Assembly: GCA_003661105.1 (NCBI GenBank)
Contig: QMVM01000001.1
Span: 1 to 32,058 of the forward strand
DNA from: Methanosarcinales archaeon
GTDB lineage: Archaea > Halobacteriota > Methanosarcinia > Methanosarcinales > Methanogasteraceae
Length of the DNA: 32,058 bases
Reading direction: 5' to 3'
Part shown: positions 1-32,058 of the stretch, piece by piece
Position numbering within the stretch: the first letter of the stretch is position 1
How the letters are laid out: each line of letters opens with the position of its first letter
Translations under genes and position numbers: made by a program
The notes under the pieces: generated by a model
Told to the model about the DNA's origin: nothing
The model's database searches: none
What the model saw: the letters and a program-made list of their open reading frames with translations, nothing else

Positions 1-1224
1 AAAATCCCGGTTCCCCTCGATCAGCCCTACCACCTCATCCGTGTCAAGCCCCTCGCAGACGTTATACTCCTCAATCCCGATGATCATGACGATCTTCCCG
101 TCACCTGCGATGCGTCTGACATGGTCGATCGCAGATTCCGCAGACGGTATATTCATGCCCGAGTTCGAGTTATCAACGACCGTCCTGCCATCGATCTCCA
201 CGATCTTCATTCTACCGCTTACTCCGCTGAAACCGTTGAGAAAAGACTCTATACAGTCCGGATCAGTGTTCATCGATATTGCAGCGGAGACCGCGGCAAG
301 AATTGCAGTTCTATACGAGAAGATATCATAGTCCTTGACTATAAACTCGATGCGCCGGTTCATCGCGGTAACGACGGCATGTGAATGGTCGATCTCCTCG
401 AAACGCACGTCCGCCCCAGCCCCTCCGGACCCGCCGTCCCCGAATGTGAGGATCTTTGCAGCCGGGTCAGTGGTTACACCGACATCGCGGTTTAAGATCA
501 GCGTTGATCCGGGTTTTGCACGCTCTACCATCTGCATCTTCGCGCTGGACGATAGTCCGGTCTTGTTTGCAATTAAGTAATCGCCTGCTAGCGTGGTGAT
601 GATGCCGATGTCTGCAAGTCCTGTGCCGCCGAGCGAGACCTCGAAGATGAAGATATCCGGTTCCACCCCCGGCTCGGCTTTGACCGATTCCACCGCCCTG
701 ATGATGCTTGCCGGCGCAATGCTCCACTTTGCGATCGTTCTTGCACTGCTGCCGCCACTACCAGCCCCACCTCCACCTCCACCATCCCAGTACTCAACAC
801 CTGCGCTGGTATGCGAGACGATTTTCTTACCAGAACATTCCGCTAACATTCCTGCAAGCAGCCGTACGGTGCTCGTCTTTGCGGTCGTGCCGGTCACCTC
901 GATTATGTGGTACCGCTCGAGACGCTGTTTTAGTATCTCGTGGACCGCGGCATGGTGCGTGATCACCGGTACCGGCACGTCCGCGGCGCGCGCATCGCGA
1001 AGTGTCCTGTACGCAGAATCGAGATGCACAGGCGCGACGATCAGATCGAAATCGCCGGCATCCGGTGGTTCTGCCATGACCGGGATGCCGGACGATTCGA
1101 GATCGCGGCGCGCTTCGTCGCTGACAGTACCATACACATCGACAGCGATGATCGCATCAGTCTCTGCGAGAGACTGTGCGATCAGATCGCCGCCATGCGT
1201 CAGATCGAGCACCGCGATATCCAT
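1..1224 (-). CDS. cfbE: Coenzyme F430 synthetase-like Mur-ligase family protein (CfbE), C-terminus beyond window edge
   Basis: Absent from the ORF track because it has no stop in the window. My minus-strand translation from ATG 1224-1222 stays open to position 1 (408 codons): MDIAVLDLTHGGDLIAQ...HIIEVTGTTAKTSTVRLLAG... It has a Mur-ligase P-loop (TGTxxKTST). Its start lies 2 nt after the stop of the CbiX/CfbA gene, which suggests an operon. Confidence 0.7.
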   Translation of the reverse strand, partial: MDIAVLDLTHGGDLIAQSLAETDAIIAVDVYGTVSDEARRDLESSGIPVMAEPPDAGDFDLIVAPVHLDSAYRTLRDARAADVPVPVITHHAAVHEILKQRLERYHIIEVTGTTAKTSTVRLLAGMLAECSGKKIVSHTSAGVEYWDGGGGGGAGSGGSSARTIAKWSIAPASIIRAVESVKAEPGVEPDIFIFEVSLGGTGLADIGIITTLAGDYLIANKTGLSSSAKMQMVERAKPGSTLILNRDVGVTTDPAAKILTFGDGGSGGAGADVRFEEIDHSHAVVTAMNRRIEFIVKDYDIFSYRTAILAAVSAAISMNTDPDCIESFLNGFSGVSGRMKIVEIDGRTVVDNSNSGMNIPSAESAIDHVRRIAGDGKIVMIIGIEEYNVCEGLDTDEVVGLIEGNRDF

Positions 1225-1226
1225 AT

Positions 1227-1616
1227 TCAGCGTGAAAGCGCTTCTTCCGCCCTCTTATATGCAAGTTCCGCGATACACGCATCTGCGCCGAGTGGAGCGG
1301 CATAAACGATATCAACCGACTTCCCGTCGATCTCTGTCACCGCTCTCTTATCCTCATTCAGATTCAGTTCTTTCGGGATGTCCTCAAGCGTGTGGACGCC
1401 GTGTGCAAGGAAGATCGGGAGCGCAACGATTCGGTCAACGCCGGTTCCAGCGAAACTTTCCAGCCCCTGCTTAAGTGTCGGTTGGTCCATGTTCAAAAAC
1501 GCTGTCCGTACGACGACATCGCCCTGATCGGCGATCATCCCGGATAGCGTCTCAACGAGTTCCTTGTTATATGGAAGTGTGCTTCCGTGTCCGAGTACCA
1601 GTATACCTGTGTTCAT
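1227..1616 (-). CDS. cfbA: Small CbiX-type sirohydrochlorin chelatase (CfbA, nickel/cobalt chelatase)
   Basis: 129-aa ORF MNTGILVLGHGSTLPYNKE...ALPIFLAHGVHTLEDIP, the typical short archaeal CbiX(S) length with conserved His residues. It is immediately followed by the cfbE-like gene. Confidence 0.85.
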   Translation of the reverse strand: MNTGILVLGHGSTLPYNKELVETLSGMIADQGDVVVRTAFLNMDQPTLKQGLESFAGTGVDRIVALPIFLAHGVHTLEDIPKELNLNEDKRAVTEIDGKSVDIVYAAPLGADACIAELAYKRAEEALSR

Positions 1617-1764
1617 AGATTTGCCTCCTGTGTTACGTAGAATGTTGGATGGTAACTATCATTGTTAAACCCATCGACGCGCGATATGACCTGACCGCTG
1701 CATTTATATACTAGAACGACAGATGTATAGTTGTCATTATCATTATGATAATGAGGTGGTTATC

Positions 1765-2262
1765 ATGGCATGGACAAAAACAGAAAATGTATGGGAAGAT
1801 CTGGATGAGGTGCTCTGCGGCGCAGTGTGCCTCATCTTTGGGTGGGGTTCAGCCACGCTTGGTCACGAATGCTTTCACTTATTGGTTGCACGAACGCTAG
1901 GACTTACAGCAACGCTTGGCGAGGTTACCCTCACCACAGGATCGGTGTTCGTACAGGGGGATATGACATCGATCGAGACGATGCTCGTGGCGGTCGCGGG
2001 CAGTCTCGGGTTGGTCATAGCCGGGGTGCTACTGATCTACTCGTTTGAAAACAAGATGATACGCATGATCGGCGCGGTTTTCCTGTGCAGGGCATGGATC
2101 GATGCCCTTCCGCTCTGCGACCTTGATGGCGGAATCTTTATGCAGTCCGCGTGTACTGCTCTTGGAACTGCGGGATTGCTTGCAGCATGGCTCTTCGTTA
2201 TCCTCGAGATTCTTGTAAGCGGCGGTGCAATCGCACACGTGATCAAGAGTGGGTCTATTTAA
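1765..2262 (+). CDS. Small polytopic membrane protein with S2P/M50-like metalloprotease motifs
   Basis: It has HExxH (GHECFHLL) and a second motif IDALPLCDLDGG that resembles the M50 NxxPxxxLDG motif, plus several hydrophobic helices. I prefer ATG 1765 (MAWTK) because GAGGTG lies 6 nt upstream and a TTTATATA box lies at about 1703-1710. The track ORF starts at 1723. Confidence 0.55.
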   Translation: MAWTKTENVWEDLDEVLCGAVCLIFGWGSATLGHECFHLLVARTLGLTATLGEVTLTTGSVFVQGDMTSIETMLVAVAGSLGLVIAGVLLIYSFENKMIRMIGAVFLCRAWIDALPLCDLDGGIFMQSACTALGTAGLLAAWLFVILEILVSGGAIAHVIKSGSI

Positions 2263-2455
2263 CGCTCCTTTGTGTTATACGTTAGCACAGTGTCGGGTGT
2301 GCCTTCTCCGGCACATCTGGCATCTGTGACGACTTTTTTAGATACTGGTGCTTTTGTTTTTTACCACTCTGACGGATCAATGGAAGAGTGAAGAACGTTT
2401 AATATCAGGGGTTTATAAACGTAATTTGAAATTTCATTTATGGTGGTATGCAAAC

Positions 2456-3373
2456 ATGAAACAATCATTTGCCCGCGGGATTATCCTCCTGATCATTACA
2501 GTCTCTCTCATGCTCACACTCAGTCTCACAGGGTGCATCACAAAGCAGGAGCCGGAGTGGGACGTGACCAACGACGGGTTGTTGAGGTACCGGATGCCCG
2601 CGCTGGATCCGGGTACAGAGCCCGTGCGAGAACTGCTCGAAAAAACGGATAATTACACACTCTGCGAGGTTGTTTACAAGAGCAGAGGGGCAGATATCGA
2701 AGGACTCATCCGGATACCAGAGAATAGTTTCGGAAGACAAGTTCCCGGAATCGTGCTGCTCCCTGGTGCAACCGTGACAAAGGAGGGTGAACAGGGGCTT
2801 GCCAGATACCTCTGCGATATCGGGTATGCAAGCATCGCTATCGACCAGCGCAATCTCGGCGGCATCAACATGGAAGGTGATCTCCGGATGTTTCTAAACG
2901 GAGAGGAGCCCGTGCAGCACAAGATGGTATATGATGCCCTCTCAGCAGCAGAGGTGCTGCGGCGGCAGCCAGAGATCGATCCTGACCGGATTCTATATCT
3001 CGGCGAGAGCAACGGCGGCAGATTTGCGATCGCCGGATGCGCTCTTGACAAGAGAGCGCGGGGTGTTGTTGCGATCAGTACGTGTGGTTACGGGATCGAT
3101 GCGCTGGTTGCTTCAGGGCAAATGATGGACCCTGATGTGGTCCGGTTTTATCGATCGGTTGATCCTGACACGTACCCGGATGAGATCAGCCCGAGAACGT
3201 TTGTGATGATCCATTCTTCAAACGATCCGGTCATCCCATATAGTAGCGCACAGCAGACCTACATAAAAATCGGTGAACCGAAATCGCTGCATGTGATCGA
3301 GGCTGAGGGGCACGGGTACAACGCCGCGATGAATCCTTTTTTGGAGGCGGAACTTGCGAGGATCTTCTCTTAG
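2456..3373 (+). CDS. Secreted or lipid-anchored alpha/beta hydrolase (dienelactone hydrolase / S9-like)
   Basis: From ATG 2456 the protein starts MKQSFARGIILLIITVSLMLTLSLTGC, a signal peptide with a lipobox-like Cys. It has a GESNGG nucleophile elbow, a later SSNDP Asp and an EGHGY His. The track ORF begins further upstream at GTG 2348. Confidence 0.7.
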   Translation: MKQSFARGIILLIITVSLMLTLSLTGCITKQEPEWDVTNDGLLRYRMPALDPGTEPVRELLEKTDNYTLCEVVYKSRGADIEGLIRIPENSFGRQVPGIVLLPGATVTKEGEQGLARYLCDIGYASIAIDQRNLGGINMEGDLRMFLNGEEPVQHKMVYDALSAAEVLRRQPEIDPDRILYLGESNGGRFAIAGCALDKRARGVVAISTCGYGIDALVASGQMMDPDVVRFYRSVDPDTYPDEISPRTFVMIHSSNDPVIPYSSAQQTYIKIGEPKSLHVIEAEGHGYNAAMNPFLEAELARIFS

Positions 3374-3408
3374 TCTTCTCTTAACACCCATATATAGTGA
3401 GAAATCGC

Positions 3409-3495
3409 TCACGCCAGAGCCATCCGGATCGCACCAGCCACGATGCCGCCGATAGCGGTTGATATCATGTTCACGCCGTTATTTGAGAGGATGCC
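3409..3495. repeat. Direct repeat copy A: orphan duplicate of the last ~29 codons of the 5655-7091 gene
   Basis: These 87 bp align with 5655-5741 with 7 mismatches and no gaps. On the minus strand they translate to GILSNNGVNMISTAIGGIVAGAIRMALA*, compared with GILSNNGVNAVSTAIGGIVAGAIWMALA* in the intact gene. Confidence 0.85.
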
Positions 3496-3516
3496 GAAAC
3501 AGTTGCACCATTCTAT

Positions 3517-4578
3517 GTGCAATACATTCCGACATTCATAGATACCTACTCGGAATGGCAGGAAGCAACTGTGAAACAATCCACGGTTTACCACGATCTC
3601 GATTGTGAAAAGTCGGCTTATGTCTTCGACGTAATTGAAAACGGACAGTACGCAGGCTACATCATTGTTTCAGCAACGAGGGATAACTACCCAATTCTTG
3701 AGTTTTCGACAGGTAGAACGACTGACGTAATAACAGAACTCACAACAGGTTCTGACACGCTGGCACAGGAACGTGCCGATGAGAGGAGATTGACCGCTGG
3801 AGAATCAGAACCGCTCTATCTTGGCGCAACGTTCTATTGTGTAGAGTACTCTCTGATTAATGATAGAGGCGAGGTCGTAGATCATGTAGTGGTGGATATG
3901 ACAGTGCCAGCAATCGTTGATCTTGACGCATCACAGGTTGAGGTGCCGATAGGTGAGAATGACTTACTGGAACAAGAGCGGATGAAAAAGCAGGAGGCGA
4001 ATGCACTTTGGGATTCTCTCGAAGAGAAGATGAAAACAACTTCTCCGGAAGGTCCAGCATTGTCACGTGGATTGGGACATATCTCTAACTATCCATAGTA
4101 TCATGGATGCTCTCCAACCGCAGCCGGAATGGTTCTTGGGTACTGGGATAGTCATGGTTATCCGAATTTCCCCATTGGGCCCGACGGAGAAACATTGATA
4201 GGTGAGCTGGCTGATGCGATGGGAACTAATTGGCCAGGAAATGGAGAAACTTGGCCATGGGGCATTGACGATGGTATAGAAGAAGTCTGTGAAAACCACG
4301 GATACAGCAACTTCGATGCAAGCAATGACTACTGGATGACATGGAACGAAGTAAAAGATAAGGTTGATGCAAACAAACCGTTTGTGATGAGCATGCTACA
4401 TGGTGGCACAGGCAGCGGGCAGTCCCAACCGTACGGCGACCACAGTGTTGCCTGTGTTGAATACAGCGATTACGACGAAGATTATGTATTCATACACGAT
4501 ACACGGGACGAAGATGAACATCATTACATGGCGTATGGCAACTGGTGGGCAGCAATGGCAACATGGGTGAGACCTTAA
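3517..4578 (+). pseudogene. C39-like / papain-fold cysteine peptidase domain protein, 5'-truncated and interrupted by an in-frame TAG
   Basis: Track ORFs 3517-4098 and 4129-4578 are in the same frame and are separated only by TAG at 4096-4098. Read-through gives ...GHISNYP*YHGCSPTAAGMVLGYWDSHGYPNF...GDHSVACVEY, with a catalytic Cys motif and a downstream His. The frame opens only at 3487, inside repeat copy A. The first start is GTG 3517 and there is no signal peptide. Confidence 0.6.
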
Positions 4579-4619
4579 TCATCCATTTTTTATTTTTTTA
4601 TAAAATTGATAGGAAAAGA

Positions 4620-5375
4620 ATGTTTAAAAGTAAAATGAGTAAAATAGCTGCGATACTGGCATTGTTTATGGTTGCCGGACTGTGCGTGGGGTTTATTATT
4701 CTTCCTTTTGTTTCTCTCACCGGGTATCCTCCTGCCGATTGCATGCAGGTGTGGTATCTTCCGTCTCCGGATTATGTCAGCGCAGACTTTAATGTGAGTG
4801 CTGTGGAAGCGATCTTAGATGATCTGGCTGCAAACAGAACTTGCATAAATGAGACAATTCTCGCAGAACACATACCATTGGAGGGCGTGGCAGTGAATGA
4901 GACTTTCGCAGGATATTTCTCATTGATCTGCGAGAGGAAGGCGGGGGTATCACCCTCATTCTTCCCGGTGCTTTCGCAGTACTGCGGGTATGCAAACTAC
5001 TCACGAACAGGCTCGGATGACCAATATCTGGCGGGTGAATGGTACTTTGATGGTATCAAAGAGTTCTTACAAGCGGAGAAGGAACTGTGCCGATATTTAG
5101 AAGAACACGGACGAGTTTCAACTGTGGAGTTGAATATAAGCAAAGGATCGAGATATTCACCAAAAAGTTTCGATGCCACCAAATACGAATGTGAAACTAC
5201 ATCAGGATATTTTCTGATCTACAAGAATACATTCGGACGCGAGGGTGATTATTTCATCGTTTACTACGGAACAGTGGGATCGGTTGACCTTTCGAACCAG
5301 ACACCGTTTCTGAAAGCTCTGATAGCAGACCGTTATCCCACTGGATCCGGGATTGTTGGGCATTTAAAGTCGTGA
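4620..5375 (+). CDS. Hypothetical N-terminally membrane-anchored, Cys-rich, probably extracellular protein
   Basis: ATG 4620 gives MFKSKMSKIAAILALFMVAGLCVGFIILPFV (one TM helix). The rest is hydrophilic with 7 N-x-S/T sequons and 8 Cys. I recognise no family. Confidence 0.45.
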   Translation: MFKSKMSKIAAILALFMVAGLCVGFIILPFVSLTGYPPADCMQVWYLPSPDYVSADFNVSAVEAILDDLAANRTCINETILAEHIPLEGVAVNETFAGYFSLICERKAGVSPSFFPVLSQYCGYANYSRTGSDDQYLAGEWYFDGIKEFLQAEKELCRYLEEHGRVSTVELNISKGSRYSPKSFDATKYECETTSGYFLIYKNTFGREGDYFIVYYGTVGSVDLSNQTPFLKALIADRYPTGSGIVGHLKS

Positions 5376-5654
5376 TTCAAAAAGGGAATCAGCCTCGAGG
5401 CATTTTTCATCTCCATCTGAAACCAAGGTTGTTCGGTTTTGACCGGACGATACCGATTGGGTTTATAAACTATGTTTAATTGGCTACTCATGTTTTGGAG
5501 ATCAATCAACTTTCGCATTAAGTGGAACTGTTGACTTGGTGACGTTGAGCTGATATGACGAAACACTTCCCACCAACTCGAAAAAACACCACCCACGTTA
5601 TGCATCATTCTCAAGACCTGGTGTAGCGACTTCACCGGAAAACCGACACCATCG

Positions 5655-5741
5655 TCACGCCAGAGCCATCCAGATCGCGCCGGCCACGATGCCGCCGATA
5701 GCGGTTGAGACCGCGTTCACGCCGTTATTTGAGAGGATGCC
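5655..5741. repeat. Direct repeat copy B (the functional 3' end of the 5655-7091 gene)
   Basis: See copy A: 80 of 87 positions are identical, in the same orientation, 2246 bp apart. Confidence 0.85.
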
Positions 5742-7091
5742 TCGCTGCTGCAGGGTTGCGCCGAGAAGACTGTCGATGTTCGTGCCGAGAAATCCGCTTA
5801 AGGTAACGATCGATATCCCGAGGATGCATGCGGAGTCCGTCCCGATCACGCCAAATAGAAGCGCGAGAAGCGCGATCGCAAGAGACCCAAACAACGCAGC
5901 AGCCTCGCCGAGTGAAGATACGCCCCCATCGACGCCGGGGTCAACTTTTTTTAAGGTGGTGATCATGCGAGGGCTTCCCTCGTACGTAGTCCCGATCTCG
6001 CTTGCAAGTGTGTCACCAGTTGCTGTTGCAACCGAGCCAAGGTACACGTAAAGGATTATGTTCGCTGCCTCCGGAAATATCGGATAGCAGATGCTTGCAG
6101 CGATCGCAACGATGCTGTTGCTGAAGACATTCTTGTACCCCCTCGCGCCTCCTTTTCCTTGCGCAATCCCGAGCGACTGCTTATACTTATATTTGTACTT
6201 TGTAAATCCGCCTCCGAGCAAATAAAATGCCAGGAGAAGCAGGAACCACCAGACATCCGTGAATGCGATGATCAGAACTCCGACAAGGGTTGCGCTGAGC
6301 AGTCCTGATATGTCAGCAATCCCTGCCCTGTATGCCAGATACCCAAGTATCAGTGCGAAAGCAAGCGCAAGCACCATCGATACGTACGAGACTGAATATC
6401 CGAAACTGAAGAAGAGCCACATCGCCATCGCAGAGCCGATCGGAACTGTGATGTTGTCATGAATCCTTGTCGAGATGCATTCGAGAAGCGCGCCTGTTAC
6501 GGCTCCTATGACCGAGATAAAGAAGATCAGCTGGAACGGGACCGAAAATGATGTGGGCTCTGTCCAGTGCAGGATCCAGCATCCGATCAGGAATGAAAAG
6601 ACGGTTCCTGTGAAGAGAAGCGTTAAACTGACCTTGATAGACTCAGGTTTTGTTCTTCCCTCAGAGTACCCGCGTTCGGGGTACTTGATGTTACCGAGTG
6701 CTTCATACCTTGCCTGATTGGCAACACGCAGGATCGTCGCGATGCCGTCGCCGAAGGTGGTGATCGCTATTGCACCTCCGATGATGAAGACCGGAAACTC
6801 GTACTCGGTGAATGTGAGTATCCCTGCGATCAGAAGCAGGAGCAACATGCTCCCACTAAGGAAGATCGCGCCCAAGGGTCTTTTGATGGCTACACCGGAC
6901 CCGCGATACGACAGGATTCCAAAGAGTCCACCTGACCGCGGCAGTAACAGGACAAAGAGAAATAAGAGAAGCGATAGCAATACGAGATACTGCAGAGGCA
7001 GGAACGGAAACGCAAGGACAATCATTCCGATCAGGATATGGATCGTCTGTCTCTTATACTCACGCTTGATGTCTATCTGCATTGCAGTCAC
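5655..7091 (-). CDS. Polytopic membrane protein, DUF92/TMEM19-like with an N-terminal polyprenol (dolichol/phytol) kinase-like region
   Basis: The 478-aa ORF is highly hydrophobic throughout. It has a GDGIA motif in the N-terminal third and a C-terminal half typical of archaeal DUF92 proteins. The family assignment is from memory of the family, not from a search. Confidence 0.55.
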   Translation of the reverse strand: MTAMQIDIKREYKRQTIHILIGMIVLAFPFLPLQYLVLLSLLLFLFVLLLPRSGGLFGILSYRGSGVAIKRPLGAIFLSGSMLLLLLIAGILTFTEYEFPVFIIGGAIAITTFGDGIATILRVANQARYEALGNIKYPERGYSEGRTKPESIKVSLTLLFTGTVFSFLIGCWILHWTEPTSFSVPFQLIFFISVIGAVTGALLECISTRIHDNITVPIGSAMAMWLFFSFGYSVSYVSMVLALAFALILGYLAYRAGIADISGLLSATLVGVLIIAFTDVWWFLLLLAFYLLGGGFTKYKYKYKQSLGIAQGKGGARGYKNVFSNSIVAIAASICYPIFPEAANIILYVYLGSVATATGDTLASEIGTTYEGSPRMITTLKKVDPGVDGGVSSLGEAAALFGSLAIALLALLFGVIGTDSACILGISIVTLSGFLGTNIDSLLGATLQQRGILSNNGVNAVSTAIGGIVAGAIWMALA

Positions 7092-7181
7092 CTGTTGGGT
7101 GTGTTCTGTTGTACTTGCTCAATTAAGTTGTGGTCACTCTTCCACCCTGGGATCGTGGATTTCTTTCACATTTGCAAAGGA

Positions 7182-7383
7182 TCATCTGTAGATTCCAGTG
7201 CTTTCCATTGCCACCGATGGGGCGTCGTTCTCTTTAAGCCAGTTTCGCAATTCAAGCAGTCCATTGTGATCTGTTGAGAATCTCTTGATTATCGGCTCTT
7301 CCACGCCACTGATCATGATTGCAGCGAAGACATAAGAGTTTGTGGACGTCGATGCCACAAACTTTATTTATCTTTTGATCCAT
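7182..7383 (-). pseudogene. IS110-family (DEDD) transposase, N-terminal stub, frameshifted and truncated
   Basis: The minus strand from ATG 7383 reads MDQKINKVCGIDVHK. After a 1-nt frame change near 7335-7340 it continues SYVFAAIMISGVEEPIIKRFSTDHNGLLELRNWLKENDAPSVAMESTGIYR*. GIDVxK and AMESTGIY are the signature N-terminal motifs of IS110 transposases. Similarity stops at about 7190. It is too short for the ORF track. Confidence 0.7.
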
Positions 7384-7580
7384 TATGATACCTCTGGTAA
7401 TCGCTTGAAAGCCCGCTATCCGATGAAATTCAAAATTTCAGCTTGGCACTCGTGGTTTAGACCACAACAGCATTAATCTGTGGCTAAAACAGTATTTTTA
7501 GATTGACGATTCCCCATTATGGCAGTTGTGGTTGCATAAGACAATCCGACGTTCCCAGAAACTAATAAAAAGACTCTTCA

Positions 7581-8999
7581 TCACTCCACCACCCTCACCG
7601 TGATCAGATTGGTGGTCCCGGAAACGAAGATCGGCACTCCGGTCGTGAGCACCACCCGGTCCCCAGCCTTTGCAAAGCCAGCGTCCATCGCGGATCGCAC
7701 CGACGCATCCATCGCCTCATCAGTCGTCCCAACCGCAGGGATTCTAAGCGGAGTAACGCCCCATATAAGAGCAAGTCTCGAGAAGGTCGCTTCGTCCGGC
7801 GTTATCGCGATGATCGGAGTTTTCGGGCGGTACATCGAGACGACGGTTGCCGTGCTTCCCGAGTACGTGGTGGTGATGATCGCTGCGGCATTCAGATTGC
7901 ATGCAAGCTGGCAGACGGCATGCCCGATGCTGCGTTCGATCGAGAGTCCGGTCACATCGGCGTCTGCGTCCGTGTGCATCCGCCATCCAACAGACTCGGT
8001 CGTTCTTGCGATCCGGTCCATCATACTAAGGCTCTCGATTGGATAGTCTCCGATCGTGGTCTCTCCTGAGAGCATGATCGCATCAGTCCCGTCCAGTATG
8101 GCGTTTGCGACATCTGTCGCCTCGGCGCGGGTCGGGATCGCATCATGGATCATCGATTCGAGCATCTGGGTGGCTGTGATAACAGGCTTGCCTGATGCAT
8201 TGGACTCCGCGATGAGCCTCTTCTGCGTAATCGGCACCTCTTCAATCGGAATCTCGACTCCGAGATCCCCTCTCGCCACCATGATCCCATCCGCCACCTT
8301 CAGTATCTCCGGAAAATTGTCAAGCCCCTTCTTCGTCTCGATTTTGGCGATGACCGGGATATCTACCTCCTGCTCATGGATCATCTGCTTGACACCGGAG
8401 ATATCGGACGCTCTCCTCACGAATGAAACTGCAATGTAATCGACATTATGTTCTATTCCGAATGAGATATCCTTTTTATCCTTTTCAGTGACGCTCGGTA
8501 CTGAAAAATGCGCCTCCGGGACGCTTACCCCCCTTTTATCGGTGAGAACTCCTCCAACAACAACCTTCGCCTCGACACACCCTCCATCAGTACTCACGAC
8601 CACCATTCTGATCCTGCCGTCATCGATCATGATCGTCTGACCATCTGATACCTCTTTAGCAAAGAGCGGATACCTCACGCCGATATGACACGCATCTCCG
8701 ATTATGTCGCTGGACTGGATGGTTACATCATCTCCAGCGCGTAGAACGATGCTTCCACCTTGCACCCGGGAGGTCCTGATCTTCGGACCCTGAATATCCA
8801 GCATTATAGCGACGGCACGGTTCTGCTCCTGTGAAAGTGCTCGTACCACGCGTATCTGTCTCGCGTGCCACTCATGCGTGCCATGCGACATGTTGAGCCG
8901 GCAGACATCCATGCCGCGCCCGATCAGCTGGCGCAGGGATTCCTCGGATTCGGTGGCAGGTCCGGTGGTGCAGATGATCTTTGTTCTTCTCATGGTCAT
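7581..8999 (-). CDS. pyk: Pyruvate kinase
   Basis: MTMRRTKIICTTGPATESEESLRQLIGRGMDVCRLNMSHG... is the canonical PK N-terminus, and the protein is full-length with a C-terminal regulatory domain. The track ORF extends to 9212, but its first 71 aa are not protein-like, so I prefer ATG 8999 or 8993. An oligo-T run follows the stop on the minus strand. Confidence 0.9.
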   Translation of the reverse strand: MTMRRTKIICTTGPATESEESLRQLIGRGMDVCRLNMSHGTHEWHARQIRVVRALSQEQNRAVAIMLDIQGPKIRTSRVQGGSIVLRAGDDVTIQSSDIIGDACHIGVRYPLFAKEVSDGQTIMIDDGRIRMVVVSTDGGCVEAKVVVGGVLTDKRGVSVPEAHFSVPSVTEKDKKDISFGIEHNVDYIAVSFVRRASDISGVKQMIHEQEVDIPVIAKIETKKGLDNFPEILKVADGIMVARGDLGVEIPIEEVPITQKRLIAESNASGKPVITATQMLESMIHDAIPTRAEATDVANAILDGTDAIMLSGETTIGDYPIESLSMMDRIARTTESVGWRMHTDADADVTGLSIERSIGHAVCQLACNLNAAAIITTTYSGSTATVVSMYRPKTPIIAITPDEATFSRLALIWGVTPLRIPAVGTTDEAMDASVRSAMDAGFAKAGDRVVLTTGVPIFVSGTTNLITVRVVE

Positions 9000-9416
9000 G
9001 GTTCTGTGTAGTACAATAGTCCGGTTCCAGTCGATCGGGAATTTATGTATCACATCCCAACTCAAGTCCGCCTTACTCTTTTGAGGGGCGGCATATAAGA
9101 GTTTTGAGACTGTAGTGTAGCGACAATTTAATTTGCAGATGCAATAAAAAATCTCCACATCATAATATATCGCTGTCGCGCGACGATTGATGAGGCTCAT
9201 AACATTCTTCAACTTCTTAAGAGTGCAGTCTCAAGGAGACTTTACATATGCGGGGTTCGTATCCTATTGTATGGAACGTGGGGGACTCCACCATGATTTA
9301 TGCACGATAACATTTTGGGACCAGTCTATATTTGGGGCACAAAAAATCTATCCGAAAATTCCAGTAACACCGGCAAGGATCCGGGATGCCACATAGTACA
9401 TGCTCCGAACCGTCAC

Positions 9417-10175
9417 CTATGCGATTATCTGCCAGATGGTGTTCACCATAATTTCCAGATTCTTATCGACCCACGACTGACGATTCTTCTTTATTCTCTG
9501 TCCAACGATCCCCCTAAGGTTTTCGACGTGATTATTGTTGTCAGGGATATGTATTCCTCTTGATGTCAATTTTGCGAACAGCGTTACTTTACCAGCGGTT
9601 CTGAGAATGAATTTAGCAGTATTACTGTTCTTGTTCCTTGATAACAGCTCATTAGCGATTGACAGCAACTCTTTTTGAGTGGTATCTATTTGATTCGTAC
9701 ACTGCTGGATTCTGTAGCCACAATCCTCTAAATGTTGTTGTAAGTTAGCATCTCCGTCACAAATAGCGTACACTTCGTCAGAAATGTTGTAATTCCTCTT
9801 GATATGGGATAAAAACTCTGACCAACTCTTGACCGCATCCAGGTATAGTAGAAACTCTTCTCCGGTTTCCAAATCGAGCCCCAACGCGCCTTTGATGCTA
9901 GGACGACCGCCCGACCGCCTCTTTGATTTGGTGTCATCTATGATTATAGCATCGATCGTTTGACCGTTGTATTGCGAATAAATTGGATTTCTTATTGGTA
10001 GTGTCTTATTTTCATAGAATATTTTCTTTAACTTGGAAGAACTCACTTTAACCCCCTGCAAGATGCCAATCAGAAAAGATGCCTCCGAAAACGAGACTAT
10101 TGTGCACAGATATTTCCACGAAGGATGGTGTATGGAATCAAGTAGATTTTTATCTCGGTTGTGCAAATAAGGCAC
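9417..10175 (-). CDS. IS orfB, DDE-type transposase catalytic region (probably expressed as an OrfAB fusion)
   Basis: Candidate acidic triad: AIIIDDTKSKRR, VYAICDGDANL, PDNNNHVENLRGIVGQRIKK. RIQQCTNQ after the second D and N-x-V-E-x-L-x6-R-I-K loosely resemble IS256/Mutator-type transposases. There is no ATG at the 5' end; the track start is GTG. Confidence 0.5.
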   Translation of the reverse strand: MPYLHNRDKNLLDSIHHPSWKYLCTIVSFSEASFLIGILQGVKVSSSKLKKIFYENKTLPIRNPIYSQYNGQTIDAIIIDDTKSKRRSGGRPSIKGALGLDLETGEEFLLYLDAVKSWSEFLSHIKRNYNISDEVYAICDGDANLQQHLEDCGYRIQQCTNQIDTTQKELLSIANELLSRNKNSNTAKFILRTAGKVTLFAKLTSRGIHIPDNNNHVENLRGIVGQRIKKNRQSWVDKNLEIMVNTIWQIIA

Positions 10176-10405
10176 TATGAACGTTTTTTCCCCGCTTCAT
10201 CGAGCGTTCTCTTTGCATGGAAGTCAAATTCAAAATGGGGTGTCCTGATGTGTACTTTTTTGCTTCCCTTTCTCATTTTCGCTTGTTGTGCCATATCATC
10301 CTGCAAACTGTCGAGATACTTCCTTGGTCCGAGGTCTTCGATGCTGTTGACTGCGTCATCGCCGATGCCAACTTCGATGGTCAGTTTCCGTTCAGGCATG
10401 TGCAA
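10175..10405 (-). CDS. IS orfA (76 aa), upstream transposase reading frame
   Basis: It lies inside the TIR-bounded element and ends ...DEAGKKRS* with TAG at 10177-10175. An A6 run (plus-strand T6 at 10184-10189) sits 6 nt before that stop. orfB is open in the -1 frame from just upstream of the run. Confidence 0.45.
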   Translation of the reverse strand: MHMPERKLTIEVGIGDDAVNSIEDLGPRKYLDSLQDDMAQQAKMRKGSKKVHIRTPHFEFDFHAKRTLDEAGKKRS

Positions 10406-10615
10406 TTGAACTGGAGGCGTTTTTATTAAAACTTGTTATGAACCGGCTGGGAATGAATACTGTGCCCGAGTAAAAACTGGTCCCAAAATATTATCACTCT
10501 ATGAAAGAAACGATACTCACAACCATGAAACGCTATTTAAATCCGTTGACCGTTACAAGTATTCGGACGCGAAAACAGAAGCGACTTCTAATCGATGCAA
10601 TCTGGGAGATATGAT

Positions 10616-10852
10616 ATGGAAAAATTTAATCTGACCGCCATAATGTGGAGCGAAGAGGACGTATATGTTTCAAAATGCCCTGAGTTGGGCGTTGCAAGTT
10701 GTGGAGATACGCTGGAAGAGGCACTTAGCAATTTAAAAGAAGCAGTAGAGCTTTATCTCGATAACGCCAGGGAGTTAGGGCTTATTACAGATGTAGAAAC
10801 TGCCCTCACATCTTCTCATAAATTCACATCGGCATTCGAGGTTGCCGCATGA
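10616..10852 (+). CDS. hicB: HicB-family antitoxin (UPF0150-type)
   Basis: MEKFNLTAIMWSEEDVYVSKCPELGVASCGDTLEEALSNLKEAVELYLDN is the classic HicB N-terminal domain pattern. Its stop overlaps the hicA start (ATGA). The track ORF starts at 10595. Confidence 0.8.
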   Translation: MEKFNLTAIMWSEEDVYVSKCPELGVASCGDTLEEALSNLKEAVELYLDNARELGLITDVETALTSSHKFTSAFEVAA

Positions 10853-11088
10853 AGAAGATTCCAGCAGTTTCTTCGGATGATGTGGCCCGGGTATTGAAAA
10901 AAGTGGGATTTGAGTATGCTCCAAAGCGTGGTAAGGGTAGTCACGCCGCGTTTTACAGAATTGATGAAAATGGGCGTAAATTACTTGTTATTGTGCCGAA
11001 AAGGAGAGAACTGCCAAAAGGAACTCTTTTATCTATTCTTCAACAAGCTAATTTGTCAAAAGATGATTTTATTAAATTACTGAAATAA
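10849..11088 (+). CDS. hicA: HicA-family mRNA interferase toxin
   Basis: The 79-aa protein has SSDDVARVLKKVGFEY...KGSHAAFYR...IVPKRRELPKGTLLSILQQANLSKDDF, the HicA (YcfA) signature including the catalytic-region GSH. Confidence 0.85.
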   Translation: MKKIPAVSSDDVARVLKKVGFEYAPKRGKGSHAAFYRIDENGRKLLVIVPKRRELPKGTLLSILQQANLSKDDFIKLLK

Positions 11089-11310
11089 ATAATGAAACGA
11101 TGAGAGCAAAATCAACAAACTGCCCACGGATGCCCTCGAATTCATTCGTGGGTTGGAAGGCTGGGGCTTAACCCAAACCTCGTCTCTTCCACTCCAAGCT
11201 TCAAATATCCGAAATCATACAAATCAGAACCAACGCACCATCTGAATTGGCACCCCCGCGGGTTTAAGAAATCTTAAAGTACAGCTAAGTTTCAGATTCA
11301 TCTGATCGAC

Positions 11311-14211
11311 ATGCAATACAATCCACAGACGATCGAGAGAAAATGGCAGGAAAAATGGGATGCAGAACGGATATTCCAGCCAGAGGTATCCGGTAAAGAG
11401 AAGTATTTCATAACAATTCCATATCCCTACTTAAACGGAAATTTACATGCCGGTCATACCAGAACATTCACCATAGGAGATGTTATAGCCAGATACCAGC
11501 GGATGCTTGGACGAAACGTCCTCTTTCCAATGGGTTTTCATGCAACAGGCACCCCGCTCATAGGTCTTGCCGAATTGATCGCAAAACGCGATCCCGAAAC
11601 CGTGCGCGTCTACACGGAACTGCACGGCATCCCCATGGATGTGCTTGAGACGCTCGACTCTCCTGAATCGCTTGCCGAATATTTCGGCAGGGAAGCAGAG
11701 GCTGTGATGCGGAAGGTCGGATTCTCCATCGACTGGACCAGGAGGTTCACAACGATCGATCCGGCTTACAAGAAGTTTATTGAATGGCAGTTTAATCGGC
11801 TGTATGACCTCGGTTATGTCGTCAAGGGCTCGCATCCGGTGAGGTGGTGCCCGAATGACCAAAATCCGGTCGAGGATCATGATCTGCTCCACGGGGAGGG
11901 TGCAAACATCCTCGATTACACATTACTCAAATTCAAACTCAAGTCGGATGCATCAGATGCACCGGACGGATGGGTTCTTCCGTGCGCAACGCTCCGCCCT
12001 GAAACCGTATTCGGTGTTACGAACCTCTGGATCAATCCCGAAGTCGTGTATGCGAAAGTCAGCGTCAATTCCGAGAAGTGGATCGTTTCTGAGGAAGCGT
12101 ACCGGAAACTGACGTACACCGATAAGGAGGTTAAAAAGATCGGCGAGATCAGCGGGAAGGATCTCATCGGAAAGACTGTCCGAAATCCGGTGATCGAGCA
12201 TGATGTGCTGATCCTGCCTGCAAGTTTTGTTGATCCCGCGAATGGAAGCGGGGTCGTGATGAGCGTTCCGGCACATGCGCCTTACGACTATCTGGCGCTA
12301 AGGGACCTTAAGGGGGTTGAACTCATCGAATACGGCATCCTTGATCTCTCGGACATCGAGCTGATCTCGCTTATCGAGGTTCCTGAGATGGGCGAGTTTC
12401 CTGCTGTTGAGATCGTGGAGGAACTCGGGGTTAAGGATCAGTCGGATCCGCTTGCAGAGAAGGCTACAAAACTCGTTTACAGAAGGGAGTTTCACCACGG
12501 GGTGCTTAAGGAGAATACGGGCAAGTACAGCGGGACTCCGGTCTCAAAGATAAAGGACGTCCTGACACGTGATCTCATCGAAGAGAACCTCGCAGACGTC
12601 TTTTACGAGTTCAGCGAACTGCCTGTGGTGTGCAGATGCGGGACGACATGCGTTGTTGCGATGGTCAAGGATCAGTGGTTCCTCAACTATTCTAACCCGG
12701 ACTGGAAGGCTAAAGTGTATGACCACCTTACCCGGATGCGGATCATCCCTGATGAACTGCGAGTTGAGTTCGAGAACAAGATCGATTGGTTGAAGGATAA
12801 GGCGTGTGCCCGCAAAAAAGGGCTTGGAACAAGACTGCCCTGTGATGACAAGTGGCTCATTGAGTCTCTTGCGGATTCGACGATTTACATGTCGTATTAC
12901 ATCATCTCAAAGTATCTTGACCGGCTAAAGGTGGAACAGCTCACGCCCGAGTTCTTTGATTATGTGCTGCTCGGAGAGGGCAGCGCGGATGGCATGTCTG
13001 TCGACCCGGATCTCGTAGAGCAGATACACGGCGACTTTGAGTACTGGTATCCTGTCGATATCAGGTCGTCAGGGAAGGATCTTGTCCCGAATCATCTCTT
13101 ATTCTTCCTATTCCACCACGTAGCCCTCTTTCCGGAGGATAAACTGCCAGAAGCGATCGCAATAAATGGATTCGTATCTCTTGAAGGAGAGAAGATGAGC
13201 AAGTCAAAAGGACCTCTGCTCACACTTAACCAGTCGATCGATGATTACGGTGCCGACGTGGTGCGGCTCTACATCCTCGGCGCTGCTGAGCAGACGCAGG
13301 ATGCGGACTGGCGATCCGAGGGCGCCAAAAGCACGCATAAGCAACTGGAGCGGTTCTACAACACTGTACGCGATATCGTCGAGACGCCAGAGCCGGATAG
13401 CGGTGTAGCACAAGAAATAGGGGCAGAGCCAGAGATCATCGATAGGTGGATGATGAGCCGGCTCCAGCACCGGATCGCAGAAACGAGCACGGCTCTCGAT
13501 GTGCTTCGCACGAGACATGCGCTTCAGAACGCATTCTACCTGCTGATGAACGATCTTAAGTGGTACCAGCGAAGAGGTGGTACAGCGTCCCTGAAAGATA
13601 TTGCAAGCGTCTGGATCCGGCTGATGGCCCCGTTCACGCCGCATGTCTGTGAGGAGTTGTGGACGGCGGCAGGAAACGACGGTTCGGTCTCGCTTTCAGA
13701 GTATCCGATCCCGGATCTAAGTCTGATCGACAGAGATTCCGAAAGAGCAGAGGAACTGGTGGAAAACACGCTTGGCGACATCGAGGAGATCGTTAGGGTG
13801 GCTGGGATAAAGCCTGGAAAGATCATGCTCTTCACAGCCCCGGTCTGGAAGAACATCGCATTCAAGGCTGCTCTTCTGGCGAAGCAGTCCGGAAAACTGG
13901 AGATGGGCTCTCTGATGAAGGAGTTAATGCAGAATCCCGAGATCAAGAAACATGCACGTGAGGTTCCGAAGTTCGTGCAGTCGTTAGTTAAGGATGTGCA
14001 GAGATGGGGCGATGAACAGATCGCAGACTCCACCCGATCGGCGGATGAACTGGACGTGCTCCTAAAATCCGCAGGTTTCATCGGAAAGGAGTTTAACTGT
14101 GCAGTTGCTGTCATGGACGCTGATTCTGCAGGTGATGATGTCGATCCACAGGGCAAGCGGAGATTTGCGGAACCCGGAAGGCCTGCAATCTATATCGAGA
14201 AGCAGCGGTGA
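11311..14211 (+). CDS. leuS: Leucyl-tRNA synthetase (archaeal type)
   Basis: 966 aa, with HIGH motif NGNLHAGHTRT, KMSKS motif EKMSKSKG, a CP1 editing insertion and an archaeal C-terminal extension. Confidence 0.95.
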   Translation: MQYNPQTIERKWQEKWDAERIFQPEVSGKEKYFITIPYPYLNGNLHAGHTRTFTIGDVIARYQRMLGRNVLFPMGFHATGTPLIGLAELIAKRDPETVRVYTELHGIPMDVLETLDSPESLAEYFGREAEAVMRKVGFSIDWTRRFTTIDPAYKKFIEWQFNRLYDLGYVVKGSHPVRWCPNDQNPVEDHDLLHGEGANILDYTLLKFKLKSDASDAPDGWVLPCATLRPETVFGVTNLWINPEVVYAKVSVNSEKWIVSEEAYRKLTYTDKEVKKIGEISGKDLIGKTVRNPVIEHDVLILPASFVDPANGSGVVMSVPAHAPYDYLALRDLKGVELIEYGILDLSDIELISLIEVPEMGEFPAVEIVEELGVKDQSDPLAEKATKLVYRREFHHGVLKENTGKYSGTPVSKIKDVLTRDLIEENLADVFYEFSELPVVCRCGTTCVVAMVKDQWFLNYSNPDWKAKVYDHLTRMRIIPDELRVEFENKIDWLKDKACARKKGLGTRLPCDDKWLIESLADSTIYMSYYIISKYLDRLKVEQLTPEFFDYVLLGEGSADGMSVDPDLVEQIHGDFEYWYPVDIRSSGKDLVPNHLLFFLFHHVALFPEDKLPEAIAINGFVSLEGEKMSKSKGPLLTLNQSIDDYGADVVRLYILGAAEQTQDADWRSEGAKSTHKQLERFYNTVRDIVETPEPDSGVAQEIGAEPEIIDRWMMSRLQHRIAETSTALDVLRTRHALQNAFYLLMNDLKWYQRRGGTASLKDIASVWIRLMAPFTPHVCEELWTAAGNDGSVSLSEYPIPDLSLIDRDSERAEELVENTLGDIEEIVRVAGIKPGKIMLFTAPVWKNIAFKAALLAKQSGKLEMGSLMKELMQNPEIKKHAREVPKFVQSLVKDVQRWGDEQIADSTRSADELDVLLKSAGFIGKEFNCAVAVMDADSAGDDVDPQGKRRFAEPGRPAIYIEKQR

Positions 14212-14316
14212 TAGGTGATCTGTATCTGCCGACAGAGGGCCACGTCACGGGGTATCCAATCATAGTAACATCTTAAGTGTAGAGTTCACTGACTTATATA
14301 TGCAGGGAGTTTTAGA

Positions 14317-14769
14317 ATGACCGAAGAAGATAGGGAATTGATAGCATATTGTGGACTTTATTGCAGTGATTGCATAAATTACAAAGGCGAAATCGCCGAT
14401 CTGGCCAGAGATTTGAGAAAAAAATTGAGGGAAGCGAAATTCGATCGAGTTTCAAAAGGATTGGTAAAATATTTTAAACAATTTGATAATTACGAAACCT
14501 GCTACGAAGTTTTAGGAGCAATGGTCAGATTACGCTGTAATCGGGCTTGCTTAAACGGTGGAGGAAATCCTTCGTGTAAAATCAGAAGGTGCTGTCAGAA
14601 GAAAGAAATTCGCGGCTGTTGGGAATGTGATGAATTCGAAACGTGTGAAAAATTTGATTTCTTGATACCTATTCACGGAGATGCTAACTTAAAGAACCTG
14701 AAAAAGATCAAGAAAAAGGGGCAGGATAAGTTTATCGAAGGTAAAAGAGATTGGCAAACTTTGGAATAA
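14317..14769 (+). CDS. Cys-rich DUF3795-like protein
   Basis: The 150-aa protein reads IAYCGLYCSDCINYKG...CNRACLNGGGNPSCKIRRCC...GCWECDEFETCEKF, which is the DUF3795 cysteine pattern. The gene looks visibly AT-richer than its neighbours. Confidence 0.6.
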   Translation: MTEEDRELIAYCGLYCSDCINYKGEIADLARDLRKKLREAKFDRVSKGLVKYFKQFDNYETCYEVLGAMVRLRCNRACLNGGGNPSCKIRRCCQKKEIRGCWECDEFETCEKFDFLIPIHGDANLKNLKKIKKKGQDKFIEGKRDWQTLE

Positions 14770-14893
14770 AGATATCCATAAACTATTATCTAAAGACGCA
14801 AAAGTCAGAACCAGTGCAGCAGATAATCTGGCAACTCCAGACCATCGAAAGGTTGTTATACTGGTAGCCAGAAATCCACGGTTGTGATGCATA

Positions 14894-15361
14894 ATGAAAG
14901 AGATCAGCACCTCATCAGGACTCGGAGGCATCCTGAATGCCTTTCGGAATCTCACCAAAGAATCGAAGCGGATAACGTTTGTCGGCACTCCCGGGTTCTG
15001 CGCCCCGTTTGCAGAACTGATCGCATATCCTATCAGGGATGCGGGCAAGGAGCTGGCGTTTGTCGCCAACCTCGACTTCGATGATGCGAAGAAAATCGTG
15101 TTCACGAGCCATGGCATGCAGATGGCTGGGACTACAGATGCTACCGCGGATACGGTAGTAATACTCGGCGGTCTTGCGATGCCAAAGATCAGCGTCGATG
15201 TTCACGCCCTGAAGTCGATGATCGATCTCATTCATGGAGGAGACGGAATGCTTATCGGCGTCTGCTTCATGAGTATCTTTGAGCTGTCAGGATGGTACGA
15301 CATCCTCGATTTCGATTATATGATCGATACACATACAAGTGTAAAGGTTCTTGAGAAGTGA
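14894..15361 (+). CDS. Conserved archaeal hypothetical protein (DUF2124-like)
   Basis: The 155-aa ORF has protein-like composition and lies directly upstream of rplX-pfdA-ftsY. The family name is recalled from memory and not verified. Confidence 0.45.
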   Translation: MKEISTSSGLGGILNAFRNLTKESKRITFVGTPGFCAPFAELIAYPIRDAGKELAFVANLDFDDAKKIVFTSHGMQMAGTTDATADTVVILGGLAMPKISVDVHALKSMIDLIHGGDGMLIGVCFMSIFELSGWYDILDFDYMIDTHTSVKVLEK

Positions 15362-15367
15362 TACAAT

Positions 15368-15556
15368 ATGACAAAAGAGTTCATAGTCAGCGGAACGTTC
15401 AAAGCCGGTTCGAACCGGGAGCGGTTTACCAAGACGGTAAGCAGCCAGAACCGGAAAAACGCAATTGAGAAAGTGTATTCGCTCATCGGGAGCAAACATC
15501 GGCTGAAGAGAAATTTTATTGACATAACAGACATTTCGGAGACAGGATCCTCATGA
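15368..15556 (+). CDS. rplX: 50S ribosomal protein LX (L18Ae/L20A family)
   Basis: The 62-aa protein MTKEFIVSGTFKAGSNRERFTKTV...NAIEKVYSLIGSKHRLKR sits in the conserved position upstream of the prefoldin alpha and FtsY genes. Confidence 0.75.
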   Translation: MTKEFIVSGTFKAGSNRERFTKTVSSQNRKNAIEKVYSLIGSKHRLKRNFIDITDISETGSS

Positions 15557-15993
15557 GTGGACAACCTACAAACGATGAACTACAGCGATTGGCAGCTCAG
15601 CATGATGAACATCAGGCGCAAGCCGAGATGCTTGCGGAGCAGATAGAAGCGATCCAGATATCTATCATCGAATGCGAGCGCGCCGTAAACGCAATCGATG
15701 CGCTCAAGGACGAAGACGAAGTTGCGGCACTCGTTCCGATAGGCGCGGGTTCGTTCATGCACGCCAAACTGGCCAAATCCGACCGCACGATCATCAGCCT
15801 CGGATCGAACGTATCAGCAGAGATGTCTTCAGACGCTGCAAAAGACCGTCTCGTCGACAGGAGGGAGAAGCTCGCAAAGATACTTGAACAGATGAACCAG
15901 ACGATGGGCGAGCTGGCAAAGAGGATTCAGGCGATTCAGGCGGCGGCTACCAAACAGACGCAGGCAAGGCAGCCAGATCAGGCGTATATCTGA
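15553..15993 (+). CDS. pfdA: Prefoldin alpha subunit
   Basis: 146 aa, with coiled-coil N- and C-termini flanking ALVPIGAGSFMHAKLAKSDRTIISLGSNVSAEM, the beta-hairpin core typical of PfdA. It overlaps both neighbours by 4 and 1 nt. Confidence 0.8.
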   Translation: MSGQPTNDELQRLAAQHDEHQAQAEMLAEQIEAIQISIIECERAVNAIDALKDEDEVAALVPIGAGSFMHAKLAKSDRTIISLGSNVSAEMSSDAAKDRLVDRREKLAKILEQMNQTMGELAKRIQAIQAAATKQTQARQPDQAYI

Positions 15994-17003
15994 TGTTTAA
16001 AAAATTAAAAGATAAGCTCGACTCATTCAAAGAGGCGATCAGCAGCACGATCGACCGGAAGGCTGCGGATGTGGGTGTGGAAGAAGCGCTGAAGAATGAT
16101 AAGAAGGGTAAGAAGAAGGCAGGGGTTATCAAAAGAGCGAAAACCCTGATCGTTGAGCGGGAGTTGATTCTCGATGAGGGCGACCTCGAGGGTCCGCTGT
16201 GGGATCTTGAGATGGCTCTGCTCGAGAGCGATGTTGCGCTTCCTGTCGCCGAGAGTATCATCGATGCAGTTAAAGACGAACTGGTAGGAGTTCATAAGAA
16301 AATCAGGTCGGACACCTCTGATATCGTCGAAACTGCGCTTAGAAACGCCCTCATCAGTGTAATGTCAAAGGAGATGTTCGATCTCGATGATTTCATCGCA
16401 AACGCCACAAAGCCAGTAACCATTGTATTCATCGGAGTGAACGGCACAGGGAAAACGACTACGATAGCGAAAATAGCATCGAGATTGAAGGCAGCTGGGT
16501 ATTCTGTCGTGATCGCATCAGGAGACACGTTCAGGGCTGGTGCAACAGAGCAGATGGAGAAACATGCTGAGAGAATCGGTGTAAAACTGATCAAGCACCA
16601 GCATGGCGGCGATCCGGCTGCTGTTGTCTATGACGCGGTCCAACATGCGAAAGCGCAGCACCGTGACGTGGTGCTTGCTGACACGGCAGGGCGGATGCAC
16701 ACGAACGTGAACCTGATGGACCAGCTGGAGAAGATCTGCCGTGTGACGCCACCCGATCTCGTGATCTTTGTTGATGAGGCAGTTGCAGGCAATGATGCAG
16801 TGGAGCGGGCGCGGGAGTTTAATGCGATAGTCCCGGTGGGTGGTAGCATCCTCACAAAGGTTGATATGGACTCAAAGGGCGGCGCAGCGATTTCGATTGC
16901 GCACATCACCGGAAAGCCGATACTGTTTCTGGGAACCGGGCAGAAGTATGAGGACTTTGTGAAGTTCGATGCGGGATGGTACGTGGATCAGTTGTTTGAG
17001 TGA
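15993..17003 (+). CDS. ftsY: Signal recognition particle receptor FtsY
   Basis: It has the SRP-GTPase motifs GVNGTGKTTTIAKIA, DTAGR and TKVD, plus a charged N-terminal A-domain. Confidence 0.92.
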   Translation: MFKKLKDKLDSFKEAISSTIDRKAADVGVEEALKNDKKGKKKAGVIKRAKTLIVERELILDEGDLEGPLWDLEMALLESDVALPVAESIIDAVKDELVGVHKKIRSDTSDIVETALRNALISVMSKEMFDLDDFIANATKPVTIVFIGVNGTGKTTTIAKIASRLKAAGYSVVIASGDTFRAGATEQMEKHAERIGVKLIKHQHGGDPAAVVYDAVQHAKAQHRDVVLADTAGRMHTNVNLMDQLEKICRVTPPDLVIFVDEAVAGNDAVERAREFNAIVPVGGSILTKVDMDSKGGAAISIAHITGKPILFLGTGQKYEDFVKFDAGWYVDQLFE

Positions 17004-17216
17004 TCCCCTATCTGGCCCGACCCTGGTAGGTGTCTGCTTCAGCTGATTCCTTCTATGCAGTCCGGCATGAATGTACCAGACATACATGCGGATTGCATCC
17101 CTTCGTGCCACTCGGAGACCTACTGCTTATCATACATGCTCTTTGTGGTCCGGGTGTTGTCTTTATCCCTTCCGATCTCAAGTTTCATTTTCATAGACTA
17201 CACCCTAAAAACCCCT

Positions 17217-17789
17217 TTAAAACTCCACCTTTGGTGCGGTTTCCGCTCCTTCCTCCGCCTCGAAGTACGGCCTTTCATCAAACCCAAACATTTTGGCAAC
17301 GATTGCCGCTGGCATCCTCTTTATCATGGTGTTGTACGCCCTGACCTCTTCGTTGTAGCGCATCCGTTCTACTGCAATGCGGTTTTCCGTCCCTTCCAGT
17401 TGTGATTGCAAGGCAAGGAAGTTTTCGCTCGCCTTCAGATCAGGGTAATTCTCAACGACTACGAGAAGTCTTGAGAGCGCTGAATCCATCGTGCCGGCAG
17501 CCGCCATCTGCTCCTTAGTCGAGGACGCCGCGCCCCACTGACTCCTCGCTCTTGTAATCTCGGTTAATAGTTCCTCTTCATGCGATGCATAACCCTTCAC
17601 AGTCGAAACGAGGTTCGGGATCAGGTCGACTCTTCGCTGGTACTGGCTCTCCACCTGAGCCCATGCTTTGTCAACCCCCTCCTCAGAACTTACGAAACCG
17701 TTGTACATCGATAGGAACCAGCCGCCAGTAAGCAGTGCAACTACTGCAATTACGGCCACAACGATAAGTGCTGTATTCTTAGAACTCAT
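17217..17789 (-). CDS. lemA: LemA family protein
   Basis: 190 aa with an N-terminal TM helix, then YNGFVSSEEGVDKAWAQVESQYQRRVDLIPNLV...ENYPDLKASENFLALQSQLEGTENRIAVERMRYN, the canonical LemA pattern. Confidence 0.88.
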   Translation of the reverse strand: MSSKNTALIVVAVIAVVALLTGGWFLSMYNGFVSSEEGVDKAWAQVESQYQRRVDLIPNLVSTVKGYASHEEELLTEITRARSQWGAASSTKEQMAAAGTMDSALSRLLVVVENYPDLKASENFLALQSQLEGTENRIAVERMRYNEEVRAYNTMIKRMPAAIVAKMFGFDERPYFEAEEGAETAPKVEF

Positions 17790-18433
17790 TCAATCACCTC
17801 AAATTCATCAACGATCTCTCCAATGTCCGATAGTACCTTGATGATATCTCTGATGTACTGCTCCTTCTCCTTCTTAAATTTGGCATTGCCGCGCCGTATA
17901 TCATATATCTCTCTTAAGACGTCCGTGTCGACATCATAAGCGTTCGAGACTGCCCTCCACATATCACCGGTGCTGCTGGCAGGTAAGTCCTTCAGGTACA
18001 GGAGCGATCCAACGATCGGCGCAAGGACCGGGACTGATGCGAGGGCAAGCCTCTCGAGATCCTTGCCCTTGAACCTTAGATATTCCCCGCGGAGGTGGAG
18101 CAGCTTTGACCGGAACTCAAACTCAAGCTGATGTCGCAGGTGCGCCTTTGATATCACAAGGTCTTTTAAGAGGTCTTCACCATCAAGCATCGTATGGTGC
18201 TGCTTGATGTTTAAAAATTCGATGGGAAACACATCGGAACCGTCGAAGAGTTCCTCCTTTGTCAAGAGAAGCGGTATTTCCTTAGTCCCTTTGAGTTTAT
18301 GCAGCGTATCAAAGTCGATACTATTGCATACCGCAAGGAGCATCATATCGTCGCCAGTCTGATATTCTGCAAGTGTTACCAGATTAGCTCCCAGAATCGT
18401 CTTTATTTTCTCCACATCCGTCTCTTTTGCCAT
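17786..18433 (-). CDS. Hypothetical cytoplasmic protein, third member of the TPM-LemA operon
   Basis: 215 aa with no TM helix. Its stop overlaps the lemA start (ATGA), and it lies 54 nt downstream of the TPM gene. The N-terminus (LVTLAEYQTGDDMMLLAVCNSIDFD) vaguely resembles a degenerate nucleotidyltransferase fold; that is inference only. Confidence 0.5.
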   Translation of the reverse strand: MAKETDVEKIKTILGANLVTLAEYQTGDDMMLLAVCNSIDFDTLHKLKGTKEIPLLLTKEELFDGSDVFPIEFLNIKQHHTMLDGEDLLKDLVISKAHLRHQLEFEFRSKLLHLRGEYLRFKGKDLERLALASVPVLAPIVGSLLYLKDLPASSTGDMWRAVSNAYDVDTDVLREIYDIRRGNAKFKKEKEQYIRDIIKVLSDIGEIVDEFEVIE

Positions 18434-18487
18434 ATTATCACCACATTATCATCGATTATCATCAAACACTGCTCACCAGCCTACACA

Positions 18488-19246
18488 TCACCATCCGCCT
18501 CCGAATCCGCCACCCCCGGACATGCCACCTCCGAAGCCACCGAATCCGCCACCTCCGAATCCGCCACCCCCGGACATGCCACCTCCGAAGCCACCAACAC
18601 CTCCGTAGTACATATATCCGCGCCCTCCACCCCTCCGCCCTACAGACATCAGGATGAGTAGGGCTATGATGAAAATGAAAAAGATCACCGTCCCGATCCC
18701 CCCGCTGGAGGTGCCGGTACTACCCTGATTGTTCATGCTGTACTCGGAGATGATCTCCTCATCGCCTTCGAGGAGCCCTTCGATTATGATCATAGCCTCA
18801 TAGATGCCTTTTCCGTATTCGCCATTTTTGAAATTGGGTGTGATGATCCTATCGCCAATATTCACCTTCATGCTGTCGGTTATCACCCCTTCAAGCCCGT
18901 AACCAACTTCAAACCTGTATTTTCGTTCCTGTTTTGCTACAAGAATCAAAAGACCGTTATCTTTATCCTTTTTACCTATGCCAGCCTGTTCGAAGAGTTT
19001 TACCGCATACGTCTCTCTGGATTCGCCTTCAAGAGATTCCACGGTAACAACAACGATCTCAACTGTTGTCGCTCCTTCGATATTCTTTGCAAGCTCGGTT
19101 ATCTTCGCTTCATAGGCCGGATCGATCATATCCGCATCATCGGTGACAAACCCGGTGAGCTGCGGATAATCGACGGCTGCAACCACCGATAAGGCGGACA
19201 AGAGGATCAGCAGAATCAATATTACAGATGGCTTTGTCATTTTCAT
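18488..19246 (-). CDS. TPM-domain (YgcG-like) protein with a C-terminal TM helix and Gly-rich tail
   Basis: A signal/anchor sequence is followed by GFVTDDADMI...TVEIVVVTVESL...NGLLILVAKQERKYRFEVGYGLEG (TPM phosphatase-like domain), a TM helix, and then a GGFGGGMSGGGGFGGG repeat tail. Confidence 0.78.
   Translation of the reverse strand: MKMTKPSVILILLILLSALSVVAAVDYPQLTGFVTDDADMIDPAYEAKITELAKNIEGATTVEIVVVTVESLEGESRETYAVKLFEQAGIGKKDKDNGLLILVAKQERKYRFEVGYGLEGVITDSMKVNIGDRIITPNFKNGEYGKGIYEAMIIIEGLLEGDEEIISEYSMNNQGSTGTSSGGIGTVIFFIFIIALLILMSVGRRGGGRGYMYYGGVGGFGGGMSGGGGFGGGGFGGFGGGMSGGGGFGGGW
18501..18594. repeat. In-frame tandem duplication (54-nt period) within the Gly-rich tail of the TPM gene
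   Basis: The 40-nt string CCGAATCCGCCACCCCCGGACATGCCACCTCCGAAGCCAC occurs exactly at 18501-18540 and again at 18555-18594. Confidence 0.85.
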
Positions 19247-19451
19247 CGTACCACGGTCGCTCCTTGAACAACTTTTAATCCTATCTGTCTTAACTTATAT
19301 AAAAGCTCTCCAGCTGGAGTTGGTTGCCAACTTACCGTATGTGCTGAAGAACACCCCCTCCCGTGGAATCCATGCTGATACGGTTGGGTACGGAGTATCA
19401 TAGTAGAGTGTGCGTGTGTCTTCTTAACCACACCCTACTCTGCGGTCTTAA

Positions 19452-20654
19452 TCACCCAAACACGGCTCTTCGCACAGCGTCGATATTAGCATCCACCTCG
19501 ATTGGCTTTGGGCAGACATCCACAACCTCGGTCGGATCCTTCATGATGTTGCCAGTCGTGATACAGACGATCCGCTCATCAGCGTCGATCCGCCCCTCCG
19601 CAACCAGTTTGCGCAGTCCGGCAACCGATGTCGCACTTGCCGGCTCAACACCGACCCCCTCTGTCGATGCCAGATTCCGCTGCGCAGAGATGATCTCATC
19701 ATCAGAGACCGAGATTGCAAGCCCGCCCGATTCCCTGATCGCGCGGAGTGCTTTTGCAGCGTTTACAGGGTCCCCGATCCGTATTGCAGTTGCAATTGTC
19801 TCTGGGTTGGGATCGGGCACAATCTCTGCAAGTTCGCGGTCTATAGCGTCCACGACCGGACGCGAACCCTCTGCCTGGATGCCGGTCATCTTCGGGATCG
19901 CATCGGTGACGCCGAGTTCTTTCAGTTCCTTAAAACCTTTGTATATTGCGGAGATGTTACCAGCGTTTCCGACAGGCAGTATGACCCGGTCAGGAACCTC
20001 CCACCCGAGTTCATCCACAATCTCAAAAGCGATCGTCTTCTGACCTTCCAGCCGAAACGGGTTGATCGAGTTTAAGAGATAGAAACCGTACTCGTCGCAG
20101 ACCTCGCGCACGAGCCGGAGAGCCTCGTCAAAGTTTCCGCGGATGTTTAAGACCTTTGCGCCATGAATCAGTGCCTGTGCGATCTTGCCGAGCGCAACTT
20201 TCCCACCGGGAAGCAGCACCACTGCAGGAATCCCTGCTTTTGCCGCATAAGTCGCAAGCGATGCAGACGTGTTTCCCGTGGACGCACATGCAACGGTCTT
20301 CATGCCAAGTTCGATCGCCTTTGTCACACCAACGGTCATGCCTCGGTCCTTGAATGATCCGGTTGGGTTCAATCCCTCGTGCTTGACAAAGATCTCGGAT
20401 AGCTCCAGGTCATCCTTGAGTCGTTCTGTGCGGTATAGTGGAGTGCCGCCCTCCCTGATCGTCACCGGCTTGATATCTACAGGAAGGAGTGCTTTATACT
20501 TCCAGACCGATCTGCATTCATCGGTTTTGCGAAAGTCTATCTCCGATAGGTCATAGATCACCTCTAAAAGTCCGCCACATGATGGGCAGGTGTATATGAT
20601 CTCATCAGGATCGTATAGGGTGTGGCACTCGATGCACTGGAGTTGGTAATTCAT
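19452..20654 (-). CDS. thrC: Threonine synthase
   Basis: 400 aa, with an N-terminal Zn-ribbon (CIECHTLY...CPSCGG) and the PLP lysine motif PTGSFKDRGMT. The length and pattern are typical of archaeal ThrC. Confidence 0.9.
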   Translation of the reverse strand: MNYQLQCIECHTLYDPDEIIYTCPSCGGLLEVIYDLSEIDFRKTDECRSVWKYKALLPVDIKPVTIREGGTPLYRTERLKDDLELSEIFVKHEGLNPTGSFKDRGMTVGVTKAIELGMKTVACASTGNTSASLATYAAKAGIPAVVLLPGGKVALGKIAQALIHGAKVLNIRGNFDEALRLVREVCDEYGFYLLNSINPFRLEGQKTIAFEIVDELGWEVPDRVILPVGNAGNISAIYKGFKELKELGVTDAIPKMTGIQAEGSRPVVDAIDRELAEIVPDPNPETIATAIRIGDPVNAAKALRAIRESGGLAISVSDDEIISAQRNLASTEGVGVEPASATSVAGLRKLVAEGRIDADERIVCITTGNIMKDPTEVVDVCPKPIEVDANIDAVRRAVFG

Positions 20655-20751
20655 GGTTATCCTTTTGTTGGTGGCGGATGTAAAGGTGTTGGGTCAAGAT
20701 TTTAGTACTTGGCGATCGTATCAAATCACATCAATTCGGAAAGGTGAAATA

Positions 20752-21198
20752 ATGGAACTTAATACAACCATCACGCTCATTGGAGTACGGCTTGCAAAGG
20801 TCGGAACAGAGTTTATTTTCAAAGGTCCTGCCCCGGAATGCGAGGATTGTAGATTCAAGAACAGTTGTATGAATCTGAGCCCCGGGAGAAAATATCGTAT
20901 CGTAAATATCAGAACCACTACCACACATTCTTGTGATGTGCACGACGAGGGCGTGCAGGCGGTGGAGATTGTGGAATCCCCGATCATATCTGCAATCGAA
21001 TCAAAAAAGGCATTCAAAGGCTCGAAGATCGTTTTTGAGCCACCATCGTGTAAAAGAAGCGAGTGTAATATGCACGACCTCTGCCATCCGATCGGGCTGG
21101 AATTCGGTGACAAATGTACAATCTCTGATGTGATCGGGGATGCTCCTGACGAATGCATGAAGGGATTGTCGTTGAAGGTCGTCGAACTGACGCGATAA
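20752..21198 (+). CDS. UPF0179-family Cys-rich protein
   Basis: From ATG 20752 the protein reads MELNTTITLIGVRLAKVGTEFIFKGPAPECEDCRFKNSCMNLSPGRKYRIVNIR..HSCDVHDEGV, the pattern of archaeal UPF0179 proteins of about 148 aa. The track ORF starts upstream at 20653 and overlaps the thrC start. Confidence 0.6.
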   Translation: MELNTTITLIGVRLAKVGTEFIFKGPAPECEDCRFKNSCMNLSPGRKYRIVNIRTTTTHSCDVHDEGVQAVEIVESPIISAIESKKAFKGSKIVFEPPSCKRSECNMHDLCHPIGLEFGDKCTISDVIGDAPDECMKGLSLKVVELTR

Positions 21199-21216
21199 CA
21201 GGCACAGTCTAAAAAC

Positions 21217-21744
21217 TCAAGTTTTCGGACGCACCAGACGGTCGTACACCTCATCGATCATCCCGGAAACATCAATGCTGCACGTCCTTGCAACCAGTAG
21301 AGCAACCGCGTCTGTTTCAACGATTCCCAGACGTTCATGTGCATCATTGATCAGGCGTATGACCTCTTGCTTGCTTTTCACGCCAGATAGCTGCTCGACC
21401 ACCCGGTCGATTATGGCACTCTCATCAGATGCTTCTTTGGTCTCTTTGAGTAACACCTCGTCCTTAGTAGCAGTGGCATCGATGGATCGCTCCTGACGAT
21501 ATAGTATGCTCTGGTCCGGTCTGAAATCGACTGGAATCTCCACTGAATGGATATCGAATAACGGCTCAACCACTTCACCTGTGATCCGCACAAGCTCTCG
21601 TTGCTCTGCATTTGCAAGTACTGACTCTGCCTGATCAGGCGAGAACCATTTCAGATCGAGGGAGAGCGCAAATACGAATTCACTGATCGAGGTTACTTTC
21701 CCCTTCTTCCGGAATATATGGGCGACGACCTGTTCCAGAGTCAT
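21217..21744 (-). CDS. Conserved archaeal hypothetical protein (DUF2240-like)
   Basis: The 175-aa ORF has protein-like composition, and its start overlaps the upstream ORF stop (ATGA). The family name is recalled from memory and not verified. Confidence 0.45.
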   Translation of the reverse strand: MTLEQVVAHIFRKKGKVTSISEFVFALSLDLKWFSPDQAESVLANAEQRELVRITGEVVEPLFDIHSVEIPVDFRPDQSILYRQERSIDATATKDEVLLKETKEASDESAIIDRVVEQLSGVKSKQEVIRLINDAHERLGIVETDAVALLVARTCSIDVSGMIDEVYDRLVRPKT

Positions 21745-22241
21745 GCATTCCCTTGCCTGAGCGCCTCAACGATTCTACCTGCCACCTGCCTGCACTCGGT
21801 CATGCCGGGTCCGGAATTGAGATGAACCATAAGCGTGAGCAGATCCCCGTCCAGATGCATCCGCACCAGATAGTCATCGCCAGTAAATGCGATCATCCTA
21901 TATTTTTCATCGAGGCGGCTATATTTTAGTGATATCTTAAAATCAAGCGTGCCATCACTCTCGATCCCGACCAGAACCGCGTCCACGCTGGCAGGGCTTA
22001 AATGCGCAAAATCGAGATTATTCTCGACGATGTATACCGCAATCTCGCGTTTTGCCTTGACGGTGTGCCCCCCTTGGTCGGGCGATTCCGTGGTGAACAT
22101 CTCGTGTCTTCCGTCCAGCCCCGCCATCGTCCGGACCAGATACGGGAGGTCCTCGTAGTACCGGTATTTCTGCTCGAAATGAACATCACTCTTCGGGAAA
22201 TGGTAGTAGATGCGCTTTCTCATATCCATATTCTCGATCAC
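21741..22241 (-). CDS. Hypothetical protein, translationally coupled between serA and the DUF2240-like gene
   Basis: The 166-aa ORF has a GTG track start overlapping the serA stop. ATG alternatives are at 22229 and 22223. I recognise no motif. Confidence 0.45.
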   Translation of the reverse strand: MIENMDMRKRIYYHFPKSDVHFEQKYRYYEDLPYLVRTMAGLDGRHEMFTTESPDQGGHTVKAKREIAVYIVENNLDFAHLSPASVDAVLVGIESDGTLDFKISLKYSRLDEKYRMIAFTGDDYLVRMHLDGDLLTLMVHLNSGPGMTECRQVAGRIVEALRQGNA

Positions 22242-23803
22242 ACTTTGATCAGTTCAGCATCAGAGACTCCGTCGACACCCCGGATCTCGCCGAGCAGCGT
22301 GTCAGGAACGTCTGAGTCGACATTCAGGACCATGATCGCCCGGTCATCCGTCCCGGTTTCGCTGACCTGCATCCCGGATATGTTGATCTTCTCCCTGCCA
22401 AGGATTATGCAGCAGGGACCGATGATATTCGGGCGGTTCTCGTGCCGTGAGATAATCATGTGGCTCGATGGTACGATATCGAGACGGCACCCATCGATAC
22501 TGAGTATCCGCAAGGCACCACTGATGAGCGCACCGGTGACCGATCTCGACTCACCCCCTCCGGCAAGCGCAATCGTTATCGACTGCTGATCCACAGTCTC
22601 GGTTGATTTACTCTCCTTGATCCTAATCTTTCGCTCCTTTGCAAGTTCCGGAGCGTTTACATAGTTAACGCTCGCCCCCATCGACTGCGAAAGAACACCT
22701 TTGAGTGCTGCAAGCGTAACCATCCTTAAATCGGTGTCAAAGACCGCACCAGAGTAGTCGATCTCGATCGCATCGAAACTGCGCATCAATTGGGCACATA
22801 TACCCCCGAGCGTCTCTGCAACACTGATATATGGCGCAACCACACCCATGGCATCGGACTGGATGTGCGGCAGGTTGATCGCGGTCGTTACAGACTCGCC
22901 ACTTAGCGCGGCAAGCACCTGATTCGCGACATCGACCGCGACCGCGACCTGTGCCTCCGCTGTAGACGCGCCGAGATGCGGAGTTACGATCACACGATCC
23001 AGATCAAGAAGCTGGCTTCCTGTCGGAGGCTCGTTTACGAAGACATCGAGTGCGGCGCCGGATACCTGGTTTTTATTGACAGCACGGACGAGCGCGTCCT
23101 CATCGATGACCCCGCCGCGTGCGCAGTTAATGATCCTGACGCCGGGCTTCATCATCTCGAACTGGGCGTCGCTGACCATGCCTCTGGTCTCGTCTGTAAG
23201 TGGCGTATGCACCGTGATGTAGTCGGACTCCTTAAGCACAGTCTCGAGGTCTACGAGTTCGATCCCGAGTTCCTTTGCACGCTCTTTTGGTATGAACGGA
23301 TCATAAGCGATGATCTTCATTAGAAGACCTTGCGCACGTTTTACAACTCCTATTCCAACTCTCCCAAGCCCGATCGTGCCGAGAACCTTTCCACGAACCT
23401 CGCTTCCTGTGAACAGTTTGCGCTCCCACTTGCCAGCCTTCAACGAGGCGTTCGCCTGCGCCACATTCCTTGATAGCGCAAGCATCATCGCGATCGTGTG
23501 TTCTGCTGCTGAGATCGTATTTCCTTCGGGAGTGTTCGCAACGATTATTCCTTTCCTCGTCGCTGCGGCGATATCGATGTTATCGACACCGACTCCAGCC
23601 CTGCCAACGATCTTGAGGCGGTCTGCTGCATTTATAATTTTTTCTGTTACCTTTGTCCCGCTTCTGATCGCAAGGGCATCGTACTCTGGTATGATGCTTA
23701 CGAGTTCGTCCTCGGAAAGACCGGTATTGACATCCACGTCATGTTCTGCTCTGAGTATCTCCAAACCCTCTTCTGCGAGGGGATCGCTTACAAGAATTTT
23801 CAC
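22238..23803 (-). CDS. serA: D-3-phosphoglycerate dehydrogenase with C-terminal ACT domain
   Basis: 521 aa with the NAD-binding motif GTIGLGRVGIGV, the D-2-hydroxyacid dehydrogenase catalytic region and C-terminal ASB/ACT domains. The GTG start has GGAGGT 8 nt upstream. Confidence 0.9.
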   Translation of the reverse strand: MKILVSDPLAEEGLEILRAEHDVDVNTGLSEDELVSIIPEYDALAIRSGTKVTEKIINAADRLKIVGRAGVGVDNIDIAAATRKGIIVANTPEGNTISAAEHTIAMMLALSRNVAQANASLKAGKWERKLFTGSEVRGKVLGTIGLGRVGIGVVKRAQGLLMKIIAYDPFIPKERAKELGIELVDLETVLKESDYITVHTPLTDETRGMVSDAQFEMMKPGVRIINCARGGVIDEDALVRAVNKNQVSGAALDVFVNEPPTGSQLLDLDRVIVTPHLGASTAEAQVAVAVDVANQVLAALSGESVTTAINLPHIQSDAMGVVAPYISVAETLGGICAQLMRSFDAIEIDYSGAVFDTDLRMVTLAALKGVLSQSMGASVNYVNAPELAKERKIRIKESKSTETVDQQSITIALAGGGESRSVTGALISGALRILSIDGCRLDIVPSSHMIISRHENRPNIIGPCCIILGREKINISGMQVSETGTDDRAIMVLNVDSDVPDTLLGEIRGVDGVSDAELIKV

Positions 23804-23990
23804 CTATATTACCTCCCTCGGTATGTTATGATGTGTCTGTGATCTTATATCTTAAAACGTGTGTGGTGCAATCATCGATGCGGGTATTTTAGTGCCCGAG
23901 TTCCGCTGGCAGCAGTTCGCCAGATTGGATAATCTTTCTTATTATAGCCGCTATTTCACGATCGATGAAATCATATCCGATTACCTACTG

Positions 23991-24037
23991 GTAACAACGT
24001 TATCACCTAACAATATTGTTATATAACAGATTTGTTA
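23991..24037. promoter_or_regulatory. Array of three TAACA/TGTTA inverted-repeat sites (operator-like)
   Basis: GTAACAACGTTATCAC lies at 23991-24006. TAACAATATTGTTA at 24008-24021 is a perfect 14-bp palindrome. ATAACAGATTTGTTAT lies at 24022-24037. The centres are about 15-17 bp apart, in the intergenic region upstream of serA. Confidence 0.35.
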
Positions 24038-24250
24038 TGTAAGATTTATCGGTTTTCACCATCGAAAATCCCACCTGCGCACGCCGTCCACGCGTGGGGG
24101 CGGTATATGCATCCGGCGAGCACACTCCATTAATGGCGTGCTCGCGAATCGCATCAGGATATGTGGACATCGTGGTTATGGCAGGTTAGTTTCATGCAGG
24201 GTGTAAAATTAATGGCATACAACTTGCAGGTGACTCTCGGCAGAGCTGCC

Positions 24251-24616
24251 TCAGGGTTCACGATCCTTCCTGCCTTTCTCGAAGACCGAAGGAAGATGTA
24301 CTATATACCTCCCGTCTTCCTTCATAGACATAATAATCTCTTCCCGCTCGAGCAGCGATTCAAGATTCAGTTCATAAGACCCCTTCTCCAGGATGCGGAT
24401 CGATTCGACCTCCATATCAGGCACCGTCTCCTTTTTTTCTTCCACCTTATCCGACTGCGTTTCCGCATCAGTGTCTTCTGCATCCGTCTTGGTCTCGGTC
24501 ACTGATTTTGCTGGCACGTACAGAAACTTGTTCCACCCACAATTCGGACAGCCGTTTAAGATGTCGACTGAACCGTCCTCAAATATATGTTCGCAGTTGG
24601 TGCATTTGTGGGGCAT
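24251..24616 (-). CDS. Zn-ribbon protein with an acidic linker (archaeal COG3364/DUF2072-like)
   Basis: The 121-aa protein MPHKCTNCEHIFEDGSVDILNGCPNCGWNKF has a CxxC...CxxC ribbon, then a D/E/T-rich linker and a conserved C-terminal domain. Confidence 0.6.
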   Translation of the reverse strand: MPHKCTNCEHIFEDGSVDILNGCPNCGWNKFLYVPAKSVTETKTDAEDTDAETQSDKVEEKKETVPDMEVESIRILEKGSYELNLESLLEREEIIMSMKEDGRYIVHLPSVFEKGRKDREP

Positions 24617-25188
24617 AGCTGTTATTTTGTTCTCATGGGTATTCTTTTTATCTATCGCGGAGGTGTGTCACCTTGCCTGGGTGTTATGCCAAAACCACAA
24701 GTGTTGCGGACATCCAAAACCAGAGGCAGCAGATGCAAGACTTAGATCAACAATTGCCTGCGCTAACGCACAGCATCAGGGCAACTTACGCAGCCGCTTA
24801 TGTATAACTATGATAAAGACGATATTGCTGAATACTCCACACCGAAAAAGAAGCGATGGAAATTGTCGAAAGAAGATGGAAAACTGATTTGGAGACATTT
24901 AAAAGATATACAGAAGCGAATCCGTTCCGTAGAATAGTTGCCATTACCGATGAGGAGGTACTGAGGATTTGTGAAAAACTAAAGAAGAAAGCCGAATGAG
25001 CCTCACCAACGGATTATGAATGCTTCCCAGTTTATGGTGAGGCGCAAGTCGCACTCCCTTCAGTTATGCGCTCTGCTCTCGTCTCTGCCACCGCACCAGA
25101 TATGCAATTGCGAGCACCCTGCGCGGCACAACTTTTAAGAATGCCAGAACCAAAGTCACAGTCCGACACAATATCGGAGTTATCATAA

Positions 25189-26547
25189 ATGGACGTTACG
25201 AAGATCACACTCGACGAAAATGAACTGCCAAAGCGTTGGTATAACATTGCAGCAGACCTGCCAACCCCACTTGATCCGCCGCTTAACCCGCAGACAAAGG
25301 AGCCAATCACTCCGGATGATCTGTCTGCGATCTTCCCGATGTCGCTTATCAAGCAAGAGATGAGCACAGACCGGTGGATTGATATTCCAGGCGAGGTTCG
25401 CGACATCTATGCGCTCTGGAGACCGACCCCGCTGTACCGGGCGATGCGACTGGAGAAGGCACTGAAGACGCCTGCCAAAATCTACTACAAATGGGAAGGT
25501 GTAAGCCCGCCCGGAAGCCATAAACCAAACACGGCAGTTGCGCAGACGTATTACAACGCAAAAGCCGGAATCGAGCGGATCACGACCGAAACCGGAGCCG
25601 GGCAGTGGGGATCTGCACTCTCGTTCACCACACGCCTCTTGGATCTTGAATGCACTGTGTACATGGTCAGGGTCAGTTACGACCAGAAACCATACCGCAG
25701 GATAATGATGGAGACGTGGGGCGGGAAAGTGTTCCCAAGCCCGAGCAATAAGACCGAATGCGGAAGACGATTCCTTGCAGAGGCACCAGATACCACAGGC
25801 AGTCTTGGCATGGCGATATCAGAGGCGGTCGAGGATGCTGCAACGCATGATAATACAAATTACGCGCTCGGATCTGTTCTCAACCATGTGATGCTGCATC
25901 AGAGCGTGATCGGGCTTGAGATACAGAAGCAGTTTGAGATTGCGGAAGAGACTCCTGATATCATGTTCGGATGCGTTGGCGGCGGAAGCAACTTTGCGGG
26001 CGCGGTATTCCCGTACATCGGAGATACCTTACAAGGGAATGCGGACGGCCCAAGAATCGTGTCATGCGAACCTGCATCATGTCCAACGCTCACGAAAGGC
26101 GTGTATGCGTATGATTTCGGAGATACCGGGCAGATGACCCCGCTTCTGAAGATGTACACACTCGGACACGACTTTGTTCCGGCAGGCATCCACGCGGGAG
26201 GGCTCCGGTACCATGGCAACTCGCCACTATTGTCGAAACTGACACATGAGGGCTACATGGATGCGGTTTCATGCAAGCAGACCGATGTGTTTAAGTCAGC
26301 GCTCCTCTTTGCGAGAACCGAAGGGTTCATACTTGCGCCAGAGACTGCACACTGCGTACACAGTGTTGTCGAAGAGGCGCTGCGGTGCAGACAGACTGGC
26401 GAAGAGAAAGTGCTCTTCTTCTGCGGAAGCGGGCACGGAGACTTTGATCTTGTTGCGTATGATGACTATCTAAACGGCCGGATCGTGGATCCGGAAGAAC
26501 CGACCGAGGCTATAAAACGGTCGATATCGAAATTACCAGAGGTGTAA
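25189..26547 (+). CDS. trpB2: TrpB2-type tryptophan synthase beta-like PLP enzyme
   Basis: 452 aa. The N-terminus [22 protein letters not shown] is characteristic of TrpB2, and the PLP lysine lies in [11 protein letters not shown]. There is no trpA neighbour. Confidence 0.85.
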
Positions 26548-26550
26548 GAT

Positions 26551-26724
26551 ATGGGAAAAACAGGAAGTATCCAATGGGTGAAGATCAAGAACAGGAAGGG
26601 CAAGGTTCGACTGGTAGAGCATAACCATGTGACACACAAGCGACCCGGTCCGGCACAGCGCTACTCATCTGCGGGTACAAAGAGACGGCGGATAAAGCGA
26701 TCTGAAAAAGTGGTTGCAAAGTAA
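26551..26724 (+). CDS. Small, highly basic protein (57 aa), candidate unannotated gene
   Basis: MGKTGSIQWVKIKNRKGKVRLVEHNHVTHKRPGPAQRYSSAGTKRRRIKRSEKVVAK* starts 3 nt after the trpB2 stop, with AGAGGTG upstream. A strong hairpin follows immediately. It falls below the 60-aa track cutoff. Confidence 0.45.
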   Translation: MGKTGSIQWVKIKNRKGKVRLVEHNHVTHKRPGPAQRYSSAGTKRRRIKRSEKVVAK

Positions 26725-26742
26725 GTGCCTGTACGCAGGCAC
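26725..26742 (+). terminator. Stable hairpin GUGCCUG-UACG-CAGGCAC directly after the small ORF
   Basis: It has a 7-bp perfect stem with a UACG (UNCG-class) tetraloop and starts 1 nt after the TAA at 26722-26724. No obvious oligo-T follows, so its function as a terminator is uncertain. Confidence 0.3.
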
Positions 26743-26884
26743 AGGCAGGGCGGCGGGACCCTTCTACGGTTTCCCGGGTTCTCTGGTTCCCTGTGAATGC
26801 ACACAGGCGCACAAACGTTCGCGGATACGCTGCATTACAATCCCTTTCAGGGAAGTTTAAGATCAAAAGCCGCCCACTGGTAAC

Positions 26885-27724
26885 ATGATGAAAGTTTACG
26901 CAGTGCTTGGCGATCCGATCAGCCACAGCAAGTCTCCTGCTATGCATAACGCGGCATTCGGGGCACTTGGGATGCCGTGCACATACCACGCGTTTCGGGT
27001 GCGCCCATCAGACCTTAAAGATGCGATATACGGAGCAAAAGCACTCGGGTTTGGCGGACTTAACCTGACCATCCCGCTCAAAGAAGATGCGCTGAAATAC
27101 GTCGAACCCGATCCGATCGCAGCGCGGATCGGTGCTGTAAATACGATCGACTTCGCTGACGGAATCACCGGGCACAACACAGATGGAATCGGCGCGATGC
27201 ATGCGCTTGAGGATGCTGGCGTCCCGGTTGCAGGCAGAAATATCCTGATCATCGGCGCGGGTGGTGCGGCGCGGGCGATTGCGTTTCAGTTCGGGTACAG
27301 CGGCGGGGATATCGTTATCGCGAACAGGACAAAGGAACGAGCAGACAGGCTTGCCCGCGATGTGAGGGGCGGACTATCCGAACTCGGGAAAACCCCCTCG
27401 ATCGAGAGCATCGGGCTTGGCGCGATACCAGAGAAGATCGCTGACGCGGACATCCTGATCAATGCCACATCGATCGGGATGCATCCCAATATCGATGCAA
27501 CACCAGTGCCCGCAGGTCTCCTGCGCCCCGGACTTGCCGTGTTCGATATCGTATACAACCCCCGCCGCACAAGACTGCTCCTGGAAGCAGAGCAGAAGGG
27601 CGCCACCATCGTCGAAGGTGTGCGAATGCTCGTGCATCAGGGCGCGGAGGCGTTTTTGATATGGACTGGAAGAGAGCCGCCTGTTGATGTGATGGTTGAG
27701 GCGGTGGTTCGGGAACTGCGGTAA
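26885..27724 (+). CDS. aroE: Shikimate dehydrogenase
   Basis: 279 aa with GDPISHSKSPAMHNAAF, NLTIPLK, NTD and GAGGAARA motifs. Confidence 0.92.
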   Translation: MMKVYAVLGDPISHSKSPAMHNAAFGALGMPCTYHAFRVRPSDLKDAIYGAKALGFGGLNLTIPLKEDALKYVEPDPIAARIGAVNTIDFADGITGHNTDGIGAMHALEDAGVPVAGRNILIIGAGGAARAIAFQFGYSGGDIVIANRTKERADRLARDVRGGLSELGKTPSIESIGLGAIPEKIADADILINATSIGMHPNIDATPVPAGLLRPGLAVFDIVYNPRRTRLLLEAEQKGATIVEGVRMLVHQGAEAFLIWTGREPPVDVMVEAVVRELR

Positions 27725-27770
27725 AGTGTAGTGGGAAAGGTTCCGGGCTTGGGGGTGGTTTTGCGGGTGA

Positions 27771-29108
27771 TTAGAAATCATCTATGTCACACGCAACAAA
27801 CCCCTTGTCCACCAGATTGTCCTTCCCTTCGATCTTCCTTGCCACAATCCCGAAATATTCTTTCCGAGAATCGCTGTTCCACTGCACGGATTTCGCCTTC
27901 TCCGATAAGTCCTCGAGTATTTTCTCTGCCTGCCAACAAGTCAAATTCTGCCATTTACATTCAACAAACAATATCTCTTTTGTTGCATCGCGTAAGGCGA
28001 CAACATCGATTTCCTGGTCCTTGTGCCACCACTTTCCAATTTTTGAGAAACCGAATATCCGGTCTCTTTCTTTTATCAAAAATTGCCTGACAACCTCCTC
28101 AAAAACACCGCCCAAATAAGTACTGTAATCTTCCTTAACGACGTTTATATCAAATATGCCCTCTTCAATAGAACTCAAATTCGGATAAATATACCTGAAC
28201 CAGAATTTAAGGAAATTATCGTTTAAATAATATCTGCCAAGCCTCGATTTTGGATTCTCAGTAACCGGAACAGCTCTTTTGATCATCCCGACTTCGATCA
28301 GATTCCTTAAATAAGGGCTGATATCTGTCCTTTTTACCTTTATAAAATTCTTAATCTCGTTTAACTTTGTTTTCCCGTGAGCGATGGCTTCCAGTATTAG
28401 TTTGTAGGTGCTCACATCTTTAAATTCGTATCGCATAAGAAAATCCACTTCATCCCCCAAAATACTTCGTTTTTTCGTTAGTTCTCCCTCCAACCACTGC
28501 CAAAAAGGTTTATCTATCTCTATCAGGTAAAACGGAATCCCGTCTGCAAAACCGTAAATTTCAACAAGTTCTCTGGTTCCTGCCACCGGAAAAAATCTTT
28601 CAAGATCAAAGAAAGAGACTGCTTTAAGCTCTATAGAACCTGTTCTCCGCCCATAAAGTGGGCTGGCGTAATCAAGCACCCTGGATGTCATTATGGAGAC
28701 TGAAGAGCCGAGCAAAAAGAGTTTCAATTCTGAGTCCTTGAGCGTGATGTCTATGATCGATTGGAATATGTTGAGGATATTTGCATCTTCGTGGATCATA
28801 TTCTGGAATTCATCGATAACAACGACTTCTGTCTTGTTTTCCAGAAATTCAAAGAGGACTTCCCAATCGGTTTTTAATTTTGAAACTTCTGGATAGTGAC
28901 GGGCGCAAAGGGAGTGAAACCTATCCAGATTTCTCGCACCAACAGCCAGATAATATATTCTTCCTATGTTTTCGGTTGCTTTCAGGATTAATTCTGTTTT
29001 GCCGATTCTTCTCCGGCCATAAAGGATTATGAACTCAAATCTGCGGCTGTTCAAAACATCGCTCAATTCAGACAGTTCTTTTTCCCGGTTCTTGAACTGT
29101 ATAATCAT
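27771..29108 (-). CDS. Archaeal ATPase (Arch_ATPase/AAA) with a C-terminal DUF234 wHTH and PD-(D/E)xK-like module
   Basis: Walker A is LYGRRRIGKTEL and Walker B is VVVIDEFQ. The C-terminus QEIDVVALRDATKEILFVECKWQ fits a D...ExK nuclease-like motif. The gene looks clearly AT-richer than the flanking aroE and purP. Confidence 0.8.
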   Translation of the reverse strand: MIIQFKNREKELSELSDVLNSRRFEFIILYGRRRIGKTELILKATENIGRIYYLAVGARNLDRFHSLCARHYPEVSKLKTDWEVLFEFLENKTEVVVIDEFQNMIHEDANILNIFQSIIDITLKDSELKLFLLGSSVSIMTSRVLDYASPLYGRRTGSIELKAVSFFDLERFFPVAGTRELVEIYGFADGIPFYLIEIDKPFWQWLEGELTKKRSILGDEVDFLMRYEFKDVSTYKLILEAIAHGKTKLNEIKNFIKVKRTDISPYLRNLIEVGMIKRAVPVTENPKSRLGRYYLNDNFLKFWFRYIYPNLSSIEEGIFDINVVKEDYSTYLGGVFEEVVRQFLIKERDRIFGFSKIGKWWHKDQEIDVVALRDATKEILFVECKWQNLTCWQAEKILEDLSEKAKSVQWNSDSRKEYFGIVARKIEGKDNLVDKGFVACDIDDF

Positions 29109-29190
29109 CGTTATACTAATTGCAATTATACTATTTAAGATTTCTGAACTGTCGTAAGTTGTTCAGGACAAAGCTGCTAAAGCACTGGAA

Positions 29191-30210
29191 CTACGACACA
29201 ACATCCCCGAGCCGCTCCATCTCGATCGCAAGCTTGATCTCCTGCGCGATCCTTTTTCCGGTGGATAGATCGGGTTCGATCAGATCAGAGTATGGCGAGC
29301 CGGATATGAAGAGATTCGTACCCGCAACGATCCGGGCTGATATCTCGAAGACCTTGAACTCGAGCGTGTCGGTGCAGATCGTTTCGAGGCAGAACGGACC
29401 GATCATCCCGCCAAAGAGTTCGATCGACCGTGCAACGACTCTCTCGCCGAGATCAAAGACCTTTGGCAGTAACGACTCCCGCAGAACCATCGGCAGGTTG
29501 CCTGTGACCACAAAACTTGGATCGATGCCCGAAGACGCACCGATCTTGTAGAGTTCGTCGATGTTGGACTCGATCCGTCTGTCGATTCCAAGTAGTTCGA
29601 GCGTACCATCTCCGACACGGTAACCATCAGTTCTGAGCGGAGAGTAGAAGAAGTGTAGATAGTATCTCGACCCGAGCACGAATTCCTGAATCACGTGCTC
29701 CTGACCAGTTTCGATCTGTGCTTCAAATTCCTCTTTGTTATTCGCTATGAAAAACCCGCGCCCGCCTTTTGCGCCATGATACTTCACGATCACAGGGCGA
29801 TCGATCCCATCAGGCGACGAAAACTCAGACGGTACGGGAACGCCTGCGCTTGTGAGCCAGTCGCGCTCCTTTACCCGGTCAGATTCCCATTCGAGTACCG
29901 CCTTGTTACCGAAACTCGGAATCTCAAGGCGCGCAAAGTCTGACGCGCCGAGGTACTCAACAAAGGACCCGTGAGGGATGATGATTACATTTTTCTCGAT
30001 TAATTCAGGAGTTTTTTCGACTATCTCCTGATACGAGTTGACAGAAAAGAATTCATCCGGCTTTGCTCTCGGAAATGCGTCATAAAATTTAGGAGGCTTT
30101 CCGAGACAGATGCCAAGCGTTTTAAACCCCTCTTTGCGCGCGCCGTCGAATATCTGGAGGCTTGTGTGCGAGCAGACCGTGGCAATGGTTGGAATGTTGT
30201 TTCCTGTCAT
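29191..30210 (-). CDS. purP: 5-formaminoimidazole-4-carboxamide ribonucleotide (FAICAR) synthetase PurP
   Basis: 339 aa. The N-terminus IATVCSHTSLQIFDGARKEGFKTLGIC and the ATP-grasp body are typical of archaeal PurP. Confidence 0.85.
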   Translation of the reverse strand: MTGNNIPTIATVCSHTSLQIFDGARKEGFKTLGICLGKPPKFYDAFPRAKPDEFFSVNSYQEIVEKTPELIEKNVIIIPHGSFVEYLGASDFARLEIPSFGNKAVLEWESDRVKERDWLTSAGVPVPSEFSSPDGIDRPVIVKYHGAKGGRGFFIANNKEEFEAQIETGQEHVIQEFVLGSRYYLHFFYSPLRTDGYRVGDGTLELLGIDRRIESNIDELYKIGASSGIDPSFVVTGNLPMVLRESLLPKVFDLGERVVARSIELFGGMIGPFCLETICTDTLEFKVFEISARIVAGTNLFISGSPYSDLIEPDLSTGKRIAQEIKLAIEMERLGDVVS

Positions 30211-30248
30211 GGATGCAGCGGGTTGGTATGTAGGCGGGTATGTAAGTA

Positions 30249-30321
30249 GGCCGGGGCCGGGATTTGAACCCGGGTCGTGGGATCCACAGTCCCATAGGAT
30301 GACCAGCTACCCTACCCCAGC
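30249..30321 (-). tRNA. tRNA-His (anticodon GUG)
   Basis: The minus strand reads GCTGGGGTAGGGTAGCTGGTCATCCTATGGGACTGTGGATCCCACGACCCGGGTTCAAATCCCGGCCCCGGCC. It folds with a 7-bp acceptor stem, anticodon stem UGGGA/UCCCA, loop CUGUGGA, T-arm CCGGG-TTCAAAT-CCCGG and discriminator C. Neither CCA nor G-1 is encoded. Confidence 0.85.
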
Positions 30322-30356
30322 ATTGTGGTTGGGTGTCAATCATAAGATTGCTTGAG

Positions 30357-30366
30357 AATATAAAAA
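30357..30366 (-). promoter_or_regulatory. TATA-box-like element upstream of tRNA-His
   Basis: The minus strand reads TTTTTATATT about 36-45 nt upstream of the mature tRNA 5' end. Confidence 0.4.
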
Positions 30367-30369
30367 GGT

Positions 30370-31016
30370 TGGCTTGCAGCGGGGGTGCGCCAGCGTAAAT
30401 GTTCCTCGTGTTCTTCGTATGATCTGGTAAGTTGCGATATATCAGCGACTATCTGAGCCAGGCATACACCAAGATCGGTACGAATACGGTGGAAAAATGA
30501 AATTATTGTAATCCGTGTAGTGGCTTCGGCGTTGTTTCGCAGACCGTGGCTGATAGGGCTTTTAGCCACAGATTAACACTGGAGCGCCGAGATAAATTCA
30601 CACTCGCCAGCTGGTGAAAATCCGAGCCTCGAGGAAAGGATAGCCACCACCTCCTAACTGAACCCCGCACCCGGTCCGGTAACGGACTGATGTGAGGCCG
30701 GGGGGATGGGATACCAGGCCACAACGAAGGGTGTTCGGTTATAAGCCCGAAATTCTGATGATTCCGGAAGCCGACGTCTTCAGTGTGACGGAAACGCTGC
30801 ATTCACACCACCGTTAGTCGGGTCCTCCGGTCTTGGAATATAGCAGAGAGTTCTGGGGCATTGCGAGGTGATGGGAGTCAGAGCGCGGTCTCGGACCATA
30901 GCACGGTATCAATGGGGGTGCTTGGGTTCTCGGGATGCCCAATATGCTCTCTCCGTAGTAAGAGTATGCGTTATCAAGCCTATAAACGGCAAGATACCGC
31001 AAATGGCGTATTGGGA
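30370..31016 (+). ncRNA. Unassigned ~650-nt structured noncoding region (candidate group II intron domains I-III on the plus strand, or another large RNA)
   Basis: It has no credible ORF and many local helices. The stable-class tetraloops appear only on the plus-strand reading: gC-UUCG-Gc at 30523-30530 and GUCCG-GUAA-CGGAC at 30674-30687. GUGCG lies at 30385-30389. See findings. Confidence 0.35.
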
Positions 31017-31061
31017 GTAGCAGATTAAGAATAGGGCGGTTACCCGCCCTTTCTCATCTCA

Positions 31062-31095
31062 GAACGGTGCGTGAGACTTTCACCTCACACCGCTC
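31062..31095 (-). ncRNA. Group II intron domain V
   Basis: The minus strand reads GAGCGGUGUGAGGU-GAAA-GUCUCACGCACCGUUC. It is 34 nt, with the AGC catalytic triad, a 2-nt bulge and a GAAA tetraloop. Domain VI follows at about 31020-31058 (GAUGAGAAAGGGCGG-GUAA-CCGCCCUAUUCUUAAUC, with a bulged A). Confidence 0.88.
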
Positions 31096-31706
31096 AAGCA
31101 TTTCATAACCCTTTCAGTACCTGGGCGGCTGTTTGGTCCTATAATCCCAGCATTCATGCACATAGTCCAACCTTTTGGTTTATCCCATCTCGTCTTGTAC
31201 CAGTTACTTAGTTTCAGAGCCTTCTGTCTGAGTTTCCCCGGTTTAAAGTACTTTAGATCGAGATATGGATTTTTATCCAGCTTCAGACCGATATGTCTAA
31301 CAATCTTCATATCTGAAAAGCGTTTTAGCCGGTTCTTCTTCATAGAGAACACCCAGTTTCGCATCCCAATGCTATGCCAGTACTTTCTGGCAATCCACTT
31401 CTTGGATTTGTTCGGATGTCTCCTCTTAGCCCATCTCCAGAGCATATTCCAGACAGTACTGTCTAATTTGCTGAATACCTATTTAGATACGACTGAACGA
31501 TGGTAATTCGACCAGCCAGTAATGATGGGATTCAGAGCATTGATGAGGTCCTCCTGTTTCCAAGCTTTCGCTCGTTTGATCACGTCACTGATCTTTCGAG
31601 TGACTTTCTCAATCGACTTCCTGGATGACTTTTGGCATAATCCAAACCATGATATATACCACCGATGAAGACGGTGATGTTCCGCAGGTTGAGATCTGGG
31701 TTTCAC
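31080..31706 (-). pseudogene. Group II intron-encoded protein, C-terminal (thumb/maturase X domain) remnant with an in-frame TAG
   Basis: Track ORFs 31479-31706 and 31080-31445 are in the same frame. They read ...LINALNPIITGWSNYHRSVVSK*VFSKLDSTVWNMLWRWAKRRHPNKSKKWIARKYWH..., with TAG at 31481-31479. The LNPIIxGWxNYxR and WAxRRHPxKS motifs are typical of the maturase domain. RT motifs 1-6 are absent. Confidence 0.78.
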
Positions 31707-31789
31707 GGGCTAATATCGAGTGGCACATCCTCGATCTCCCGATTGGGCGTGGCGCGGGCTGAATTATAAAATTGTCTAAAAATTAAGTT

Positions 31790-31814
31790 GGTGAGACACT
31801 ATATGCATCTCACC
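31790..31814 (-). terminator. Hairpin plus U-run downstream of tfb
   Basis: The minus strand reads GGUGAGA-UGCAUAUAGUG-UCUCACC, followed within 8 nt by UUUUU. It lies about 65 nt after the tfb stop. Confidence 0.35.
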
Positions 31815-31877
31815 TTCCCGTATCACAATCACATAACACGAAGCACCAGCGAAACCCCTTAGCACCCCCACCCGGGA

Positions 31878-32058
31878 TCACAGTATGATCTCGATGTCCA
31901 GTTCCTCTGCGAGTTCCTTGTACCGGTTGCGGATCGTCACCTCGGTGACACCGGCAACCTCTGCCACCTCTCTCTGGGTCCTGCGCTGATCGCACTCGAT
32001 TGATGCTATGTATATCGCAGCAGCAGCAACTCCGGTAGGTCCGCGTCCGCTCGTAAGC
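31878..32058 (-). CDS. tfb: Transcription initiation factor B (TFB), C-terminal part; the N-terminus lies beyond the window
   Basis: My translation is ...[56 protein letters not shown], the second cyclin repeat with the HTH of archaeal TFB. It is absent from the ORF track because it has no start in the window. Confidence 0.88.

What the first reader, a model, noticed from the sequence alone, without database searches (positions are those of the whole stretch)
3409..5741. 2.2-kb islet bracketed by an 87-bp direct repeat that duplicates the 3' end of a membrane-protein gene
Positions 3409-3495 and 5655-5741 are direct repeats with 80/87 identical bases. The right copy is the true 3' end of the 478-aa DUF92-like gene. 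The left copy is an orphan tail fused into a meaningless 61-aa track ORF. This is the footprint left when an integrative element uses an att site inside the 3' end of a gene and brings its own replacement copy; the ~8 percent divergence fits a foreign origin for one copy.

The enclosed DNA has no integrase. It holds a peptidase-like gene whose frame opens inside the left repeat (so it lacks an N-terminus), an unknown membrane-anchored Cys-rich protein, and about 280 bp of noncoding DNA. I infer a decayed integrated element or cassette.
Basis: partly seen in the sequence, partly recalled or inferred. Interest (0 to 1): 0.6.

Follow-up and report, generated by a model that had tools for sequence, protein, structure and literature searches.

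The report
Eroded gene-cluster remnant, not an integrated element
The 87-base repeat is real, but it is a scar of sloppy (microhomology) recombination and later deletions around a decaying chromosomal cluster of secreted-protease genes in a methane-oxidising archaeon (ANME-2c), not the footprint of a mobile element with an attachment site.

Summary
Observation confirmed. The repeats at 3409-3495 and 5655-5741 match at 80/87 bases and are the only two copies in the genome. Sister genomes (Ca. Methanogaster, ANME-2c) show a clean empty site with one copy.

The att-site/integrase reading is not supported. Other Methanogaster genomes carry an ~8-kb, 7-gene module at this spot: C39-like peptidase, cargo251, C25/DUF6345 protein, PepSY protein, p142, and a membrane-anchored ArsR regulator. 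None has an integrase, and nothing matches phages, plasmids or viral contigs.

In the best-preserved copy (G008) the orphan DUF92 tail is 124 nt. It is joined at a 7-nt microhomology (GTCGATG) to a dead 3' fragment of the genus's own isopentenyl-phosphate-kinase gene.

The window's 87-nt edge is a later deletion at a 10-nt microhomology (AGAGGATGCC). That deletion beheaded the peptidase gene, which also carries a TGG→TAG nonsense codon. A second deletion removed five genes. Only cargo251 survives intact (dN/dS about 0.2); it is an orphan membrane-anchored protein.

The islet's presence in this genome versus its sister lies on a homologous-recombination tract (about 2950-5694).

Verdict: an ordinary, nicely resolved variable-island remnant, of modest interest.

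The parts
2456..3373 (+). Left flank: lipobox-bearing alpha/beta-hydrolase gene. A recombination breakpoint lies at about 2950.
   Evidence: Pfam DLH/AXE1/Peptidase_S9. Identity to sister genome G007 is 97.5% over 1850-2950 and 88.6% over 2951-3408 (Fisher p 1e-11).
3374..3408 (.). Native 35-bp spacer between the hydrolase and DUF92 genes, as found at empty sites.
   Evidence: It is contiguous with the hydrolase gene and a single DUF92 tail in G007, G001 and G002.
3409..3495 (-). Orphan 87-nt copy of the DUF92 3' end (stop codon plus 28 codons). It is a severed, unconstrained fragment.
   Evidence: It shares the derived A-to-G change at position 18 (Trp to Arg) with the G008 orphan tail, and it has four private changes at positions 55-60.
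3486..3495 (.). Deletion joint at the 10-nt microhomology AGAGGATGCC. This joint sets the '87-nt' edge and removes the peptidase start codon and signal peptide.
   Evidence: Base-level alignment of the window against the G008 tail and the G008 peptidase start.
3487..4578 (+). Pseudogene of a secreted Peptidase_C39_2-like cysteine peptidase. It lacks 22 N-terminal codons, has a nonsense codon, and has 9-bp deletions.
   Evidence: Pfam PF13529, E 3e-12. Intact orthologues of 386-403 aa exist in G008, G009, G020 and G012. dN/dS is 0.39, against 0.28 between intact copies.
4096..4098 (+). TAG nonsense codon that replaces a conserved Trp codon (TGG).
   Evidence: Codon alignment with four intact homologues reads N-Y-L-W-H-C-G-C, against N-Y-P-*-Y-H-G-C in the window.
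4620..5375 (+). cargo251: an intact gene for an orphan protein with an N-terminal membrane anchor and an alpha/beta ectodomain. It is the only surviving functional gene of the module.
   Evidence: 94% aa identity to G008. dN/dS is 0.16-0.25. The family has 46 clusters, no Pfam domain, and comes from ANME/Methanosarcinales MAGs. AlphaFold2 pLDDT is 75.8 and there is no PDB fold match.
5405..5479 (+). Promoter/operator-like repeat: the palindrome TTCGGTTTTGACCGGA followed by TTTATAAA. In intact modules it precedes the next gene (p255/p243).
   Evidence: Copies lie upstream of module genes in G008, G005, G006 and G012, and are dispersed upstream of many secreted-protein genes.
5480..5482 (.). Internal deletion joint. 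About 2.9-6 kb carrying five genes (p255/p243, p302/p311, p142, HTH regulator/TM77) is missing here.
   Evidence: Homology to G005, G006, G008 and G009 stops at 5479 and resumes at 5483. At most 3 nt of microhomology or filler is present.
5483..5654 (.). Right terminus of the island: a ~110-nt conserved non-coding element (5483-5591) plus a 63-bp spacer that abuts the DUF92 stop codon.
   Evidence: It is found only at occupied sites, plus two partial copies in G009. It is not a CRISPR repeat and has no Rfam hit.
5655..7091 (-). Functional DUF92-family membrane-protein gene (478 aa). Its last 87 nt (5655-5741) are the right repeat copy.
   Evidence: Pfam PF01940. It is 98% identical to G007. 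dN/dS is 0.12-0.16.

Best explanation
The islet is the eroded remnant of a chromosomal gene module of about 8 kb. The module order is: secreted C39-like peptidase, cargo251, a C25/CHAT-like or DUF6345 protein, a PepSY protein, p142, then a membrane-anchored ArsR-type regulator. In many Ca. Methanogaster (ANME-2c) species it lies between the hydrolase and DUF92 genes.

The orphan DUF92 tail was not supplied by a mobile element's att site. It is a piece of the DUF92 3' end (originally at least 124 nt) that was cut off from its gene. This happened when a DNA segment was joined in by microhomology-mediated illegitimate recombination. That segment began inside the genus's own IPK gene, ran through the module, and ended at or in the DUF92 3' end. 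The mechanism I infer is homology-facilitated illegitimate recombination: DUF92 serves as the homologous anchor on one side, and a GTCGATG microhomology joint closes the other side. A replication template switch would leave the same scar.

In this genome three later lesions shrank the island to 2.2 kb:
(1) A deletion between the decamer AGAGGATGCC in the orphan tail and the same decamer in the peptidase gene. It removed the IPK fragment, the promoter and the peptidase's first 22 codons, and it created the '87-nt' repeat edge.
(2) A TGG-to-TAG nonsense mutation plus small deletions in the peptidase.
(3) A deletion of the five distal genes (joint at 5480-5482).
Only cargo251 remains under purifying selection.

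The island variant is exchanged between Methanogaster lineages by ordinary homologous recombination in the flanking genes. The tract in this genome runs from about 2950 to about 5694.

Shown: the anatomy, the joints, the empty sites, the decay, the absence of a recombinase, and the mosaic identity. Inferred: the HFIR-like mechanism and the direction of transfer.
For: Empty sites with exactly one core occur in G007, G001 and G002.

The full module lies at the same site in G005, G006, G008 and G009, and elsewhere in G012, G020 and G009:C125.

The left joint is a microhomology deletion. The G008 orphan tail is 124 nt, carries a 10-nt internal tandem duplication, and is joined at GTCGATG to IPK residues ~172 to the end. 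That IPK piece has 1-nt deletions and a GAG-to-TAG change. It is 79-88% identical to IPK genes of the same genus and 67-74% to those of other genera.

G005 lost its tail through a deletion at TCACGCC(A/G)GAG. The two orphan tails share a derived change. Occupied sites span the whole genus tree.

No PF00589 hit lies on any island contig. Phages, plasmids and viral contigs give no match. No orphan tails occur outside the genus.

The TAG replaces a conserved TGG. dN/dS and dS values are. The cargo gene has dS 0.10 between G000 and G008, against 0.32-0.34 for the flanks. A 97-99% identity tract covers 4286-4890. The G000/G007 breakpoint lies at about 2950 (p 1e-11).
Against: The donor arrangement that the model predicts (IPK directly followed by the module and then DUF92) was not found in any sampled genome. 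In G012 the order is IPK, hydrolase, module, and DUF92 lies elsewhere.

The source of the right junction (63 bp at 5592-5654) is unknown, so no microhomology could be scored there.

All genomes are fragmented MAGs.

A serine recombinase or an unknown recombinase acting in trans was not searched for explicitly.
Confidence: 0.7

Rival explanations
1. A site-specific integrative element (tyrosine-recombinase type) used an att site inside the DUF92 3' end, brought a replacement copy of it, and then lost its integrase.
For: There are direct repeats of a gene's 3' end, clean empty sites in relatives, lower GC inside the islet, and different cargo at the same spot in G002, G003 and G011. A second event in G002 is flanked by a 197-bp duplication that overlaps the same tail.
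Against: No integrase appears in any of five or more versions of the island or on their contigs. The repeat length is not constant (87, 124 and 7 nt), and the 87-nt edge is a secondary deletion. The DNA abutting the orphan tail is a host IPK gene fragment joined at a microhomology. The module also sits at non-DUF92 sites without any DUF92 tail. There are no matches to viruses or plasmids.
Confidence: 0.08
2. A purely local origin. The module was always downstream of the hydrolase, as in genus g2. The tail'/IPK' joint is the junction of an old tandem or segmental duplication within an ancestral IPK-hydrolase-...-DUF92 neighbourhood. All empty sites are secondary losses.
For: IPK followed by hydrolase is the ancestral order in every g2 and g4 genome, and in G012 the module follows the hydrolase. 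So the two joined fragments come from the hydrolase's ancestral and present neighbours. Occupied sites span the genus root.
Against: It needs several extra steps: loss of a second hydrolase copy, loss of a first module copy, and replacement of IPK by the TM179 gene upstream. The single tail in G007 lacks the orphan-specific G18, so a simple tail'/tail deletion from a G000-like ancestor is unlikely. The G000/G007 difference sits on a recombination tract.
Confidence: 0.17
3. An assembly artefact. The contig is a chimera of co-occurring strains, and the repeat-bracketed islet does not exist on one molecule.
For: The genome is a 345-contig, 76%-complete MAG. Identity to G007 is mosaic along the whole contig.
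Against: The two copies differ at 7 of 87 positions, so they would not collapse or mis-join. The same architecture (hydrolase, orphan tail, peptidase, cargo) is assembled independently in G008 from another study. The right-end/DUF92 joint is assembled independently in four other MAGs.
Confidence: 0.03

Closest known systems
Homology-facilitated illegitimate recombination (HFIR) scars, described in naturally transformable bacteria such as Acinetobacter baylyi and Streptococcus pneumoniae (from my own knowledge, not checked in a paper here)
   Same: One end of the incoming DNA is anchored in a homologous gene (here DUF92). The other end is joined at a short microhomology (7 nt, GTCGATG). No recombinase gene is carried. 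The joined pieces are chromosomal DNA of close relatives.
   Different: This is seen in an uncultured archaeon and is inferred from comparative genomics only. The joint falls inside the anchor gene's own 3' end, so a 124-nt gene tail is left duplicated. Transformation or cell fusion has not been shown for ANME-2c.
Archaeal and bacterial integrative elements that target the 3' ends of tRNA or protein genes and restore them (for example pNOB8-type and SSV-type integrases, and tRNA-targeting genomic islands; from my own knowledge)
   Same: Direct repeats of a gene's 3' end bracket extra DNA. Relatives show an empty site with one copy. The GC content of the insert differs from the flanks.
   Different: There is no integrase. 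The repeat length is variable. A host-gene fragment sits at the inner edge. The module also occurs elsewhere without the repeat.
Flexible genomic islands or replacement hotspots exchanged by homologous recombination in conserved flanking genes (a concept from population genomics of marine bacteria and haloarchaea; from my own knowledge)
   Same: The same inter-gene slot holds different cargo in different species (protease module, HsdR_N/DUF4268 gene, SMC-like ATPase, or nothing). Mosaic identity shows breakpoints in the flanks.
   Different: Here the slot also preserves the illegitimate-recombination scar of the original insertion and a stepwise deletion series.
Microhomology-mediated break-induced replication / fork stalling and template switching (MMBIR/FoSTeS)
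   Same: There are microhomology joints, a small tandem duplication (10 nt) beside the joint, and duplication of the target segment.
   Different: It cannot be told apart from HFIR with the data at hand.

Membership tests
Site-specific integrative element (att site in a gene's 3' end) | Integrase/recombinase gene inside or beside the element | tested here: not met
   ORF lists and Pfam scans of all island versions. PF00589 hits lie only on unrelated contigs. Serine recombinases were not searched for separately.
Site-specific integrative element (att site in a gene's 3' end) | attL/attR core of constant length and position in all occupied sites | tested here: not met
   The orphan tail is 87 nt in G000 (its edge is a microhomology deletion), 124 nt in G008 and 7 nt in G005.
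Site-specific integrative element (att site in a gene's 3' end) | Empty site with a single core in relatives | tested here: met
   G007, G001 and G002:C122.
Site-specific integrative element (att site in a gene's 3' end) | Element DNA related to viruses or plasmids, or found as a free or circular form | tested here: not met
   No match in phages, plasmids or IMG/VR. Circular junction reads could not be tested.
Illegitimate (microhomology-mediated) recombination scar / HFIR | Short microhomology exactly at the novel joint between unrelated sequences | tested here: met
   GTCGATG at the DUF92-tail/IPK joint. AGAGGATGCC at the tail/peptidase joint. TCACGCC(A/G)GAG in G005.
Illegitimate (microhomology-mediated) recombination scar / HFIR | Joined pieces are chromosomal DNA of the same or a closely related organism | tested here: met
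   The IPK fragment is 79-88% identical to IPK genes of the genus and 67-74% to those of other genera.
Illegitimate (microhomology-mediated) recombination scar / HFIR | One-sided homologous anchor and a DNA-uptake route | not testable with these tools
   The anchor in DUF92 is inferred from the geometry. No donor arrangement was found, and ANME-2c is uncultured.
Peptidase_C39_2 (PF13529) protein | Domain match and an intact reading frame | tested here: not met
   The domain matches (E 3e-12). However, the frame lacks 22 N-terminal codons and has a TGG-to-TAG change next to the catalytic-Cys motif. It is a pseudogene.
Pyrrolysine-encoding TAG | TAG conserved in orthologues (or aligned with Lys/Pyl) | tested here: not met
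   All four intact homologues have TGG (Trp) at this codon. The pylTSBCD genes were not searched for.
DUF92 / TMEM19-like membrane protein (PF01940) | Pfam domain above the gathering score | tested here: met
   218.6 bits, residues 245-466.

The most novel reading that the evidence does not exclude
The convergent hydrolase/DUF92 gene ends could be a recurrent entry point for DNA in ANME-2c through an integrase-independent route. That route would leave 60-200-bp duplications of the target: 124 nt for the protease module, and 197 nt for a different island in G002, with further unrelated inserts in G003 and G011. If so, it would be a footprint of natural inter-lineage DNA uptake (HFIR-like) in uncultured, syntrophic methanotrophic archaea. 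The module's dispersed promoter/operator repeat and its membrane-anchored ArsR regulator could then define an ANME-specific regulon of cell-surface proteases.
Probability: 0.15. Interest if true: 0.55.

Novelty: new member of a known kind. Interest (0 to 1): 0.3.

Why it matters
This is a worked example of a repeat-bracketed islet with a clean empty site that looks exactly like a decayed integrative element but is not one. The 'core' length, the missing N-terminus and the apparent foreign divergence all come from microhomology deletions and from decay of a severed gene tail.

For ANME-2c biology it gives comparative evidence for two processes: illegitimate recombination, and frequent homologous exchange between Methanogaster lineages. 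It also flags a lineage-restricted module of secreted proteases, a PepSY protein and a membrane-bound regulator whose one surviving gene here (cargo251) has no known fold or function.

It does not reveal a new kind of mobile element.

Tried and rejected
- **Dispersed repeat:** rejected. The genome holds only two copies.
- **Orphan DUF92 tails in other genera, in Methanosarcinaceae or in Methanocella:** none found.
- **Integrase near the island or near dispersed module copies:** none. The IS transposases in G009:C125 are unrelated neighbours.
- **Similarity to phages, plasmids or viral contigs:** none.
- **TAG read as pyrrolysine:** rejected, because the homologues have TGG.
- **The 37-nt GTT...AAAC motif at 5492-5528 as a CRISPR repeat:** rejected, because there is a single copy per locus.
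- **Rfam over 3300-5800:** only sub-threshold noise.
- **Conserved fold of the 110-nt element:** stems are possible, but only one compensatory pair was seen, so it is unresolved.
- **Function of cargo251 by Pfam, homologue names and Foldseek/PDB:** nothing significant.
- **Microhomology at the internal deletion joint:** at most 3 nt, so not informative.
- **First IPK mapping:** it used a wrong frame and was redone.
Full report
**1. The observation**

The repeat finder returns one outstanding direct repeat in the first 12 kb: 3409-3495 and 5655-5741, 87 nt, 80/87 identical. A search of the whole assembly (2.25 Mb, 345 contigs, 76% complete; the window is all of contig C1) finds only these two copies.

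The right copy is the last 28 codons plus the stop of a 478-aa gene on the minus strand (5655-7091). Its C-terminal half is a DUF92 domain (PF01940, E 1e-64). The left copy lies 35 bp after the stop of a lipobox-bearing alpha/beta-hydrolase gene (2348/2456-3373), inside a meaningless 61-aa ORF.

Between the copies are four features:
- a Peptidase_C39_2-like frame (3487-4578) that opens inside the left repeat and is interrupted by TAG at 4096-4098;
- an intact 251-aa ORF with an N-terminal hydrophobic anchor (4620-5375, 'cargo251');
- 279 bp of non-coding DNA;
- GC of 0.41-0.48, against 0.50-0.58 in the flanks.

**2. Organism and empty site**

Record titles of related loci identify the lineage as 'Candidatus Methanogaster' (ANME-2c, Methanogasteraceae, Methanosarcinales). 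The name and the MAGs are those of Chadwick et al. 2022 (PMC9012536).

I ran blastn of window 1-12000 against relatives' contigs. In G007 (DUF92 98% identical) window 1-3495 and window 5655-9244 align to adjacent stretches that overlap by exactly one 87-nt core. The same holds for G001 and for contig C122 of G002. So close relatives have the hydrolase gene directly beside the DUF92 gene, and the window carries 2246 extra bases.

**3. What the extra DNA is a remnant of**

Four other Methanogaster species (G005, G006, G008, G009) carry a larger insert at the same place. It is a co-oriented module, in this order:
- a secreted C39-like peptidase (386-403 aa, with a signal peptide);
- cargo251;
- a Peptidase_C25/CHAT-like protein (p255) or a DUF6345 protein (p243);
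- a PepSY-domain protein (p302) or p311;
- p142;
- an ArsR/HTH_20 regulator fused to two transmembrane helices (176 aa in G020).

These are followed by about 170 bp and then the DUF92 stop codon (Pfam). The same module also occurs away from DUF92. In G012 there are two tandem copies downstream of IPK and a hydrolase homologue. In G020 it lies beside a Hel308-type helicase gene. In G009:C125 it lies among other secreted-protein genes and IS elements.

The window keeps only the first two genes. Homology to the full modules stops at 5479 and resumes at 5483, so an internal deletion removed the five distal genes. The window's genome has no other copy of any module gene.

**4. The 87-nt edge is a secondary deletion**

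In G008 the peptidase begins MMAVLLIAVVSTPASAATSVSIEDAETVASFYVQ... The window's frame begins at ...EDAETVAPFYVQ. At DNA level the DUF92 tail reads ...TTTGAGAGGATGCC|TCGCTG..., and the G008 peptidase reads ...GCATAGAGGATGCC|GAAACAG... The window reads ...TTTGAGAGGATGCC|GAAACAG....

The joint therefore lies in a shared decamer, AGAGGATGCC. A deletion between the two decamers removed everything from tail position 88 to peptidase codon 22. So '87 nt' is not the length of a recombination core.

The peptidase is further damaged. Its TAG replaces a Trp codon (TGG) that is conserved in all four intact homologues. The adjacent H-C became Y-H, and there are 9-bp deletions.

**5. What lies beyond the orphan tail when it is not deleted**

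In G008 the orphan tail runs 124 nt and contains an internal 10-nt tandem duplication of CCGAGAAGAC. It is followed by about 560 bp that the window lacks.

A family-wide DNA search with that stretch shows that its first ~265 nt match a single-copy locus in almost every genome of the family. Identity is 79-88% within the genus and 67-74% in other genera. In the window's own genome the match is on contig C166. It is the 3' end of the isopentenyl phosphate kinase (IPK) gene: MPPTILKIGGSV...HGAGSFGH...VDGVIADG....

Base-level alignment places the joint at a shared GTCGATG. The DUF92 side reads ...GACTGTCGATG|TTCG. The IPK side reads ...GCAGTCGATG|GCGTG. The fragment runs from about IPK residue 172 to just past the stop. 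It carries 1-nt deletions and a GAG-to-TAG change, so it is dead.

The remainder of the 560 bp is a promoter/operator-like sequence (palindrome TTCGGTnnnnACCGAA followed by TTTATAAA) plus a 5' leader. This sequence is dispersed upstream of many secreted-protein genes: 14 hits in G009 and 11 in G010. One copy is window 5405-5479.

G005 lacks an orphan tail. Its left edge reads TCACGCC|GGAGACGTTCGAGG. That is a deletion between the first bases of the tail and the near-identical TCACGCC(A/G)GAG inside the IPK fragment. So G005 descends from a G008-like structure.

All three resolved joints at the island's left end (one each in G008, G000 and G005) are thus microhomology joints between pieces of ordinary chromosomal genes.

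**6. Tests of the integrative-element model**

- No ORF in any version of the island resembles an integrase or transposase.
- A PF00589 scan of eight genomes finds tyrosine recombinases only on unrelated contigs.
- The islet has no blastn match in 50,697 phage records or 72,556 plasmid records, and the peptidase has no relative in IMG/VR.
- Orphan DUF92 tails exist only in this genus.
- The 8% divergence between the two copies needs no foreign source. The orphan carries private changes at positions 25 and 55-60, and its A59 is the state of most functional copies in the genus.
- The G000 and G008 orphans share one derived change (A18G, Trp to Arg) that is absent from every functional copy. This points to common descent.

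**7. History**

On a DUF92 nucleotide tree, the occupied genomes (G006, G005, G009, G000, G008) span the whole genus, and the empty ones (G001, G007) are nested within it. The island is therefore old in Methanogaster.

It is also exchanged between lineages:
- cargo251 of G000 and G008 differ by dS 0.10, while their flanking DUF92 and hydrolase genes differ by dS 0.32-0.34.
- Identity between these two genomes peaks at 97-99% over 4286-4890.
- Against its sister G007, the window is 97.5% identical over 1850-2950. This drops to 88.6% over 2951-3408 (Fisher p 1e-11) and returns to 97.3-97.7% from 5655 onward.

So the presence/absence difference between the two sisters lies on a homologous-recombination tract whose ends are in the hydrolase gene and in the first bases of the DUF92 tail. 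G007's single tail lacks the orphan-specific G18, which argues against a simple tail'/tail deletion in G007.

The caveat is that these are MAGs.

**8. Mechanism proposed**

The geometry of the G008 structure is: hydrolase, spacer, DUF92 bases 1-124, IPK fragment, module, then the complete DUF92. This is what a two-crossover replacement produces when the right crossover is homologous (inside DUF92) and the left one is illegitimate. In that case the recipient's DUF92 position 124 is joined to the donor's IPK position ~172 at GTCGATG. This is homology-facilitated illegitimate recombination.

Under this model the orphan tail is the recipient's own severed 3' end, and the functional gene's 3' end came in with the donor segment. 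A replication template switch (MMBIR/FoSTeS) would leave the same scar, and the 10-nt tandem duplication beside the joint fits either mechanism. This step is inference.

The predicted donor order (IPK, module, DUF92) was not found. A relevant fact is that IPK followed by hydrolase is the ancestral order in all g2 and g4 genomes, and in G012 the module follows that pair. So the module's ancestral home is the IPK neighbourhood, which explains why an IPK fragment travelled with it. The same fact also keeps alive a purely local duplication/rearrangement scenario, which I list as a rival.

**9. The slot is a hotspot**

- In G002, one contig runs from the complete hydrolase gene through the spacer and 57 nt of DUF92 tail into an HsdR_N/DUF4268 gene. 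Another contig runs from unrelated DNA through the last 108 nt of the hydrolase gene and the spacer into the complete DUF92 gene. The 197-nt overlap is 97% identical, so it is not a trivial assembly overlap.
- In G003 an SMC/SbcC-like ATPase gene lies downstream of DUF92.
- In G011 the sequence diverges immediately after the hydrolase stop codon.

**10. What still works in the window**

cargo251 is intact and 94% identical to the G008 orthologue. It is under purifying selection (dN/dS 0.16-0.25), and an AT-rich TATA-like stretch lies about 20 nt upstream of its ATG.

Its family is tiny: 46 clusters among 5.8 billion proteins, all hypothetical, and essentially all from ANME/Methanosarcinales. 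An AlphaFold2 model (pLDDT 75.8) shows an N-terminal helix followed by an alpha/beta domain, with no significant PDB neighbour. Its function remains unknown. Its fixed position directly after the C39-like peptidase, and its amplification to three fused copies in G009:C125, suggest a partner, substrate or inhibitor role. That is speculation.

**11. Verdict**

It is wrong in mechanism: there is no att site, no integrative element and no foreign core.

The feature is a new instance of a known kind, namely a variable chromosomal island with illegitimate-recombination scars, exchanged by homologous recombination. Interest is modest.

Noticed in passing
window 5483-5591: A ~110-nt highly conserved non-coding element forms the island's right end. 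Partial copies occur at two unrelated places in G009 (C188, C246). It can form stems, but only one compensatory pair was seen. It has no Rfam hit and is not a CRISPR repeat, despite a 37-nt GTT...AAAC motif.
   Followed up: partly
window 5405-5479; L040 2344-2418: A promoter/operator-like repeat (palindrome TTCGGTnnnnACCGAA followed by TTTATAAA), plus a conserved 5' leader, is dispersed upstream of many secreted-protein genes in the family (14 hits in G009, 11 in G010). It may be the operator of the module's membrane-anchored ArsR-type regulator.
   Followed up: partly
L052 (G002:C227) 3620-3816 and L010 (G002:C122) 2001-2223: A second, independent event at the same slot. A 197-nt segment (hydrolase tail, spacer and 57 nt of DUF92 tail) is present twice at 97% identity. 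It flanks a different island that starts with an HsdR_N/DUF4268 gene.
   Followed up: partly
L037 (G003:C23) 3-1409; L128 (G011:C346): Other cargo occupies the same slot. G003 has an SMC/SbcC-like ATPase gene downstream of DUF92. In G011 the sequence diverges immediately after the hydrolase stop codon.
   Followed up: partly
L121 (G012:C202) 163-1811 and g2/g4 genomes generally: IPK is directly followed by the hydrolase homologue in every g2 and g4 genome where both were found. This linkage is broken in genus g1, where the hydrolase follows the small membrane-protein gene at window 1723-2262.
   Followed up: partly
L046 (G009:C125) 4333-10504: A large secretome cluster. It contains an M12 reprolysin-like metalloprotease, a C39-like peptidase, a 654-aa protein made of three fused cargo251 repeats, a Cys-rich 251-aa protein and a LolA-like protein, with IS transposases next to them.
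   Followed up: no
L036 2682-3184; L039 2176-2680; L051 3075-3605: The HTH regulator and the TM77 membrane segment form one 176-aa ORF in G020. In the genus g1 genomes they appear as two overlapping frames. This may be a frameshift, a pseudogene or recoding.
   Followed up: no
window 1-9244 vs L033 (G007): Identity to the sister genome is strongly mosaic, ranging from 88% to 98% in blocks. For example, pyruvate kinase is 85% identical at aa level while DUF92 is 98%. This means either frequent recombination between Methanogaster lineages or strain-chimeric MAG contigs.
   Followed up: partly
window 7182-7358 (-): A short IS110-family transposase N-terminal stub lies between the DUF92 and pyruvate kinase genes. 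The region is conserved in G007, so it is unrelated to the islet.
   Followed up: no
window 6360-7091 (-): The N-terminal ~240 residues of the 478-aa DUF92 protein are a multi-pass membrane region with no Pfam match. The fused architecture is conserved across Methanosarcinales.
   Followed up: no

Follow-up and report, generated by a model that had tools for sequence, protein, structure and literature searches.

The 32,058 nucleotides of Methanosarcinales archaeon DNA analyzed here (the window; positions 1 to 32,058 of contig QMVM01000001.1, assembly GCA_003661105.1) include a gene-free block of 1.56 kb, bounded by a tRNA-His gene on the minus strand and by the end of a minus-strand ORF, and the question raised by this locus is what the helix-dense part of the block at 30370-31016 represents. 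The original prediction read it as domains I-III of a plus-strand group II intron abutting the domain V/VI (DV/DVI) end of an oppositely oriented intron, the product of an inversion or of an antisense nested insertion, or else as an undescribed large structured RNA beside a tRNA gene. The analysis indicates, with a probability of about 85%, that the region consists of the dead remains of two mobile group II introns, one nested in the other, named A for the minus-strand intron and B for the plus-strand element. The features of the block and its borders, as assigned by comparison with related loci, are the following.

30249-30321, minus strand: tRNA-His (GUG) gene (Rfam tRNA 58.7 bits, also called by ARAGORN); context, outside the element
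30322-30398, minus strand: upstream and probable promoter region of tRNA-His, conserved with the tRNA in loci L089, L214 (to 30369) and L211 (to 30398)
30399-30545, no strand: lineage-specific spacer with no assignable feature, matching L206 and L091 only
30546-30581, plus strand: 5′ exon and putative homing site of intron B, comprising a palindromic repeat hairpin GTGGCT...AGCCAC (30546-30569), AGATTA and the IBS1 ACACTG (30576-30581)
30582-30933, plus strand: intron B domain I, with 5′ end GAGCG (30582-30586), closing helices 30587-30591/30929-30933, GUAA hairpin 30674-30687 and EBS1 loop 30781-30786
30934-31018, plus strand: intron B domain II, the three-way element closed by CCCAAUAUGC/GCGUAUUGGG, in which helices 21-23 carry many compensatory changes
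31019, no strand: junction nucleotide, A in the window, equivalent to C447 of B and kept as C in L201
31020-31097, minus strand: intron A domains V and VI, 3′ end ...CUUAAUCUGC intact at 31020 (Rfam RF00029, 58.0 bits against a gathering score of 40)
31098-31632, minus strand: intron A distal domain IV, containing what is left of the intron-encoded protein, its C terminus (maturase/X domain, residues ~358-518 of 519)
31633-31885, no strand: DNA between the putative deletion breakpoint and the next gene, matching L206 only, plus a 35-38-nt motif in L106
Ending at ~31886, minus strand: the next gene, an ORF that leaves the window

The helix-dense region contains no credible ORF, as originally proposed: the longest frames reach 99 aa (minus strand) and 55 aa (plus strand), and no Pfam match rises above threshold. 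The preference for the plus strand also stands, with a minimum free energy of -226.7 kcal/mol (z -3.08) compared with -195.9 kcal/mol (z -2.19) for the minus strand, and with four stable tetraloop hairpins (stems of at least 3 bp) compared with two.

By homology, the plus-strand sequence at 30582-31018 is nucleotide 1 to about 447, comprising domains I and II, of a group II intron family of about 2.0 kb, family B, and it is 84% identical to nucleotides 5-446 of a full-length reference copy (2008 nt, ATG at nucleotide 559). In a permissive Rfam scan of 1.9 kb, RF02005 (group-II-D1D4-6) matches the plus strand at 30617-30898 with 39.3 bits and E 3e-9, short of its gathering score of 49; at gathering threshold over the stretch, the minus-strand DV/DVI match alone is returned. 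The homologous locus L053, found among 80 loci from a genome scan with the protein remnant of A, scores 92.3 bits on RF02005 and is 79% identical to window positions 30560-31018; the strand of this match also has a 443-aa reverse transcriptase (RT) ORF and a DV/DVI belonging to it. The B protein taken from this locus has thousands of relatives, and further B copies were gathered from the contigs of three of these and from 119 loci that a conserved 23-mer retrieved from metagenomes. Family B is abundant in ANME/Methanosarcinales metagenomes, and the bins with intron relatives are assigned to ANME-1, ANME-2 and Methanoperedens. The census comprises 33 full-length copies, 11 ORF-less copies, 20 copies that are 3′-truncated inside contigs at many positions, and 66 that are cut by contig ends. 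Among PDB entries, the IIC RTs are marginally closest to the B protein (1e-50 versus 1e-44). Class IIC introns insert just downstream of a stem-loop and have a short EBS1 and no EBS2; in family B a hairpin lies 12 nt upstream in the window and several other copies, but many copies are placed within palindromes instead of behind them, and EBS1 has 6 nt. The 443-aa RT/maturase of family B has no endonuclease domain.

The structure of domains I and II is defined by an alignment of 42 distinct B copies, in which 38 of the 117 consensus pairs show compensatory changes. Paired cells amount to 97.5%, compared with 94.4% after shuffling (none of 500 shuffles reaches the observed value) and about 38% when partners are slid, and many of the conserved G-U pairs fit the plus strand only. 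Two of the helices recognized from the single sequence are family features: GUCCG-GUAA-CGGAC at 30674-30687 is conserved and covarying and corresponds to helix 9, and the three-way element at 30938-31015 corresponds to helices 21-23 with strong covariation (GC:17/AU:10; AU:30/GC:9). The proposed GUGUGA/UCACAC helix at 30783-30808 is not supported by the family, in which UCACACC instead forms the covarying helix 17 with GGUGAUGNGAG further downstream; four bases of the proposed 5′ arm (GUGU, 30783-30786) belong to the EBS1 loop. Because all of the sequence up to 30933, the EBS1 hairpin included, lies within three nested long-range helices, the whole of this block is assigned to domain I. The window copy retains 105 of the 117 consensus pairs, and its 12 broken pairs make this the lowest retention among the 42 copies. 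As judged from anatomy and decay alone, it would be a non-functional relic.

The 5′ end of B lies well inside the stretch that was originally proposed. In independent insertions, similarity among copies starts at G-N-G-Y-G-CCGAG, which in the window is GAGCG at 30582, and homology with 44 other copies makes this position nucleotide 1. Compared with the group II consensus GUGYG, G1, G3, Y4 and G5 fit and position 2 is A; family B has C, A or U at this position, full-length copies included, and the GAGCG variant occurs in the full-length copy L131. The EBS1 loop CAGUGU (30781-30786) pairs at six of six positions with the 5′ flank ACACUG (30576-30581). In almost every copy (about 40), the 6 nt upstream of B are complementary to the same hairpin loop through matched variants, the IBS1/EBS1 pairs being ACACAG/CUGUGU, ACACUG/CAGUGU (window), ACGCAG/CUGCGU, CCACAA/UUGUGG, AUGAAG/CUUCAU and AAACAG/CUGUUU. 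As this covariation fixes the splice site, the 5′ splice site of B is G30582, and both the GUGCG at 30385, previously taken as the intron 5′ end, and the GCGGGG/CCCCGC pairing, previously taken as IBS1/EBS1, are chance matches. The family shares nothing upstream of 30546, and CCCCGC is the 5′ strand of the conserved helix 8. When the flanks were compared by eye with the loops of domain I, no EBS2/IBS2 partner emerged consistently for B.

The 3′ limit of B is equally abrupt. Homology ends in the window at GGGAGT (31013-31018), where all 44 other B copies run on ...GGGAGTCGGATCAG into DIII and the window and L206 change sequence. The read-through across the end of DII is ...GGGAGTCGGA in every other copy (GGGAGUC/GGAUCAG, the slash marking the DII end), and in 38 full B copies it leads into a covarying DIII and then a DIV hairpin with the start codon ATG. 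DIII and the DIV hairpin are missing from the window, as is any plus-strand DV/DVI detectable by Rfam, both of which are present in full B copies; by tblastn the B protein, present in 33 full copies elsewhere, has no match in the window. As it is without plus-strand DV/DVI, the B element is a fragment and an incomplete intron. The original reading of domains I-III thus holds for the plus strand and for the 5′ part of a group II intron and is reduced to DI and DII, while about 210 of the 647 nt fall outside the intron. In the related loci L053 and L019, the sequence GTGCGCTATG...CTCGAC before a second B copy was considered as an intron 5′ end or a circular permutation; it is the distal and 3′ strand of the DVI of B and ends every full copy. 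Domains I-II of the window B are the decaying 5′ part of a selfish group II intron, debris of an ordinary kind in the genomes of methane-cycling archaea.

The roughly 210 nt upstream of B (30370-30581) contain no intron; a probable tRNA-His promoter is followed there by a spacer without conservation and by the palindromic repeat of the homing site. The promoter assignment for 30322-30398 is probable from position and sequence, with a TATA-like TTTATATT at ~30350-30357 in the minus-strand reading; beyond it, the upstream neighbors in L089, L211 and L214 differ. The spacer at 30399-30545 includes the GUGCG-adjacent stretch and the motif GCUUCGGC (30523-30530), which is indeed present but has a stem of only 2 bp and is unconserved beyond the closest relative. 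In L091, whose PurP is 95% identical, the spacer shows 88-92% nucleotide identity up to 30467, where that contig ends, and L206 belongs to the same population as the window. No match to the spacer was found in relatives at 86-88% PurP identity, nor any Rfam match at E<=10. The GUGGCU/AGCCAC helix is present (30546-30551/30564-30569) and sits in the flanking palindromic repeat, not in the intron; this repeat (30546-30569) accompanies B copies in L104, L116, L119, L153, L158, L171, L184, L193 and L199, in both orientations. On the other side of the introns, 31633-31885 has no similarity to intron A, intron B or other loci, except for a short promoter-like motif at 31764-31801. The genes upstream encode a PurP-type ligase and a DUF234 ATPase, whose closest relatives are named Methanosarcinales archaeon; together with the bins of the intron relatives, this makes an ANME-2-like archaeon the probable source. 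A pre-insertion site was sought in the contigs of seven PurP relatives (84-95% identical). None was found: all seven retain tRNA-His and its promoter, followed by a contig end (L090, L091) or another upstream neighbor (L089, L211-L214). Neither an empty site nor an intermediate was found for the locus, and relatives with 86-88% PurP identity have other neighbors upstream of tRNA-His, a counterpoint to the history proposed below.

The neighbor of B at 31020-31097 is, as predicted, the DV/DVI end of an oppositely oriented intron, the RF00029 match being above gathering score on the minus strand. Its 3′ end is common to about 60 relatives with unrelated 3′ flanks. The window holds the last 613 nt of A, covering nucleotides 1607-2236 of the 2236-nt reference with 81-82% nucleotide identity to full-length copies, and homology breaks at 31632 in every relative. 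The maturase remnant matches Pfam GIIM (E 3.5e-27), is 75% identical by tblastn to the protein of the A relative L004 over 31640-31158, and has an in-frame stop at 31479-31481. Among PDB chains, the L004 protein is most similar to 6ME0_C (E 1e-151, residues 26-501), compared with 2e-40 for LtrA and 1e-28 to 1e-35 for IIC RTs; the chain is named 'Maturase reverse transcriptase', which we take to be the TeI4h RT. Intron A is IIB1-like in that its protein appears close to the T. elongatus TeI4h RT, a statement of similarity and not of tree position. Likeness to TeI4h-type IIB1 introns extends to the canonical DV/DVI of A, whereas the archaeal A protein has 519 aa compared with 562, and the C-terminal endonuclease part is apparently absent, judged from the extent of the alignment.

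On sequence grounds, A and B are different group II intron families. The B protein (L053) shows 28% identity by tblastn to the L004 locus, the source of the A reference, and A-type introns have their own domain I, unrelated to that of B. The EBS1 of A was located in a conserved hairpin whose loop reads GGCU[N6]AC, and it matches the 5′ flank of the same copy at five or more of six positions in 7 of 14 scored copies, or in about nine if a 1-nt offset, recognized by eye, is accepted. The A intron of L215 has the EBS1 GGAUUG facing the flank AAUCC (5/6 match); the window A is without domain I and so without an EBS1 to set against its site.

The two families meet at a junction that recurs in other composites. 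Past GGGAGT (31018), the sequence of the window and of L206 continues with the A 3′ end ...CTTAATCTGC in reverse complement. Read on the minus strand, with the slash at the junction, the window has AATCTGC/TACTCCC and L201 has AATCTGC/GACTCCC, or, in the longer reading, AATCTGC/TACTCCCAAT compared with AATCTGC/GACTCCCAAT. The 5′ junction string of the antisense composite is GAGC(T/G)(G/A)ATCC followed by NNGTGACAAGAAG. L201 runs from A nucleotides 485-2236 into the reverse complement of B nucleotides 448-45, with the junction as in the window, and L215 runs from the reverse complement of B nucleotides 1602-448 into A nucleotides 4-2177, with the complementary 5′ junction. B is thus split between nucleotides 447 and 448 by an antisense A in the window, L201 and L215, and the A parts, being mutually 85-91% identical, make these three diverged copies. 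With the rest of both introns present around the same junction in L201 and L215, the suggestion of an antisense nested insertion is borne out. Domain I of the window B has higher identity to L153 (96% and 92%) than to the B of L201 (85% and <81%), which is unexpected from a single inherited composite. Close A relatives in L216 and L217 sit at other, unrelated sites. Among about 60 other A-type 3′ flanks the same antisense junction was not seen, and one antisense insertion lies at a different B position (L053). A-like introns are also nested sense-wise in the DV loop and DIII loop of B, in L017, L019 and L021.

Several other origins for this arrangement can be weighed against nested insertion. 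Mis-joining of reads from two repeated introns would produce an inverted junction of this kind, and both introns are multi-copy, many contigs break inside them, and 66 B copies are cut by contig ends. The independent metagenome contig L206, from another sample, nevertheless carries the same junction with unique DNA on both sides and 99.3% identity over 30313-31891 (about 1580 nt), so the junction is no mis-assembly; with the diverged form in L201 and the complementary 5′ junction in L215, an assembly chimera is scarcely credible. Inversion of the 3′ half of a single intron, such that the plus-strand DI-DII and minus-strand DIV-DVI were once one molecule, would suit two pieces that are adjacent, tail-to-tail and together equal to about one ORF-deleted intron. 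The halves, however, come from different families, since full B copies have a different DV/DVI (GAGCCGGAUGAGGGAAAUCUUCAAGUCCGGUUC...CUACUCGAC) and a protein that is only ~28% identical, the minus-strand piece aligns over its whole length with A-type introns, and in L201 and L215 complete A sequence stands at the junction, leaving this origin a probability of practically nil. A functional structured RNA, whether a new large RNA spanning 30370-31016 or DI-DII acting in trans as a split, trans-splicing intron, is highly improbable. It could draw on the better-than-shuffled fold of the plus strand, on an EBS1 that still pairs at all six positions with its flank, and on the split group II introns known in organelles (PMC4424553). 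The plus-strand part is nevertheless recognizable as group II intron domains with the most broken pairs of 42 copies, the remainder at 30370-30581 is unconserved beyond the closest relative and has no Rfam match, no B-family DIII-DVI partner occurs in the 32-kb window, where the sole DV belongs to A, and such breaks are common among B, as the 20 copies truncated inside contigs at many positions illustrate.

The reading closest to nested insertion concerns its recurrence: a sub-lineage of A may use the antisense 447/448 site of B repeatedly, the window, L201 and L215 being independent insertions by site-specific homing. Three composites as diverged as these share an identical junction, domain I of the window B has a far closer match in L153, a B that is free of this junction over the region compared, than in the B of L201, the L215 A has an EBS1 that matches the site, and there is precedent in the T. 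elongatus F3 introns, which insert repeatedly at one conserved F1 site (PMC2882425). Set against this are the small number of cases, three, each cut by a contig end or deletion; inner A copies that are no more alike than the outer B copies, unlike in T. elongatus; gene conversion among B copies, which could give the L153-like pattern; the close A relatives at other sites; and the absence of the junction from about 60 other A-type 3′ flanks, bar the antisense insertion elsewhere in B. Recurrent homing is less likely than not, and the corresponding idea that an IIB1-type A lineage of ANME/Methanosarcinales has specialized in homing into the antisense strand of B at the boundary of DII and J2/3 is put forward only tentatively.

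For the preferred reading, two nested mobile introns that are now dead, the data show directly what the two pieces are, where their two boundaries lie, that EBS1 and IBS1 of B pair, that the junction is shared and that the copies have decayed; the order of events, a single deletion and the loss of function are inferred. A B intron of about 2.0 kb would have retrohomed in plus-strand orientation into the interval separating tRNA-His from the next gene, beside the palindromic repeat, with its EBS1 loop CAGUGU directing the insertion by pairing to ACACUG (30576-30581). An A intron, full-length when entering the antisense strand of B and guided by its own EBS1, would then have reverse-spliced into the opposite strand of B between DII and the J2/3 linker (B nucleotides 447 and 448). 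As an antisense A cannot be spliced out of the transcript of B, this step would have split B permanently. A later deletion may have taken A nucleotides 1-1606 (~1600 nt) together with B nucleotides 448-2008, leaving B domains I-II (30582-31018, plus strand) tail-to-tail with what remains of A (31020-31632, minus strand). Retrohoming of A into the antisense strand of B followed by deletion is suggested because the junction recurs where much more of A (in L201) or of B (in L215) is preserved. On its own strand, neither piece has a complete catalytic core; both are gathering mutations, and no function would be expected of them.

Archaeal group II introns are largely confined to Methanomicrobia (PMC4424553; PMC8919778), and nested arrangements have been described in Methanosarcina acetivorans, where repeated homing into other introns builds arrays that are trimmed by deletion (PMC4424553; PMC8919778). 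In T. elongatus, whose introns are of class IIB1, introns insert at a conserved site of another intron and intron fragments also occur (PMC2882425). The twintrons of both organisms resemble the present case in EBS-IBS-directed homing into a conserved site of an intron in non-essential DNA and in later erosion by deletion (PMC4424553; PMC2882425). They differ in that the inner A is here antisense to B in the window, L201 and L215 and is not removable from the outer RNA, so that the A/B pair is no splicable twintron, and in that the site is the boundary of DII and J2/3 and not domain IV or the ORF, with both partners truncated in the window. With the RF02005 family and the ANME/Methanosarcinales introns encoding the 443-aa RT/maturase, the window shares sequence family and fold, being 79-84% identical to full copies, and is set apart by its sub-threshold score of 39.3 bits (<49), its 12 broken pairs and the lack of DIII, DIV/ORF, DV and DVI. 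The T. elongatus fragments TeI3g, TeI3m and TeI3n are truncated, non-autonomous leftovers of mobile introns (PMC2882425), and the window is of the same kind with no substantive difference. The sole unusual feature of the pair is the antisense inner intron at the DII and J2/3 boundary.

With this finding, a 1.3-kb intergenic block that looked "ORF-free, structured" resolves into two intron relics, a caution against calling a new RNA at this locus; no major open question is affected. Catalogues of archaeal introns may benefit from three by-products: the covarying 42-sequence alignment of domains I-II, the rule that links EBS1 and IBS1 in family B, and the EBS1 loop of A. The locus provides a documented case, in uncultured methane-cycling archaea, of group II introns serving as mutual landing pads, in antisense orientation, at a defined site and guided by EBS1, which bears on the competition and persistence of selfish introns in archaeal genomes. 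If dedicated antisense homing is true, it would constitute an intron-against-intron relation in which, in contrast to a sense twintron, the host intron is disabled irreversibly, and the window would be the eroded product of a recurrent event.

Family A and family B are two unrelated group II intron families that meet in the window. The textbook consensus for the 5' end of group II introns is GUGYG. Family B, the ~2.0-kb introns whose domains I-II lie in the window, begins with G-N-G-Y-G, where position 2 is C, A or U among the copies in contigs L081-L210, and a non-U residue at this position is found also in full-length copies with an intact ORF. The 5' ends of family A, whose protein is TeI4h-like, are variable as well and read GUGCGAC, UUGCGAC, UCGUGAC, CCGUGAC or (Y)UGUUGAC. 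In TeI4h, which is related to this family, a 5' U is used functionally (PMC2882425).

Examples of intron 5' ends in the window and in related archaeal or metagenome contigs (L handles)
Window 30582-30586, plus strand: family B
L184:1371-1820 and L131:11303-11727: family B
L034:731, L039:4421, L036:959, L215:1162 and L004:4393: family A type

Derivatives of family B of ~690 nt recur in many contigs, lacking the RT gene and retaining domains I-III and V-VI. Gene callers place ORFs of 130-170 aa, with no Pfam match, over domains I-IV of family B; to judge from the pattern of covariation, these ORFs are probably artefactual.

Family B derivatives and called ORFs
L099, L106, L120, L121, L137, L143, L179, L188 and L195: ORF-less derivatives
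L081:2570-3004, L087:547-1065 and L086:2606-3004: ORFs called across domains I-IV

A separate feature shared with contig L106 is a promoter-like motif, TTATAAAATTGTCTAAAAATTAAGTTGGTGAGAC, at 31764-31801 of the window, which has 95-97% identity to L106:12320-12357; the L106 counterpart sits upstream of an AbrB-like ORF. The window motif faces the 3' end of the adjacent gene on the minus strand, and a hairpin comes after it.

Contacts between the two families also occur elsewhere. In L053:380-604, an A-type 3' end adjoins reverse-complemented domain I of family B near B nt 137. This antisense contact is of another kind and differs in position from the window junction (B nt 447|448). Sense-oriented A-like introns lie inside the family B DV loop (L017:1034-1124, L021:1121-1210) and DIII loop (L019:3185-3303), which are classic twintron-like arrangements. 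In L135, identical family B starts with identical flanks are present at both contig ends in inverted orientation (130-152 and 4804-4826), which may be a genuine inverted duplication or a fold-back created during assembly.

Family B has as its homing sites repeats of ~10 nt, both tandem and palindromic, with the pattern CACAGA-N3-4-ACACAG, seen in the 5' flanks of copies in L092-L210 and at 30546-30581 of the window. A second arm of this repeat, TTTTAGCCACAGATTAAT, is present without an intron at 7472-7489 (minus strand), within the 7092-7580 intergenic region of the window. Head-to-tail pairs of family B copies separated by one 10-nt repeat unit (L053:458-707, L019:3319-3507) resemble the outcome of one insertion after another into adjacent units of the array.
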